Origin: Candidatus Thorarchaeota archaeon
GTDB taxonomy: Archaea; Asgardarchaeota; Thorarchaeia; Thorarchaeales; Thorarchaeaceae
DNA length: 64,000 bases
Direction: 5' to 3'
Assembly: GCA_016933575.1 (NCBI GenBank)
Contig: JAFGAR010000088.1
Location: 64,001 to 128,000 of the forward strand
How positions within the stretch are numbered: position 1 is the stretch's first letter; every line of letters starts with the position of its first letter. A program made the position numbers and the translations under genes. Under the pieces are notes generated by a model that was not told where the DNA came from, made no database searches, and worked only from the letters and a program-made list of their open reading frames with translations. Below are positions 1-64,000 of the stretch, piece by piece.

Positions 1-144
1 GATCGTCATTAACCGCTTTACTGTATTATTACCTGCACCACCACAACCGACTACGACTATACGAGCTTGCCCTACATCGCGCATTGTTGAAGACCCTCTC
101 TCAATTTGGCTATGTTCTCGTGCAGAGTCAATGAACGACCTCAT
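1..144 (-). CDS. ftsZ: Cell division protein FtsZ (FtsZ2-type context), N-terminal 48 aa; runs off window start
   Basis: Not in ORF track. Manual translation MRSFIDSAREHSQIERGSSTMRDVGQARIVVVGCGGAGNNTVKRLMTI contains the FtsZ GxGGAGNN motif. Its ATG overlaps the upstream stop codon (TAATG). Confidence 0.93.
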   Translation of the reverse strand, partial: MRSFIDSAREHSQIERGSSTMRDVGQARIVVVGCGGAGNNTVKRLMTI

Positions 145-326
145 TATCCTATGACCTCACTCATTCTTTCTTTTTGATACATGTTCTGGTCCCATAGCTC
201 TCGCTTCAGGAGGTCTCGGATAGCAATTCGGATTGCCTCTGAACGATTGGGATAGAGACCTTTGTCAACCAGTTGTTGAATATCAATTACAATCCGATCT
301 GGTAAGTGCACAGCTATGAGACGCAT
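144..326 (-). CDS. cdrS: Ribbon-helix-helix regulator, CdrS-like
   Basis: 60 aa RHH pattern (IAVHLP...GLYPNRSEAIRIAIRDLL), translationally coupled to ftsZ as in the conserved archaeal cdrS-ftsZ2 pair. Confidence 0.88.
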   Translation of the reverse strand: MRLIAVHLPDRIVIDIQQLVDKGLYPNRSEAIRIAIRDLLKRELWDQNMYQKERMSEVIG

Positions 327-542
327 ATCTAGTCCTCTATGATAGCCGGGAAGTATGGGGATATGTATTTGTGTAATACCTTGATTCAGCTGATTGCAAT
401 TGATTTTTTGTAGTTATTTGCACGAATCAAGTATCTCGATATGCGTGATTTAAAAATACAGAAACTCGAATCTGTTGCTTCTGACCCTAATATATATAGC
501 TAAAAAAGGATTCAACAATGTTATGGTTAACTGACTCTTCAC

Positions 543-3500
543 TTAGCTATATTCAGTATTGGGCTGATCAAACTCTCGTTCTTCATCCCAATCCTCTTCA
601 AACGCCTCATCAATCTCCTCAACTTCTGAGGACTCCAACTCTTCAATATGCCCAATGATAGCATTTTCAAGTTTCGAGTAGTCTGAGAGAATATGCACCA
701 ACCTAAGATTCACAAGAGCCTCTGCATCAATCGAGAGATTGTATCTTGAGTTAGAATCAATATCGACAAACTGACCGCATTCTGCTAATAACGCCACATC
801 GAATATTCCCATATCCTCATTCTCTAATTCAGAAACTCTCTGATTCTCTTTCAACCCATCCAGATGTATCTTCAGATACTTCTTGAAACCACGTTCTTTT
901 TTCTGTTCATCCACACTGATTCGGAGGATGATATCGCCGCCCACACTTGTTTCCAAGAACTCCTCGCATGTTGAGGGTACTGCAATATTGTCAGAGAAGA
1001 ATGTTGAACGATGAATGAGGGGCTTGAGCACAGAGAGATCGTAGAACTCGCGTTTTCCTTCCTTGTTCTTAACCATCATTTCGTCATAATCGACATCTTT
1101 CAGGGGATCCCACTTGAGGTATGTTCCTTCACGAGTCGCAAAATACTCTCCAGTTCTCTGTGGATATCTGAGAAATCGGATCACCTCGTCGGTGTAGGGA
1201 GTTTCCTTTCTTGCAATCAGCTTAGATCCCTCAAGCAGGTTGATTCTGTAGACTCTCTTCTCGAGATTGATGGTAAGAAGACATGAAACCTCTCTGATGA
1301 CTCCAGCCCATTCAACAGCCTCACGTAACACCCTATCACACTGTGCACGAACGTTCGAGGGAAGTGATGATGGCCTGTACCCATGGAGAGCAAGGAGGGT
1401 TTCAGGCAAAGGTTCTGACAACCGTATCCATCGTACTGGCAGGCTCTTCTCCTTTGGAGGGTTTCCATACTCGAATACTCCAGCAAACGTCCATTCTTTG
1501 CCATCCTCTCCTTCACTCTTTATGTAAAGCACCTGTTGCCGGCTCACTTCGAGAAGGATAATGGGCAGTTCATCCCATCCCTCTCTTGATAGTGCAGTGG
1601 TCGCTTCAGCCTTAGTCTGTTCAGGGTCAATCACACAACGGTACCAACTATAAGGAAGGTATGCACTCATCTGACCTTCAACTAGCCCTCCGTACATAGT
1701 GTTCTTCAAGGATGGAAACAACAACCAGATGGGTCCTCCCTCACTCCCTTCTCGCCATAGCAGTTGTCCGAATCGTTCTATAAATCTCGGTCTACCTGAT
1801 GATGTCATCTTCTTCATCTGCTTCGCCCTCCATTGGAGATTCTTGTGTATTGCCTGAAAGTCGTATCGATATTCAAAGTCGTTATCATCCTCCGGTCTAA
1901 AGCCCATCTGGTGGAATTGCCATCTAGCAACAGCAGACCATAAGTCAATGCAAGATGGTGACTCTACATCTCTGAAGATATTTTCCGCTACCGAAAGTAC
2001 TGCGAGAAAGAGGTTCATCCCATAGATCTCTAGAAGCTCGACATTGTGACTCTGAGCAAGTCTGAGAGATCTCTGATTGTCTAAGTTTAATAGGCTTCCA
2101 AGACTCAGCCGAGTATTTGATAGGAGCCTCCAGAGAAGCCTGGGTTCAGTTCTTCGTAGTAGTGCATCTTTCACTTGAGTCAAAGTATTGAGTAGAATTT
2201 CATCATCACATGATTGATAATCATTGCATTCACAGATGCTGATGATATCTTGATACAATGAAAAGAGCGAGTTGCGCAACGATGTTCTATCCATCAGAAA
2301 GGTTGCAGCATAGAGCAGTCTATGAATCTCTCTTCTTCTCGTATTGGTGGTATCGATATGTGATGATTTCGTAGAATAATTGAGAGGAGGTCTACGAGTG
2401 ATAGTGACTTGCTGTTCATGCTGTTCATCATGCTCTTTGTGAATCCAGCCCCTTGTAATTCGATCAGCACCAACATGGATTCCTTGATGGCATTTTCCAA
2501 GTCTGTTTGGATGAGGTGGCGGTTGCATCAGGTCAAGATGCAACCTACTGGTCAGACTTGGCTGAGTCCTCATACTATCCACAGGATGGTAAGCTGTTTT
2601 CCAATCCTCACTGACATCATCTATCTCAATTTCATTTGTCTGCTCTAGTCTTGGTCTACACAGACTAGGTATCAGACTGGCTGCTCTCTCTTTGATTGTA
2701 TTCAGGCTCTCTCTACCAATCATGTTGCATCGAACCTGAATTGAGGCGCTATGAAACGATCTTCCGTACATGTCCTGTTGTTGGTTCAAAGCTCCAGATT
2801 GTTTACCCACTTCGACATTGAAACTCTGTGTTGCCGCCGCACTGAATTTGCGAGTCCAGCCTCTGAGATGTGGAACACAAATCACAGTTGTCCATGGTTG
2901 GTTATCTATAGGGAGGTCCTGAACGATGACTCGACTCTCATCATATTGGGGGGTTAACCATCCCATCTCTCGCGGAACTGTGGGAAGATTCCAGATTATC
3001 TCATCTACAAGTTGTCTTCGCGGCGAATTATAGTACAGAGGATTCACACACGGTCGCTGGTAGGTCTTGTTCATCTCAGGATGATTCACACCACTATCGA
3101 CCCATATCAATTCAGAGGCAAAGTCCTTCAAGATTTGGAGTAGTGACAATTCAAGTATCTGCAGACTATTTCTACGACCAACAGGTACCATACTCTCAAG
3201 GTCTGGCCAACCATCTACAATGATAATTCGTTCTCCGGATTCTTTGAGGAACATAGACTTGATTCTAGCATGGAAATCCTTCAGTCCTGAAGACCCATTG
3301 GCAAAAATCAGATTATCTGTTTCTTTTTGGAGGTCTATAAAATGTACGCGCTTGAGAACGCCGCTGAGTCTGATATACTCCAACTGACTGATTAGTCCTC
3401 TCTTTCGGAGATTACCAAGTCCGAATCTCATATTGACAAGTTTCTCAGTCGAATAGTCACCAAGAAAATCCATCCAGAAGAGAGATGGACTAGAAGTTAC

Positions 3501-5390
3501 AGTTTCTGCTAATTCAGCGAGATGATTCAACAGGTGCCAGTTTTTAGCCAGCCATGCGGCACTCTTGCCAGAGGTTGTTGGTGAAGAAACAGAGATGTAT
3601 TGAGTAAAGAAGAAACCATCCTCTACTCGTTCTGCAAAAGGGTCTTCATTTTGTGCGTTCTTGGTGGGGACAATGCTTCTCAGGAGATGCTCAGGACCTT
3701 GAGCTGGTGTCATTGTGATAGCGATGCGCGGTACTGTTCCATTAATAGTCGTACACTCAAACTTGAGTGTCTTCCATTGACCACGAAATTCTCCTTCCAT
3801 TAGCTTCGTGGCCAGTTGGTCGATGAGTTGGTCAAAAGCCTTCTTCGTTACTTTAAAGCCCTGGAATGTGTCAAGAGTTACAACTCCCTTCCAGACACGT
3901 TTTGGTGCCAGCGGATTGTTGACAAGGGTATTGAATTCGGTAAGTAGTATTCGCTCGTATTCATCTAACTGGTCAAGATGGGACTTTGGAGGTTTGGAAC
4001 CTAATACTGCATTCCATTCAGAATCCGTAAGACGCTCTTTCCAGGAATGGAGTACTGGAACGTAGACGTCCTTCTTCCTAGTTCGAGGTTTCATTCCATA
4101 GATATTGAAGTTGAATCCTCCTTTCGTCTTTACTTCAAGAATCATAACAGGAGTCCAGATGTACTGCCCTGCACCTCTCAATATTCGTGCAAAAAGTACA
4201 AGATCTATCTTTCCAGCTCCCTGATCCCCAACGACAGGAACCTCCGCCAGATATTGTATTCCAGACGGATTCTGCAGAAATTCATCGCCTGCAAAGACAA
4301 CCTCTCTCAGAGATTTTGGGTGGCAGAACCCTGAGAGGAGCACTCTGTGCCAGTCATTCCCTTCTCTTTGTGTCTTCTTTGTAATCTCTTCGAAGAATTT
4401 TGAGGTTTCTTTACCTGTGATAATTCCATTTCGAATATGACCAAGGACAACCTCACCCCGCTCTCTGACATATTCCTCTTCTGAAGACTCCAGAGTCGTT
4501 TCGACTCTCTTTTTTAGAAATTCAACATCAAGGCCTGTTGGAGGAGTCTCTATTTGCTTGCTAATGCTCTCACTTATTCCACTCTTATCACCGAAATGAG
4601 TCCTGATTTCAAGTACAATCTTGCTAAGTTCTTTATCCGCATCAGGATGGAAGTTCTTTCGACCAACTTTACCTTGTGTGTAGACCCAATCGAGGAATGG
4701 TATGAGCCTATGAATCAGTAACCGGATATATCTATGACACTCGCGGCGAGGAACAGTGTGGATGAAGCATTGCCGACAGAGCTCTATGAGGTGCGCGCGA
4801 ATCATGTCAGCAAAGTCGAGGACGGGAAGGGTCGGATGCGCAAGGAGAACGCGCGGATTTTTTGAATTCCCTCGGTACCCTGCCTTCTGGTGAATTTTTA
4901 CACCCCTCTCCAGTGGTATTCTATCAGCTACACCCTCGGGAATGATATCTACTCGACCATCTCTGTATTTTCTTATCTGGTAGAGGTCTGGGTCTGGAAA
5001 ATAGTATCGAGGGACTAACACATCTCGTAACAGAGAACCCATATAGTTGAGGAGTTCATTAAGTGGCCCAACGGTCCCCTCTCTCCAGTTGTAAACCCGT
5101 TTGAACTCCTTGTTACCGTATCGTTTTGTACTGTACCAGAGCATCTGAAGGTACAATCTTCTCAGAACAGACTCTCTATTCTGTATGGAAGAGAAGTCAT
5201 ATGAGCCCTGTTCTCTGCAAGACGCCCATTCAGTACGCGCAACTTCCCAGTTGCACCTGATCTGTTCATAGAAAACGTTCGTCAGGTCGTTCTTTCTTTT
5301 GTAGGAAAGCCTGACTAAGGCTGATAGTCCTGAGTATATTGCATCTGCCAGAACCTCATTCGGTCGGATTTCTTGGACTTTTCGCCCCAA
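543..5390 (-). CDS. 1615-aa orphan with RecB-like PD-(D/E)xK nuclease motifs and a degenerate P-loop domain
   Basis: Long uninterrupted ORF. Motifs: GNDWH (~344-348), E383, GKID396, E419VK421, Q474LDEY, then SPTTSGKS (~603-610) and IIIVDG (~722-727). Acidic C-terminal tail. Confidence 0.7.
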   Translation of the reverse strand: MGRKVQEIRPNEVLADAIYSGLSALVRLSYKRKNDLTNVFYEQIRCNWEVARTEWASCREQGSYDFSSIQNRESVLRRLYLQMLWYSTKRYGNKEFKRVYNWREGTVGPLNELLNYMGSLLRDVLVPRYYFPDPDLYQIRKYRDGRVDIIPEGVADRIPLERGVKIHQKAGYRGNSKNPRVLLAHPTLPVLDFADMIRAHLIELCRQCFIHTVPRRECHRYIRLLIHRLIPFLDWVYTQGKVGRKNFHPDADKELSKIVLEIRTHFGDKSGISESISKQIETPPTGLDVEFLKKRVETTLESSEEEYVRERGEVVLGHIRNGIITGKETSKFFEEITKKTQREGNDWHRVLLSGFCHPKSLREVVFAGDEFLQNPSGIQYLAEVPVVGDQGAGKIDLVLFARILRGAGQYIWTPVMILEVKTKGGFNFNIYGMKPRTRKKDVYVPVLHSWKERLTDSEWNAVLGSKPPKSHLDQLDEYERILLTEFNTLVNNPLAPKRVWKGVVTLDTFQGFKVTKKAFDQLIDQLATKLMEGEFRGQWKTLKFECTTINGTVPRIAITMTPAQGPEHLLRSIVPTKNAQNEDPFAERVEDGFFFTQYISVSSPTTSGKSAAWLAKNWHLLNHLAELAETVTSSPSLFWMDFLGDYSTEKLVNMRFGLGNLRKRGLISQLEYIRLSGVLKRVHFIDLQKETDNLIFANGSSGLKDFHARIKSMFLKESGERIIIVDGWPDLESMVPVGRRNSLQILELSLLQILKDFASELIWVDSGVNHPEMNKTYQRPCVNPLYYNSPRRQLVDEIIWNLPTVPREMGWLTPQYDESRVIVQDLPIDNQPWTTVICVPHLRGWTRKFSAAATQSFNVEVGKQSGALNQQQDMYGRSFHSASIQVRCNMIGRESLNTIKERAASLIPSLCRPRLEQTNEIEIDDVSEDWKTAYHPVDSMRTQPSLTSRLHLDLMQPPPHPNRLGKCHQGIHVGADRITRGWIHKEHDEQHEQQVTITRRPPLNYSTKSSHIDTTNTRRREIHRLLYAATFLMDRTSLRNSLFSLYQDIISICECNDYQSCDDEILLNTLTQVKDALLRRTEPRLLWRLLSNTRLSLGSLLNLDNQRSLRLAQSHNVELLEIYGMNLFLAVLSVAENIFRDVESPSCIDLWSAVARWQFHQMGFRPEDDNDFEYRYDFQAIHKNLQWRAKQMKKMTSSGRPRFIERFGQLLWREGSEGGPIWLLFPSLKNTMYGGLVEGQMSAYLPYSWYRCVIDPEQTKAEATTALSREGWDELPIILLEVSRQQVLYIKSEGEDGKEWTFAGVFEYGNPPKEKSLPVRWIRLSEPLPETLLALHGYRPSSLPSNVRAQCDRVLREAVEWAGVIREVSCLLTINLEKRVYRINLLEGSKLIARKETPYTDEVIRFLRYPQRTGEYFATREGTYLKWDPLKDVDYDEMMVKNKEGKREFYDLSVLKPLIHRSTFFSDNIAVPSTCEEFLETSVGGDIILRISVDEQKKERGFKKYLKIHLDGLKENQRVSELENEDMGIFDVALLAECGQFVDIDSNSRYNLSIDAEALVNLRLVHILSDYSKLENAIIGHIEELESSEVEEIDEAFEEDWDEEREFDQPNTEYS

Positions 5391-5524
5391 GCAGACTCCT
5401 CGGGGGCAATTTCATAATTTTATTTATAAGTAATTCTATCTTAATTGGAATTCTTTTTTTATAATATAAAGTTCTCATAATACCTTTTTTGAAATTTTAA
5501 GCAATAATAGAATTTTTGTTTAAT

Positions 5525-5633
5525 AAGTTTATATAACTTGAATATGATACTAATACGAGTTCAAAAGACTCCTTCAGAACAAGAAAGGGAGTGAACTTGA
5601 CTGGCTCAGAAACGGGTCAGAAGTTTATATAAC
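5525..5633 (+). promoter_or_regulatory. Two identical 13-bp TATA elements AAGTTTATATAAC (5525-5537, 5621-5633)
   Basis: Exact direct repeat containing TTTATATA. The second copy lies ~23 nt before the tnpB ATG (leaderless spacing). The first is near-palindromic (AAGTTTATATAACTT). Confidence 0.65.
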
Positions 5634-5646
5634 GTAGGCGAATGCG

Positions 5647-7323
5647 ATGGCTCGGTCCCGTGGAACAACAATCAGTGTAAAGGTCCCTATTAATTGGGAT
5701 ATCATGACGCAAAGGACTCAACAGAGGTTGAGGCAGATTGTTGGAAGGGATACCCGAGTAATCCGAGCGTTCCTTGGAATAATCGAACAACACGAAAACG
5801 AATTGCTAACCGGTCGAAAGAATAACAGAATTCATGATGGAAAATTAGACAAACTCACAATTACAGCGATTAGGGTCAAAGCTGGTAACGGTCAAAGGAT
5901 CACTGTTTCTCACGATATCAAACAGAGGTTCACAAGAATCTCTACGAATGAACTTCAGGAATGCAGGCAGACAGCGGTAGCGCTCTATGAGAGCTACTTG
6001 GCATTGAAAGGAAAAAAAAGATGGAGTCCATCTCGTCCTTCGAAGGTAAACTCAACTAGAAGAATACCACGATGGACGTTCATACAAAGATTCAAGCTCG
6101 AGCAGAATTCATCATCTGTTTCAAGATGGTGGCTCAATCTTCGGGACACTCTTGACTCTGTACCTGAAGGCCGCGTAATTCATGATAGATTATCTATTCC
6201 CCTAAAGGTGTCCCCCTTTCATATCAATCAGTTCCAACGAGGAGAAGTAAAGGCATGTCAAATCTTCACTGATCTTTCAGGGAAGTGGTGGGTAAATTTC
6301 GCTATACGTGTGGCCATTTCAGAGATTCCAAGTACCATTCATCCTCCTGCTGTTCTAGGAATCGACCTTGGTATCGAGAAGGCTGCATGTACGACCTTGA
6401 TTACACCTATGAAGGTACGAGAAACCCGATTCTTCAAACAGAGGAATAAGCTTGAAGTTATCAAGAATTACGACCGACTAGTGGCAGACCTTCAACACGA
6501 GATTTCTACTCGTATCAATACGACTCAGAATGCTGATGGTGTGCTTCAAAAAATAAGGCAGATGCGATATAAACGAGAAAGGGTTGCTCGTGGATATGAC
6601 CGAGTTCTTGTTAGAAACTTACTGGACTATATCGAAGAGTTGTCTGAGAAGTACACACTCTATGTAGCAATTGGTCGCTTGAAGAATATCCGAAATACAG
6701 CTCGAAAAGGTAACTTCAAGGGAAGAGAGTTCAGGGGAATGATTCACTCTTGGGCTTTTGCAAGAATCTCTGAGAGTCTAAAACATGGATTAGCCCAAAA
6801 AGGCTGGTCTGTGGAGGGAAAAGACGCGAGATTCCGTGCAGTTCCTGAAGCTTGGACATCCATCATGTGTTGGAAATGCGGTAGCAAAGGAGTAAGATCC
6901 AAACAGAATTACTTCAATTGTCCATCGTGTGGTCACAAAACAAATGCAGATAGGAATGGAGCAATCAATATCGCCGGACGTCTTATTACGCTCACAAAGT
7001 CATTGCACAATGTGAGAGGACTAGGTAAGTGGGAAACCTCTGTTCAGGCAGGGAAATACTCACGACCGAAAGCCCGAAAGAAGATGCCTTCTCAAGGGAA
7101 GTTCTTACTCTCCGAAGAAGATGAAACATCACATCTTGGAGAGTCCGCGGCTGTTCACTTTGTCCAGATGGACCTTATTAGTTTCAGTGATGGAATTAGT
7201 GAGGGCGATGACGATCCCGCCGTGGAAAATACTGTGGAAATCCTCTCTGTTGCTAGAAGTGATGCTCCGGCGTTAGAACAGGAGAAAGAAGCCAGGTCTT
7301 CAGGAGGGATTCCATCCCAATGA
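5647..7323 (+). CDS. tnpB: TnpB-family (Cas12f/Fanzor-related) RNA-guided endonuclease with rearranged RuvC site
   Basis: RuvC-I LGID240LG; RuvC-II position VAIG343RL; alternative Glu VPE401AWTS; Zn ribbon C408/C411/C425/C428; RuvC-III NAD435RNGAINI; ~115-aa C-terminal tail. Confidence 0.9.
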   Translation: MARSRGTTISVKVPINWDIMTQRTQQRLRQIVGRDTRVIRAFLGIIEQHENELLTGRKNNRIHDGKLDKLTITAIRVKAGNGQRITVSHDIKQRFTRISTNELQECRQTAVALYESYLALKGKKRWSPSRPSKVNSTRRIPRWTFIQRFKLEQNSSSVSRWWLNLRDTLDSVPEGRVIHDRLSIPLKVSPFHINQFQRGEVKACQIFTDLSGKWWVNFAIRVAISEIPSTIHPPAVLGIDLGIEKAACTTLITPMKVRETRFFKQRNKLEVIKNYDRLVADLQHEISTRINTTQNADGVLQKIRQMRYKRERVARGYDRVLVRNLLDYIEELSEKYTLYVAIGRLKNIRNTARKGNFKGREFRGMIHSWAFARISESLKHGLAQKGWSVEGKDARFRAVPEAWTSIMCWKCGSKGVRSKQNYFNCPSCGHKTNADRNGAINIAGRLITLTKSLHNVRGLGKWETSVQAGKYSRPKARKKMPSQGKFLLSEEDETSHLGESAAVHFVQMDLISFSDGISEGDDDPAVENTVEILSVARSDAPALEQEKEARSSGGIPSQ

Positions 7324-7557
7324 TAGCAGACAAAGCTCTTGCTGATTACATTCTCTGTGGAGTATGTAAGATGGCGACATCAAGTAAGGGAAGGGTAGAA
7401 CACAGAAGTTTCTTTCAGTTGAATTTCACTCAACAAGGGAGATTCAAATTGTATGAATACTTGTAATACTCACCTATACTCAGATGAAAGATTCAGGTCG
7501 TATTTGTCCTTGTAATACTCAGATACTGATAATATAATAGCAAAAGAAGAGGAAACC

Positions 7558-7576
7558 GAGAGAGGTGACCTCTCTC
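7558..7576 (-). terminator. Hairpin terminator after rpl2
   Basis: GAGAGAGG-TGA-CCTCTCTC inverted repeat, followed on the minus strand by a pyrimidine/T tract. Confidence 0.6.
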
Positions 7577-7590
7577 AGTTCAAGAACTGT

Positions 7591-8313
7591 TTACTTTGTC
7601 TTGCGACCAGTTCTTCTTGCTGCAATATTACCGACTTTACGACCCGGAGGTGCGTGTCTACTCACTGTAGAAGGTCGACCAGGTGACTGATGTGACCCAC
7701 CACCGTGTGGATGCGAGGCTGCATTCATTGCAGCACCCCTGACAACAGGCCATTTTCGCGCTGTTCCACGAGTGTGGTGCCAGACTGCACCGGCTTTCAG
7801 GAAAGGTTTCTCAGATCGGCCACCACCAGCAACGATACCAACTGTAGCTCTGCATCGTGGACTGAAAGCCTTCTGTGAGCCACTTGGAAGGCGGACCATA
7901 GCCTTGGTCTTGTCTATGGATACTATTGTTGCTGTAAGACCTGAAGATTTCACGTACTTGCCACCATCCCCGGGGCTTCCTTCAATGTTATACACTGGAG
8001 TGCCTTCAGGGATATACTCAAGCATTAGAGTATTGCCATTTGCCAATCGGGCTTCCTCTCCGCTTTCAACCACTTGACCAACATATGCTCCTTCAGGAGC
8101 CACCATGTAGTACGGTTTTGTTTCGCCTTCATAGCGAATCTCAGCTAGAGGAGCACCTCGACCAGCCTCATGGAGGAGATCAATAATAGTTCCCACATAT
8201 GTCTTGCCAGGAGCCCATTTAGGATGTCTAGCAGGAGCTATCTTCTTGTGGCTCGGAGACCTCCATTGAGTAGTGCCTCGACCTTTCCGCTGCACAAGTA
8301 TTTTTCTACCCAT
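7591..8313 (-). CDS. rpl2: 50S ribosomal protein uL2
   Basis: MGRKILVQRKGRG...VRGAAMNAASHPHGGG...VGNIAARRTG. Confidence 0.98.
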   Translation of the reverse strand: MGRKILVQRKGRGTTQWRSPSHKKIAPARHPKWAPGKTYVGTIIDLLHEAGRGAPLAEIRYEGETKPYYMVAPEGAYVGQVVESGEEARLANGNTLMLEYIPEGTPVYNIEGSPGDGGKYVKSSGLTATIVSIDKTKAMVRLPSGSQKAFSPRCRATVGIVAGGGRSEKPFLKAGAVWHHTRGTARKWPVVRGAAMNAASHPHGGGSHQSPGRPSTVSRHAPPGRKVGNIAARRTGRKTK

Positions 8314-8325
8314 TCACAAGCCTCC

Positions 8326-8589
8326 TTAGAAGATCCCGAGGTTGGTTGCAACCTCTGCAGCACTGTACTCTGGTGCTAATCTCACAAATGCCTTTTTTCT
8401 GCCATCAGGCATTATCAGTGTGTTAACCTTCGCTACTACAACGTCGTAAAGGGATTCCACGGCCCACCGGATGGTATTCTTGTTAGCCTTGGGTGCAACA
8501 TAGAAGATGAGCTTATTGTCTTTATCAACTGCTTCAAGACTCGCCTCAGTCACTACTGGGCGGATAATTATATCATTAGGGTCTACCAT
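8326..8589 (-). CDS. rpl23: 50S ribosomal protein uL23
   Basis: IIRPVVTE...KVNTLIMPDGRKKAFVRL; start moved to ATG after GAGGTG. Confidence 0.97.
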   Translation of the reverse strand: MVDPNDIIIRPVVTEASLEAVDKDNKLIFYVAPKANKNTIRWAVESLYDVVVAKVNTLIMPDGRKKAFVRLAPEYSAAEVATNLGIF

Positions 8590-8599
8590 GATGCACACC

Positions 8600-9391
8600 T
8601 CAGATGAACAAATTCTCCTTTCCGAGCCTATCAATGGCTGTTGTTGTCCAGACCACAAGACGACCAGGGTGTGTTCCCGGGGCTAGGAGTTCTGCGTTCA
8701 GACCATGAACTTCAGCAACATCAACACCAGGAATATTACGTGCGGCCTTTATGATTCCTGAATCTGTACCGATGACTATCAGTAGTGACTTAGGAGTCTT
8801 CATCTTTCGACCACGCATCTTCCCTTTACCTGCTCTGATACTGCGACCATTACTTGCTCTTTCAAGATCATCACCGAGTCCTAGAGCAGTCAAGGTTTCA
8901 AGAACCTCTTTTGTTGTTGCAAGTGTTTCCAGCTTGCTACTGACGATAAGAGGAATTGCAGGAACTTTTTCGATCTTATGACCACGATTCTTTACATACA
9001 GGGGATTTGCACTTGCTGCAATGGCTGATCGAATTGCTAGACGATTTTCCTTGGTATTGATTCTCTCAACAAGGACCTTCCGTGCCTCCGGTGGGTGTGC
9101 TACACGACCACCGACTGTACCAGGAGCGAATCCAGCTTTGTTTGCAGCACCAGTGCCACTGCCCTTAATGCGCGGCATTCTTGATCTACCATGTCCTGTC
9201 TGCCAGCTCTGAGCTGTATTGCGTTTTCCTGCGAGTTCATCAACACCATGTGGTTGAAATCTGCGGGACTGCACAGCTAATACTGCTCTCTTGATTACAT
9301 CAGGACGATATGGTGTATCAAAGTGAGCTGGTAACTCGATAGTTTCCTTGCTGGCTTTGCCAGTTAGTGTATAAGTCTTAATATTTGCCAT
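8600..9391 (-). CDS. rpl4: 50S ribosomal protein uL4
   Basis: RPDVIKRAV...TGHGRSRMPR...LLAPGTHPGRLVVWT; start 9 nt after GGAGG. Confidence 0.97.
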   Translation of the reverse strand: MANIKTYTLTGKASKETIELPAHFDTPYRPDVIKRAVLAVQSRRFQPHGVDELAGKRNTAQSWQTGHGRSRMPRIKGSGTGAANKAGFAPGTVGGRVAHPPEARKVLVERINTKENRLAIRSAIAASANPLYVKNRGHKIEKVPAIPLIVSSKLETLATTKEVLETLTALGLGDDLERASNGRSIRAGKGKMRGRKMKTPKSLLIVIGTDSGIIKAARNIPGVDVAEVHGLNAELLAPGTHPGRLVVWTTTAIDRLGKENLFI

Positions 9392-9404
9392 AGATTGCAT
9401 CCTC

Positions 9405-10412
9405 CTACTGCTTCGAAGCTGTGCTGATGTAACTGACCTGCACAGGTCGCTCCACCTTGCTCTTCTTAGGGCGTATTGCGAATCTGAGTCTGACTGGTCG
9501 CTTTATTGCGCCAGGAACAGAACCGCGGAGCATTAAGTAGTCGCCTCGGATAACACCATAATTCACAAAGCCACCAGAAGGTGTAATTTCTTCACCACGT
9601 TCACCCATCTTGACTACTTTGTTATTGAAGCTTGTACGGGTGTGAAAACCAGTCTGACCTGGTCGTGGAACGGTGTATCTGATACTGCTAGGAGTCCACG
9701 GGCCAATACAGCCTACGCCACGCTTTGTCTTTCGGGACTTGTGCTGAAGAATTCTAATTCCCCAACGGCGAACAGGACCCTGAAAACCGTGACCCTTGGT
9801 CACAGCAATGCTATCAACAAAGATTCCCTCATTGAGAATGTCCGCAACACGGACATCGGTACCTAAGACTGTCTTTGCATATTCAAAGGCTTCCTTGATG
9901 TCTTGGGAACCAATCTTGAATTCCATTACATCAGGCTTCTTCTTCGCAATCCCTGCAAGCCTTGGCTGAGTATGTATCAACATCCGAATCTCGGCAAATG
10001 AGTCGAGCTTTGACTCGAACTCACCCATCTTGGTTTCATAATCGTACTCTTTTGGTAATGGCATAGTCTTTCGGAGATCTTCGGACATACTTCCAGCAAG
10101 AACCTCCATTGAGAGCCGGAACCCATAAGGTGTACTCTCATAGCCACGAATTGAGAACGGTCTAATCGGTGGTGTGTCAATCACTGTGACCGGGATAACG
10201 GTCTCTTGTCCTTGGAATGGACTGTCAGGATTGCCAACGGTTACAACAGCATGGGTCATACCTGCCTTGTAACCAATGAAACCGAGTAGTTTTGCAGCCG
10301 AGTCAGTATACTCAGGCCAATTCTTGATACGGGGCACGAATTTAGAAGCCTTACCACGCGGCAAGTAAGCTAGACTGCCACGTCTCGGTGCATTCTTCTT
10401 TCGATGTGCCAT
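9405..10412 (-). CDS. rpl3: 50S ribosomal protein uL3
   Basis: PRRGSLAYLPR, GYKAGMTH, TKGHGFQGPVRRWG; start at MAHRKK. Confidence 0.98.
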   Translation of the reverse strand: MAHRKKNAPRRGSLAYLPRGKASKFVPRIKNWPEYTDSAAKLLGFIGYKAGMTHAVVTVGNPDSPFQGQETVIPVTVIDTPPIRPFSIRGYESTPYGFRLSMEVLAGSMSEDLRKTMPLPKEYDYETKMGEFESKLDSFAEIRMLIHTQPRLAGIAKKKPDVMEFKIGSQDIKEAFEYAKTVLGTDVRVADILNEGIFVDSIAVTKGHGFQGPVRRWGIRILQHKSRKTKRGVGCIGPWTPSSIRYTVPRPGQTGFHTRTSFNNKVVKMGERGEEITPSGGFVNYGVIRGDYLMLRGSVPGAIKRPVRLRFAIRPKKSKVERPVQVSYISTASKQ

Positions 10413-10587
10413 AATTAACACCACAAAGGTATTCGTATCGAATGGCCGATGAACTGGGCTATTCGTACTACAACAGGCGCGAAAAGTGGAGATGGTTTTT
10501 AAAACTTGCCTACTGACCAAGGAACATAGATGGCATAGAATATCATGTCAGGAGAGTGGATATCTCTTTAGACTAGAGTTGAAATCA

Positions 10588-12954
10588 TCAGAATCTATTC
10601 TGTTCAGTTCTAGCTAGTATCTCATCTTGTAGGTCTTTCCCGATATTTACAAAGTAGTCTGAATATCCAGCAACCCGTACAATGAGATTTTGATAGTTTT
10701 CAGGATGTCTTTGAGCATCTCTCAAGGTGTCCGCCCTAATGACATTGAATTGAATGTGATGACCTCCAAGCTTGAAATATGTACGAACTAGGTCAGCCAG
10801 TTTTCGTCTTCCCTCAAGATCAGCCAATACATCAGGCATGAATTTCTGATTTAGAAGGGTTCCTCCAGTCTTTGAGTGATCGATCTTGGAAACAGATTTT
10901 ATTACAGCAGTGGGACCATTAGTGTCAGCTCCATGACTTGGAGAGATACCATCAGACAGTGGAGATCCTGCCCTTCGTCCGTCAGGTGTAGCACCTGTCA
11001 CTTGTCCAAAATAGATGTGTACTGTTGTAGGAAGAAGATTTACCCGATACTCACCACCCTTGGTATTGGGTCGACCATCAATTGCCTTGAAGTAGGCTTC
11101 AAAGACTGTCTTTGCAATGTCATCTGCAATGTCATTGTCATTACCATACTTTGGTGTCTTATTCAACAAGGTCATTCTCATAGGTTCGTTGTCTTTGAAA
11201 TCGGTTACAATTGCATCAAGTACCTGGGACATGGTGTATCGTTTCTTATCAAAGACATGATGTTTGAGTGATGTAAGTGAATCAGTAATTGTCCCCATCC
11301 CAACACCTTGAATGTATGTTGAATTATATCGTGGACCACCATTATGGTAGTCTTTTCCCTTCATAATACAATCATCAAATAACAAGGACAGGAAGGGAGC
11401 TGGCATATACTCTGCATACAGTCGCTCGATTATGTTGTTGCCCTTGATTTTTATATCAATGAAATATTCTAGTTGTTTCTCATAGGCTGAGAACAGCTCT
11501 TCATAAGACCGGAATTCACTTGCAATACCAGTCTGAGGACCGACTTGGATTCCTGTTCTGGGATCAACACCATTATGAAGTGTAATCTCAAGAATCTTAG
11601 GCCAGTTACAATATCCTGTCAATATGCAACTTTCTTTTCCAAAAGCACTGATAGTCACACAGCCACTAGGACCTCCAACCCTTGCATCTTCAAGTGACTT
11701 TCCAGCCCGAAGGAACTCCTTGATTATGACATCTGTGTTGAACATTGAGGGTTGACCAAAACCTTCCTTCACCACATCAACTGCGCTCAAGAGAAACCTG
11801 TCGGGATTCTCTGTACTCATCTGGATGCAGACACTCGGTTGTATCAGTCTCATCTCATTACAGACTTCTAGGATGAGATATGATATCTCATTGACACCGT
11901 CTGTACCATCTATCTTTAAGCCACCGGTATTGATCAACGCAAAGTCTTGGTAGGTCCCACTCTGTTGTTCAGTGATGTCCACTTTGGGTGGGGCAGGTTG
12001 ATTGTTGAACTTAATCCAGAAGCATTGCAGAAGCTCTTTAGCTGAATCTCTGGTAAGAGTACCCTGCTCAAGTCCCTGCTCATAGAAAGGATGGAGATGC
12101 TGGTCCAATCGACCAGGATTGAAGCTGTCCCATACATTGAGCTCAGTAATAACTCCTAGATGAATGAACCAATATGCCTGAAGAGCCTCCCAGAAATCAC
12201 GGGGAGGATTTGCTGGAACGTGATGACATACATCTGCAATTTTCCTCAGTTCTTTTTTACGCTCAGGCTCAGATTCCAACTTAGCAAGTTCCTCTGCTTT
12301 ATCAGCATAACGTTGCGCAAAAGCAATCATAGCTTCTGCTGCAATTCTCATCGCCTTGAGTTCTTGTTCCTTGAGATACGCCTCTAGGTCATTATAGAAA
12401 TCTAATTTTTCCAAGCTCTTCTCAATATCATCGATTAGATTCAGCAGTCCTCTTCGATAGATCTTATCATCTAAGATTGCATGACCGGGGGCTCGCTGTT
12501 CCATGAACTCAGTAAACACACCAGCCTCAAAGGCGTTCATCCAATCATCGGACATTGCATTGAAGACTCGTTCACGCATTGTCCTTCCTTTCCAGAAGGG
12601 AATAATATCATCACGGTAGGTGTTTAGTGTGTCTTCACTTACTAGAAAGGGAGTTCGTTCACGAGAATTGGCAATAGTAAGGTCATCGATTGTATGACAG
12701 CATAGTTCGGGGTACGTGGGAGTAGCTCTTGGTGCTGAACCGCGCTCTCCAACTATTAGTTCTCCATCAGCAATCATAATTGTCTTATTTTCGAGAATGT
12801 ACTTGAATGCAAGAGCTCGTGCGATAGGTGTCGATACCAAGTCTGCTGCTCCACTTTGATAGAAGTCTGTTAGAAATTCTGCACGTTCTGTGCAGATGTA
12901 AGGCTTTGTACCTACACTCTGATTCCTTAGTGCAATCACGCGCTCAGTCTGCAA
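10588..12954 (-). CDS. Glycyl radical enzyme, trans-4-hydroxy-L-proline dehydratase (HypD)-like variant
   Basis: RVAG763YS radical loop, SGC432VT Cys loop, and HypD-type segments EQRAPGH158, WD276SFNPGR, YQD337F, LTGY448, LPT643T. Confidence 0.88.
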   Translation of the reverse strand: MQTERVIALRNQSVGTKPYICTERAEFLTDFYQSGAADLVSTPIARALAFKYILENKTIMIADGELIVGERGSAPRATPTYPELCCHTIDDLTIANSRERTPFLVSEDTLNTYRDDIIPFWKGRTMRERVFNAMSDDWMNAFEAGVFTEFMEQRAPGHAILDDKIYRRGLLNLIDDIEKSLEKLDFYNDLEAYLKEQELKAMRIAAEAMIAFAQRYADKAEELAKLESEPERKKELRKIADVCHHVPANPPRDFWEALQAYWFIHLGVITELNVWDSFNPGRLDQHLHPFYEQGLEQGTLTRDSAKELLQCFWIKFNNQPAPPKVDITEQQSGTYQDFALINTGGLKIDGTDGVNEISYLILEVCNEMRLIQPSVCIQMSTENPDRFLLSAVDVVKEGFGQPSMFNTDVIIKEFLRAGKSLEDARVGGPSGCVTISAFGKESCILTGYCNWPKILEITLHNGVDPRTGIQVGPQTGIASEFRSYEELFSAYEKQLEYFIDIKIKGNNIIERLYAEYMPAPFLSLLFDDCIMKGKDYHNGGPRYNSTYIQGVGMGTITDSLTSLKHHVFDKKRYTMSQVLDAIVTDFKDNEPMRMTLLNKTPKYGNDNDIADDIAKTVFEAYFKAIDGRPNTKGGEYRVNLLPTTVHIYFGQVTGATPDGRRAGSPLSDGISPSHGADTNGPTAVIKSVSKIDHSKTGGTLLNQKFMPDVLADLEGRRKLADLVRTYFKLGGHHIQFNVIRADTLRDAQRHPENYQNLIVRVAGYSDYFVNIGKDLQDEILARTEQNRF

Positions 12955-13039
12955 AGAATCAACCTCACAATGACCCAGATATGTGATGATTTGTTATTTT
13001 CGTACTCTATTCTCTTTAAAGGTCATGTATATGGGTTCA

Positions 13040-13903
13040 TCAATCGTAGAAACCTGTTTGTGAAATAAGATTACCCACAGAGTTGTTGAGCAACCCAAGA
13101 CTAATCATTAAGGCCTCTTCAAGGCGAACAGTTTCAGTTCCCTGATTATCAATCGTATTCGTCCAGAAATCAATGCTCTGTTTGATATCATCTTTCTGAT
13201 CATCAAAGAGCTCTAGAATGCCCCGATTAGGACCTCCGAATACTGCGAGGACAGACTTGGTATTAGACACCGTAGCTTGTAGTTCATCGTCTATTCTCTT
13301 GAACATTGGCGCTTTTCTTGAGAAGCCAATACGGGTCGTTTTGTTCGACTGTTTGAGTAATTCGGGCAGACTTCCAGTTCTTGTAGACTCAAAACCCCAG
13401 TATTGAGATACATCAGACCTATTGATGACCTTAAGCGAGAGCTGAGGTATAACACTCTCGATCATGAATAGAGTTGGATCACGCTCACTCAGTGTCTGTG
13501 GATAATCTACTAGTTGGTCCAGACCGAGGTCGATTTTCCCGACTCTGGCTTGCACGCCCCATCGTATAGTGCCTACAGAGAGATTGGATATGGAGGATTG
13601 GAGTGGATGACTCTTGGTTCGGAGAGGTGGAAGAAGACCAGCAAATTTCAAAGAGGCAGATGTAGGGAATATTCTTCGTCGAAGATATTGTGGTGTGTCC
13701 ATGAATCTCAAGAGCTTCACCAGTAGGTCAGCATCACGTTTCTGCCGCGGTGATAGTTTGCCTGTGTTATAGATGAATATTTCATCAACTCTGAAGACTG
13801 CAAGAGCTCTTGCAATCTGACCTACTTTGATTGTCTTCAGGCGAATGTCAGGACAATCTATGAGTGATGTGTCCGGGAGCGCAACTTTTAGTGTCATTAT
13901 CAC
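13040..13903 (-). CDS. SPOUT RNA methyltransferase (C9orf114/MTH1-like)
   Basis: KVGQIARALAVFRVDEI, TPQYLRR, GLLPPL, NQGTETVRLEEA. Confidence 0.92.
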   Translation of the reverse strand: MIMTLKVALPDTSLIDCPDIRLKTIKVGQIARALAVFRVDEIFIYNTGKLSPRQKRDADLLVKLLRFMDTPQYLRRRIFPTSASLKFAGLLPPLRTKSHPLQSSISNLSVGTIRWGVQARVGKIDLGLDQLVDYPQTLSERDPTLFMIESVIPQLSLKVINRSDVSQYWGFESTRTGSLPELLKQSNKTTRIGFSRKAPMFKRIDDELQATVSNTKSVLAVFGGPNRGILELFDDQKDDIKQSIDFWTNTIDNQGTETVRLEEALMISLGLLNNSVGNLISQTGFYD

Positions 13904-13909
13904 GACCTC

Positions 13910-14341
13910 CTACAGATCCAAGGTGAACCAGAGTCTGGTAGTTTCATCTGTTCTTTCAATCTTCATATCAGCATAGGTCATAGCCTTGACCTCAGTTTTC
14001 GTATCATGCTTACTAAAATCAATGTCTTCTCCAAAAACCGTTCCCTTGAGTCTATATCCAGTAGATTCTCTATCTATTGTTTCAACCTTGAAACTGGAAT
14101 AGAACTGACCGTTAATATCGATGAGAGCTATGAGTCTACCAATCCATTCCACAAGGAGCTCTTGGAGATCAATTCCTACTACTACAAGATTGAAGGGAGT
14201 TGTTGGACTAACTGTGGTGGTATCAAGAATGACCTCAAAAGTTGCCTTTGCTGCTTCTTCAAATGATTCCTCTAATGTAGGAGCCCAGCATTCTATGGTA
14301 ATGTCTGCAGTATGCTCATGAAATCTAAAACCGCGGTCCAA
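13910..14341 (-). CDS. Archease (RtcB tRNA ligase cofactor)
   Basis: EHTADI N-terminus, EVKAMTY, terminal LDL. Confidence 0.95.
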   Translation of the reverse strand: MDRGFRFHEHTADITIECWAPTLEESFEEAAKATFEVILDTTTVSPTTPFNLVVVGIDLQELLVEWIGRLIALIDINGQFYSSFKVETIDRESTGYRLKGTVFGEDIDFSKHDTKTEVKAMTYADMKIERTDETTRLWFTLDL

Positions 14342-14408
14342 ATTCTAATTCTCCAAACTCAACCACGACAAGAAGCTTAAAAGGCATTTCCAACGGTGGA
14401 AATCCTAA

Positions 14409-14555
14409 GCCGAGGTAGCCAAGCCCGGATTACGGCGCCGGTCTTGAAAATCGGAGTGTTCTGCACTCCTAGACCAAGCCAACCGGTATCTTCGGATGCA
14501 TGAGTTCAAAAAATCCATATTTTGTGGAGTCGAATAAATCTCATCCTCGGCGCCA
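14409..14555 (+). tRNA. tRNA-Ser(UGA) with two introns (37/38: 14449-14480; T-loop 58/59: 14510-14537), CCA encoded
   Basis: Acceptor GCCGAGG/CCTCGGC-G-CCA, anticodon stem CCGGT/ACCGG with TGA, long variable arm, T-stem ATGAG/CTCAT, and bulge-helix-bulge (BHB) junctions at both introns. Confidence 0.9.
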
Positions 14556-16121
14556 TTTTCTTATTATAGTGGTGCTAATAGCCATAATTGAAATCGCAAC
14601 AGTTACGATAATAGATGGATACCATCCTATGATATCATGATGACTAGATGATGAACTGATTTGCAGTCGGCAGAGGAATACATCATAGTATCCTCCAATT
14701 TGCATTTGATACGCTCCTTCAGATATCGGAAAATCAGATGATGCAGTCCTGCCACTTATAATCATTCTTTGATCTATATCAAAGAAAATGCTCTCACCCG
14801 AATCCTCGGCGGACCCACCAATATAGGTTGAAAATAGGATAGACTGGCCATCCCCTGCAAGCAAAGTTACTGTTGTATCGAGATGCCCAGCTCTTTGATT
14901 CTGGAGAGAGTTGACTAAGGGATAGTCGTCAGATAGAGTTCGACCTATTATTATTGGTCTGTTAATACCATCAAACTCGACTGCATATGCAATATCAAAT
15001 TCACTACCGCCTAGATATGTCAGATACTCTGTTATGCCAGTTTTGTTACATTTGTAGATGAAGATATCACGAGTTCCTCCTGCATATTCTGGTTGAAGAG
15101 GCGATAATGTCTTCAAATCTGTAGAGCCAGTATATCCCACCACGACAATCTCATCGAGGTCATTGGTAGCAACACCCCGACCTACATCCTCATTCTCTCC
15201 TCCAATATATGTCGATAACAAAATGGATGTTCCATCAGAAGACACCTTGATTAAGTATGCATCCCATACTCCAGCATTTTCAGTTTGGTATGCCTGTTCT
15301 GTGGTTGGAAAATCTTGAGAACTTGTCTGTCCTGTAAGGATGTAATTGTTCAATGAATCAATAGCCATGCACTCGACCCTATCGACTCTGCTACCTCCAA
15401 TATAAGTGAACATCTCTGTCTGACTACCATCATCAGTGATTCTCGCAATGAAGAGATCCTCTCCACCGGATGGATGTTCCTTATAGGCACCATCTGTGGA
15501 TAACCCAAATGATGCTGAAGTGCCTGCAATCATGTAGTTTTCTTCTTGGTCGAGTTTCACTGAACGAATTGTATCGCTTAGAGCGCCGCCATAGTAGGTT
15601 GAATACAATAAGGTTCTTCCATCAGCAGAGATTCGTGTTATGTAGCCATCAGTTTCTCCAGAGAGAGATGATTGAATTGCATCAGACGTCACTGGAAAGT
15701 CAAGAGATGATGTGAATCCCACGACTATCAGGCTACCATCAGACCGAATTTCTACATCATCCACATGTTCATAATCACTTCCGCCTAGAAACGATGAGAA
15801 TACAAGTGCTCCAGAAACATCGAATTTCACTACAAAGATATCCCATTGACCACCAGAGTAGGTCGGTTGGAACGCATCTTCAGTGGTTGTAAGGTCAGGG
15901 GAGTTTGTATGACCAACCATCACAATGGAGCCATCTGAGGCACACGTGACCTCTGAAACCTCTTCGATATTGAATCCTCCGAAGTAGGTGGCAAGAGAGA
16001 TATTGTATGATAATGAAGATTCCACCTCTGAAGCTATCTGGAGAGATAATGGCAATATTAGAAAAGATACAACCAGCATGAGGACAATACTAGCGATAGG
16101 AAGCAATCTTGCTGGAGTCAT
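14541..16121 (-). CDS. Cell-surface SBBP-type beta-propeller repeat protein
   Basis: Repeats of (S)TYxGG...D...VxGxTxSxDFP...FQ....G..DxF, N-terminal hydrophobic segment, C-terminal TM helix plus basic tail. Confidence 0.88.
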   Translation of the reverse strand: MTPARLLPIASIVLMLVVSFLILPLSLQIASEVESSLSYNISLATYFGGFNIEEVSEVTCASDGSIVMVGHTNSPDLTTTEDAFQPTYSGGQWDIFVVKFDVSGALVFSSFLGGSDYEHVDDVEIRSDGSLIVVGFTSSLDFPVTSDAIQSSLSGETDGYITRISADGRTLLYSTYYGGALSDTIRSVKLDQEENYMIAGTSASFGLSTDGAYKEHPSGGEDLFIARITDDGSQTEMFTYIGGSRVDRVECMAIDSLNNYILTGQTSSQDFPTTEQAYQTENAGVWDAYLIKVSSDGTSILLSTYIGGENEDVGRGVATNDLDEIVVVGYTGSTDLKTLSPLQPEYAGGTRDIFIYKCNKTGITEYLTYLGGSEFDIAYAVEFDGINRPIIIGRTLSDDYPLVNSLQNQRAGHLDTTVTLLAGDGQSILFSTYIGGSAEDSGESIFFDIDQRMIISGRTASSDFPISEGAYQMQIGGYYDVFLCRLQISSSSSHHDIIGWYPSIIVTVAISIMAISTTIIRKWRRG

Positions 16122-16208
16122 GAGATTCTTAGAACGTGATAATTTCTGTTAAAAGCGATTATCAACGCAGAAAAACATGGCATTTACTTTCTTCAGAGAG
16201 GATCTTGT

Positions 16209-16676
16209 TCATAATCCAGAAGCATCGGATCTCCCTTCGAACACAACACTAGCTGTTCCTTCTAAAGAACTGAAAGACTGATTTGTGACATCATTTCCAC
16301 GTTCATCGACAACATACCATTTTGATTTCCGAGAGTGCTCATGAAATGGCCAATTTTCATCCAGAATCTCTCCAAGAGGGGTATTGCTTGCTCCTCGAAT
16401 GAAATATTCTTGGTCATCGCCAGCAATACGTACTGTGCGAACGATCTCACCACTAAACCCTGTAGACCATCTTGCGTGTGTCTGTACTTTTGTAACAAGA
16501 TTAGCTGTGGTAACAAGAAATAGAACGACCGACATCCAAAATAACCACGCATATTGCTCAAGTGAAACAACAATCACTCCAACTGGCGATACATATCCTA
16601 GTTGAACAACAAGTAGGAATAGGCTACTGAAAAACCAGATAAGTACTGAAAAAAGGTCAATTCTGCGGTTTGCCAA
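16209..16676 (-). CDS. Two-TM protein with possible C-terminal beta-grasp (ubiquitin-like) domain
   Basis: Two hydrophobic segments, then TVRIAG..EYFIRG.SNTPLGEIL...WYVVD.RGNDV..QSFSSL. Confidence 0.55.
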   Translation of the reverse strand: MANRRIDLFSVLIWFFSSLFLLVVQLGYVSPVGVIVVSLEQYAWLFWMSVVLFLVTTANLVTKVQTHARWSTGFSGEIVRTVRIAGDDQEYFIRGASNTPLGEILDENWPFHEHSRKSKWYVVDERGNDVTNQSFSSLEGTASVVFEGRSDASGL

Positions 16677-16937
16677 GAAACTACACCTTGATTCTTGTGA
16701 GATTCAATAACATCTCTGTTTCAAGGGTTATAGAATTTTCTTAAAACTCAGAACACGTGTTCGAGATTTCTATGGAGTGCGGTTATTAAAAATATTGAAC
16801 TTCAATCGTTTCAAAGAATTACGGGTTTACTGGCGTCGCTATGCAGAGGCATCTATGAATGAGGCGACTGATACTCTCAGAAGCTATTTGTTTCATTGGA
16901 TTATTGTATATGCATCGTATCTTATTATATCTGCAGT

Positions 16938-18545
16938 CTAGAGAGGTTTGAAGAGATACGGACCTTTATCAACAAAACCCAGTCCACGATAGTACTCCTT
17001 GACTCCAATCCCACTATTGACGAGTATCTGCTTAGCATCGAACTCGGTCCTAGCAATCTCATCAGCATGACTAAGCATCTTTTCGCCCAAGCCTAGATGC
17101 TGCCAAGCTCCCTCATCACGTTTTCCGATTTCGACTACTGGGCCATAGACACGTAGCTCTCTAATGATCGTTGATGGAAACTCGGTTATTTCAGAACGAA
17201 ATGTGTTAGCACTTGGATGTCGGAGTCGTATGAATCCAAATAGGATATCCAGGTCAGGCTCTTCATAAGAGAGAAATATCTCCGTACCACCAGCAGCCTC
17301 GTAGTCGCGTCGGATGAGTTTGATATTGTCGGGATCTATGGACTCATCAGACCTCATCTGAAAATGACCAATCTCTCTAAAGCGGATGGTAGGATTCCTC
17401 AATCCTTCCAGTTTCATTTTATGATGAACCAACTCTCGTAGATTGCCCTGATTTAGGCCAGCTTCAATCTGGTGTAAGGGGATATCTCTCTGCATTCTCT
17501 GAATACGAACATATTCGGGCATTTTACTGACTGCAGTGGAAACAACCGAAATTATCTCTTCATTTGTAAGAGGGGTATAATCGCCATTCATCCACCAATC
17601 GTATAGTTTTGTATTCTTCACAACAATAGTTGGATAGACCTTTAGCATATCTGGACGAAATCTGGGATCAGAGAACAACTGCCCAAATGTCGCAATATCA
17701 TCTTCGGGAGTTGTACCAGGAAGACCAGGCATCATGTGGTAGCATACCTTGAGACCGCTATCTCGGAGAAGTTGTGTGGCTTGAACTGTTGCATCAACAC
17801 CATGACCTCGTTCCACCAATTCGAGTATCTCTTCTGAGAGAGTCTGCACCCCAATCTCAACACGGGTAGCTCCCATCATGAGCATAGCATCAACACTCTC
17901 TTTGGTGATCCAGTCCGGACGTGTTTCAAAGGTCAGGCCGACATTTCTAATTGAAGAGGTTTCATTCTGCTTCATTGCCTGTAGGAGTGTGGTGCTTATA
18001 CTACCATTCATGGCATCAAGGCAACCCTTCACAAAGAATTGTTGATATTCACCAGGTTTGGAACACCAATCACCTCCCATGATGATTAGTTCCACTTTGT
18101 TTACGCTATGACCTATATTCCGTAATTGAATGAGTCTGCTGTCAACTTGACGATAAGGGTCAAAATCATTCTGAATCCCTCGCATAGTAGCAGGTTCATA
18201 CCCAGTATAACTCTGGGGAACTCCAAGATCTGGGCCACCAGGACAATAGGCGCACTTGCCATGAGGACAGGCTTGAGGTTTTGTCATAGCGGCTACAACA
18301 GCAACCCCGGAAACTGTCCGTACAGGACGTTTCTGAAGGAAAGGACGGAGAAGCTCTTCTTCTTCAGGAATTGTAACCTGAAGGAGGTCAGCGTTAGACG
18401 GGGCTCTTGGATAGTGATAGCGTGCACAGACTTTATTTTTGATACGATTAATGGCCCGACGATTAAGCGATTCATTGGAGTTGAGAAGCTCCTTAACTAT
18501 CTCCCTACAAACAACATAGTCATCAGGGTCGGTCATATAGTACAA
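16938..18545 (-). CDS. elp3: tRNA U34 acetyltransferase Elp3
   Basis: CPHGKCAYCPGG radical SAM motif, QSYTGYEPA, IRELRVYG, WQHLGLG. Confidence 0.97.
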   Translation of the reverse strand: MYYMTDPDDYVVCREIVKELLNSNESLNRRAINRIKNKVCARYHYPRAPSNADLLQVTIPEEEELLRPFLQKRPVRTVSGVAVVAAMTKPQACPHGKCAYCPGGPDLGVPQSYTGYEPATMRGIQNDFDPYRQVDSRLIQLRNIGHSVNKVELIIMGGDWCSKPGEYQQFFVKGCLDAMNGSISTTLLQAMKQNETSSIRNVGLTFETRPDWITKESVDAMLMMGATRVEIGVQTLSEEILELVERGHGVDATVQATQLLRDSGLKVCYHMMPGLPGTTPEDDIATFGQLFSDPRFRPDMLKVYPTIVVKNTKLYDWWMNGDYTPLTNEEIISVVSTAVSKMPEYVRIQRMQRDIPLHQIEAGLNQGNLRELVHHKMKLEGLRNPTIRFREIGHFQMRSDESIDPDNIKLIRRDYEAAGGTEIFLSYEEPDLDILFGFIRLRHPSANTFRSEITEFPSTIIRELRVYGPVVEIGKRDEGAWQHLGLGEKMLSHADEIARTEFDAKQILVNSGIGVKEYYRGLGFVDKGPYLFKPL

Positions 18546-18605
18546 ATTCCGCGGATTTCTGTTTAATAGGATGTGGTCTGGACAGATATCACGCTAGTCA
18601 AACAC

Positions 18606-19181
18606 TCACCGTTCGGGAGTGAGTGTAACATCATCGAGACAGAGCTCTTCAGAAAATGGATTTTCCGTTGATAATGGAAGTTGTCCAGCAATCACCGTTT
18701 CAATTCCAAACCGGGTACAGACATCCTGAAGGGTTGAGATAGCGACACGGGTCCAACAGGTCACATCAATCTCTCCGGGTACTGCAATCTCCCTCATCAT
18801 TATACTGAAGGGCTTCACATGCTCTGCAGTCAATATTTTCGCAACCGCGGATAACACGACCTTTCGTTCATCACTTAATGAGTGGGCATAGAGTAATATA
18901 AGCCGGTCTACTGCCTCAGGGGTTCCTATAGAGGACAGGGTGCTAATTCCTGTTAGCCACTCTTCATAATCTTCAGAGTTCAGTAATTTTTCGCAATAGT
19001 CTATTAAATCGGGATCGTGTCTTCGGGCAAGTTCTGCAAGTGCAGGTCTGCGGAGAACAAGGTGAACCTTTTCATCGTTGACCAAATCCCACAGCCGCGT
19101 ACTATCAACATCAACGTGCAGGGGGGTATGGTCTTCAACCGGGTAGTGCTTCGATAGAAGACGCAGCTGTGGGTGGGTCAT
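18606..19181 (-). CDS. HEAT-repeat-like hypothetical protein
   Basis: Helical-pair pattern RRPALAELA / GISTLSSIGTPEAVDRL / VLSAVAKI. Confidence 0.6.
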   Translation of the reverse strand: MTHPQLRLLSKHYPVEDHTPLHVDVDSTRLWDLVNDEKVHLVLRRPALAELARRHDPDLIDYCEKLLNSEDYEEWLTGISTLSSIGTPEAVDRLILLYAHSLSDERKVVLSAVAKILTAEHVKPFSIMMREIAVPGEIDVTCWTRVAISTLQDVCTRFGIETVIAGQLPLSTENPFSEELCLDDVTLTPER

Positions 19182-19317
19182 GAACTGCTGTATAGACCAT
19201 TGCTAATAAGGTCGTCATACTTTCTTGGAGCGAAAATTGCGCATTTACGAATGGTGCTCATTGGATACCTTTTTATGATAACATTTCAGAAAACAATACT
19301 GTCAAGGTGATAATGAG

Positions 19318-19479
19318 ATGCCTGGTTCACATGGTTCACTTACAAAGGCAGGTAAAGTTCGCGAATCAACACCAAAAGTAAAGGGTCGTGAACGACATAC
19401 TCCTATTCCTCGTATTCGTAACAAGAGGAACTTCATAAAAAGATTCGTTCAAGGTCAGACGATTGGAGTTCGGAAATAG
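19318..19479 (+). CDS. rps30e: 30S ribosomal protein eS30
   Basis: Not in ORF track. MPGSHGSLTKAGKVRESTPKV...RNFIKRFV (53 aa). Confidence 0.96.
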   Translation: MPGSHGSLTKAGKVRESTPKVKGRERHTPIPRIRNKRNFIKRFVQGQTIGVRK

Positions 19480-19642
19480 CTCTCTTTTGTAACTTAGTTC
19501 TTTGATTGTGCCATTTACAGAAGTATCATTCTGCGGTAGAGTATACATGTTTCCATTTTTTAGAGCGATATTCTAAATAGTCGGATTGTTTTCCTAAAAT
19601 GAGAAATTCAGCACGCCTTGGCGCGAGGGGATTTCAAAGTAG

Positions 19643-20002
19643 GTGATTCGTAACATGGCAAGTGAATTTACATATGAGGATGCAGGGAAGCTCATAATTC
19701 TCGCACTCAATGCTGGCCACGCTATATTTGCAATGGGTGTTTCACTTTTTGGGATTATATTTCTCTTCAGTGAAGGCCCAGTAATTGGATTCATTCTGGG
19801 ATTAGTATTGTTACTAGTATCGTGGATGTATCTCAAACCAGCTAAGAAAGAGGGTCTGATGTACGCATTCATAATAAACATCATTACAATTCCAGTATGG
19901 ATTATCTATATACCATTCCCAATATGGGTGTACACAGTTACCTTTGCAATAATGGTCATAATTTTCATGCTTCCACCCCAATTTAGAGCCAAATTCATAT
20001 AA
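19643..20002 (+). CDS. Small multi-TM membrane protein
   Basis: About four hydrophobic segments. Confidence 0.7.
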   Translation: MIRNMASEFTYEDAGKLIILALNAGHAIFAMGVSLFGIIFLFSEGPVIGFILGLVLLLVSWMYLKPAKKEGLMYAFIINIITIPVWIIYIPFPIWVYTVTFAIMVIIFMLPPQFRAKFI

Positions 20003-20025
20003 TGGAATGTATCTGGTAAATGAAT

Positions 20026-20070
20026 AGATCGGGCGGGCTTAAGAAGACCAGTCCGATCTCTTCTTTTTCT
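20026..20070 (+). terminator. Hairpin plus T tract between convergent genes
   Basis: AGATCGG...CCGATCT stem followed by CTTCTTTTTCT. Confidence 0.55.
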
Positions 20071-20082
20071 TCTAAATTTTGA

Positions 20083-20904
20083 TCAATACTTTTTCTTTAT
20101 TCCAACCGCATCTCGGTAATATCTTCCAAAATCATTGAAGTTTGCAAGTTGTTCACCTCGGAATACAGGACCGTCAACACAGACCAGATGGCCTGTTGGA
20201 TCCATTGCACATGTGCCGCATATGCCACATCCGCATTTCATGAATCTCTCGAGAGATGCTTGGACTGGAGTCTTGAATTCTTGAGAGAGTCTATAGAGAC
20301 CAGCCATCATGAGTTCTGGACCACATGTATAGAGCATATCATACTCATTTTCTTGCAGTAATACCTTAGCAGCCTCAGTTGCTAGACCCTTGTATCCTAA
20401 ACTACCATCATCTGTGGATAGTTCTAGAGAGAATTTGGATGATGAGATTCCTGAATATTCATTGAAGAATACTAGTTCGTCCTTTGTTTTGGCAGCAATA
20501 AGAAGAGTCACCTCAGTATTTTGCTTGAGAAGAGTATAGACAAGCGGTCTTAGAGGTGCCATTCCTACACCTCCTCCAATGACAAGAACTTTCTTACTGG
20601 TCATATCAAAAGATGACCCAAAGGGACCTCTAATGCCAATCCAGTCACCAGCTGTTAGAGAACATAGTTTTTGGGTTGCTTCACCAAGAGGTAATACAGT
20701 GATAGAAAGACTGGATTCATCTTGGGCCGATATACTCATTGGTATTTCATCTATGCCTGGAATCCAAATCATAAAGAACTGTCCTGGAAGAATTGACATT
20801 CTGTTTTCATAAGAGAATCTTAGAGTTCTGACCAAAGGAGTTTCTCTTATGACCTCAGATATCTGAACAGAGTGCGAGTCTCCCAGTAGACTTTCTATTT
20901 TCAT
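20083..20904 (-). CDS. pyrK: Dihydroorotate dehydrogenase electron transfer subunit
   Basis: PGQFFM, RGPFG, GGGVGMAP, CGP, MKCGCGICGTC...VCVDGPVF. Confidence 0.95.
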   Translation of the reverse strand: MKIESLLGDSHSVQISEVIRETPLVRTLRFSYENRMSILPGQFFMIWIPGIDEIPMSISAQDESSLSITVLPLGEATQKLCSLTAGDWIGIRGPFGSSFDMTSKKVLVIGGGVGMAPLRPLVYTLLKQNTEVTLLIAAKTKDELVFFNEYSGISSSKFSLELSTDDGSLGYKGLATEAAKVLLQENEYDMLYTCGPELMMAGLYRLSQEFKTPVQASLERFMKCGCGICGTCAMDPTGHLVCVDGPVFRGEQLANFNDFGRYYRDAVGIKKKY

Positions 20905-20905
20905 G

Positions 20906-21787
20906 CTATCGTCCCCCTGCCAATCCAATTATTTCAGAAGTATCCCGATACCCTTTCTCCCCAAGGTAGGAAGATACACCACTCTTGATTTTTGAGAAGA
21001 TTGTTAGGTCATCCATCACAGCAGTACCAATTTGAATTGCACTGGCTCCAGCCAAATGCATCTCTATTGCATCTTGCCAACTAGATACTCCACCTACACC
21101 AATAATTGGGATTGAGAGTGTTTGGGAGAGATCATATACACATCTGACCGCAATTGGAAAAATTGGCGGGCCAGATAGACCACCAACTCTATTCCCTAGG
21201 ACAGGGCGCATCTGGTGAATATCAATCTTCATACCGCGAACCGTGTTGATTGCAACAATCGCATCAGCTCCGGCTTCCTCAGCAGCCTTTCCAATGGCAA
21301 CATAATCAGACGCATTTGGTGTAATTTTTGCAAAGACTGGAAGATGAACAGCCTCCTTTGCAGCTTGCACAAAATTCGATGTGAGTTTTGTACTATGAGA
21401 TATCTGGCTAATTGTAGCATGAGGACATGAGAGATTGAGTTCAATGGCTGATGGTTTCATTTTTTCACCTTTTTCAGCGATGATTGCAATCTCTTCAGGT
21501 GTATCTCCAAATATACTGAGAATAACTGGGATCTTAGCTTCTTTAAGCAAGTGCATCTCATTTGCAAACTCATCAATCCCAGGATTTGTGAGGCCTACTG
21601 CATTTAGCAATCCACCGTGAGAACTAGTAAGGACAGGACCTGGGTGTCCCTTTCGTGAAACAAGACCAATTGATTTTGTGACAACTGCATCAGCGCCGGA
21701 TTTTGTTGCGCGGATCATTGTGGATGCAGTCACTCCAAGTATTCCGGATGCTAACCAGTAGCCGCTAATTTTCAATTGGTCACCCAT
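20906..21787 (-). CDS. pyrD: Dihydroorotate dehydrogenase class 1B
   Basis: ASG, VTKS, NAVGLTNPG, ELNLSCPH, GGLSGP. Confidence 0.96.
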   Translation of the reverse strand: MGDQLKISGYWLASGILGVTASTMIRATKSGADAVVTKSIGLVSRKGHPGPVLTSSHGGLLNAVGLTNPGIDEFANEMHLLKEAKIPVILSIFGDTPEEIAIIAEKGEKMKPSAIELNLSCPHATISQISHSTKLTSNFVQAAKEAVHLPVFAKITPNASDYVAIGKAAEEAGADAIVAINTVRGMKIDIHQMRPVLGNRVGGLSGPPIFPIAVRCVYDLSQTLSIPIIGVGGVSSWQDAIEMHLAGASAIQIGTAVMDDLTIFSKIKSGVSSYLGEKGYRDTSEIIGLAGGR

Positions 21788-21880
21788 TTTGTTGGAGAGA
21801 TTATTGCGTAATAAGCTAGTTGGCAACCTTTATCCGGAATGCAAACATCATGCAACTAACATGTTAAGGATGGATTCGCT

Positions 21881-23128
21881 GTGTCATTACATCTCGTATT
21901 ATCAGCCTTTGGGATTTTTGCGTTAGATGAGAAGAATGAGGTGATAGCAAAACGTGTTTTCTATCCTGATGCAAAAGCAGCTGTTTCCAATTTACTTGAG
22001 ATAGGAGAAGGAAAAACGAATAGTACGATTGAGTCAATAGTTGCGGATATTGGCAAAATTGGTTCAGAGACCATCTTTGTTGAAGATCAGATGCTTGCAC
22101 GCTCAATCCCGGATATAACAGGGACTAGCGTAAAGATCGCTGATAGTGAAGTAATAAAATGGTTCAGACAGAATCTTGGTGATTACCTCACGAGACTTGG
22201 CATTGTTCAATCTCAAGACGAAATATCGGGTTTTAGATACAACGTTGGTATTCAGTTATCAAAAGCGAAATTGAGTGCAGCTACAAGCGAAAAGGACCTC
22301 CTCGTAAAGAATGCAATTGATGCGATTGATGAGCTTGACAAGGGCGTTAACGTACTTGTTATGCGTCTACGAGAGTGGTATTCTATTCATCATCCGTCAC
22401 TTAGCGATCTGGTACAGGACCAGGAAGAGTTTACACGAATACTGAATACTTGTTGTGGGAAGGAGAACATAGGCCGTGACTGTTTAGTAAAGGCAGAAAT
22501 TCCTGAAGCCACAGCTGAATCAATAGTGAACGCATTGATTGGTGATATAGGAGCGGAGATGAAAGAGATAGACCTTACGATTATTCAGGGATTAGCTGGG
22601 GCGATAGATAATCTGTATGGTACAAGAAAAGACCTAGAAACCTATGTCACATCTGTGATGGAGATAATAGCTCCAAACATGTCCGCCCTCGTTGGGCCTC
22701 TCATCGGAGCTCGCTTGATAAGTCTGGCAGGATCTCTGAAAGAGTTGGCAAGGAAACCTTCCAGCACAATCCAAGTATACGGAGCTGAAAAGGCACTCTT
22801 TCGTAGTATAAAGACCGGAGCGGATCCACCTAAGCATGGAATAATATACCGGGTGTCAGAAGTCCATAGTTCTGCGTACTGGCAGAGAGGAAAAATCGCT
22901 CGGGCACTAGCAGGAAAACTATCTATTGCTGCCCGAATTGATGCATACTCAGATAGAAATGTAGGTGAGAGCCTGCGTGAGGATTTCCTAGAACGGGTTG
23001 AAGAGATACGAAGACAGAATCCTGAGGCACCCCCTGCAAAACCACCAAAACCAGTTGAGAAAGATAGGAAACCGCAGTGGAAAAAGCGAGATAGAAAAGA
23101 AAAGGGACGACAGGGAGGTCGGAGATAA
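21881..23128 (+). CDS. nop5: C/D box sRNP protein Nop5 (Nop56/58)
   Basis: RLREWYSIH, PSSTIQVYGAEKALF, PPKHGII, RGKIARALAGKL. Confidence 0.97.
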   Translation: MSLHLVLSAFGIFALDEKNEVIAKRVFYPDAKAAVSNLLEIGEGKTNSTIESIVADIGKIGSETIFVEDQMLARSIPDITGTSVKIADSEVIKWFRQNLGDYLTRLGIVQSQDEISGFRYNVGIQLSKAKLSAATSEKDLLVKNAIDAIDELDKGVNVLVMRLREWYSIHHPSLSDLVQDQEEFTRILNTCCGKENIGRDCLVKAEIPEATAESIVNALIGDIGAEMKEIDLTIIQGLAGAIDNLYGTRKDLETYVTSVMEIIAPNMSALVGPLIGARLISLAGSLKELARKPSSTIQVYGAEKALFRSIKTGADPPKHGIIYRVSEVHSSAYWQRGKIARALAGKLSIAARIDAYSDRNVGESLREDFLERVEEIRRQNPEAPPAKPPKPVEKDRKPQWKKRDRKEKGRQGGRR

Positions 23129-23826
23129 TGGTAATCATAAATCCACACAAGTTTCCAGGTGTATTCCTTGCAGAAGATTCTGACAGACAGTCATTATCTA
23201 CCAAATCATTGATTCCTGGTAAGAGTGTATATGGTGAGAAATTGATCAAAGATGGTGTTGATGAGTATCGTATCTGGTCCCCGAGAAGGTCAAAGCTTGC
23301 AGCAGCTATAAGAAAAGGATTGTCAGAGATGCCGATTCAACCCGGATCAAAGATGCTTTACCTAGGTGCAGCTTCGGGTACGACTGTAAGCCATTGTTCA
23401 GATATTGTTGGTCCAAATGGTGTGATATATGCAGTCGAATTCGCTCAGAGAAGCGCAAGAGATTTGGTAGGGTTAGCAGCGTTAAGAAAGAACATAATTC
23501 CAATTGTGGAGGATGCACGGCATCCAGCACGTTACGCACCACTGGTCACTGGTCCAATAGAGGTCATCTATCAAGATGTGGCTCAACCAAACCAAGCAAG
23601 TATTCTATATGAAAATCTAAAGACATTCTGTTCCTTTGGAGCATGGGGATTACTGGCAATCAAAGCACGAAGTATTGATTCAACACAGAACCTCGATAGA
23701 ATCTACAATAAGGAGATTTCAGAATTAGATAGAAAGGGTCTTGAGATTGTAGAGAATATCGACTTGGACCCATTAGAAAAGGATCACAGGTTTATTGTCT
23801 GTCGCGTGACGGAGGAGATGATGTGA
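23128..23826 (+). CDS. flpA: Fibrillarin-like rRNA/tRNA 2'-O-methyltransferase
   Basis: RSKLAAAI, LYLGAASGTTVSH, DVAQPNQA. Confidence 0.98.
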   Translation: MVIINPHKFPGVFLAEDSDRQSLSTKSLIPGKSVYGEKLIKDGVDEYRIWSPRRSKLAAAIRKGLSEMPIQPGSKMLYLGAASGTTVSHCSDIVGPNGVIYAVEFAQRSARDLVGLAALRKNIIPIVEDARHPARYAPLVTGPIEVIYQDVAQPNQASILYENLKTFCSFGAWGLLAIKARSIDSTQNLDRIYNKEISELDRKGLEIVENIDLDPLEKDHRFIVCRVTEEMM

Positions 23827-24290
23827 ATCCATCAATAGATCGGATTATTGAACATGAGATTGATACTCTGAACGATCATCTTCCCATGAAAAGGATTCCA
23901 TTAAAACAACTGTTAGAGACTGATGACCCGCACTTCATCACTCGATGTGGAGATAAATCTGTGTTCCGCATTGAGGAGATTATATGGCTTCGTGACACAA
24001 TACCTGAAGAATTTCACGATGATATCTGTCTGCCAATTGTATTCCTTAGGCGGAATGATTATGGTCCGGGTATCTATACCATAGCTGGGAATAAGTCTGA
24101 ATTATTTCTGGTCCACCATATTCTAGGATATGTTGACCTAGAATGGCAAAATTTTTCAAAGTGGAACCCTGTTGAGCGTCTAGCAAGACCACAAGTCCAA
24201 ATTCTACGCCAGAAATTGCCATCAACTACGACCATTGGAATTGTCTTGATATCAAGAGAAAAAACAAAAGAGGAAACTCTTCAAGATTGA
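23823..24290 (+). CDS. DUF61 family protein
   Basis: LNDHLPMKRIPLKQLL...LPIVF...LRQKLPSTT; conserved position after fibrillarin. Confidence 0.75.
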   Translation: MNPSIDRIIEHEIDTLNDHLPMKRIPLKQLLETDDPHFITRCGDKSVFRIEEIIWLRDTIPEEFHDDICLPIVFLRRNDYGPGIYTIAGNKSELFLVHHILGYVDLEWQNFSKWNPVERLARPQVQILRQKLPSTTTIGIVLISREKTKEETLQD

Positions 24291-24341
24291 AATGACCTGT
24301 TTAGATATCCTGAAAAGGTTTAATCACTGAAGTAATAATGG

Positions 24342-25304
24342 TTGAAAGAGTTGACCAAAGCCAGAACTGAACTAACAGAGGAGATAATTACTCAGTTAGA
24401 TGAGGCTGGATTTAGTCTATCAACTCAGTGTGATGTGAGACCCAGTTGTTTTGATATGGTTGCTCGAAAAGGCAATCGCCTTCTCTTGGTTAAGATCCTC
24501 TCAAATATTGATGCTCTGACCAAGGAAGATGCTGAGGCACTTCAGCTTGTAGCCAACTTCTTTATGGCAACACCGTTGATTGTAGGAAAAAAGACGAGAA
24601 AAGGTGAACTAGACCCCGGAGTTGTTTACAAAAGACATGGTGTCTCTACAATAGCTCCACCTAGTTTTCAAGAGATGATTGCAGAGGAACGAATGCCTCG
24701 TGAATATGCGCAAAGAGGTGGGAGACTTGTTGCAATTGATGGGGCGAAGCTCAGAGAGGCAAGGCTACAACACAACATGACCACAGGTGAACTTGCTGAG
24801 TGTGTCCAAGTTTCTGCCAGAGCTATTCTAGCATATGAAAAAGACCAGATGGACATCAGTATTGACACTGCAGAACGACTTGAGGAATATCTCGAAACTG
24901 ACCTGATGATTCCAATCGATCTTCTTCATGGTCAAGAAGAGAAGACACTACCGCAACATGGTGGACCAACTGATGTCTTAGAACGACGGGTGAACGAGTT
25001 CTTTGCTAGACTTGGAATGAAGGTCCTGTGGACAGACCGAGCACCGTTCCATGTAGCTGCCAAAGAAACAGGACCACCGTTGATTTCGGGGATAGGCTCA
25101 ATCAGAAGTTGGAGTCTCAAGAAACGTATGGAGATTCTCAAGAGCGTGTCAAAAGTCTCAGAGTCAGATGCTGTCATCTTTGTGGAAGAAGGTCAATCTG
25201 AAGAGAACGTATCAGATCTTCCTGTCATTAGGCAACTTGAGCTCGATAATATTGATAAACCTCGTGAACTCAAAAAGATTATTGCAGAGAGATCTGGAGA
25301 ATGA
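24342..25304 (+). CDS. Archaeal Cro/C1-type HTH regulator (COG1395-like)
   Basis: CFDMVARK..LLVKILSNID; central HTH IDGAKLREARL...LAECVQVSARAILAYE. Confidence 0.88.
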   Translation: MKELTKARTELTEEIITQLDEAGFSLSTQCDVRPSCFDMVARKGNRLLLVKILSNIDALTKEDAEALQLVANFFMATPLIVGKKTRKGELDPGVVYKRHGVSTIAPPSFQEMIAEERMPREYAQRGGRLVAIDGAKLREARLQHNMTTGELAECVQVSARAILAYEKDQMDISIDTAERLEEYLETDLMIPIDLLHGQEEKTLPQHGGPTDVLERRVNEFFARLGMKVLWTDRAPFHVAAKETGPPLISGIGSIRSWSLKKRMEILKSVSKVSESDAVIFVEEGQSEENVSDLPVIRQLELDNIDKPRELKKIIAERSGE

Positions 25305-25311
25305 GAAGATT

Positions 25312-25995
25312 TCATTCAAGTCGTGTCTGTTCTGTAGATTCTTCATCAATGATTCTCCTCACAGAGTCCCAACTATGACGAACAATGGATGGTAGTTTCT
25401 TACCGGTTCGAACCAAATTTCTTACGAAATCAACAGTTTTGGGATCTGATGGATACCCAGAACCAAAATCTCCATATTTTTGATGAAGATTGGTAATGAT
25501 TCTGTCCCGTTCAACTTTTGCAAGGATTGAAGCAGCTGAAACTATCGGATATTTAGAATCTGCCTTGTGCTCAGATACGATGATAGTGCCCTTTGCTGCG
25601 AGACCGCTTATTTTTCCAATCTTACTTCCAAATCGGTCAGCCTTCACATCTGCAGCATCAAGATAGACTTTCTCAGGTTTCAGTGTCTTCACTATGGACA
25701 CAAACTCAGAGACTTCAATCTCATTCAGGGTCGTGTGTTTTCGTAAGCTATCAATGTCAGAAGCAGAAATCTCTCGAATTGCAATCTTCTTGGCAATTTT
25801 CATGATTTTTTCACTCAATTTCTCACGTTGCTTGGGGGAAAGTAACTTTGAGTCTCGAACATTGAGTGCTTCGAGTTCATGCATCCTATCTGCATCTACG
25901 AGAACTCCGCAGATAATCATGGGACCAATCATCGGACCTCGACCAGCTTCGTCTACACCTGCGATTCCTGTAAGGCTGGCATCCCGTTTGGTCAT
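25312..25995 (-). CDS. rnhB: Ribonuclease HII
   Basis: GVDEAGRGP, DSK, HKAD, SAASILAKV, GSGYPSDP. Confidence 0.97.
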   Translation of the reverse strand: MTKRDASLTGIAGVDEAGRGPMIGPMIICGVLVDADRMHELEALNVRDSKLLSPKQREKLSEKIMKIAKKIAIREISASDIDSLRKHTTLNEIEVSEFVSIVKTLKPEKVYLDAADVKADRFGSKIGKISGLAAKGTIIVSEHKADSKYPIVSAASILAKVERDRIITNLHQKYGDFGSGYPSDPKTVDFVRNLVRTGKKLPSIVRHSWDSVRRIIDEESTEQTRLE

Positions 25996-26057
25996 GATGC
26001 AAGAGAGAAAAAAAGTCCCTTATTACCGTTCAGTATGGAAGGATATCAAAGAAAGAG

Positions 26058-26195
26058 TGGTGGGGACGGTGGGATTTGAACCCACGATCGACGAGTTACG
26101 CCATGACGACGGTCGTTTGTTGACCCCGTCCATTTCTAGCGCGAATCGCGCCCAGATCTGGAGCCCGTCGCCATACCGGTCTAGGCCACGTCCCC
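26058..26195 (-). tRNA. tRNA-Trp(CCA) with 61-nt intron at 37/38 (26097-26157)
   Basis: Minus strand reads GGGGACG...ACGGG CT CCA G [intron] A CTCGT...GTGGG TTCAAAT CCCAC CGTCCCC A CCA. Confidence 0.93.
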
Positions 26196-26687
26196 GGTGG
26201 CTGGAGGGGTGACCAAATTTTAAGTTAAGAAGTTTTCTACGTGAAACGCAGTTTGTAGATGATGTATCTATATTTCTACAAAAAAGGTGGAAGATAGAAC
26301 TATATTGTTCATAATCGTACAAAATAAAGTACACTGAAATTTAACGTTTTCATCAGTGATTATTGCTAGTTTTGGATGAAATCTTAGAGAGTATCTATCA
26401 ATTAGGATTGCTATTTGTTAACCGTGTATCATGAGAATAGAATATGTGAGTGATATAACAATGATACCAGATTTTAGCCCAAGCATTCCGGAACCCTGGT
26501 AGTAATCCGGAATATACTAAGATTATACACACAAATTTCAGAGATAATACCAGATTTATTGTCCTCTAAATGAGGACAATTTCTATTATTTATTGACTGA
26601 AATTGTTTGATATGTACAAATAATGGACAATTCTAAAAGGAAATCTCCTATCAATGCGTAGTAGATTCTACTTAGGAGCATACCCGC

Positions 26688-28709
26688 TTGTCGTCACTCA
26701 GTGATATGAATGTACAAATATTGACGAGAGATGGTTGGAGTAATGGTTCTATTATAATAAACAAGATGGGTATGAATATCAAACTGGCTTCAGGTCAAAT
26801 TCTTACAGGTAAAGAAAAATCAAAAATTCTTTACGAGATGAATATTCAAATTCTCCCTTCTATGGAAGGAAATAAAGAAATCTCCCACTTAGAGCCAAGT
26901 TTTAAGATATCACTTAAACCACTTTTGCAGACATATCACAGGTACAATCCCCATTGGGGTCAATACATTGAGGATATTTTTCCACCATCCACACTGGGAT
27001 TTTATGGGCGAATGAAAACTGGAAGAGAAAAATTTCTCTATATCGTACAGGAGATAGAAGATGATTCCAGATTATGGCTTACTATAGCAGATGCCAACAA
27101 AGGCGAAATATATGAAGCACACACAATTCACCAATTTGAGGTTGAAAGCATCTCTTTAATTGATAGTCAGGAATTCAGGCATAAATGGTATGAAACTATA
27201 TGGTCAGAAATTCCTTCTTCAGAGAGAGATGAGATTCTGAATATACTAGATAGCCCTACCGTATCATGGAGTGATTTTGCTAAACTATTGGAAGATGTAT
27301 CTGTACCTAATCTCGAACTTGGAAAGACGATGAGAGATACTTTTTCTCAACTTATTCCATCGAATTTTCCAGAAGAAGTTCAGGAGCAGTTGATGCTTTT
27401 TTTGGCATTCATATCAATGAAAAAAGCTCCAAATGAGGATCCAATTGACTATTTGTATAAATTCTGGTCATTCCCGATACTTGGAGCCTTGATGGAAGGA
27501 CATTTGATGTGTTTAGTAGATGGTGTTGATTGCCCTCCGTATCTCAAACTCTTAACTCTAGCTAATAGACAGCATCTAATTGCGCCAACGAGAGCGATAG
27601 AAAACATAGTTATGGATTCACCGTGGCTTTTATTCTGGCAAAAAACTATCGAACAATTTCCAAACTGGTTCAATATAGCAGCAGAAATGGTTAAGGATTT
27701 GAATGCCAGAGAATCGATTGTTACTAAACCACCGATAACAGAATCTGCTGCAAAGAGATCTAAAGAACTTTGGAAAAAAAGGCTTGCAATCCTAATTTAT
27801 GAACTTAGAATTATGGGGAGAACCAACTCTCAATCATTGGGGCTTAAGGAACTCGTATATCTTGGGTCAGCCTATCGATGGCCACACAGACATATGAAAT
27901 TCATTACCCAATTAGGTAGTACCGGAGAAAACCCACCTTATCTTCAAGTAATGGTTATGCCACCATCTGCAGCAGTTCGGGTGAAGAGAGTTCTACCAGC
28001 AGTAGTAATCTTGTCTTGGATTACTAGAACCTCTAATATCGATCTATTCGATTTGGAAAAGAAAAAATGGGTAGTCCCAACTGAACAAATCATTTCTTCA
28101 ATTGCAAATACAAGTTCTCTCAATAAAATTACGAATAGATTTGGTATCAAAAGGACTGTTGATAACTACAGGATTACATCAAAGGAAGCAAAGGTTCTGG
28201 ATTTAGCAGCAGAGGGAATTAGATTAGCTGGAATTGAGAGAAGCGAGTATCTTAAGCCTTGGGGATTGGATTGGAAACAAATTCGATTCTTATTATCAAA
28301 TCTCTCCAATCGTGACGTAATTCAGTTGTTTTATGAAGTGTCGGATCAGAAGCTTATTTCGTTGGCAACAATCATTCAAGGACCTCCTGAAAGAGTATTA
28401 TCTTTGTGTTCTTCAATGTTAGAATATACTCCCACTACTTTAGCAATGATAGGAGAAAGAAGTGACCAAGCTGTTCTACTTACAAGAATACCTGAAACTC
28501 CAGCTTATGAGATAGCTTCGCAGTTACCCACACAAGGACTGGAGCAGGGTCTCACAATTAGATGTCTTCGTCCAACAAAATATCAAAGTTACTCTCACAA
28601 TCTCTATCAAAGGCTACTTAGAGAAGATGGAACTTGGGATGATGATGTGAGTGCATTCCTCTCCCAGGCTAGGTCCAAGAGAAGAGAGCTGTCAGAGAGT
28701 AATGCTTAA
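26688..28709 (+). CDS. Large hypothetical protein, possible C-terminal wHTH plus ferredoxin-like module
   Basis: 673-aa ORF, AT-richer than its neighbours; start uncertain. Confidence 0.65.
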   Translation: MSSLSDMNVQILTRDGWSNGSIIINKMGMNIKLASGQILTGKEKSKILYEMNIQILPSMEGNKEISHLEPSFKISLKPLLQTYHRYNPHWGQYIEDIFPPSTLGFYGRMKTGREKFLYIVQEIEDDSRLWLTIADANKGEIYEAHTIHQFEVESISLIDSQEFRHKWYETIWSEIPSSERDEILNILDSPTVSWSDFAKLLEDVSVPNLELGKTMRDTFSQLIPSNFPEEVQEQLMLFLAFISMKKAPNEDPIDYLYKFWSFPILGALMEGHLMCLVDGVDCPPYLKLLTLANRQHLIAPTRAIENIVMDSPWLLFWQKTIEQFPNWFNIAAEMVKDLNARESIVTKPPITESAAKRSKELWKKRLAILIYELRIMGRTNSQSLGLKELVYLGSAYRWPHRHMKFITQLGSTGENPPYLQVMVMPPSAAVRVKRVLPAVVILSWITRTSNIDLFDLEKKKWVVPTEQIISSIANTSSLNKITNRFGIKRTVDNYRITSKEAKVLDLAAEGIRLAGIERSEYLKPWGLDWKQIRFLLSNLSNRDVIQLFYEVSDQKLISLATIIQGPPERVLSLCSSMLEYTPTTLAMIGERSDQAVLLTRIPETPAYEIASQLPTQGLEQGLTIRCLRPTKYQSYSHNLYQRLLREDGTWDDDVSAFLSQARSKRRELSESNA

Positions 28710-28736
28710 AACCAAACGTGGAAACGAAACCTCTTG

Positions 28737-28852
28737 ATGGCGGCCATAGACCTAAGTGTACACCTGAACTCGGCCGAACTCAGAAGTTAAGACTTAGGCC
28801 GTCTGGGAAGATGTGCAGTGCGCGAGCCTGTGACAGGTCCCAGAGCTGCCAC
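28737..28852 (+). rRNA. rrf: 5S rRNA (unlinked)
   Basis: TGGCGGCCATAG...ACACCTGA...CCGAACTCAGAAGTTAAG...AGCTGCCA; helix I closes, ~115 nt, pyrimidine tract follows. Confidence 0.88.
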
Positions 28853-28912
28853 ATTCTCTTCTTCTATTTGCTCCAAACAATGTATCGATAGAAGCCATTA
28901 AAAGAATAATAA

Positions 28913-30052
28913 ATGAAATCGGATTTGATTTACATGCAGCTAGGCGCAACTAATGAATACAGTTGGATTATCAACATAGCATTCTTTGCCTTCATCATGC
29001 TATTCAGCCTATATGGAGCCAAATTCCAAATGTGGCAGTGGTTGAAACAGATTGAGATGGGACTGAGTGAGATGAAGCGTATGTTTGTCGAGTCTCGACA
29101 GACAGCTATTGATACATTCAAGGAATATGGAAAATCAGAAGAAGACATTGCTAAAGAGCTGGATAGATGGATGGACTATTTCACCATTATGCCTGTCGAT
29201 TTAGATCCAGCAGGAATTCTCAAGCGACTTGATCATCTATTAGATGAGCGAAGGGACAGATTTCAAGAGTTTGTTGCAGAATTAGCACCAGAGTCAAACG
29301 TGAGTATGAACCAGAATCTGGAGAATACCCTTGAAGTCACACAAGTTCTGGGATTAATATATCGAGTTGTCAGGCACTTCTACATTCTTGGAAAGAAGAC
29401 TGGCAGTCAGATTATGATTATGCAGATTCAGATGCAAATGCCGGACCTACTTAGACTTGCTAAGGCGTACTATGATGCCATTGGTGCATTCTCAGAAGGC
29501 AAACCAATTGGAGACAGTATTGGTCCCCTAGTCATTACTAGGTTTGCTAGAGAGTATGGTGCAACTCCAGAGAGCTACAACCATGAGATATCCAGAGAAG
29601 TGGGATATTATGTTATTGAATCTGAAGGACGAACTGTCTATGCACTTAGAGCAACAGGACCTGGTGGTACTGTTGGCAAGCCTGGTTTCGGTGTTCAGAG
29701 ACTTGTTGAAAAACATGGTAAGAATATCACACGGATTATCACCATTGATGCTGCCCTCAAATTCGAAGGTGAAGAACTAGGCCGTGTTTCCGAAGGGACA
29801 GGTGCAGCCATAGGCGATCCTGGACCGGAGAAACATGCAATAGAGCAGACAGCAACTGAACACGGGATTGGAATTGAGGCCATTGTCATCAAGGAGGATG
29901 AAGCAGCTGCAGTGGGAATTATGGACAAAAAGATCCTTGATGCTGTGCCAGAGGTCATTTCACGAATAAAAGAATCAATCCTCAAGAGGACAAAGCCAGG
30001 AGAGAGTATCATCCTAGCTGGGATTGGAAATACCATCGGTATTGGTCTGTGA
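28913..30052 (+). CDS. DUF1512 family protein
   Basis: PVDLDPAGI, PIGDSIGP, ITIDAALKFEGE, GAAIGDPGPEK, GIGNTIGI. Confidence 0.9.
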   Translation: MKSDLIYMQLGATNEYSWIINIAFFAFIMLFSLYGAKFQMWQWLKQIEMGLSEMKRMFVESRQTAIDTFKEYGKSEEDIAKELDRWMDYFTIMPVDLDPAGILKRLDHLLDERRDRFQEFVAELAPESNVSMNQNLENTLEVTQVLGLIYRVVRHFYILGKKTGSQIMIMQIQMQMPDLLRLAKAYYDAIGAFSEGKPIGDSIGPLVITRFAREYGATPESYNHEISREVGYYVIESEGRTVYALRATGPGGTVGKPGFGVQRLVEKHGKNITRIITIDAALKFEGEELGRVSEGTGAAIGDPGPEKHAIEQTATEHGIGIEAIVIKEDEAAAVGIMDKKILDAVPEVISRIKESILKRTKPGESIILAGIGNTIGIGL

Positions 30053-30062
30053 GGTGCGAAAA

Positions 30063-30422
30063 ATGAGCGTACTATCAAAAGGATTAGGCCTTATTCTCTC
30101 AGGTGTTGGATTTGTTCTCCTATTTTATGGTATGAGTACAACTGATGCACTGTCATTTGTATGGTCATTCATCGGGCTCATTGTAATGTCATTTGGATTT
30201 GCGTTCCTAACTGCAGGGAAACCAAAGGAAAAGAAACCGCCGCCGCCAACAGTGACTGAGATACAATGTGGCAGTTGCGATTTCAAGGAGATACGCGATT
30301 TCCAGAGGGGCGATCATGTCCTGAAAATTGTAGAAGCTGCATGTCCAAAGTGCCAAGGCACAATGACAATTGAGGGTGTCTACATCATAAGGGAAGAACC
30401 CGAAGAGAAGTACAATGTCTAA
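30063..30422 (+). CDS. Membrane-anchored Zn-ribbon protein
   Basis: Two TM segments plus CGSC...RDFQRGDHV...CPKC. Confidence 0.8.
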   Translation: MSVLSKGLGLILSGVGFVLLFYGMSTTDALSFVWSFIGLIVMSFGFAFLTAGKPKEKKPPPPTVTEIQCGSCDFKEIRDFQRGDHVLKIVEAACPKCQGTMTIEGVYIIREEPEEKYNV

Positions 30423-31318
30423 GTCCGTTGGGTGAGAATCACAGGACCATTCTCAGATACGAAGATTGTGTGTTCGGCCTGACTCACAGGTCGACCCTTC
30501 TTTTCTATCTGAAGCGGGTATCCACGGATTGCTCTCGCACGGATCAAGTTACGTATCTCTTCAACAATATCAATTTCTTTATCAGCTGAACCAATCCATC
30601 TTGATGCAAATGGGTAAGGGCCATATTTTTCTCGTAGATAGACTCTAAGCTTCTCTGTTGCCCCATCAAGAACTTTGTCTATACCAGTATTCGAAAAGAT
30701 GTAGACATATTCACTGTCTACAACAGTCCCGATACCACTTGTTGCGAAGGGTTCTATTGCATAGTACTCGCCAACCTCAACAACAGGCGTTCCCCGTTTC
30801 TTGATATTTGGAACTTGTTTTCCAGCATGAAGACGATGCCTTTTGATACTGTGACCTGTAAGATTGGAGATTGGTCGTAGACCATAAGCCTTGATTACTT
30901 TCTCAATAGTGGCTCCAATATCACCGAGTGCCACCCCAGGCTTTATCATAGAAATTGCCTCCTCAAGAGCATCTTCTGTTGCTGCAACGAATCCATCAAG
31001 GGTCCCATCGATATCCACAGTGAGAGCTGTATCAGTGATGTAACCATCCACATGAACCCCAACATCCAGTTTGACTAGTCCAAATTCAGGGATTTCGCTT
31101 CGGTCACCACGGGGAGAAGTGCTATGTGCAGCAATATGATTAATTGATACATTGCATGGAAATGCAGGAATTCCACCATATTCTCTGATTTTGTTCTCAG
31201 CTGTTGCACAAATCTTGAGAATTCTTGCCTTTGGCTCAATCATATGGCTGATGTCCTCGAGAACACGAGCAGCAATTTCGCCAGACTTGAGAGCTAAGGG
31301 ATCAGGATTGGGGACCAT
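30419..31318 (-). CDS. map: Type II methionine aminopeptidase (paralog 1)
   Basis: AFPCNVS, KLDVG, ITDTA, GHSI, AIEPF, QAEH. Confidence 0.96.
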   Translation of the reverse strand: MVPNPDPLALKSGEIAARVLEDISHMIEPKARILKICATAENKIREYGGIPAFPCNVSINHIAAHSTSPRGDRSEIPEFGLVKLDVGVHVDGYITDTALTVDIDGTLDGFVAATEDALEEAISMIKPGVALGDIGATIEKVIKAYGLRPISNLTGHSIKRHRLHAGKQVPNIKKRGTPVVEVGEYYAIEPFATSGIGTVVDSEYVYIFSNTGIDKVLDGATEKLRVYLREKYGPYPFASRWIGSADKEIDIVEEIRNLIRARAIRGYPLQIEKKGRPVSQAEHTIFVSENGPVILTQRT

Positions 31319-31372
31319 GGTACCACCTTGGCGAGACAGTGTAACGGAGCTTCTTAAGCGGTTCCATGTCCG

Positions 31373-32290
31373 CTATATGGTTTCAGAGTCTCGATGAGTC
31401 GAAACGATAGCACCGTTTTCACCTACAAAGACACTATGTTCAAACTGGGAAACCATACCGTTTCGTCCCTCGTAGAGAACAGGGTATCCATGTATCACAT
31501 CTGCGCGTTGAAGTAATTTGATTGCCACATCAATGTCAATCCCTTCAATTTTGCCATGAAGCCAGCGTGAAGCCCAAGGAAGAGTCTTGAAGAGATGGCG
31601 TGCAGTGTTTCGCACTCTTAGAGCCTGATGATCGAGCTTCTTCTTATTCTTCAGGTTGTTTGAGAAGATATAAGCATCTGAACCACTCTTAATTGTGCCA
31701 TTGCCATCAGTAGCAAAGGGTTCAATGGCATAGGTTTCACCAAGATTCATCACTGGCGAAACTCTCTGTCCAATATTAGGCACATTCTTTCCTGCATGAA
31801 GAACCCACTGTTTTAGCTGGTGTCCAGAGAGTTGATGGATGGGTCTGAGACCGTCTTTCTTTATTGCACGTTCTATTGCTTGACCCACTTCGCCCACATG
31901 AACTCCGGGACCAACAGTTTCCACTGCCGCCTGAAGTGCATTCTTTGCCGCGGCTATGAATCTATCATATGAACCATCAAGATCTACCGTGATTGCTGTA
32001 TCAGATATGTATCCATTGACATGAGCTCCAATATCAATCTTGACAAGACCCTTGTCAGGGAAGGTCTTTGTGTCAGCGGGGGGGCTGGTATAATGCGCTG
32101 CCTCTTGATTGATAGACACGTTACAAGGAAAAGCCAGTCCCGTTGCACCAAATTCCAATATTTTCTCTTCAGCGAGTTGGCATATTTTCAAGACTTTGAC
32201 TCTAGGACGAACCTCAGGTGCTATTAGGTCTAGGACTCTTCCAGCTATTTTTCCAGCTTTCATAAAGTCTGGGTGCGGCATCACAGCCAT
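31373..32290 (-). CDS. map: Type II methionine aminopeptidase (paralog 2)
   Basis: AFPCNVS, KIDIG, ISDTA, GHQL, AIEPF, QFEH. Confidence 0.96.
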   Translation of the reverse strand: MAVMPHPDFMKAGKIAGRVLDLIAPEVRPRVKVLKICQLAEEKILEFGATGLAFPCNVSINQEAAHYTSPPADTKTFPDKGLVKIDIGAHVNGYISDTAITVDLDGSYDRFIAAAKNALQAAVETVGPGVHVGEVGQAIERAIKKDGLRPIHQLSGHQLKQWVLHAGKNVPNIGQRVSPVMNLGETYAIEPFATDGNGTIKSGSDAYIFSNNLKNKKKLDHQALRVRNTARHLFKTLPWASRWLHGKIEGIDIDVAIKLLQRADVIHGYPVLYEGRNGMVSQFEHSVFVGENGAIVSTHRDSETI

Positions 32291-32452
32291 TATTTTTCAC
32301 TAAGAAAGGAACAAAGTGAGGTCGTATTTAAGTTTCAGATTCACACGTATTTAGGAACTTATTGCGAAAAAAAGAGTTACATCCCAAATTGTAGTTCTAT
32401 GGAGATGATGAAAGCTGAGAATCACCTAGTTGGAGTTTAAAGGCAGAAGGGG

Positions 32453-32653
32453 GTCGATACCTGTATCCCTACACACTAACTCCCAGCATCACGGCTTCAG
32501 AATTGTATCCGGCTCCGCTGAGCTGTCTCGGGCTGGGAATAATGGTACCGACCAGCCCGTCAATGTACGAAGCCAGGGTGACCTGCAATTCATCTGAGGG
32601 ATAATCATCCCCATCATGCGAGTCCGTTGTGGTTCGTCCTTATGGTATTTGAC
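32453..32653. ncRNA. Candidate rod-like structured ncRNA (family unassigned)
   Basis: Five or more nested stems in a GC-rich intergenic segment with no credible ORF. Confidence 0.45.
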
Positions 32654-32860
32654 AGGCAATGTCCAAGAGCTTTTCTTGAACACTATTTTCATGAAGTGAG
32701 ATGTTATTAGGATTACCACAAGGCGCGAAATATTGATTCTAAGACATAAGAATTTGGCAAAAGCGAGTAAGTTTTATGGTAATAGCGACAGCTTCAAATA
32801 CGCTCAAAACCCAGCCGAGCATGTATAGCACCCCTTGAAATAGCTGGGTGTGCTTTGCAA

Positions 32861-32996
32861 ATCATCATATCATCATATTACATGCGCCACGTGTTCCCCG
32901 GCTTAAGACCAAATTCAAGTCGGCGAACGAGCTCGCGCAAGTCTTAGGACTATTATTACTCATAGGATCATATCATCACGGTTATCATATCACATG
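32861..32996. repeat. ATCATAT(C/T)A repeat array upstream of dnaG
   Basis: Copies start at 32864, 32872, 32967 and 32984. Confidence 0.6.
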
Positions 32997-33106
32997 TTCC
33001 AGACTCGGAATAGAATGAAAGGCGAGGTAGGCTGATTCAAAAATACAGTCATGAGGCATATGCCCAAGGGGCATAGTAAGACGCAAGCAGGTTCCAAAAC
33101 GGTCGA

Positions 33107-34441
33107 ATGACGAGGGCTCGTGGTAGTACAGCACAGGAGACGTGCATAGAAATAGGAACAGACTTCGACCAAAGTACAGCTAAATACGTAATCAGAGCTA
33201 GAATTGAGATAGATGGCGTGGTCGATAAACCAGATGTAGTAGGAGCGGTTTTCGGGCAGACAGAAGGTCTGCTTGGAGAAGACCTAGACCTACGAGAACT
33301 ACAACGCACAGGTCGTATTGGTAGAATTCAGATTGTTATTAGAACTCAAGGTGGTAACAGCACAGGAGAGATTGTGATCCCGGTTTCATTAAATAAGACA
33401 GCAACTGCAATACTTGCAGCGGCATTAGAAACTGTGGATAGAGTTGGACCCTGCACTGCGAAAGTGATTCTTGAAAAGCTCGAAGATATTCGTGGTGCCA
33501 AGAGAAGAAAGGTAGTTAGTAGAGCCATTAGTATTTTGAAGGGATGGGAGGAAGATATAGCTCCCGGTACTGAAGAGATAACCACTGCAGTTACAAAAGG
33601 ACGCAAAGTGTCTATTACAAAATATGGTCCTGAGGGATTACCAGCAGGTCCAGAATTAGCCAGTAGTTCGGAGATTATTATCGTCGAAGGCCGCGCTGAT
33701 GTCATCAATCTCATGAAATGTGGAATAATGAATACAATTGCAGTTGAGGGAACGCATGTTCCAAAGACGATTGTGGAACTGACAAAGAAACGTGGCAAGC
33801 GAGTGATTGCGTTTCTTGATGGCGATCGTGGCGGAGACCTCATACTACGAGAACTCATGCAAATTGCAACGGTTCATTATATATCAAGAGCCCCTGAAGG
33901 AAAAGAAGTGGAAGAACTCTCCCGGCGTGAAGTAATCAAAGCCCTTCAAGCTCAAATTCCAGCAGAACAGGCGCTCTCATTGGTACAGGACCGCAAATCA
34001 ACTGTAAAAGGGAAACAACGAACCACAAGGAAGCCTTCTACGCAAACAAAGACCCGTAGAGAAATTAGGAAACCGGAAGAAACTCCTCCAAAACGAGAGA
34101 CTCCACTTGTATCCAGCAGGCCAAAGCCAATTCGAAGGACCCCAGTAGCCGTAGACGAGATTTATGTTGATAAGATTGAGAGTATCAAGGAAGGATTCAA
34201 GGCAGTCTTATTCAATGCAAATAAAGAGGTCATAGTTGAATGCGGGGTGGCAGAGCTTGCTAAGAAACTGGAGGAACAAGAAACAGTGCCAGTGGTAGTC
34301 TTTGATGGTGTCATTACACAACGCCTTGTGGATATTGCAGCCAAGAAAAAGACGGAACTCCTCATCGGAGCCGCTGTGGCAGATATCGAAAAGACTCCAA
34401 GTGGATTACAGATTGTCACTTTCGATGAATTAGGTCAATAA
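33107..34441 (+). CDS. dnaG: Archaeal DnaG (exosome-associated TOPRIM protein)
   Basis: DVVGAVFGQTEGLLG, IIVEGRADV, FLDGDRGG. Confidence 0.97.
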   Translation: MTRARGSTAQETCIEIGTDFDQSTAKYVIRARIEIDGVVDKPDVVGAVFGQTEGLLGEDLDLRELQRTGRIGRIQIVIRTQGGNSTGEIVIPVSLNKTATAILAAALETVDRVGPCTAKVILEKLEDIRGAKRRKVVSRAISILKGWEEDIAPGTEEITTAVTKGRKVSITKYGPEGLPAGPELASSSEIIIVEGRADVINLMKCGIMNTIAVEGTHVPKTIVELTKKRGKRVIAFLDGDRGGDLILRELMQIATVHYISRAPEGKEVEELSRREVIKALQAQIPAEQALSLVQDRKSTVKGKQRTTRKPSTQTKTRREIRKPEETPPKRETPLVSSRPKPIRRTPVAVDEIYVDKIESIKEGFKAVLFNANKEVIVECGVAELAKKLEEQETVPVVVFDGVITQRLVDIAAKKKTELLIGAAVADIEKTPSGLQIVTFDELGQ

Positions 34442-34466
34442 AGCGGCTGAATTGTTAGCCGCTTTC
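34441..34466 (+). terminator. Hairpin after dnaG
   Basis: AAGCGGCTGA-ATTG-TTAGCCGCTT. Confidence 0.55.
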
Positions 34467-34558
34467 ACATCCTTAATTAATGGATGACATGCGGAGCGCC
34501 CTAAATCGAGTGATTATCTAGAACACACTCTGTTCCAGATGATGATTCAAAAGTAGAG

Positions 34559-35014
34559 ATGATACCTTTGACGAATTCGACATTTCATGCAAGACTTGAC
34601 AAAACAGAGACTTCCAAAATACACTCTATTACTCTGGGAGGGCACCAGAGTACTACTGTCTGCCCACCCCCAATGCTTGGTGAACAACCAGGATCAACAA
34701 GTCCACATCACTTGTTTCTTGCATCAATTGGCGCATGTGTTAACCTCGTCTTTGAGATCGCACTTGAAAAGGCGAGAGTAAAGGTCTTTGAACTCAACTC
34801 AGAAATCAATGGTGAATATATTACCGATGAAGAAACAGGAGCTAGTCGATTTGAATCGGTTAGTGTTGAAACAAGGGTGGTCGTTCCTGAGGGGACCAAT
34901 GAGGGAAAGGTTCTGAGACTCTTCGATGTTGCTCATGCAAACTGTCCTATAGGTAACTGTCTTGTTGGTTCGTGTATTAAGTTAGTGACCAATTTGATAA
35001 TTGAATACAGATGA
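34559..35014 (+). CDS. OsmC family protein
   Basis: SPHHLFLASIGAC...AHANCPIGN. Confidence 0.88.
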   Translation: MIPLTNSTFHARLDKTETSKIHSITLGGHQSTTVCPPPMLGEQPGSTSPHHLFLASIGACVNLVFEIALEKARVKVFELNSEINGEYITDEETGASRFESVSVETRVVVPEGTNEGKVLRLFDVAHANCPIGNCLVGSCIKLVTNLIIEYR

Positions 35015-35159
35015 ACTATGTAAAATAGATCACAATGCTTGTGAGGTGGATTCTTAGGAACCCCTCACACTTCTTGTTTTTCGTATGCATTCTTGCTAGT
35101 AATACTCACAATTATCTCGGTGCAACCAGGAATCAGTACATGGAGCAGAAGAGAGGCTC

Positions 35160-36599
35160 TTGTATATGACATCGCTCTTAAATGGATTGGAAACAACCGC
35201 CCAGATAGAGTCACCAAAGAATCTTTTTCAGAGGATAATAGGACAGGATCCTGCAGTATCAATAGTACAATCGGCAGTAAAGCAGAGAAGACACGTCCTT
35301 TTATGCGGCGTTCCAGGGATTGGAAAGTCTATGCTCGCTAAGGCAGCATATACACTTCTTAGTCCACCAACACAAGAGATACGCCTTCGAAAGAATCCAG
35401 AGCAACCGGACCGACCAATCGTTGTTGCATCCCAATTTGAGGGGGAACAACAGAAGCTGGATGAGGTCAGTGAGAACAACTTTGCCCTCTATGTTGCCCC
35501 AGACAGGCTTCCAGTAGATGTTTCAATCAAGATGGGATTCAGATGTTCTAGATGCGGAAGTCTATCAGTTCCCTCAGAACCATCCTGTGTTGATTGTGGA
35601 GCAACTAAGAGGTGTGACTGGACTGGAAGCGATTCGTATCACGGGCTATTTAGAATGCTTGATGTAGTACAGGAACCTGCACTAAGAACTCTCACAAGTC
35701 TGGAAGATATTGCGGGTATGTCATATCATGTGACCTATGAGAGATACAGAGACAACGAAATTGCTGTCACTCGTCGATTACTTGGAAACAATACGGTTTC
35801 GAAGATGGAAAAAACAGCTCATGATGAGAGAGTACTCGTTGGAAGGAATACAATCAGGTTCATACGGGTAAGTGGCGCAAGCCATGTTGAACTACTTGGT
35901 GATATCAAACACGATCCATATGGCAGCGCCGAGGCACTTGGAATGGCGGCTCATCTGAGGGTAATCCCTGGAGCTATTCACGAAGCTCATGAAGGTATAC
36001 TCTATATTGATGAGGTCTCCGCACTTGGGCCACATCAGAGTCATCTATTGACAGCAATGCAGGATCGGTCATATCCAATATCTGGTCACAATCCTCTGGG
36101 TTCTGGAGCTGCAGTCAGGGTGGATAACGTCCCTTGTGATTTCATCCTCTTTGCATCATGCAATACTGAAAATATCAGTGGAATTCTACCAGCCCTCAGG
36201 TCGAGAATTAGAGGGTATGGTTATGAGGTGATGTTATCTTCTTGGATGAAAAAGAATGCCGAAAATGAAGACAAGATCACCAGGTTCATTTCTCAAACAG
36301 TTGAAGAAGATGGAAAAATACCTCATCTCACACGAGGTTCTGTTGAAGAAGTTATACGCGTGGCTGAAAGGATGGCAACCCAATTGGATGGACAGAAGAA
36401 TGCTCTGACCTTGCGACTTCGTGAACTCGGTGGTCTGGTCAGAATTGCTGGAGACTTGGCAGTCCAAGATGATGAACAGCTCGTACAGACGACTCATGTA
36501 AAGAGAGCCGAAGTCCTAAGCAAGGGAATTGATATGATTGATTTATGTTCGCAGTCATGTAAGAGAACAGAACCATTAAACAAAGACTATTTCTTCTAA
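35160..36599 (+). CDS. LonB-like AAA+ ATPase lacking the protease domain
   Basis: IIGQD, GVPGIGKS, LLGDIKHDPY, GAIHEAHEGILYIDE, ALRSRIRGYGYEV, LRLRELGGLVR. Confidence 0.88.
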   Translation: MYMTSLLNGLETTAQIESPKNLFQRIIGQDPAVSIVQSAVKQRRHVLLCGVPGIGKSMLAKAAYTLLSPPTQEIRLRKNPEQPDRPIVVASQFEGEQQKLDEVSENNFALYVAPDRLPVDVSIKMGFRCSRCGSLSVPSEPSCVDCGATKRCDWTGSDSYHGLFRMLDVVQEPALRTLTSLEDIAGMSYHVTYERYRDNEIAVTRRLLGNNTVSKMEKTAHDERVLVGRNTIRFIRVSGASHVELLGDIKHDPYGSAEALGMAAHLRVIPGAIHEAHEGILYIDEVSALGPHQSHLLTAMQDRSYPISGHNPLGSGAAVRVDNVPCDFILFASCNTENISGILPALRSRIRGYGYEVMLSSWMKKNAENEDKITRFISQTVEEDGKIPHLTRGSVEEVIRVAERMATQLDGQKNALTLRLRELGGLVRIAGDLAVQDDEQLVQTTHVKRAEVLSKGIDMIDLCSQSCKRTEPLNKDYFF

Positions 36600-36626
36600 C
36601 TCTAGCACTTTCTCAGTGGTGGCAAA

Positions 36627-37715
36627 TTGAAAATTCTAAAACGAGTCCTCAAAGAAGGTACAATAGTGCTAAAGATAGAAACATTGGATGATCTTTGGCA
36701 TCTCTACAACACAGTTGGGTCAGGGGACATTGTAATATCAAGGACTGTACGTCGGGTGCGAGTAGGAGATGAGGACAGTAGAAAACAGGACAGCGTGAGA
36801 AAACCTATGGTACTCAAGCTCAAGGTGGATGATGTGGCATTTCATGCTTTTTCTAATCGTGTCAGAATCAAAGGACAGATACTCGAGGGACCTAGTGACC
36901 TTGTCAATATTGGCTCGTATCATACAATAAACATTGAGACCGGAGATACTCTCACAGTTATCAAAGAGCATTGGCCAAAGTACATTTTGGATAGACTGAA
37001 TGAAGCAACCAAGGACCAATTACGAGCAATTTGCCTTATCGTTACAATTGAAGATGGAGACTCTGAGCTCTTTCTTGCTGCAGACTATGGTCTAAAAGAA
37101 GCAGTACGAGTTCGAGCAAATATATCAAGAAAAAGAGGAGATCAGAAATCCTACGACTCAACAGTAAAGGATTTTTTCGATGATGTTACACTTGCTATTC
37201 GTTCTCAACTTGAACAGAATGAGATTGGGCTTATTGTAATTGCAGGACCTGGATTTGTGAGAGACCATTTCAGAGAACATTTGAGCAAGGCAGGAATCAA
37301 GAATATGCCGCCCGTTATTGTTGAAGGCACAAACTCGGTTGGGATTCCAGGAGCGAAAGAAGTCTTATTCAGAGGTGTCATTGGAAAAGCTATTTCGGAG
37401 CTGAAAGTTGAGACTGAAACCAAACTGATTGAAGATCTTGTTGAACATATATCAAAAGATGATGGGCTTGGTACATACGGAGATGCAGAAGTTCGTAAAG
37501 CAGTCCAATACGGTGCTATTCAAGACTTACTCATAACAGACAAGAAGTTACGAGAAGGATCCGATGAAGAACGCCGTCGAATAGACAGTCTCATACGAGA
37601 TACTGAGAAGACGAAGGGGGCCTTTCATATTGTATCAACAGAACACCCTACGGGCGACCAGCTTCATCGATTGGGTGGAATTGCAGCCATCCTTCGGTTT
37701 CGCATCATGGAATGA
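36627..37715 (+). CDS. pelA: Pelota/Dom34 ribosome rescue factor
   Basis: DDLWHLYN, GSYHTINI, AGPGF, LGGIAAILRF. Confidence 0.96.
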   Translation: MKILKRVLKEGTIVLKIETLDDLWHLYNTVGSGDIVISRTVRRVRVGDEDSRKQDSVRKPMVLKLKVDDVAFHAFSNRVRIKGQILEGPSDLVNIGSYHTINIETGDTLTVIKEHWPKYILDRLNEATKDQLRAICLIVTIEDGDSELFLAADYGLKEAVRVRANISRKRGDQKSYDSTVKDFFDDVTLAIRSQLEQNEIGLIVIAGPGFVRDHFREHLSKAGIKNMPPVIVEGTNSVGIPGAKEVLFRGVIGKAISELKVETETKLIEDLVEHISKDDGLGTYGDAEVRKAVQYGAIQDLLITDKKLREGSDEERRRIDSLIRDTEKTKGAFHIVSTEHPTGDQLHRLGGIAAILRFRIME

Positions 37716-38837
37716 TTAGAGTGGATCAAACATAGTCTGAAGACGGTCGTAGGATGGGTATTCGTAAGAGATGCCAATCTCAAGATTAGAAAGTGTTGCA
37801 AGTTTTTTCTTAATCTCTTGTGTGGCTTCCTCAAGAATCCAAGGCGCTATTTCAATACGTTTCCGTGCTGGGTCAATATTGAGTAGATTTTCAGGAATTT
37901 CAAGTTCTTTCTTTAGGAGTGTGTAGATGACGGTTAGCTGGTCGTTGTTCAGTTGAGTGCCATGAGATCCTCTAATGACACCTAAGACTAGGAGGGGATC
38001 TATCTCGTCACGCTCTTCAAACTCGCGGATAGTCTGTTCTAGACGTCGTTCAAGTCGATTTCTCATCTGAACAGCATCCTTGTAACGAGCAGAACAAAAA
38101 TGAACTGAGAGTGTAGTAAGGTCAGTTATGGCCCAGTCAAGTATCTCCTTAGCTGTTGTAGAGCTACCTTCAATGCTAGCACTCTCTAAATCTGTAAGTC
38201 GCATGCCCAGAGATCGCAGGCTTTCAAAATTGGTTTCACTGGCTTCGAGTTCATTTATGTTGAAGAATGATACACCAATCTTCTGAGCCCGTCGGGCAAT
38301 TTTCTTTAATCGGTCGACCTGACCGGGAATTGCAGGTACTTCGATACCGACAACGAGATTGAGAGCAATTGCACGCTCGATTCCAGTCCAATCTTGAGTC
38401 TGAGGATGAAATCTGATCTCGTCGAGTCCAGCATTCTTTAGACGAAGAAGCTCATCGTTACTGAGCGAGGTCTTACTAGTATAGAGATGAATGTGAAACT
38501 CTGGACCATATCTGTGTTTCAGTAGAGAGATGTATTCTAAGGTTCGTTCTAGCCTGCAGAGTGGGTCACCACCACTGACCCCAGCACCCTCTCCTGCTAT
38601 AGCATCAACTTCTGTGAAAATGTCCTCTATAGAAGATACAGGCATCTCGTCCGCATACACTACATCCTTGTTGGTCTTTTCTTGAGAGAGAGGGCAATAA
38701 TAGCAAGAACTATCACAAAGACCAGTTACAAAGAGAATCATCTTCGAACCTTTGGTACAGAGTTTGCAACCTAGTGGAAGGGCTCCAACTAGTAGAGACC
38801 CGCCAGGTAATTGTTCAATCCTTCGTTTCATATTCAT
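37716..38837 (-). CDS. Radical SAM protein (COG2108-like)
   Basis: GCKLC..GSKMILFVTGLCDSSCYYCPLS, GLDEIRFH, INELE. Confidence 0.9.
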   Translation of the reverse strand: MNMKRRIEQLPGGSLLVGALPLGCKLCTKGSKMILFVTGLCDSSCYYCPLSQEKTNKDVVYADEMPVSSIEDIFTEVDAIAGEGAGVSGGDPLCRLERTLEYISLLKHRYGPEFHIHLYTSKTSLSNDELLRLKNAGLDEIRFHPQTQDWTGIERAIALNLVVGIEVPAIPGQVDRLKKIARRAQKIGVSFFNINELEASETNFESLRSLGMRLTDLESASIEGSSTTAKEILDWAITDLTTLSVHFCSARYKDAVQMRNRLERRLEQTIREFEERDEIDPLLVLGVIRGSHGTQLNNDQLTVIYTLLKKELEIPENLLNIDPARKRIEIAPWILEEATQEIKKKLATLSNLEIGISYEYPSYDRLQTMFDPL

Positions 38838-39544
38838 CGCCTCCGACCATAGCGCCGATCAATGGTTCGACGAAGAGCTGGGTCATTATCCTGCAATTGT
38901 TTAGCAACCTCCTCAAAACTCTCCGAGTCCTTTAACACGCGGGTGAGATATACTCCAGTTCTTCCAACACTATCACGACGCGTCAATACTCGTTCCCGCT
39001 CTTGAGCTATCTCTAGACTGACGTTTAGCTTCTTTGCTACCTCATGCTCGTGTCCAATAACGCCATACTCTATATGTCCAGTAGGAGTTGGTTCTATGAG
39101 AATGAGCCGTTTATCCACTCCAGGAACTCGCTTTTCGGCCTCAATGGCCTTACAATCAAGTGCGCCGCCCCAATGATAGAATTCCTCCTCTCTCTTCCTC
39201 AGTTTGAACATGGGAAAGCTGACCACTATATCGTCCTCAAGATGAATGTGCCCCTTCAAGACCATTGATGGTGTGGCTTGGACAAGCTCTCTTTGGAGCA
39301 CAGGTCCAAGAACAATCTCAAGGCGATAACTGGAAATAACCTGAGGGATGATGATATCCACATCAGACGATTCAGTGACATCACCACGAGCGACTGATCC
39401 ATGTACCAGTGAATGAATTCCTGATGACTCAATCTTCTTCATGACATGAATTGCACGTTGCCTGATGCGACTGAGAAGGTTCCAATGGTCCTTATCATAG
39501 GTGACTTCTCTACTATCATGAAGAGTTTCAGGACGCCGTGCCAA
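38834..39544 (-). CDS. Archaeal Pol-beta-type nucleotidyltransferase (COG2413-like)
   Basis: HGSVARGDV...SDVDI, RVPGVDKRL, GRTGVY. Confidence 0.9.
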   Translation of the reverse strand: MARRPETLHDSREVTYDKDHWNLLSRIRQRAIHVMKKIESSGIHSLVHGSVARGDVTESSDVDIIIPQVISSYRLEIVLGPVLQRELVQATPSMVLKGHIHLEDDIVVSFPMFKLRKREEEFYHWGGALDCKAIEAEKRVPGVDKRLILIEPTPTGHIEYGVIGHEHEVAKKLNVSLEIAQERERVLTRRDSVGRTGVYLTRVLKDSESFEEVAKQLQDNDPALRRTIDRRYGRRR

Positions 39545-39550
39545 TATGGG

Positions 39551-40477
39551 TCAACTCCTGATTGTGTCAAGCATTTCGCAAGTCTTGCATATTCGTGAAG
39601 GAGAAGGATTACCACATTGTTCACAAGATCCAATCTTCCATTCATCCATGGTATCTCTGAATGCATCGACAATTGTTTCGGCAGAGCGTAGAGTAGCTAA
39701 TAGAGTACCAGGACGTTTGTATTCCATATCGTTGAGGAAGGCTCTAACATCATTTCGATAGGCTGTTTCAGCATAGGGACATGGTTCATCATGATATGGC
39801 AACTCTAGATGATGTGCATACGCAACAATATCGCGCTCTGATAATTCTGCAATTGGCTTTACTCGAGGAACAAACCCATCAATTGCTTTGTCGCGTGGCA
39901 CATTTGTCCTTGCTATTCGAGCACTATCGCCCCGGAGAAGATTCATCAGAATAGTCTGTGCCTCATCATCTAGATTGTGTCCAATCGCAATTACACTGGC
40001 TCCAAGGTCTTGAGCTGCAGTATTCAAAGCACGTCGCCGTAGTACCCCACAATATGAACATGCACCAACAGAGTTCGCAGGTTTTCGAGCCACAATCTCA
40101 TCAAGACTATACCTGAACAGATCCTTGAAAGAGTAGATCTCAAGATTTAGATCTAATCTTTGTGTTAGTATCTTAGCAGAATCAAGAGCTTTGTTTCGAT
40201 ATCCTTGAATTCCTTCATCTATTGTAACTGGAATAATCTCTGAATTGGAAAAAGTGCTCTCTATCTGTTGAAGGAGATGAAGAAGAACTGCACTATCCTT
40301 CCCTCCAGAAATAGCCACAGCTATCCGGTCATTCTCATAGAACATCTTATGTCTATTGATTGTTCTACGAACTCGATCAATGGTGGTCTGAACTAGGCAA
40401 CTTCCACAGAGTAGCTCGGATGTGTACCTACGTAGGTAGATGGAGGGTTTTCCACACTTTGAACATCCAGATTGCAT
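39551..40477 (-). CDS. ttuA: tRNA 2-thiouridine synthetase TtuA/Ncs6 family
   Basis: PP-loop SGGKDS, CSYCGVLRR, GHNLDD, CPY, terminal Zn fingers. Confidence 0.92.
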   Translation of the reverse strand: MQSGCSKCGKPSIYLRRYTSELLCGSCLVQTTIDRVRRTINRHKMFYENDRIAVAISGGKDSAVLLHLLQQIESTFSNSEIIPVTIDEGIQGYRNKALDSAKILTQRLDLNLEIYSFKDLFRYSLDEIVARKPANSVGACSYCGVLRRRALNTAAQDLGASVIAIGHNLDDEAQTILMNLLRGDSARIARTNVPRDKAIDGFVPRVKPIAELSERDIVAYAHHLELPYHDEPCPYAETAYRNDVRAFLNDMEYKRPGTLLATLRSAETIVDAFRDTMDEWKIGSCEQCGNPSPSRICKTCEMLDTIRS

Positions 40478-40545
40478 GATAGCGACTACTCCAAGTCGCT
40501 CTAATACTGATAGTTAAGTTAAAGCTATTCAAAGGACAGAAGACA

Positions 40546-40968
40546 TCATAGCTTGGTCTTACTGTCAGAAGATTCCTTAGCCTTCAAATCATCCATTATC
40601 TTCGTTCGTCGTAGTTGAAGTGCAGCCTTTGATGCTCTGAAATTCGCTGCATGGATTATGTCCTCTACTGTTCTATGCCACTCAGCTGGAGAGAGCGTTG
40701 AATAAATCTCCTTGAAGGAATCACTCAATCTCTCGATGCGTGCAAGGCACTCAACGCGATCCTCAGGAAGCCGTTTCTCATCGAAATATAGGAGTGCATG
40801 TCCTTTCAGAGCTTCCCAATCAATTTCATTGTTCGACTGTAGGATTATTTTCAATTTATCCAGAGGGTCTTTCCAAGAGTCTGGAATGAACATAATGAGA
40901 TAATCTGCGAGGGCTTTTCGGGTCTTCTCACGGATATCTTGTGTTGAACTCATCTGATGTGTCATCAT
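40546..40968 (-). CDS. Hypothetical helical protein
   Basis: Clean 140-aa ORF co-oriented with neighbours. Confidence 0.7.
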   Translation of the reverse strand: MMTHQMSSTQDIREKTRKALADYLIMFIPDSWKDPLDKLKIILQSNNEIDWEALKGHALLYFDEKRLPEDRVECLARIERLSDSFKEIYSTLSPAEWHRTVEDIIHAANFRASKAALQLRRTKIMDDLKAKESSDSKTKL

Positions 40969-41031
40969 CTTACATCGATAACTAATACTAATTGACCCTT
41001 TTTAGGTCCAATAATTCTAATGTATTGATAT

Positions 41032-42213
41032 CTAGAAGATGCCTTTGCCCATTATCAAGCTTAGAATGATGCTTAGTATCACTATCAGGAAAGCAGCAAT
41101 CCGAATTGGATACATTACAATTTTGATTTTCTTCTCATCAGAGGTCAGGAGACTGAGACCATTAGATAATAAGCCATCTCCATCAAGTAACGGAATTGGG
41201 AGAAGGTTGAAGACTGCTAGTGATATGAGGATGATATAGCACCACAAAATAATCTGTTGAGAATGGAAGATGAACATCGGATCTAGGAATAAATCCCAAC
41301 CAGGTTTCGGTTCCCAATAATCAGCTCCAAAGACACCAATATACCCTTTCGATGTATTCAGTTCATTTGCGGCTAATATGATTGTATGGTTTCCATCAAG
41401 TGTATGTATTGTCAACTGAGCCCCAGCAGGAGCATCCGCCATGAAGACACTGACTGCACTCCAATTAGCAATAACTGTATCATTAAGACCAATTATTACA
41501 TCGCCAACTTGCAGTGTTTCAGCTGCAGGACTTCCTTCACTAATTTGATAGATGTATGCGCCACTGGGAGGATAGTAAGCAATCGATGCAATCGTGGCAA
41601 AATTCATGAGAATAGCAAGAAAGATAAAACTCCAAGCTATGTTAGAGAAAGATCCAGCGGCAAGCATGCGCATCCTTCCTTGTGGTGTGGTATTGTTCTT
41701 GAAGGCCTCCTCATCAGGCTCAACAAACGCTCCAAATAAGACCAAAAATCCGAGCAGGCCAGCGCTTTTTATCCCAATATTATCACGGGAGGCTGCAAGT
41801 CCATGAGCGAACTCATGGGTGAGAATTGCCACTGCAAGACCAATTAACATATACAAAAGAGGGAGACCTGTGATGGTCACGCCGGGGATTATTGGAACAA
41901 CACCACCAGCTTCAGCTGGTTGTGTGAAGAACTTGATAAGATTCTCTCCAAACATGAAGAGGGCGAAGATCATACCTCCAAAACCTACAACAATTCCAAT
42001 GTTGAAGAAGACTAATGGAAACTTCTTTCCCATTCTGGTCAGGAACGCATTCAAGCGTTCTGTCCTCCACATGAAGAAGAATGGAGTTCCAGCTTCTATA
42101 CCACGTTCTTTGAGACGCTCGACACCGAAGTATTGTGCCAGCGCATAGATTATGAGCCAAAAGAGGCCAATCAGTCCAAATGCGAGTACAGTGCTATCCA
42201 TTAGTCGAAACAC
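41032..42213 (-). CDS. Site-2 protease (M50) with PDZ domain
   Basis: HEFAH, GAFVEP, GSPAA..LQVGDVI, NLLPIPLLDG. Confidence 0.94.
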   Translation of the reverse strand: MFRLMDSTVLAFGLIGLFWLIIYALAQYFGVERLKERGIEAGTPFFFMWRTERLNAFLTRMGKKFPLVFFNIGIVVGFGGMIFALFMFGENLIKFFTQPAEAGGVVPIIPGVTITGLPLLYMLIGLAVAILTHEFAHGLAASRDNIGIKSAGLLGFLVLFGAFVEPDEEAFKNNTTPQGRMRMLAAGSFSNIAWSFIFLAILMNFATIASIAYYPPSGAYIYQISEGSPAAETLQVGDVIIGLNDTVIANWSAVSVFMADAPAGAQLTIHTLDGNHTIILAANELNTSKGYIGVFGADYWEPKPGWDLFLDPMFIFHSQQIILWCYIILISLAVFNLLPIPLLDGDGLLSNGLSLLTSDEKKIKIVMYPIRIAAFLIVILSIILSLIMGKGIF

Positions 42214-42395
42214 GTCCCTAAGAGAACTAGAAGGCTCGATTGTGGAGAGGGTTATAATGATTGTGACTTAGGTACATTTCAAAAGACTCCAGTCCAAATG
42301 CTGACCCGACCGCAACCCTCATAAAGTGACTTCTGTAGCCTTACGTTGGTGTCCAATAGGATACTTTATACAAATCTAGGTAGGCGATACGATAA

Positions 42396-42779
42396 TTGCC
42401 ATACAAACTTGTGATTTCAGATCCAGAAACTGGAAAAGCTATCCAGTACGAATTAGATGATGCTAAGACCAACGCTATTGTTGGAAAACTTGTCGGAGAA
42501 ATTGTGGAAGGAGATGTCTTAGGCCTACCAGGATACAAGTTAAAGATCACAGGTGGCACAGACTCATCGGGATTCGCAATCCGTCCAGATGTACATGGAA
42601 GTGGAAAGAAGAGAGTTCTAATCCGAGGCCCACCAGGATTCAGGTCCGATAGGAAAGGGATAGCTAAACGGAAGACTGTTCGTGGGAGAGAATTGAGTAA
42701 AGATATCTCTCAAGTGAATATGCGAGTTGAAGAAAAGGGTAGCACACCCCTCGAAGAACTCGTCATGAAAGCAGCATAG
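42396..42779 (+). CDS. rps6e: 30S ribosomal protein eS6
   Basis: KLVISDP, LKITGGTDSSGF, RKTVRG. Confidence 0.97.
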   Translation: MPYKLVISDPETGKAIQYELDDAKTNAIVGKLVGEIVEGDVLGLPGYKLKITGGTDSSGFAIRPDVHGSGKKRVLIRGPPGFRSDRKGIAKRKTVRGRELSKDISQVNMRVEEKGSTPLEELVMKAA

Positions 42780-42891
42780 TCACTGCGTCTCATTCTTATG
42801 GGCAAGGGCTTAGGGACAACCATATACTTCATATGTGCAATGGAAAAGGTGTGACTACGCCCAAACAAAATCATTCGGAAGTGAAGATTAG

Positions 42892-44133
42892 GTGGCCAGA
42901 AAATACGAAGGACAGTCCGAGATTAGCATTGGTACCTTAGGTCATGTGGATCATGGGAAGACAACATTAGTTTCCTATCTTACAGGCGAATGGACTGATA
43001 GACATTCAGATGAGATCAGACGTGGCATTTCAATCAGACTTGGGTATGCTGCAACGGTTTTAATGAAATGCAATAGTTGTCCAGACCCTGATAAGTACAC
43101 TACATCATTTCTATCAAAAGATGGAAAGTGTAACAAATGCGGCGGAAAGCTAGAGGTCCTTCGTGAGATATCATTCGTTGACAGTCCAGGACACGAATCC
43201 CTGATGGCTACATGTTTGAGCGGTGCTAGTCTTATGGATGGAGCAATTCTTGTGATTGCTGCTGATGAACCATGTCCTATGCCTCAGACAGCTGAACACC
43301 TCCATGCCTTGGAAATTGTTGGTGTCAGCAAGATTGTCATAGTTCAAAACAAAATCGAATTAGTATCTAAGGAACAGGCAAAGAAACACCATAAACAGAT
43401 CAAAGATTTCGTCAAAGGAACTATTGCAGAAAACGCGCCAATTATCCCAATATCGGCAGTCTTTGGAGCAAATACGGACCTTCTAATAAAGACCATAGAA
43501 GAAGTGATTCCGACACCCAAAAGAGATGATTCAGCTCTACCAAAGATGTTTGTAGCACGATCCTTTGATATTAACAGACCGGGTACGGCACCTGATAAGA
43601 TGAGAGGCGGAGTGGTGGGAGGCTCAATAGTACAAGGGAAACTCAAGATTGGAGATGAGATTGAGATTTCGCCAGGAGCTAAAGGAGAGAAGGGATTTAC
43701 ACCAATCAAGGCGGAGGTCATTAGTTTACTCTCTGGGAGTGGTAATTCACTACAAGAAGCATATCCAGGGGGACTGATTGGTGTTGGCACTGGTTTGGAT
43801 CCAGCTTCTACACGAGCTGATCGTCTTGTAGGTAATGTGGTTGGCAAAGTCGGAAAGATGCCCAAGGTCTATGAAACACTGATGGTGAAACCAATACTTA
43901 TGCAGAGAGTGGTAGGTATGGAGAGTCAAAAACAGGTGGACAACCTGAGACTAAATGAACCGATGATGCTCGTTGTCGGTGCAGCTCCAACAGTTGGTGT
44001 AATCACCCGATTACACGGTGATGAGATAGAGTTAGCGCTAAAAAGACCGGTCGTGGCTGAAAAGGGACAACGTATAGCAATTGGGCGCCGAGTTGAGAAC
44101 AAATGGCGACTAATTGGATATGCGGAAGTATAG
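42892..44133 (+). CDS. eif2g: Translation initiation factor aIF2 gamma
   Basis: GHVDHGKTT, RGISIRLGY, DSPGH, NKIE, WRLIG. Confidence 0.98.
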   Translation: MARKYEGQSEISIGTLGHVDHGKTTLVSYLTGEWTDRHSDEIRRGISIRLGYAATVLMKCNSCPDPDKYTTSFLSKDGKCNKCGGKLEVLREISFVDSPGHESLMATCLSGASLMDGAILVIAADEPCPMPQTAEHLHALEIVGVSKIVIVQNKIELVSKEQAKKHHKQIKDFVKGTIAENAPIIPISAVFGANTDLLIKTIEEVIPTPKRDDSALPKMFVARSFDINRPGTAPDKMRGGVVGGSIVQGKLKIGDEIEISPGAKGEKGFTPIKAEVISLLSGSGNSLQEAYPGGLIGVGTGLDPASTRADRLVGNVVGKVGKMPKVYETLMVKPILMQRVVGMESQKQVDNLRLNEPMMLVVGAAPTVGVITRLHGDEIELALKRPVVAEKGQRIAIGRRVENKWRLIGYAEV

Positions 44134-44168
44134 AAAAGGACATACAGCATCCATAGCATATTCATAGG

Positions 44169-44582
44169 GTGGAAAACTTGCCACTTATCGTCGTACTTGA
44201 CGCAAACATTCTAACAGTTCCAGGACAGTTTGGAGTAGATATCTTTGCGGAATCCAAGAGAATACTTGAGAAGCGAATCGAATTCGTCGTCTTAGATTCT
44301 GTGGTAAGAGAACTAGAACGAAAACTAGAGATTTCTGGGAGAATAGAGAGTCGTATCTTCAGGATTGCTCTTGATCTCATCGATAGTAATGATGTGACTG
44401 TGGTTGAGGGACAGTCAAAAGAGATGCCTGTAGATGAACAGATATTACAATTCGCTCAGACCTCTCAGGGAGTGTTAGCCACAAACGATCGGGGATTGAG
44501 AGAACAAGCACTATCACAGGGAATACCAATCTTATTTTTGAGAGGAAAAAAGCAGCTTCAGTTGATGGGCACTATTTTATGA
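44169..44582 (+). CDS. PIN-domain RNase (Fcf1/Utp24-like)
   Basis: VLDAN, VVREL, VDE, ATND; conserved position after aIF2g. Confidence 0.9.
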   Translation: MENLPLIVVLDANILTVPGQFGVDIFAESKRILEKRIEFVVLDSVVRELERKLEISGRIESRIFRIALDLIDSNDVTVVEGQSKEMPVDEQILQFAQTSQGVLATNDRGLREQALSQGIPILFLRGKKQLQLMGTIL

Positions 44583-44711
44583 GACCGTGTCACAACGTTT
44601 TTATGGTTTACAAAGCGATTCAGCCTTCGAGCCATCTGGTTCAGACCCTAGGGCTTATACCTGAGTCTGATTATTCTTAGAATTGTCCTGTCAGGCAAGG
44701 AGCGTCTTCAA

Positions 44712-45296
44712 TTGTATAGTATAGTCACAGTAAAAGATGTCGTACGGATTCCCCCATCACAATTTGGGTCGCCAATCGAAGATGCAGCAATGATTCACCT
44801 GCGAAAACAGCACGAGAACGTTCTGGATCGAGATGTGGGACTCATGATTGCAGTGATTGGTATAGATGATATTGGTCAGGGACGTCTAATGCCTGGAGAC
44901 GGAGCAACCTACCATGCAGTGACTTATCGCGTACTTGTTTTCAAGCCACTTCGTGGTGAGCTTGTAGAAGGCAATGTCGTTGAACTCATGGACTTTGGGG
45001 CATTCATTAGAATGGGACCACTGGACGGTCTATGCCATGTAAGTCAGATCTGTGATGATTTTATCACTCAAGATACAAAGGGAAGTGCATTACTCGGAAA
45101 AGAGACCGGACGCACTCTCTCTGAAGGTGATATGGTTCGAGCCAGAGTCACCTCGATCAGCTTTGAGTCAGGTAATAAATCAGGAAAACTCGGTCTTACT
45201 ATGAGACAACCATTCCTCGGAAAGATAGGACCAGACCAATCATGGATCGAGGATGATGTAAAAGCTGCCCGTGGCGAAGGAAAGAAGAAGAAATAG
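44712..45296 (+). CDS. rpoE1: RNA polymerase subunit Rpo7 (E')
   Basis: VRIPP, PGDGA, FGAFIRMGPLDGLCHVSQI, LTMRQPFLGK. Confidence 0.97.
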   Translation: MYSIVTVKDVVRIPPSQFGSPIEDAAMIHLRKQHENVLDRDVGLMIAVIGIDDIGQGRLMPGDGATYHAVTYRVLVFKPLRGELVEGNVVELMDFGAFIRMGPLDGLCHVSQICDDFITQDTKGSALLGKETGRTLSEGDMVRARVTSISFESGNKSGKLGLTMRQPFLGKIGPDQSWIEDDVKAARGEGKKKK

Positions 45297-45324
45297 ATGA
45301 TGGGAGGTAACCAAAATAGCGAAA

Positions 45325-45528
45325 ATGAAGGCCTGTAGAGCTTGCCACTATCTTACAAGTGAAAACATGTGTCCTAACTGTAAGAGTACCAATCTCTCAA
45401 CATCGTACACTGGAATTGTTGTCATCCTCCCAGGAAGATCAGGGCCTGAGGACCCACGGAAGAGCTCGTATATTGCCTCAAGGCTGAATATTGATAAGCC
45501 AGGCAAGTACGCACTAAAGGTTCGGTAA
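45325..45528 (+). CDS. spt4: Transcription elongation factor Spt4
   Basis: KACRAC...CPNC...PGKYALKVR. Confidence 0.95.
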   Translation: MKACRACHYLTSENMCPNCKSTNLSTSYTGIVVILPGRSGPEDPRKSSYIASRLNIDKPGKYALKVR

Positions 45529-45611
45529 TCCTTGTCACTGGTGAAAGCTTTATTAGACAACTCCAAGTCGACAGCCTGACCCCACACCTGATGTGGTCTG
45601 ATTCTCAGTAA

Positions 45612-45920
45612 GTGATGCCAATGAAGATTGAGATTCTTAAGGAAAAAGAAAACAAGCCCCTCTCCAGAAAAGAGATTGACTTCAAGGTCGACCATTCTGG
45701 TGAAAGTACTCCAAGTAGGGCAGACATCTGCGCAAAGATAGTTGCGCAATATGACGCAGACACATCAAGAGTTGTGGTCAAGACACTCCATACACAATAT
45801 GGAATTGGGATGACTGAAGGGTCAGCAAGAATCTACTCGGATCCTGAGATGATGCAGAGGATTGAACTAAGCCATATCCTAAAGCGCCATGAGCCAAAGA
45901 AGAAAGAGGTCGGAGAATAA
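45612..45920 (+). CDS. rps24e: 30S ribosomal protein eS24
   Basis: ENKPLSRKEI, STPSR, TQYGIG...ARIY. Confidence 0.95.
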   Translation: MMPMKIEILKEKENKPLSRKEIDFKVDHSGESTPSRADICAKIVAQYDADTSRVVVKTLHTQYGIGMTEGSARIYSDPEMMQRIELSHILKRHEPKKKEVGE

Positions 45921-46084
45921 TGCCTACAGCACACAATATGTACAAAGTAGACAAGTCCGGAAAGAGCACACCTACTAAGAGAGCTTGCCCCCGTTGCGAA
46001 AAAGGTACGTTCATGGCAGAACACTTCAATCGATTTGCCTGCGGCCGTTGCGGGTATACCGAGTTCAAGCGAAAAGACAAGTAG
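45920..46084 (+). CDS. rps27ae: 30S ribosomal protein eS31 (S27ae)
   Basis: Not in ORF track. MPTAHNMYKVD...CPRCEKGTFMAEHFNRFACGRCGYTEF (54 aa). Confidence 0.96.
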   Translation: MPTAHNMYKVDKSGKSTPTKRACPRCEKGTFMAEHFNRFACGRCGYTEFKRKDK

Positions 46085-46136
46085 ATTATCTTACTACTAT
46101 CGTTTTTGTATTGTTTTTCAATAAATAGTGGACTAT

Positions 46137-46409
46137 CTATTCTCCTACTATTGCCATCACCCATCGTATGAATAAGAGAACACCAACGATCATGGTCAGC
46201 AGTATGTCAGCCAAAAAGGCTCCGGGCACTGTGACCTCCAAGACTGCAGAGATAATAAGTGCCACGGGAAAGGTCACGATGAAGGGGAGGGTCGCAATGG
46301 TCAAGGAGATCTCCTCGCTTGACACCATCACGTTCACCAGTAAGACTATCCAGATAGCATAGATGGCTATGAGAAGGGATGCCTCAACTATCATTCTCTC
46401 GTACTCCAA
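46137..46409 (-). CDS. Small three-TM membrane protein
   Basis: Hydrophobic 90-aa ORF. Confidence 0.6.
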   Translation of the reverse strand: MEYERMIVEASLLIAIYAIWIVLLVNVMVSSEEISLTIATLPFIVTFPVALIISAVLEVTVPGAFLADILLTMIVGVLLFIRWVMAIVGE

Positions 46410-47001
46410 GGACTTGTCTATCCATTCTGATAGAACAATGTGTGTATCACAGGGTCTCCTGTTCTATGTTTCCTATCGCTTCTTGGTTTTTCAAGTCATA
46501 TACACACCGAGGCGGTCTTTTGCTCAATTTCGGAGAAACCTTTGGTAAGTGCCCCCCTCTTACCGTTTTTGAGCTTTACGAATTTCATACTCTGTAATCA
46601 GTAATTCTAGGTAACAATTGTGAACTTCAACCGTCGTAAAGCTCTTGTTTTTGATGTAGCGGGTCGAACAGAAGTCGAAACAAGCAACCCACGAGAAAAT
46701 CGGACAAGTGTGGTTTACAATAGCGAAATCTGTGCAATTATGATGATTAGTCACAATAGTTTACCCGAATTGCTTGATTATTCCACCTTCTGAATCATGG
46801 TGAGACAGCCTGAGCGTATGCGAATTATTCGCTATAGTTAACTCTAGTTGATTGTTAAATTTCCCGGAGAGCCATTTTACCACAACCATAAGGACCCATT
46901 GAACTCTGCGGGAGGAAAATCGGGTGGTTGTCCAGCCAAGTCCCATACAGTGGAGTAGATTTCAAGCAAGTCTGGTACACAATGGTTAATTCTTTTCCAA
47001 A

Positions 47002-47394
47002 TCAGATACTTGCACCACAGTTCTCGCACTTCCGGGCATCTTCCTCGTTCCTGTGGCCGCAGTAGCGACAGGAGAGCAGTACGGTCTTTTTCTCTTCATC
47101 AGTGAGTGAGATACTCTTGATGCCCAGACGCTGCATGGTCTCGACAAGCTCGGTTTCATCCATATCAGAGATGGGTTTTCCAGCATCATCTTCAATGTTT
47201 GCTGCATCCTCTCTCCTGAGTTTCACAGCCTTATCAGTGCCTGCAATCATATACAATAGAAATGAGCCTACGCTCAGACGGAACAGTCGTCGAGTAACTC
47301 GTCTTCCAAGAGGGCGTCTTGCATGTAGTATTGGTCTCCGGGCGATACCGGGTCTTCGGCCTGGACCTCTTCCTCTACCTCTCATATCCTTCAC
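47002..47394 (-). CDS. Hypothetical protein with Arg-rich N-terminus and C-terminal zinc ribbon
   Basis: CRYCG...CENCG. Confidence 0.75.
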   Translation of the reverse strand: MKDMRGRGRGPGRRPGIARRPILHARRPLGRRVTRRLFRLSVGSFLLYMIAGTDKAVKLRREDAANIEDDAGKPISDMDETELVETMQRLGIKSISLTDEEKKTVLLSCRYCGHRNEEDARKCENCGASI

Positions 47395-47524
47395 TTCTAG
47401 ACCATTATGCGAGGATTGAGGTTATAATGCTTCGTGAATGATTCGTCTATAGTTTGCGGGCTACATCCTTTAATCAAGAGTTGTCATTCGTTTTTTCACG
47501 CAGTATAGTTTGTCTGGTTTATGT

Positions 47525-48130
47525 CTATACTCCAATAGTAAGTGTAACATTGAACTTAGACTCCACTTCATCCTGTAGGGCGTGCCATGTTTCGTCATCG
47601 CAGTGATAGAGTCTGGATTCTCGAAAACGATCTGAAAAGATGAGTTCGGAAAAGCGTGTCACAAAATAGAGAAGCCAACCAGGAATCATAAGCCACAAGT
47701 ACATCAAGTCTTGATAGCTCTGGAGAAACAAAAACGATAGAAGAACAAGGCAGATACCAGCAATTGCTGGGATGTTCCATAGTAGGGTCTCTCGTGTAAA
47801 TCCAGTTCGGATATCTCTGGAGAATAGTACACGATGTCTCTTTGGGATGAGAACCACTGCGGGTACAACTTTATCCTCTCCTGCCCTTCTATCACTTCCA
47901 ACCACAATCACCCTGTCACCAATCTCGACTGGAGGTTTTCTCTTTGCGGCATTTTGCACAAGCTTTTCGACACTCCCGTTCCTAACAAAGAAACCTCTTG
48001 TAAGCCGCTCTGGATCGACAATATCGATTGTATCAAAACCCTCAACCGTCCCTTCAAAGGCGTATTCTGCCTTGTAAGCCTCGCAGAACTGGCGAAATTT
48101 TACAAGCAACTTCGAATCTCCTATCTCCAA
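47525..48130 (-). CDS. Hypothetical membrane protein
   Basis: Soluble beta-rich N-terminus plus two TM segments. Confidence 0.65.
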   Translation of the reverse strand: MEIGDSKLLVKFRQFCEAYKAEYAFEGTVEGFDTIDIVDPERLTRGFFVRNGSVEKLVQNAAKRKPPVEIGDRVIVVGSDRRAGEDKVVPAVVLIPKRHRVLFSRDIRTGFTRETLLWNIPAIAGICLVLLSFLFLQSYQDLMYLWLMIPGWLLYFVTRFSELIFSDRFRESRLYHCDDETWHALQDEVESKFNVTLTIGV

Positions 48131-48289
48131 TCAACTCTTCTTTCGTCTATGAACTGATAAGCCTGTCTGCACCCTCTACGCACCTCTACGAATAACTTTA
48201 AAACTCGCAAAAACCCCCTTCCCTTTGACCATAGCAGAAGTGGGTTATTAATCCATTATTCCGTTATGTTCGAACAATCACCTAGTGAA

Positions 48290-48389
48290 AGCGGGCTGGG
48301 GAAGCCAGGCCTATCCCGCAGGGCTCATATGAGCCTTGCTGCTCGGAGGCACCCTGAGATCGGAAGTTCAAATCTTCCGCCCGCTACCA
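48290..48389 (+). tRNA. Initiator tRNA-Met(CAU) with 21-nt intron (48330-48350)
   Basis: A1-U72 pair (AGCGGGC/GCCCGCT), GGG/CCC anticodon stem, CAT anticodon, GTTCAAATC, CCA. Confidence 0.93.
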
Positions 48390-48413
48390 TCTTCTCCGTG
48401 ACACTATTCATCC

Positions 48414-49319
48414 TTAGACTGTAATTTCATAATGCAGCCTTATTTCGTTTACAACCCAGTTGATTCCTGTGATTGTAAGTCGATATTCTCTGTTGATGTG
48501 TTCTACATGATCAATCAATACCGATTTAAAAAAGGGTTCCACCTCAGCGCTTTGAGCTCCAATTTCTCGACTGATTGAGAGAATTGTAACATATTTAGGA
48601 TATGAAATCATTAATGAAACAAGCACACTAGTAGGGACATCATTAGCAAGTTTCTGAGTTATTGCCAGTTTTCCTTTTTGTGATTTAAGATACCCAGACT
48701 TAGCTAAGCTCTCTAAAATCTTATCGAGAGAATCCTTTGCTTCTTGCTCTTTCTTCAATTCTGCGTCATTGAGAATATCTAAAATCTTGGAATGTTCGCT
48801 AGAAGACTCAGGGAGATAATCTGTCAGTTTTGGATCAATCACTTTGTTTGATTCTACCACCTCAAGAGAAGCAATGAGTTTTTCAATCAGCTCTTCAGAG
48901 TTAGAGATTATTGGTGAGTCTTTTTCTTCTCGTGAATAGAGGATGACTCGAAGGCGGAGCACATCGAATATTTTCTTTAATTCCTTCAAGTTTTGTGTTA
49001 GTAGAATATACGGAATACCAAGCCCCATAGCTATTCCAAGCTCTAAGAATACGTTGTGGTTAAGACCACTAAGATCCGCAATAACACACTTGGACTGCTG
49101 TATATCTCTACATATTGCGCACAATCCATCAGGAATTTCTAGATTTTCATCTACACGAATTGCACTCCAACCTGGGAGGTCTTTGAGAATGTTGTGATAA
49201 AGACTCTGCGGTGCAAGCTTCTCTTTGAAAGGCATTATGACAAAGATTTGCCTTGGATTAGGCTTTATCTCCATCCCGCACTTTCCACGATTAATTAGAC
49301 ATAAGTCAAGTTTTCTCAT
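48414..49319 (-). CDS. Nucleoside 2-deoxyribosyltransferase/TIR-like domain protein with C-terminal wHTH-like region
   Basis: IFVIMPF...IADLSGLNHNVFLELGIAMGLGIPYILL; C-terminal YRLTITG wing. Confidence 0.78.
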   Translation of the reverse strand: MRKLDLCLINRGKCGMEIKPNPRQIFVIMPFKEKLAPQSLYHNILKDLPGWSAIRVDENLEIPDGLCAICRDIQQSKCVIADLSGLNHNVFLELGIAMGLGIPYILLTQNLKELKKIFDVLRLRVILYSREEKDSPIISNSEELIEKLIASLEVVESNKVIDPKLTDYLPESSSEHSKILDILNDAELKKEQEAKDSLDKILESLAKSGYLKSQKGKLAITQKLANDVPTSVLVSLMISYPKYVTILSISREIGAQSAEVEPFFKSVLIDHVEHINREYRLTITGINWVVNEIRLHYEITV

Positions 49320-49348
49320 TCCGCATCATACCCTGCTTACCACGATAT

Positions 49349-49573
49349 CTAACAATCAGCATCAAAACAGACATATGTAGATTTCCAATGGAGAAGAGTG
49401 ATAATCCGTCCGTTACCATTTACTATAGTTAATTCTTCTTTGTCACTAATCTTCTCTATCGAAGTCAGGATTAAGAGGATACCTTCTTCACCGTTGTCGA
49501 GAGTGATAGGAATAATCTCGTCCTCATCCAAGACAATAGCAAAAGCCTCGTTAACATACCCTGATTCAAACAT
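49349..49573 (-). CDS. Small hypothetical protein
   Basis: Co-oriented short ORF. Confidence 0.35.
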   Translation of the reverse strand: MFESGYVNEAFAIVLDEDEIIPITLDNGEEGILLILTSIEKISDKEELTIVNGNGRIITLLHWKSTYVCFDADC

Positions 49574-49594
49574 GAATAACAGTGAAATAGATAC

Positions 49595-49897
49595 CTAGAA
49601 TACGTCAGGACCCGTGCTACTCCAAACGACATACTGCAGAACTATGATAGTGAGTCCAACGACTGAGGCAAAGAGTAACAAGAAACAAGTTCTTGATGAC
49701 ATTGACCATTGAAACCAATGGCCCTTGTATTTAGTGAGTGGAAGTCCAAAACCGATTATAGCTAGGAATATACCAATTACTATGGCCCCAAAAGGAAGAA
49801 TCTTGTTCAGAACCATAATTAGTGCCATTACTATCATTTGATCAAACGTGCGAACCAAGTTTAATTTTTCCTTCGCAGTAACACTGCCCGTTACCAT
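49595..49897 (-). CDS. Small membrane protein
   Basis: Hydrophobic ORF with upstream AAAGGG. Confidence 0.55.
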   Translation of the reverse strand: MVTGSVTAKEKLNLVRTFDQMIVMALIMVLNKILPFGAIVIGIFLAIIGFGLPLTKYKGHWFQWSMSSRTCFLLLFASVVGLTIIVLQYVVWSSTGPDVF

Positions 49898-49920
49898 CCC
49901 TTTGTAGATGCTTACTAATT

Positions 49921-50787
49921 CTATTTTCTCCAGATGAGTGCCCTCTTGGCGATACCCTTAGTGAATCCAAGAGACTCGTAGAGCTGAATGGCTCGAGTGT
50001 TATCCACATGGACACGGAGCTTGGCTTCCGTTACGCCTTGCTCCTGCAGGTACTGCAGAGCATGAAGCATCATCTGCCGCCCATAACCTTTCCCTCGATG
50101 TGCAGGCAACACACCAATGTTGTCAATATTGAGACCCTGCTTGGGACTGATATCAAGGAACCCGACAAGAGCATCCTCATTATAGGCATAGAAGAGCTGT
50201 GTACTATTGAACCAGTAGTCAAGAAACTGCTCAGGGACCTTCTTGATATTGCTGAGAATGAGATTTAACATCACATCAGGAGAACCACTCATGAACTCCT
50301 TCATGATTTCTAGGCATTCGTTGACCTCTTCGCGTTTGACACGTTCATATCGCAAGATATCATTGCTCTCAAAGCTAGTATCGAGGGGACGAGACATTCT
50401 GAGGCTATTGGCAAGTTCATTGTATCCGACTTTGAAAAACTGGTCAATTAATGTGCCTTGCTGAAACGGAACATCAATGAAGGAATAGGCTGCATCTTGT
50501 TCTTGCGCAACCTTTAGGGCGAGAGTGGCAAATTCATTCAGAATATCAACTGGAAAATTGGAATTGATCCCATAGATAATTGACACCTTCGTCCCAACGG
50601 GTTCTATGAGCATGAGCGGTTCGTGACCAACGACCACAATTCCAATTACACTCTTTTCATGCACAATTACCCAGTATGGAATCTTCTGCGCATCCAAATC
50701 ATTGGCATAGGGTTGAATTACCTCTGCAAAGTCTTTGAGTTCAGAGTCGTTTTGTGCTAATAGCTTCATACCAATCTTGCATTCCAC
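49921..50787 (-). CDS. Tandem GNAT N-acetyltransferase
   Basis: IGVLPAHRGKGYG, NTRAIQLYESLGF. Confidence 0.9.
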   Translation of the reverse strand: MECKIGMKLLAQNDSELKDFAEVIQPYANDLDAQKIPYWVIVHEKSVIGIVVVGHEPLMLIEPVGTKVSIIYGINSNFPVDILNEFATLALKVAQEQDAAYSFIDVPFQQGTLIDQFFKVGYNELANSLRMSRPLDTSFESNDILRYERVKREEVNECLEIMKEFMSGSPDVMLNLILSNIKKVPEQFLDYWFNSTQLFYAYNEDALVGFLDISPKQGLNIDNIGVLPAHRGKGYGRQMMLHALQYLQEQGVTEAKLRVHVDNTRAIQLYESLGFTKGIAKRALIWRK

Positions 50788-50887
50788 AGCTCGTACAGGT
50801 TATCATTCTTTAGAATCAAGCACGCAGAGCTTCTCAAAATAGATAAGAGGAGAGAATACCTAGGGGGTCATAGGAGTGGATGAATAA

Positions 50888-51127
50888 TTGATACCAGAAC
50901 CTAGATACTCTAAGGCGAAACCACGAAATAACAACCTTCTCTGTTATGCGATCATACTATTTGTAATTGGATTCACATTAGTACAGATTGCAGGACCTTT
51001 ACTCCTCTATTGGAGTATCTTCCCCTTTTTGGATCCTCTGATTCTAATAATTCTATTACTAATTGGAGCGATTGCTATCCTAGGTGGTGTCTATATCATG
51101 TGGCGATGGTGGCAAAGCGGACTGTGA
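50888..51127 (+). CDS. Small two-TM protein
   Basis: Hydrophobic ORF, GGAGTGG upstream. Confidence 0.6.
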   Translation: MIPEPRYSKAKPRNNNLLCYAIILFVIGFTLVQIAGPLLLYWSIFPFLDPLILIILLLIGAIAILGGVYIMWRWWQSGL

Positions 51128-51184
51128 TTTAGTAGAAAGAAAAAAACACCTCTAATCTGGAAACACGTACTGACACTTTTAAGC

Positions 51185-51628
51185 TCAGGCAAGAATCAAA
51201 TCACGTGGTGTATAGCTACCTGTGTCTATTACGTGGTCCCAGTAGATTGCATCATCACTCTCAAAATCAGGAAGACCTTGGCTTCGACCAAGCCAACGCC
51301 AACAAGGTATCGTACCAACACGCTCTAATTTGTAGAGATTTGCCCGTGTCGCATTGAATCTAACTTCTAACAGGGTATTCTCTGGGAGTGTGTCAATGTC
51401 AACCACATCGAGAAGAGTGCGTCCATTGGATTGCTTGTTTCCGCATTTGGATAGATAGTACCGGACCTCAGCACCAGTCACAGGATCTGGCATGATGATT
51501 GCTACATGAGGACGAGCAACTGGATCCCACCAGCGGGGTACCGCAGGTCTTCTGATTACATAATCGATAATCGTATCAATCCGGGTAGAGTAGTCCAACT
51601 GAATCGTAATCCTCTCCAAGTAACTCAT
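51185..51628 (-). CDS. Hypothetical protein
   Basis: 147-aa ORF with a TATA-like CTTATATA just upstream. Confidence 0.65.
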   Translation of the reverse strand: MSYLERITIQLDYSTRIDTIIDYVIRRPAVPRWWDPVARPHVAIIMPDPVTGAEVRYYLSKCGNKQSNGRTLLDVVDIDTLPENTLLEVRFNATRANLYKLERVGTIPCWRWLGRSQGLPDFESDDAIYWDHVIDTGSYTPRDLILA

Positions 51629-51807
51629 TCCATTCTCTGTATATAAGGGAGGTTCGAGTATTACAGAGTCCTCTAGGGTTGATTGTATGGCGTCTAGCCG
51701 TGCTCTAAATTGTTAGTAATACAGAGAACATGCCAAGTGCTGCAGTGGAAGCAAAGGGAAGTTATCACTATTCAATCGCGTACTTAACAAATGGTCATGT
51801 CCGCAAG

Positions 51808-52119
51808 CTAAGATTCTTCCTCTTGCGCTTGTCCAATCACGAGAGGCCTACCTTCATAGATTGAGCGGGTCACTTTCTCTCTTGCACTTACAAGAAGACG
51901 CCAGATGGTACCTCGTGAAACACCCATTGCGACACCAGCCTGTTCCTGATACATACCCTCAAGATCAACAAGCCGTAGAACCTCAGCTTCTGCAAGATCT
52001 ATGTAGATGGAGTCCTTGTACCCTATTGGTTCAGGAATCATCCGTTTAGCAAATGGTCGATTCGTGATTTCAGGCTGAATCGGGAATCTACCTCGACCGC
52101 CTCTTCTTCGACGATGCAT
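51808..52119 (-). CDS. DUF134 family HTH DNA-binding protein
   Basis: EAEVLRLVDLEGMYQEQAGVAMGVSRGTIWRLLVSAREK. Confidence 0.92.
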   Translation of the reverse strand: MHRRRRGGRGRFPIQPEITNRPFAKRMIPEPIGYKDSIYIDLAEAEVLRLVDLEGMYQEQAGVAMGVSRGTIWRLLVSAREKVTRSIYEGRPLVIGQAQEEES

Positions 52120-52249
52120 TTCAAATCCCTATTATGTTGTTGAGTCCCACTTATTACATTTTTTAACCAAGGTCAAATCTGTGAAAGAGTTTATATTTGT
52201 TCTTATGCACATAATTATTGTGTCTTCATTGTTGTAAAGGTGAGAACAA

Positions 52250-52540
52250 ATGTGGCGAGGTAATTATGGAAACAGAGGTAGGCGCCAAGGAGCTTGGCCA
52301 GGAAATGGGCCATTTAGTCACTTGCCTCCATGGGAGAGACCTGGATGGGTACTTGGAAGAGGCGCATGTTGGTATGGGCTATATACAACTCCCAGTCAGG
52401 GTAGCGTTACACCTGCGAATCTGCAAGGAGAGTATCAACTCTTAAGAAGTCAGAAAGAGCTACTTGAAACGCAATTGAAATCCCTTCAAGAAAGGCTTGC
52501 GCATATTGAAAGAAAACTCTCTGAGCTAGATGAAGAATAA
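52250..52540 (+). CDS. DUF5320-like protein
   Basis: WPGNGPFSHLPPWERPGW, GRGACW, C-terminal coiled coil. Confidence 0.8.
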   Translation: MWRGNYGNRGRRQGAWPGNGPFSHLPPWERPGWVLGRGACWYGLYTTPSQGSVTPANLQGEYQLLRSQKELLETQLKSLQERLAHIERKLSELDEE

Positions 52541-52553
52541 TAACTCTGATAGA

Positions 52554-52584
52554 ATAGAGCTCGAGTAGAGTGACCGAGCTCTAT
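52554..52584. terminator. 10-bp inverted repeat between convergent genes
   Basis: ATAGAGCTCG...CGAGCTCTAT. Confidence 0.55.
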
Positions 52585-53447
52585 CCTGTGAGAATATCAG
52601 ATACACGATTCCATATCTTTTGGAGAAGTCTTGATATCTCATGATTGGCTGCAAACTCGGGAAGTGTTTGTGCAGCCACCATTGATTTTGTCATAATTGG
52701 ATCGAATTTAATTCTACCAAGAACTTCAACATCATTTTCATTGCAATAATCCTCTATTGCTTTCGTATTTTCCAAGTTTATGTCGTACTTGTTTATAATC
52801 ACTGTCGCTCTTACATTGAATCTCTTAAGTAGATTAAGGACTCTTTGCATATCGTGAATTCCAGACATAGTAGGTTCTGTGACGATAATACCCAGAGTGA
52901 TTCCAGTCACTGTCGCAATGACAGGGCAACCTATTCCAGGAGAACCATCGATAAGAACTGTCGATATTCCTTCCTGAGAAGCCATCTTTGTACCCAGTTT
53001 TCGTACTTCTGTGACTAACCTTCCAGAGTTTCCTTCCCCTGGCAAGAGCTTTGCATGTGCCATTCGACCAATTCGTGTGGTGGAATCGTAGAGATTCCCA
53101 GATTGATGATCTACCATCGTAATTGCGTTTTCGGGGCAGACATAAGCACAGACCCCGCATCCTTCGCAGGCAATTGTATCGACATGTGAGTCGGCGATAG
53201 CATGGAATCTACATGCATCTTCACATATACCACAGCTTGTGCACAATTCTTCATTAATGACAGCTACCTGTGATGCCACAAACTTGGATGTTGTATTGAT
53301 TGCTGGATTTAGTAGAATATGAAGGTCAGGAGCATCAACATCGCAGTCTGCCATGACAACATTTCCTGCTAGAAAACCCAGAGCGGCACATACTGTTGTT
53401 TTTCCCGTTCCACCCTTCCCGCTTATGACTGCCACTTCATAGACCAT
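52581..53447 (-). CDS. MinD-superfamily P-loop ATPase with inserted ferredoxin domain
   Basis: SGKGGTGKT, DCDVDAPD, two CxxCxxC...C motifs, DGSPGIGCP. Confidence 0.93.
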   Translation of the reverse strand: MVYEVAVISGKGGTGKTTVCAALGFLAGNVVMADCDVDAPDLHILLNPAINTTSKFVASQVAVINEELCTSCGICEDACRFHAIADSHVDTIACEGCGVCAYVCPENAITMVDHQSGNLYDSTTRIGRMAHAKLLPGEGNSGRLVTEVRKLGTKMASQEGISTVLIDGSPGIGCPVIATVTGITLGIIVTEPTMSGIHDMQRVLNLLKRFNVRATVIINKYDINLENTKAIEDYCNENDVEVLGRIKFDPIMTKSMVAAQTLPEFAANHEISRLLQKIWNRVSDILTG

Positions 53448-54279
53448 TTTTGACCAACCTCCCAATCTCCACAAACAGATTTTCGAATTGTTTTTGCCAG
53501 TTTGGTATCTCTATCACAAATGGAATGCCACGAGAATACAGTTCAGCGATATGCCTATCATAGGGAATTTCCATTAGTATAGGAATTCTATTCTGCTTGC
53601 AAAAGTCTACGACCCCCTCATCACCAATACCAGATCTATTGATGATTACACCAAATGGTATTTTCAATTCTCTCACTACATCAACTGTCATTGATAGATC
53701 ATGGAGCCCAAAAGGAGTTGGTTCTGTGACAAGAACGATAAAATCACTCTCCCTCATAGTTTCAATTACTGGACATGCTGTTCCAGGAGGAGCATCCAGG
53801 ATATTGACTGCCTCAGGGTCAATATGATTCTTCACGGCCTGTATCAGAGTTGTTGCAATTGGTTCTCCAATGGATAGTTCACCATAGAGCAAATTGACGT
53901 TCTCGATTGTTGATTTGTGTATTTGTCCAATAGGTCGTGGAATTTCTGTGATTGCATCTTCGGGGCAGACCAAAGCACAGCCACCACAGGAGTGACACAT
54001 TTCATTATAGACCATTGTTTTGGTCTTTCCTACAAAGATTGCATTGAATTTACAGAATTCTGCACACTTTCCACAGAGAGTGCACTTCTCCTGATTGACT
54101 TGTGGAGTAAGGACTGTTACTGAAGAAGTATGCATGGCAGCAGGATGAAGAAGAGTATGTGCGTTAGGTTCTTCGACATCACAGTCAAAGAGATTTGCGG
54201 TCTTCAATGATAGAGCTAGGTTCACTGCAACAGTAGTTTTTCCGGTACCACCTTTTCCAGATGCAACTGTTATAATCAA
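53437..54279 (-). CDS. MinD-superfamily P-loop ATPase with inserted ferredoxin domain
   Basis: SGKGGTGKT, DCDVEEPN, two 4Fe-4S motifs, DAPPGTACP, TEPTPFGLHD. Confidence 0.93.
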   Translation of the reverse strand: MIITVASGKGGTGKTTVAVNLALSLKTANLFDCDVEEPNAHTLLHPAAMHTSSVTVLTPQVNQEKCTLCGKCAEFCKFNAIFVGKTKTMVYNEMCHSCGGCALVCPEDAITEIPRPIGQIHKSTIENVNLLYGELSIGEPIATTLIQAVKNHIDPEAVNILDAPPGTACPVIETMRESDFIVLVTEPTPFGLHDLSMTVDVVRELKIPFGVIINRSGIGDEGVVDFCKQNRIPILMEIPYDRHIAELYSRGIPFVIEIPNWQKQFENLFVEIGRLVKNGL

Positions 54280-54310
54280 TATTCTGCACCTTTTCGTGAA
54301 CTAGATAACT

Positions 54311-54682
54311 TCACCTGTGATGTGCATCAGCGCACCCCTCGGTGAGCTCCTCCAACTCATTACGATTATATGCTGCAATCAATTCCTGAACTGAAGCGCT
54401 ATTTGCTCGAAGAACTGCAATATTTTGAGATTGAAAACTCATAATTCCGCGAGGCCCCATTCCTTGAACAATGACTACCTGAGGGGAGTGTTTTAGGACA
54501 TTATCATGAGCGTGACCTTTTCCGCCCGAATGCTCACTACGATTTGGATGTATATTCAAAGCAACAATAGTTCCTTTGTCATCCAGATCAACAATCACAA
54601 AGAATGGAGCCCTTCCGAAATGATCTGATATCATCGTGCCGTTTTGATCAATTGTTGGAACAAGAACTCTTGTTTTCACCAA
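54311..54682 (-). CDS. NifB/NifX family protein
   Basis: SDHFGRAPFF, GMGP. Confidence 0.9.
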   Translation of the reverse strand: MVKTRVLVPTIDQNGTMISDHFGRAPFFVIVDLDDKGTIVALNIHPNRSEHSGGKGHAHDNVLKHSPQVVIVQGMGPRGIMSFQSQNIAVLRANSASVQELIAAYNRNELEELTEGCADAHHR

Positions 54683-55149
54683 TTCCCTCCTCCTCTGCGG
54701 CGACCTCGACCACCGCCTCCACGGCCCATTCCACGACCCATTCCCATACCGTATCCACCACCCATTCCTCTTCCTAGACCACCTTGACCTTTTCCAACAT
54801 TGGCAGGACCTGGAGTCTTCAGTTCATCAAGGGAGCCACTCGCATAGCTCTCAATCGCGGACTTTACAGTACCAGAAATACCAACTAGAATCTTGATACT
54901 AGAATCCTCCAGAGCTGGAAAAGCATTAGGACCCACACTTCCAGTTAGAACAGCTTCAACACCCTTAGAAGCAACAATCTGAGCTGCCTGGATTCCTGCT
55001 CCTCCTGAAGCCATTGCAGCCTCATTTGATATTGCTTCGAAGGCATATGTTTCCGAATCTGCAATTATGAAGTAGGAGCACCTACCAAATCGTGGGTCAA
55101 CTGCTGATTCCAGTGTTGGACCTGATGAAGTAACACATATTTTTCCCAT
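54676..55149 (-). CDS. NifB/NifX family protein with Gly/Arg/Met-rich tail
   Basis: DPRFGRCSYF, GGAGIQAAQ, GSVGPNAF. Confidence 0.92.
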   Translation of the reverse strand: MGKICVTSSGPTLESAVDPRFGRCSYFIIADSETYAFEAISNEAAMASGGAGIQAAQIVASKGVEAVLTGSVGPNAFPALEDSSIKILVGISGTVKSAIESYASGSLDELKTPGPANVGKGQGGLGRGMGGGYGMGMGRGMGRGGGGRGRRRGGGNW

Positions 55150-55165
55150 TGTTAACACATCTTGT

Positions 55166-55208
55166 TATAATGAATCTTGATTCAGATTATATAATGAATC
55201 TGGATTCA
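55166..55208. promoter_or_regulatory. Tandem palindromic operator TGAATC-NN-GATTCA x2
   Basis: TATAATGAATCT(T/G)GATTCA at 55166 and 55190, directly upstream of the NifX/ATPase operon. Confidence 0.7.
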
Positions 55209-55333
55209 TAAAAAGTCATCGGTAGTTACGTAAAAATCTCGATTTTTTAAGAATAGAAAGTAGGTCAGATAACAGACTGAAGCGTTTATCTCTTCGTTTG
55301 AAGATAAGAGAACTATCAAAGGAGATGAGTGTC

Positions 55334-56551
55334 ATGGGATTTAGCGTTGGTATTGTTGGAAAACCATCCTCAGGCAAGACTTCATTCACAAATGCTGCAT
55401 GTATGACGGACTTCAAGGTTGGTAGCTATCCATTTACAACAATTGATGCAAATGTTGGAGTGACTCATGTCAGGACTCCATGTGCCTGTAGAGATTTTAA
55501 CGTACAAGACAATCCCAAGAACTCTCTCTGTGTTGATGGTGTCCGCCTAGTCCCAATAAAGCTAATCGATGTTGCAGGTCTCGTGCCAGGTGCTCATGAA
55601 GGAAGAGGAAAGGGAAACCAGTTTCTTGATGATCTAAGACAGGCAGATGTCTTAATTCATATCGTTGATGCGAGCGGATCGCTTGATTCTGAGGGGCAGG
55701 AAGTCGCGGTTGGAAGTCATAATCCTAGTGATGATGTTAAGTTTCTGGAAGATGAACTTGTGGAATGGATGCTAGGTATAGTGAAGAAAGACTGGCGAAG
55801 AATGACAGGACGCATTCGGTCTGAAGGAGCCAAGTTGGAGGAACTTCTCCTTGAGAAACTATCAGGATTAAACATAACAAGAGCTCATATTCTAAAGGCT
55901 CTGAGAGCATCAGAGTTGAAATCTGAGGCTGCAGATAAGTGGACTGATGATGAAACACGAGAGTTTGTTAAGATGTTACAGAAAGTTGCTAAACCTATCA
56001 TCATAGCAGCTAATAAAATTGATCGACCAGGCGCTGAGGAGAATTTCAAACGGCTTCAAGATGAATTCTCAGATTATCTAATAGTTCCTGTGACTGCACT
56101 TGCTGAGAAGATACTGAAGGACCTTGATAAACGAGGAGTAATCAAATACATTCCTGGAAATGATGATTTTGAGATTGTACAACAAGATAACTTGAGTAAA
56201 GAAGAAATTACTCAACTAGAGAAACTAAAAGAACATATTTTGAGGAAATATGGGGGTACAGGAGTTCAAAACATATTGAACAAGGCAGTCTTCGACTTCC
56301 TTCACATGATTACAATATATCCAGTTCATGACGCTCATTCATTGACGGATAGTGATGGTAACGTACTTCCTGATGTGTATCTAATTCCAGAGGGTACTAC
56401 TGCAAAGGAGTTTGCTGGATACATACACTCGGACCTAATGGACTCGTTCGTCCATGGTGTTGATGCAAGAACAAAGATGCGAATCTCTGATAAGCACATT
56501 CTCAAGGACCGTGACGTTATTCGCATTGTTAGTGCAAAGGGACAGAAATGA
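55334..56551 (+). CDS. ychF: Archaeal YchF/Obg-family NTPase with TGS domain
   Basis: GKPSSGKT, YPFTT, DVAGLV, GNQFLDDLR, NKID, IHSDL. Confidence 0.94.
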   Translation: MGFSVGIVGKPSSGKTSFTNAACMTDFKVGSYPFTTIDANVGVTHVRTPCACRDFNVQDNPKNSLCVDGVRLVPIKLIDVAGLVPGAHEGRGKGNQFLDDLRQADVLIHIVDASGSLDSEGQEVAVGSHNPSDDVKFLEDELVEWMLGIVKKDWRRMTGRIRSEGAKLEELLLEKLSGLNITRAHILKALRASELKSEAADKWTDDETREFVKMLQKVAKPIIIAANKIDRPGAEENFKRLQDEFSDYLIVPVTALAEKILKDLDKRGVIKYIPGNDDFEIVQQDNLSKEEITQLEKLKEHILRKYGGTGVQNILNKAVFDFLHMITIYPVHDAHSLTDSDGNVLPDVYLIPEGTTAKEFAGYIHSDLMDSFVHGVDARTKMRISDKHILKDRDVIRIVSAKGQK

Positions 56552-56759
56552 AAAGGTATCATAATATTGGATGATATCCAAAGATAGGTAGTGATTGTTG
56601 GGACTATTTATCCTCATAGTGTGATTCGTATATGGGGCTCTGTTCTGTGATGTTTCTTCCTCTTAAAATAACTCGAAGATGACACATTCTTAGCTATATA
56701 CGATTCTCCGATGTCAGTATGTTAGAAGAGTGAAAGAGATAGAATACTGGTGAATAATA

Positions 56760-57197
56760 TTGGAGATGTACAAGACTCTGGAAGATGCAAGAACATTTGG
56801 TATGCGTCTAGGTTGCTATGGTCAGTATCCAACGATTTACAAACGAGGAGTCAATGAATACATCCTTGTAGAAAAAGGGGAATGGCCACCAACTAATTCT
56901 TGGCCATTCCTCAAGTGGGATGGAAATGATTGGGTTCCAGTTCTAGCTAAACTTGATACATTAGAGCATGCCCAAGAGGCCTCTTGTTTGTTTGCACTCT
57001 TGGGTCATGAACCAATCATTGTTGAGTTTCCAGGAATATCCTTTGATCTCTTCTTTAGGGAAGCCCATATACCCACAGGAGCATGGATAATTAGCGAGAT
57101 AAATGCCAACTATTCGATTAAGTACCTAAAACCTCCAGATATTGATTCAGAGGAGGAAGAGTCTGAAATCATCGAGATTGAGATGGAGTCTGTCTAA
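56760..57197 (+). CDS. Hypothetical protein with apparent internal duplication
   Basis: TLEDA...GQYPTI versus TLEHA...GHEPII; acidic tail. Confidence 0.65.
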   Translation: MEMYKTLEDARTFGMRLGCYGQYPTIYKRGVNEYILVEKGEWPPTNSWPFLKWDGNDWVPVLAKLDTLEHAQEASCLFALLGHEPIIVEFPGISFDLFFREAHIPTGAWIISEINANYSIKYLKPPDIDSEEEESEIIEIEMESV

Positions 57198-57203
57198 ATC
57201 TAC

Positions 57204-57740
57204 TCAATGAAGTTTGGAACCAAGCGTCCAATATTCTCCATTAAGAGGAATATATGTGAAGAGATTGGCCTTTGATACATCAAGCTTTTCATGTTCGCCT
57301 AGAACAGATTCATCAATATGAACAGAAACAACATCTCCAATGAATAGATCGTGTGCCCCAAGAGGAATGATGTCCCTAATTTTGCATTCAATGTTAATTG
57401 GACATTCCTTGATCATTGGAGCATTGACTTTAGATGCTGGTTCTACAGTAAAACCGCACTCTGCAAACTTATCATAATTTCTGCCAGATTTTGTACCTGC
57501 AAAAACGGTACCGTCGATCTGAGTGGCTGATGGAATATTCAAAACAAATTCTCCTGCCTCTTTGACAAGGTCGTAACTATAACGTTCAGAACGTATCCCA
57601 ACAACCACTGTGGGGGGATTACTGCAAACATTCGCAGCCCATGATAATGTGATTATATTCGGTCTTTCAGGCCCAGATATGCTTAGTAATACAACAGGAC
57701 AGGGGACAAGTGCAGTAGTGGGTTTGAGTTCTCGTTTCAT
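57204..57740 (-). CDS. Flavin reductase family protein
   Basis: PCPVVLL, EFVLNIP, GTKSGR..DKF, IKECP..IEC, HDLFIG. Confidence 0.93.
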   Translation of the reverse strand: MKRELKPTTALVPCPVVLLSISGPERPNIITLSWAANVCSNPPTVVVGIRSERYSYDLVKEAGEFVLNIPSATQIDGTVFAGTKSGRNYDKFAECGFTVEPASKVNAPMIKECPINIECKIRDIIPLGAHDLFIGDVVSVHIDESVLGEHEKLDVSKANLFTYIPLNGEYWTLGSKLH

Positions 57741-57835
57741 ATTCTTACTTGGAATATACCATGTAAAGAAAATGTCGATGTCACCAAGTTTAAGTCAAAG
57801 CTATGAAACGCTCTGCCCATCTCACCTTGTGGGGT

Positions 57836-58753
57836 ATGACAATGAAGCGCGTATTAATTGCAGATCCAATTGAAGAGTCAGCTGTGGCTAAGTTAAAAGC
57901 TGCAGGACTAGAAATTGTCTTGAGAAATGCTGAAAAAGATGGACCTATTGAAAAACAAATCAAGGGCTTTGACTGCGTTGTAGTAAGAAGTGCTACTAAG
58001 ATTACTAAAGAGGTAATTGATGCTGCAGACAAACTCAAGCTTGTTGTCAGAGCAGGCGTCGGTCTAGATAATGTGGATAAGAAGGCAGCCGATGCAAAGG
58101 GAGTGATTGTCCAGAATACTCCTGAGGCGCCATCAGTCTCTGTTGCAGAGATGGTCTTTTCTCTCATGTTTGCACTTGCCAGAAATGTCACTCGAGCAGA
58201 CAGTTCGATGAAGAATGAACGCTGGGAGAAGAAGAAACTCAGTGGGACTGAGCTCTGGCAGAAGACTATTGGGATTGTCGGCTTTGGAAGAATCGGTTGG
58301 GAAGTAGGAAAGAGAGCCAAAGCATTTGGCATGAATGTTCTTGTATACGATGTAATCGACATTGCTAAGGCATGTAAAGAGATTGGAGCAGAGAAGGCTG
58401 ATTTGAAGACTATTATTGAGAGAGCTGATTACATTACTCTTCATGTACCCCTAATACCTCAGACTAAGGGAATGATTGGAGCTAATGAACTCAAGAGAAT
58501 GAAAAAGACTGCTTTCATCATCAATACGGCGCGCGGAGGCGTCATTGATGAGATGGCTCTTCTTGATGCATTGGATACGGGTGAAATTGCGGGTGCAGGA
58601 CTCGATGTCTTTGAAAGTGAGCCACCCACAGACTGGCATTTGGTGAAACATCCAAAGGTTGTTGCAACCCCGCACTTGGCTTCCTCAACCGAAGAGGGAC
58701 AAGTTCGAGTTGGAGAACTCACTGTTCAGAAAGTCATTGATGGACTCAAGTAA
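57836..58753 (+). CDS. D-2-hydroxyacid dehydrogenase (short SerA-like, no ACT domain)
   Basis: VRAGVGLDNVD, GFGRIG, INTARG, TPHLASST. Confidence 0.92.
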   Translation: MTMKRVLIADPIEESAVAKLKAAGLEIVLRNAEKDGPIEKQIKGFDCVVVRSATKITKEVIDAADKLKLVVRAGVGLDNVDKKAADAKGVIVQNTPEAPSVSVAEMVFSLMFALARNVTRADSSMKNERWEKKKLSGTELWQKTIGIVGFGRIGWEVGKRAKAFGMNVLVYDVIDIAKACKEIGAEKADLKTIIERADYITLHVPLIPQTKGMIGANELKRMKKTAFIINTARGGVIDEMALLDALDTGEIAGAGLDVFESEPPTDWHLVKHPKVVATPHLASSTEEGQVRVGELTVQKVIDGLK

Positions 58754-58807
58754 TTCGTATCAAAGAAGAGACAAAACGTTACATCTTTAAGCAATTTTTC
58801 TCGATGA

Positions 58808-58938
58808 GGTCTTGGTCCAGCATCGTGCTGGACCAGACCATTCCTTTGTATTGGCGGATACGTCCGCACGGGATGTGGCCTATAATGGCTGAACCACAAA
58901 CAAAGCGAATCTATAACGGCAAAGGATGGAAATAGACA
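58808..58938 (+). promoter_or_regulatory. Structured 5' leader of rpl15e
   Basis: 10-bp hairpin 58813-58835, GCGGA-TACG-TCCGC, long-range stem 58838-58848/58920-58929, TATA-like CTTTAA at ~58785. Confidence 0.55.
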
Positions 58939-59523
58939 ATGCCAACGGCATACAAGTATATGAATGACACCTGGTTAGGTGAACAGAAGGAACGTACTGA
59001 AATTATTAGAAACCGCCTGATAGTTTGGAGAAAACAAGGCACTATGGTAAAGCTCGATAGACCAACCAGACTTGGTCGAGCTCGATCATTAGGATATAAG
59101 GCAAAACAAGGCTATGTTGTTGTCCGGATAAAGACTGGACGTGGCCCTCGAGAGAAACCAAGACCACGGAGTGGTAGAAAACCAAGAAGCCTAGGTGTTG
59201 TAAAATACACCCCTCAGAAATCAAGGAGATGGATAGCAGAGGAACGTGTGGCTAGGAAATATCCAAACCTCCGTGTTTTGAACTCATATTGGGTTGGAGA
59301 TGATCATAAGTGGATCTGGCATGAAGTAATTCTAGTAGATCCCAGTCATCCGGTGATATACAATGATTCGAATATCAACTGGATTTGCGACCCGACTCAT
59401 AAGGGGCGAGACAGCAGAGGTCTCACATCTGCAGGCAAGAAGAGCAGAGGGCTCCGGCATAAGGGACGAGGTGCTGAGAAGGTCAGACCGTCTCTAGGTG
59501 CAAAAGGAAATGTCGCGAAATAG
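58939..59523 (+). CDS. rpl15e: 50S ribosomal protein eL15
   Basis: RPTRLGRARSLGYKAKQG, NLRVLNSYWVG, RGLTSAGKKSRG. Confidence 0.98.
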   Translation: MPTAYKYMNDTWLGEQKERTEIIRNRLIVWRKQGTMVKLDRPTRLGRARSLGYKAKQGYVVVRIKTGRGPREKPRPRSGRKPRSLGVVKYTPQKSRRWIAEERVARKYPNLRVLNSYWVGDDHKWIWHEVILVDPSHPVIYNDSNINWICDPTHKGRDSRGLTSAGKKSRGLRHKGRGAEKVRPSLGAKGNVAK

Positions 59524-59552
59524 TTAAGATTCGCGTTCCGGAGGGAGCGGCT

Positions 59553-60017
59553 ATGCCGTTCATAACTAGAATCGAAGCCCGGGCATATGCTCGGGCTACA
59601 GAGATTTTGGAGAGGGTCACTTCATCTGTATTAGCACTATTCCCTGAAGATGTAAAATCGAGGGTGAAACTCTCAACAATCAATGCAGAAGGACTTGTAG
59701 GTGACATGATTTCTATTATCACTGCAGTGTTTGAAAACAAAGATAGTTGTGTTGCAGTTTTTGATTACATATTTAGCCAACTGGATAAAATGAGTCGACG
59801 AGCATTGCAGATATCATTAGAACTTAGAGTCGATGAACACTGTGTCTTGTTTCTTAGATTTGATAAGCAAGCGGCGTTCCTAGGTAAGATAAGACTGATT
59901 GATGAACCAGATGTCATCAGTGTTAGATTTCACTTCATGGAATATCCGAGGTGTGAACGGAATGATGCCATACTCTTTATTGAAGAGAGACTTCAGATTG
60001 CTGGAGGCTTAGATTGA
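59553..60017 (+). CDS. Exosome-operon RNA-binding protein (COG1325-like)
   Basis: YARATE..RV, LFLRFDKQAAFLG; position between rpl15e and rpp30. Confidence 0.85.
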   Translation: MPFITRIEARAYARATEILERVTSSVLALFPEDVKSRVKLSTINAEGLVGDMISIITAVFENKDSCVAVFDYIFSQLDKMSRRALQISLELRVDEHCVLFLRFDKQAAFLGKIRLIDEPDVISVRFHFMEYPRCERNDAILFIEERLQIAGGLD

Positions 60018-60706
60018 TGGCTATCGATATTGGTGTGATTGCTACGGACTTGACGAGAATCGAGCCGATTGGGAGGATGGCACACCAGTTCGGATATGAG
60101 GGGATCTGTGTTTCGAATCAGACAAACGGTCTCGTAAAGAGAACTCCTGAAGGTATTGCAATATATCAACGAGCAAATCTGTCGGGAAAAGGGATTGGTT
60201 CGATAAGAAAACAGATAGAAAATACTCGGAAACATACAATATTGCTTTCAGTTCAGTTGGGTTCAATAGAACTAACGAATTGGGTTGTGGAGGACCAGAG
60301 AGTTGATATCCTTACTGTAGATCCAGCTCGAGATAGCCACCTGCGTGATTCAACAGCTCATATTGCAGCAATGGCATCAACCTTTCTTGAGATTCAGTTT
60401 GCACCGCTCCTTCAGACAAACGGGCTAAATCGTTCAAAGATTCTAAAGATCTATCGCGAAGCAGTTTCAGTTGCAGTTACAGCAGGAATGGGTGTAATCA
60501 TATCAAGTGGAGCGTCTCAACCAATAGAACTTCGTTCGCCAATAGCGATGATACACATTGGAATGTTACTGGGATTAGATAGGACAGATGCTGAAAAGGC
60601 AATACAAGAATATCCTGCAACAATCATTGAGCGAAATATGAAGAAACTGGATTCCGATTTAGTACAGACAGGTGTCGAAATTCTTCGGAGAGGCGAGGAG
60701 ATGTGA
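60014..60706 (+). CDS. rnp3: RNase P protein Rpp30
   Basis: RVDIL, LEIQF.PLL, IISSGA...LRSP...LLGL. Confidence 0.9.
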   Translation: MMAIDIGVIATDLTRIEPIGRMAHQFGYEGICVSNQTNGLVKRTPEGIAIYQRANLSGKGIGSIRKQIENTRKHTILLSVQLGSIELTNWVVEDQRVDILTVDPARDSHLRDSTAHIAAMASTFLEIQFAPLLQTNGLNRSKILKIYREAVSVAVTAGMGVIISSGASQPIELRSPIAMIHIGMLLGLDRTDAEKAIQEYPATIIERNMKKLDSDLVQTGVEILRRGEEM

Positions 60707-61032
60707 GAAAGAACCGGCGTAGATACCTTCTGTTTCAACTGCACAGAGAGGGTCCATCTTTTCAGGAGAGAATGCTGAATCAAGCACTTTGGAAGAGTCT
60801 GCTTTCGTTATATGGTGAGATTCACGCAGCGGACTCACGACTGTATCTTGTTTTTTATGATTGTGAATCAGGAGTTGGTGTTCTTCAATGCAACTTATTT
60901 GCTTTGCAGGAAGTGATTACAGCAGCTGTTATGATTGGTGCAATTGAAGGAACATCTGTAAGTTTTGAGCCAAAAAGGACTTCAGGTACAATTAAGGGAC
61001 TAAGGTATCCTATTCCGAAACGTGTATCGTGA
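60703..61032 (+). CDS. rnp2: RNase P protein Pop5/Rpp14
   Basis: RRRYLLF, LYGE, GVLQC, TSGTIKGL. Confidence 0.9.
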   Translation: MRKNRRRYLLFQLHREGPSFQERMLNQALWKSLLSLYGEIHAADSRLYLVFYDCESGVGVLQCNLFALQEVITAAVMIGAIEGTSVSFEPKRTSGTIKGLRYPIPKRVS

Positions 61033-61432
61033 TTGAAACCACATCATCATTCTCTAGTATGTACGCCTTAGTAACCCAAGTCCCCGTTGTCTTTGATGAA
61101 ACAAGCCAAACGACCGGGTTAAGTCGCATATTACGTTGATCTCTCTTTGAAGGATATGCTGGAGCAGGATGCGAATGAAATATCCCTACTAATGACTCTC
61201 CCAATTCCTCAGCTTTGATGAGAAGCCTATATTGATCTTCTGGATTAATTGTAAAAGATGTTTGCTTGTTCTCGGATTCATTTTGCATAGGTTCGATGCG
61301 GTTAACAAAGATAGAATTGTCTGAAATTGTACCAAAAAGCAAAGCTGCAGCCTCAAGGGGAAAAGATGCCGCCGCATGTTTCTCAAGATCTAGCATAGCC
61401 ATCTTGGTAATGTGAAGATAATGAGCCATCAA
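61010..61432 (-). CDS. JAMM/MPN+ (M67) metalloprotease
   Basis: PLEAAALLFG...FHSHPAPAYPSKRD. Confidence 0.92.
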   Translation of the reverse strand: MMAHYLHITKMAMLDLEKHAAASFPLEAAALLFGTISDNSIFVNRIEPMQNESENKQTSFTINPEDQYRLLIKAEELGESLVGIFHSHPAPAYPSKRDQRNMRLNPVVWLVSSKTTGTWVTKAYILENDDVVSITIHVSE

Positions 61433-61884
61433 GATGCACCAGGATCAGAGAGAGCAGATTTAATCTCCTCTAAAATTATGCAAGTTTCTGCATCTCCAAC
61501 GCCTTGGATTCCGCCCAGACGTTTCTCGAGAAACATTCTAAGTTCAGATAAATCATCTACTGTGACCATCATAATAAGGCCACAGGCACCATCAAGAAAA
61601 TAGGCTTCATCGACTTCTTTGAATGCTCTCAGTTTCTTAGAAATAAGAGTGGCTTCTTTCATTGCGGTCTTCACGCGGATAATTGCTCGGATCCGTTTGC
61701 CAATCTTCATGGGATCAAGGACTACTGTGAAACGCTTGATATATCCCTCATCTTTTAGACGCTTTACACGACGTCTAATGGTTACTTCAGTCCTCTCAAC
61801 TGCTTTGGCAATGTCACTGTAGGATTGTCTTCCATCCTCTTGAAGCATAGCAATTATCTTAGAATCAATATCATCCAATTTCAT
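61429..61884 (-). CDS. Lrp/AsnC family transcriptional regulator
   Basis: LDDIDSKIIAMLQEDGRQSYSDIAK...RRVKRL..EGYIKRF. Confidence 0.94.
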   Translation of the reverse strand: MKLDDIDSKIIAMLQEDGRQSYSDIAKAVERTEVTIRRRVKRLKDEGYIKRFTVVLDPMKIGKRIRAIIRVKTAMKEATLISKKLRAFKEVDEAYFLDGACGLIMMVTVDDLSELRMFLEKRLGGIQGVGDAETCIILEEIKSALSDPGAS

Positions 61885-62006
61885 AGACGAATGCCTCTGA
61901 CAGAGCAGTGTGATTTCATGTAGATGTTCGATTTCGTGCATAATAAGATGCCGATGCGTGCGAACTCGGAAGAGTATGTAATAGAATATGATTATACAAG
62001 TCGTTC

Positions 62007-62831
62007 CTACAAGACTCGAAGTTCCTCTTGCAGAATTTTGTCCTCTTTTGGTGACATGATTGCATAGAGCTCTATATGATCGATCAAAGATTGTGCGTTT
62101 CGAATCTTCTGTTCGAGAAGTTCTTGTATCTGAAAGATACCAGATACATTGGTCATGTTGACCTCTATGCGAACTGTCTTTGTTTCGCCTTTTCTAATCT
62201 TGACATCCTCTATGGCCATAGCAGATGCTGAGTGTATGTTCACACTACCAGCTTCGAAGGGAATTCTTGCACGACCCTTTGTCATATCAAGAGCATCTGC
62301 AACTCCAACAACTCCTCCTTCGATTGTCATCGGTTGAGCAACTTTATCATGACAATAGATTGCATGAATTACGTGATTACGAATGTGTACCTGTTTATGA
62401 CGGTCCTTTGGATATAATTTCTTCAGGATTCTATCCAAAATAGGGATTGTGAGAACTACTGAAAATTCATCATGATTTGTTCTTCCTACAACCATACCAA
62501 CATCATGGAGATAACAACCTAACAAGACTATCAATTCTGCATCCTTAATTGTTCCAGTGTTCTCTTGAACCACAGTAGGCTGAAGGCCATTACTGAGTTC
62601 ACGAATCAATTTGACTCCATTAAGAGATACAATCAGTGAGTGAGTATGACCATGATCTGAATAGCCCATTCGGTCAATTGCCATTCTATTACTATCTTCG
62701 AGGAGTGTCTGGACCTCAATATCCTTCTCTAGTTCATCAAGTGCAAGCAAGCAAATTTCATTGTCCTTCAATAATCTACGGACCCTATCCTTTAGGGTGT
62801 TTCTTTGTTTTGGGCTCTTTGCCATCTTCAT
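62007..62831 (-). CDS. HD-domain phosphohydrolase
   Basis: DHGHTHS, YLHDVG, CHD, ADALDMTKGRAR. Confidence 0.9.
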   Translation of the reverse strand: MKMAKSPKQRNTLKDRVRRLLKDNEICLLALDELEKDIEVQTLLEDSNRMAIDRMGYSDHGHTHSLIVSLNGVKLIRELSNGLQPTVVQENTGTIKDAELIVLLGCYLHDVGMVVGRTNHDEFSVVLTIPILDRILKKLYPKDRHKQVHIRNHVIHAIYCHDKVAQPMTIEGGVVGVADALDMTKGRARIPFEAGSVNIHSASAMAIEDVKIRKGETKTVRIEVNMTNVSGIFQIQELLEQKIRNAQSLIDHIELYAIMSPKEDKILQEELRVL

Positions 62832-63064
62832 ATTGCCCCCTAATTCGATTAATTTTCTATGATTCTGCTTATCAGCTAATTACGTAATAAATGAGATATT
62901 GGCTGTATAATAGTAGCTAGTGTTTAGCAAATTTACCTCAGTCTACACCAAAACGACAAGCTGAGTCAGATTCTTTTTCTATCTATTCAATTCTGAGAAG
63001 AATTCTCTTATGAAATAATGGTATCAGGCAGTTATGTCTCTGCTAGTTGAAGTAAGATTCCTCT

Positions 63065-63553
63065 CTATTTTAAAGCGAAGTCGGTCTTGCAGATTTCACC
63101 AGTCTTTAGGTCAATCTTACTCAATTGAGGTGTTTTTCCTGATACTAGTCCAATAGCACCTCTAACAAGTCCGCCAACAGGACATGCTGTATGCCCTTCC
63201 AGATCATAACCACCGACCTTACGTGGGCATATGAGACAATTCTGTACAACAACATGAGCTGTGTCTCCTTCCATCTCAATTGAGAGATCTTCTGCTATTC
63301 TTACTTCTTCAAGTAGCTTCTCAAGAACCTCTTCAGCTGAAGACGCTGGAGTGATTACTTTCTGATGAAGTAGTTCCTTAGCAATCTCTTGGCCCATCCA
63401 TGTAGATAATACATCCATTGCTCCCTGTGGACCAAAATCGGGATTCAAGATGGCATCACGTGCCTTTACCAATCCAGCCCCCAGACCAATAGCCATTCTG
63501 TTTAGATAGTTCCGGCTTGGATCTTTTTTCCGTCTAAATCTGAAAAAGCTCAT
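63065..63553 (-). CDS. V4R-like domain protein
   Basis: MGQEIAK helix, then NCLIC...CPVGGLVRGAI...CK. Confidence 0.65.
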   Translation of the reverse strand: MSFFRFRRKKDPSRNYLNRMAIGLGAGLVKARDAILNPDFGPQGAMDVLSTWMGQEIAKELLHQKVITPASSAEEVLEKLLEEVRIAEDLSIEMEGDTAHVVVQNCLICPRKVGGYDLEGHTACPVGGLVRGAIGLVSGKTPQLSKIDLKTGEICKTDFALK

Positions 63554-63567
63554 AAAAAATAGAAAAT

Positions 63568-64000
63568 TCAGGCTCTTTTTATTAATCCTTCTTGCACATA
63601 CCGGTTGCAGACAGATTCAACTTGGGAGAGATCAATATTGGACCCTAGAGCCTTTTCCAAGAAACTGACCTTCTGCCTGATTTTACTCAAACAAATAACG
63701 CCAGATTCGCAGATTATGCGAAGTATTGTTTTATCCAAGACAAAAGCAGCCTTCTCGCGTTCCTTTATATCATCAAAGGAATAGAGTGCTTGGAAACATG
63801 ATTCACCCATAGATTCAGACAGATTTTCTGCGACCTCTGAGATGGGTACAACAGATTCGGTACGGGTTCCCTCCATCTGAAAAGTGTCAGAGGCTTCGAC
63901 ACCCCGAACCCTTAGGTTCTTATCTACGTAGACGATAATTGCATGGAGTGGTTTTCCGTGAGCTAATGCAACACGAAGGATGCCATCTTTTTGCGCTCTC
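63568..64000 (-). CDS. Hypothetical protein, 5'-truncated by window end, C-terminal wHTH-like
   Basis: Frame stays open to the window edge: RAQKDGILRVALAHGKPLHAIIVYVDKNLRVRGVE...; ends CNRYVQEGLIKRA. Confidence 0.7.
   Translation of the reverse strand, partial: RAQKDGILRVALAHGKPLHAIIVYVDKNLRVRGVEASDTFQMEGTRTESVVPISEVAENLSESMGESCFQALYSFDDIKEREKAAFVLDKTILRIICESGVICLSKIRQKVSFLEKALGSNIDLSQVESVCNRYVQEGLIKRA

Follow-up and report, generated by a model that had tools for sequence, protein, structure and literature searches.

The tnpB gene described here lies in a 64,000-nt stretch of a Thorarchaeota genome (the window) and is best explained as part of an aCas1-TnpB element (Altae-Tran et al., 2023), in which a TnpB with a D240/E401/D435 active site is combined with an omegaRNA and a Cas1-like partner protein; we put the probability of this reading at roughly 70%. 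The same explanation takes the tnpB family to be multicopy, patchily distributed, and specific to Thorarchaeota. Positions in the window are compiled in Table 1.

Table 1. Features of the tnpB locus, with window coordinates
Feature	Position	Strand	Remarks and basis
Divergent partner gene (P0121, 1615 aa), Cas1-like giant fusion protein	543..5390	-	ORF, profiles, fold search
RecB/Cas4-like PD-(D/E)xK motif set of P0121	3951..4373	-	Motifs alone
Cas1-like catalytic alpha-domain, P0121 aa 1-256	4623..5390	-	Invariant residues, fold search
Direct repeat 1 (AAGTTTATATAAC, TATA-like), upstream of cassette	5525..5537	+	Repeat search
Conserved 5' cassette (TACGAG...GGGTCAG), nested inverted repeats	5554..5620	+	Locus comparison
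Direct repeat 2 (same sequence as repeat 1), 14 nt before ATG	5621..5633	+	Repeat search
tnpB ORF (P0001)	5647..7323	+	WED/REC/RuvC core aa 4-470, disordered tail after; PF07282, guided_TnpB, AF2, Foldseek
D240 codon, RuvC-I, motif GIDLG (D-hydrophobic-G, not DPG)	6364..6366	+	Motif reading, family alignments
G343 codon, canonical RuvC-II Glu position (YVAIGRL), end of beta-4 (aa 337-344)	6673..6675	+	Alignment, AF2
E401 codon, alternative RuvC-II Glu (VPEAWTS)	6847..6849	+	Alignments, AF2; definition PMC10711439
C4 zinc ribbon (C408, C411, C425, C428; CxxC 408-411 and 425-428)	6868..6930	+	Pfam, alignments
D435 codon, RuvC-III, motif NADRN(G), i.e., NADxN of "derived" TnpB clades	6949..6951	+	Motif, alignments
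Predicted omegaRNA scaffold	7012..7447	+	Overlaps ORF tail (~aa 456-558), extends ~124 nt beyond stop
Variable hairpin within 3' scaffold	7344..7373	+	Sequence varies among loci, stem kept
3' motif, window TTTCACTCAAC (TTTCACTCA at 7424-7432), variant of family GTTCACTCA(C)	7424..7434	+	Alignments
Scaffold end and guide position, tandem duplication	7440..7521	+	Locus comparison

An Asgard host, as the preliminary description had supposed, was borne out by the ribosomal protein L2 encoded beside the locus, which shared 72 to 89% identity with Thorarchaeota L2 and ~59% with L2 of other Asgard classes. At another locus (L008), a neighboring gene taken for L2 turned out not to be L2, and a shared insertion site in the ribosomal operon was dropped.

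A TnpB protein with a rearranged RuvC active site

Translation of the plus-strand ORF (5647-7323) yielded a protein of 558 aa (P0001), which matched the Pfam family PF07282 (3e-12) and scored 84 bits against the NCBIfam model guided_TnpB, under its 100-bit cutoff. As in the TnpB superfamily, the RuvC domain is split into parts I, II, and III, the last two separated by a zinc ribbon. The AF2 model (pLDDT 79.9 overall, ~90 over aa 4-470) displayed the WED-REC-RuvC fold of solved TnpB and Cas12f proteins, and Foldseek returned target-normalized TM scores of 0.62 to 0.69 for AsCas12f and OsCas12f (E 1e-15 to AsCas12f), 0.66 for ISDra2 TnpB, and 0.63 for ISFba1 TnpB.

The ORF carries all of the residues named in the preliminary description at the positions given there: D240, G343 where the RuvC-II Glu would stand, E401, and D435, together with the zinc ribbon. 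In a single-sequence search of solved chains, G343 aligned with the E of the EDL motif in Cas12f-like chains; AsCas12f uses the canonical RuvC-II Glu. The conserved E401 lies six residues ahead of C408 (E401-x6-C408), the first Cys of the first CxxC, so that with the nonacidic G343 the RuvC-II site is rearranged. In the AF2 model, beta-4 ends at G343 and E401 stands directly after beta-5 (aa 396-400), in line with the published placement of the canonical Glu at beta-4 and of the alternative Glu after beta-5 (PMC10691335). D240, G343, E401, D435, and the four Cys were invariant in 108 of 108 family members (63 to 83% identity). In a wider set (n = 62, down to 23% identity), E401, D435, and the four Cys were still invariant, and D240 and G343 were kept in at least 90%. 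The alternative-Glu arrangement was also common to the relatives of P0001 among the top 150 representatives. The swap of Gly for Glu with a downstream alternative Glu, proposed from the single sequence, is thus real, invariant in the family, and at a known catalytic position.

A Glu that directly follows beta-5 and precedes the zinc ribbon by six residues is catalytic in ApmFanzor and in an archaeal TnpB (PMC10530073, PMC10711439); the E467A exchange in ApmFanzor showed the alternative Glu to be essential (PMC10711439, PMC10530073), and the archaeal TvTnpB, whose active site is arranged in this way, cleaves DNA (PMC10530073). Since E401 is invariant at this position, an active nuclease is likely, as had been suggested before; by sequence and analogy, P0001 is probably an active, RNA-guided TnpB nuclease.

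An omegaRNA predicted to overlap the 3' end of tnpB

The long polar tail noted earlier corresponds to a real C-terminal extension, with 123 residues following D435, but it is not a separate polar domain of the protein: the tail is mostly predicted omegaRNA gene read in frame, and P0001 is longer because this region is translated. Residues 472-523 and 531-558 had pLDDT values below 50 in the AF2 model. Third codon positions of aa 446-558 were conserved at 0.69 to 0.81, level with first and second positions, compared with 0.52 to 0.61 in the core, and compensatory changes occurred in 36 of the 58 predicted omegaRNA pairs. Constraint and covariation thus both point to a structured guide RNA overlapping the 3' end of the gene. 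Its 5' limit was placed by the onset of nucleotide-level conservation and the start of standalone copies; at the other end, conservation between loci persisted to ~7447-7450 and then fell.

A near-invariant GTTCACTCA motif, preceded by a variable region, was found in most loci. The window copy departs from the consensus both in this motif (TTTCACTCAAC) and at the scaffold end, which reads CAAATTG in place of AGGTCA; on these grounds, the RNA of this copy may be partly decayed. A copy of the consensus type lies elsewhere in the host genome (C64:263609-265410). The scaffold end and the guide position occur twice in a row (7440-7472 and 7489-7521), as copies with 79% identity at a spacing of 49 nt. 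This is the only tandem duplication in the region 5380-7620, where no CRISPR array was found and no Rfam family matched. The repeated CTTGTAATACTCA after the scaffold had no other exact copy in the host genome (assembly 85.5% complete), and its one-mismatch matches were near the control count. A single 160-nt contig in one metatranscriptome run of the same study was identical to 6182-6341, which is too little to judge transcription of the locus; no contig covered the omegaRNA in two RNA runs, the second of which gave no match to the locus at all, too little to deny its transcription.

Upstream of tnpB lies a conserved cassette, which occurred in loci whether or not the giant gene was there. 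On the minus strand of the cassette, the 3' motif is found as an inverted copy, GTTCACTCC, and direct repeats of 12 to 15 nt flank the cassette, a length reminiscent of the target duplications of Cas1 or casposases. The second of these repeats in the window is likely the TATA box of the tnpB promoter. Considered as RNA, the cassette gave almost nothing in RNAalifold, and a hand-built three-helix structure paired in 87% of cells and hardly covaried.

The giant Cas1-like partner

The partner protein P0121 matched no family in Pfam, NCBIfam, or PADLOC, and a search of solved chains with its profile gave no sequence match. Its N terminus was recognized by fold: the top 12 chains in VIA-align were all Cas1 or casposase (Z 9.4 to 12.9; rmsd 3.6 to 4.1 across 153 to 199 residues), and the next, unrelated chain had a Z of 5.9. 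Foldseek gave weak rows only (E of at least 0.12). Residues E73, E95, R98, H185, D192, D195, and R198 (H-x6-D-x2-D-x2-R) were invariant in this Cas1-like domain. The region that follows was assigned from motifs only as a putative RecB/Cas4-like nuclease motif set, with G344, H348, E383, G393, D396, K421, Q474, and Y478 invariant. Cas1 homologues of the aCas1-TnpB groups reportedly go back to work by Makarova et al. in 2020.

tnpB and the giant gene stand head to head, and the giant gene lies 250 to 310 nt upstream in divergent orientation in about two thirds of the judgeable loci (~41 of ~61). Both genes were found in 36 of 61 Thorarchaeia genomes, the giant alone in 2, TnpB alone in 5, and neither in 18; across these genomes, their copy numbers were correlated (Spearman 0.86). 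Similarities among the TnpB proteins and among the giant proteins were weakly congruent (Mantel r 0.28).

Relation to known systems

The locus matches the aCas1-associated Asgard TnpB groups Cas1H-Asgard-1 and -2 (Altae-Tran et al., 2023; PMC10691335). In both, tnpB adjoins a Cas1 homologue in an Asgard genome, and the family is multicopy and patchy; the downstream GTTCACTCA motif after a variable stretch has likewise been reported for these groups (PMC10691335), whereas the window copy carries the variant TTTCACTCA. The overlap of the omegaRNA with the translated tail, the standalone omegaRNA genes, and the repeat-flanked 5' cassette are not mentioned in the text of that paper.

Like P0001, the RIIr clades (PMC10691335) and TnpB2 (PMC10530073) have Gly in the position of the canonical Glu, together with the alternative Glu before the zinc ribbon and NADxN in RuvC-III; their cleavage is expected to be confined to the target, with no collateral activity. 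P0001 is longer than examples such as TvTnpB of Thermoplasma volcanium, and the latter belongs to an IS605 element that also contains a Y1 TnpA, whereas the partner of P0001 is the Cas1-like giant; no IS200/IS605 Y1 (HUH) TnpA (PF01797) was found in the host genome (85.5% complete) in a search that detected its controls. Among solved structures, the best profile and fold matches to P0001 were the type V-F proteins AsCas12f and OsCas12f (8j12, 7wju, 9nzq), from which it differs in its guide, a single predicted omegaRNA overlapping the gene. The repeat array that, along with adaptation genes, accompanies a type V CRISPR-Cas effector was not found beside it in the region 5380-7620.

Alternative readings

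The replacement of the canonical Glu by G343 is also what would be expected of a nuclease-dead, TldR-like RNA-guided DNA binder that has lost its RuvC-II Glu. We give this reading almost no credence, as D240 (at least 90%), E401, D435, and the zinc ribbon are conserved across wide divergence, P0001 is untruncated with a full-length RuvC-III, and both ApmFanzor and TvTnpB are catalytically active with the equivalent arrangement (PMC10530073, PMC10711439). The same residues had led the preliminary description to link P0001 to Fanzors, on the premise that this arrangement is characteristic of Fanzors and of the prokaryotic proteins closest to them. Fanzor2 and pro-Fanzor proteins (Yoon et al., 2023, PMC10711439; ApmFanzor2, 9b0l) do resemble P0001 in their overall TnpB fold and in an alternative Glu that precedes the first CxxC by six residues, and an Asgard host would suit an Asgard origin of Fanzors. 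The alternative Glu, however, is also found in several large TnpB clades of prokaryotes (RIIr and TnpB2; PMC10691335, PMC10530073), and the Fanzor/pro-Fanzor signature is DPG together with the alternative Glu, in cyanobacterial IS607 elements, to whose TnpBs phylogeny traces the Fanzors (PMC10711439). We gauged the distance to Fanzors by the DPG motif, profile E values against solved chains, and fold ranks. RuvC-I reads DLG in P0001. Among the top 150 representatives, its full-length relatives likewise have DLG wherever the motif was readable, and DPG in no case. No IS607 serine recombinase (Resolvase domain) was detected in the host genome (85.5% complete), and none lay beside ten solo tnpB loci, which had host genes upstream. 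The family profile favored AsCas12f (6e-36) over the mimivirus protein ApmFanzor2 (3.6e-15), and SpuFanzor1 was absent from its matches to solved chains; a single-sequence search of these chains found no Fanzor at E <= 1, and Fanzor2 ranked 23rd by fold (TM 0.56). The hosts of Fanzor2 and pro-Fanzors are cyanobacterial, viral, or eukaryotic, and that of P0001 is archaeal. With sequence and fold both nearer to Cas12f than to Fanzor2, P0001 shows no special tie to eukaryotic Fanzors, and a place among their closest prokaryotic relatives is very improbable.

TnpB, omegaRNA, and the Cas1-like giant might, on the other hand, form a fixed host module that is no longer a transposon, for example, one for defense or genome maintenance with conserved guides. 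Such a module would account for the strict pairing in the host genome, where each of three TnpBs has one of three giants; for the guide-position sequence common to loci from different genomes; and for the solitary omegaRNA genes located among housekeeping genes, which have a TATA box of their own and no tnpB. It would also agree with the scarcity of signs of recent movement: no near-identical copies were seen inside any genome (highest amino acid identity, 85%), and no common motif marking the ends of a composite element was found within 400 nt past the 3' end of the giant gene in 27 loci. We nevertheless regard it as unlikely. Presence is patchy even inside one genus (10 of 16 genomes); genomes hold 0 to 20 copies; flanks differ among close relatives; there are solo copies, fragments of the right end, and pseudogenes interrupted by stop codons; loci often neighbor tRNA genes; and several copies sit at contig ends, where collapsed repeats may be hidden.

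A mobile aCas1-TnpB element accommodates these latter observations. In such an element, the RuvC site would be built from D240, E401, and D435, with E401 replacing the canonical beta-4 Glu (now G343). The omegaRNA would be encoded by the final ~310 nt of the ORF and ~124 nt downstream, with the scaffold ending near 7447 and the next ~20 nt serving as guide. The Cas1-like giant would probably move or integrate the element, and TnpB with its omegaRNA would cut guide-matching DNA beside a short motif. This cutting would keep or re-home the element, as has been shown for IS200/605 TnpB.

An additional role of the giant, installing or duplicating TnpB guide units as scaffold-end copies with new sequence and standalone omegaRNA genes, seems improbable to us. 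Slight hints of it are the tandem duplication of scaffold end plus guide in the window, the second scaffold-end copies with different following sequence at two other loci (L020 and L076), the standalone omegaRNA genes, and the short direct repeats around the 5' cassette. If true, an integrase of the Cas1 family would have been joined independently in Thorarchaeota to an RNA-guided TnpB effector, in a CRISPR-like pairing, and the system would be a living intermediate en route to type V CRISPR.

Significance of the family

The rearranged active site is already known from large prokaryotic TnpB clades and is active in an archaeal TnpB, and an Asgard TnpB family with a Cas1-like partner is already in the literature; P0001 provides no fresh lead on Fanzor origins. 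We know of no experimental test of an aCas1-TnpB element to date. As the present family is compact and strongly conserved and has a well-defined predicted omegaRNA, it is a workable candidate for experiments. Its value would lie in learning in what way a Cas1-family integrase works together with an RNA-guided nuclease and whether standalone guide RNA genes act in trans.

An alternative RuvC-II glutamate conserved across the family

Translation of the tnpB ORF yielded a TnpB of 558 aa in which D240, G343, E401, D435, and the CxxC pairs, as named in the preliminary description, were all in place. Pfam detected PF07282 (Cas12f1-like TNB domain) at 3e-12, and the guided_TnpB model of NCBIfam reached 84 bits, below its 100-bit cutoff. 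When the protein was aligned pairwise with Cas12f-like chains, G343 matched the position at which their EDL motif has the canonical Glu, and E401 fell in the short stretch immediately ahead of the zinc ribbon. In the AF2 model (pLDDT, 79.9; pTM, 0.72; confident at residues 4 to 470), G343 lay at the end of β4 (337 to 344), E401 immediately followed β5 (396 to 400), and the helix from 434 to 449 began at D435. This predicted topology is that described for the rearranged RuvC site.

Searching 5.8 billion proteins gave 551 relatives, of which the top 120 were 66 to 83% identical over their full length, all named ones being from Thorarchaeota; D240, G343, E401, D435, and the four Cys did not vary across 108 of these when aligned. 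Exhaustive searching without a profile recovered 909 relatives. Of the full-length sequences in its top 150, nearly all with a locatable zinc ribbon had a Glu six residues ahead of the first CxxC, RuvC-I was D-hydrophobic-G wherever readable, RuvC-III was mostly NADxN, and none had DPG. In a 62-sequence alignment extending down to 23% identity, E401, D435, and the Cys were still invariant, and D240 and G343 were retained in at least 90%. Since the residues are retained at such distance, we regard the rearranged arrangement as real and under selection. On one point the initial interpretation stood: in an Asgard host, this TnpB probably functions as a nuclease with an alternative Glu. A single metatranscriptome contig covered positions 6182 to 6341 of the window, too little for an expression claim.

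Relation to Fanzors and Cas12f

The same interpretation had also taken the arrangement as a mark of Fanzors and their nearest prokaryotic TnpB kin and, given an Asgard host, as relevant to Fanzor origins. By definition, the alternative Glu lies six residues before the zinc finger, and in Fanzors, as in their IS607 "pro-Fanzor" relatives of cyanobacteria, it occurs together with DPG in RuvC-I, a combination termed exceedingly rare; RegEx motifs for the rearranged RuvC-II Glu, both with and without DPG, retrieved 3552 sequences in total (Yoon et al., PMC10711439). E467 is essential in ApmFanzor, and a Thermoplasma volcanium TnpB with the same arrangement performs TAM-dependent DNA cleavage without collateral activity (Jiang et al., PMC10530073). 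RuvC-II-rearranged TnpBs form two major clades and eight large branches, some almost exclusively archaeal (Altae-Tran et al., PMC10691335).

In contrast to the DPG of Fanzors and pro-Fanzors, the window TnpB has DLG. Against solved chains, the family profile matched AsCas12f/OsCas12f at 6e-36 to 3e-32, mimivirus Fanzor2 (9b0l) at 3.6e-15, and ISDra2 TnpB at 3.5e-7; SpuFanzor1 was not among its matches. The best fold matches of the AF2 model were likewise AsCas12f/OsCas12f (TM by target, 0.62 to 0.69), followed by ISFba1 TnpB (0.63) and ISDra2 TnpB (0.66), with Fanzor2 at rank 23 (TM, 0.56). Neither a serine recombinase domain nor a Y1 TnpA domain was detected in the source genome (85.5% complete), and ten solo tnpB copies elsewhere had ordinary host genes upstream. 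Because of the DLG, the closer Cas12f by profile and fold, the absence of a detected IS607 or Y1 transposase, and the upstream genes of the solo copies, the Fanzor-origin reading is not supported: the arrangement is neither Fanzor specific nor informative on Fanzor origins.

The C-terminal tail and the ωRNA

The "115-aa polar tail" of the preliminary description is present, but is chiefly an ωRNA gene read in frame. Across 57 codon-aligned genes, conservation at third positions was 0.52 to 0.61 in aa 1 to 445 and rose to 0.69 to 0.81 in aa 446 to 558, equal to first and second positions; nucleotide conservation extended ∼124 nt beyond the stop, falling at ∼7450; RNAalifold on 50 loci predicted 58 pairs, many within the ORF tail and 36 with compensatory changes; and pLDDT was below 50 at residues 472 to 523 and 531 to 558. 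It is this combination that argues for the RNA reading. The 3' part carries a near-invariant GTTCACTCA(C) motif across family loci, most of which have AGGTCA or AGGTTA as the last scaffold bases. The following ∼20 nt (guide position) differed between most loci and was in several cases common to loci of different genomes. Rfam gave no family match at the locus. At L020 and L076, a second scaffold-end copy was followed by different sequence. tRNA genes adjoin several family loci, just downstream of the scaffold at L014, L042, L043, L065, L070, L074, and L079; in some, the guide position itself resembles a tRNA T-arm.

The 3' scaffold covariance model found five copies in the source genome: three with tnpB, one complete ωRNA without tnpB, and one fragment. 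Another complete standalone copy lies on an unrelated contig. About twenty "proteins" of 100 to 140 aa in a representative library matched the TnpB tail only, and many such "proteins" occur in metagenomes.

Features of the tnpB locus and of related loci (window coordinates unless a locus is named)
Feature	Position	Remark
Cas1-like giant gene, 1615 aa	543-5390 (-)	N-terminal 250 aa Cas1/casposase-like in predicted fold
Direct repeats around 5' cassette	5525-5537 and 5621-5633	
Conserved 5' cassette	5554-5620	Upstream of tnpB, at loci with and without the giant
tnpB ORF	5647-7323 (+)	
D240	Residue 240	In GIDLG, RuvC-I
G343	Residue 343	In YVAIGRL
E401	Residue 401	In VPEAWTS
CxxC pairs	Residues 408-411 and 425-428	
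D435	Residue 435	In NADRNG
Predicted ωRNA scaffold	7012-7447	
Variable hairpin	7344-7373	3' part of predicted ωRNA
3' motif, window variant	7424-7434	TTTCACTCAAC
Tandem duplication	7440-7472 and 7489-7521	Scaffold end plus guide position
Ribosomal cluster L3-L4-L23-L2	7591-10520 (-)	
Complete ωRNA gene without tnpB	L004 1517-1960 (source genome C64:~173900-174345)	Own TATA box
Second complete standalone ωRNA	L096 2501-2940	Between methyltransferase gene and PGK (housekeeping)
Solo family member	L007 7336-9801	

A Cas1-like giant partner

All three full-length tnpB paralogues of the source genome (63 to 67% identical) stood head to head with a giant ORF of 1615 to 1765 aa, ∼250 nt apart, and this arrangement recurred in ∼41 of the ∼61 loci with sufficient upstream sequence (80 loci, GTDB genomes). 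The giants matched no family in Pfam, NCBIfam, or PADLOC. An alignment of 26 giant proteins revealed two invariant sets. The set at aa ∼340 to 480 (G344, H348, E383, G393, D396, K421, Q474, and Y478) corresponds to putative RecB/Cas4-type PD-(D/E)xK motifs. The other is N-terminal (E73, E95, R98, H185, D192, D195, and R198). For the N-terminal 330 aa (predicted fold, pLDDT 89), Foldseek by itself gave weak matches; in an exhaustive structural comparison, the twelve top matches were all Cas1/casposase catalytic domains (Z, 9.4 to 12.9; rmsd, 3.6 to 4.1 Å over 153 to 199 residues), the next chain being unrelated (Z, 5.9). The remaining ∼1100 aa of the 1615-aa giant have no recognised family.

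Two Asgard TnpB groups are associated with a Cas1 homologue, aCas1, and downstream they have a region in which one stretch is hypervariable and a GTTCACTCA motif is conserved (Altae-Tran et al., PMC10691335). Since the window locus shares the Cas1-like partner fold, the motif, and the Asgard host, we identify it as an aCas1-associated Asgard TnpB; the family is thus already known, and the window copy is a new member.

Element ends, distribution, and mobility

On its minus strand, the 5' cassette has GTTCACTCC, which repeats the 3' motif in inverted orientation. Exact direct repeats of 12 to 15 nt, spaced 93 to 99 nt, flank the cassette in ∼40 of 66 loci; they combine a TATA-like core with a locus-specific end and are identical within a locus and different between loci. 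As the cassette helices pair yet hardly covary, a role as a DNA site is possible. A search for composite-element ends found no shared motif past the 3' end of the giant gene.

The ribosomal cluster beside the window element ends at L2, adjoining it, without S19-L22-S3 after; at L008, the same tnpB module lies ∼4 kb from L22-S3. The cluster may have been rearranged at the module. The solo member at L007 adjoins genes encoding Arf-like GTPase and Roadblock/LC7 proteins, typical of the eukaryote-like gene set of Asgard archaea.

The source genome has exactly three giants, each paired with one of its three TnpBs, and these are its only TnpBs. Among the 61 genomes of the class, 36 had both genes, 2 the giant only, 5 TnpB only, and 18 neither. 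Copy numbers ranged from 0 to 20 per genome, and giant and TnpB counts correlated (Spearman, 0.86), a co-occurrence that these statistics overstate because the 61 genomes are related. No pair of copies within any genome exceeded 85% aa identity, collapsed repeats being possible since several copies sit at contig ends. Presence was patchy even inside a genus (10 of 16 genomes), which fits a mobile element. TnpB similarities tracked those of the giants only weakly (Mantel r, 0.28; 3 of 2000 permutations), which suggests that the tnpB-ωRNA cassette and the giant gene have been reshuffled.
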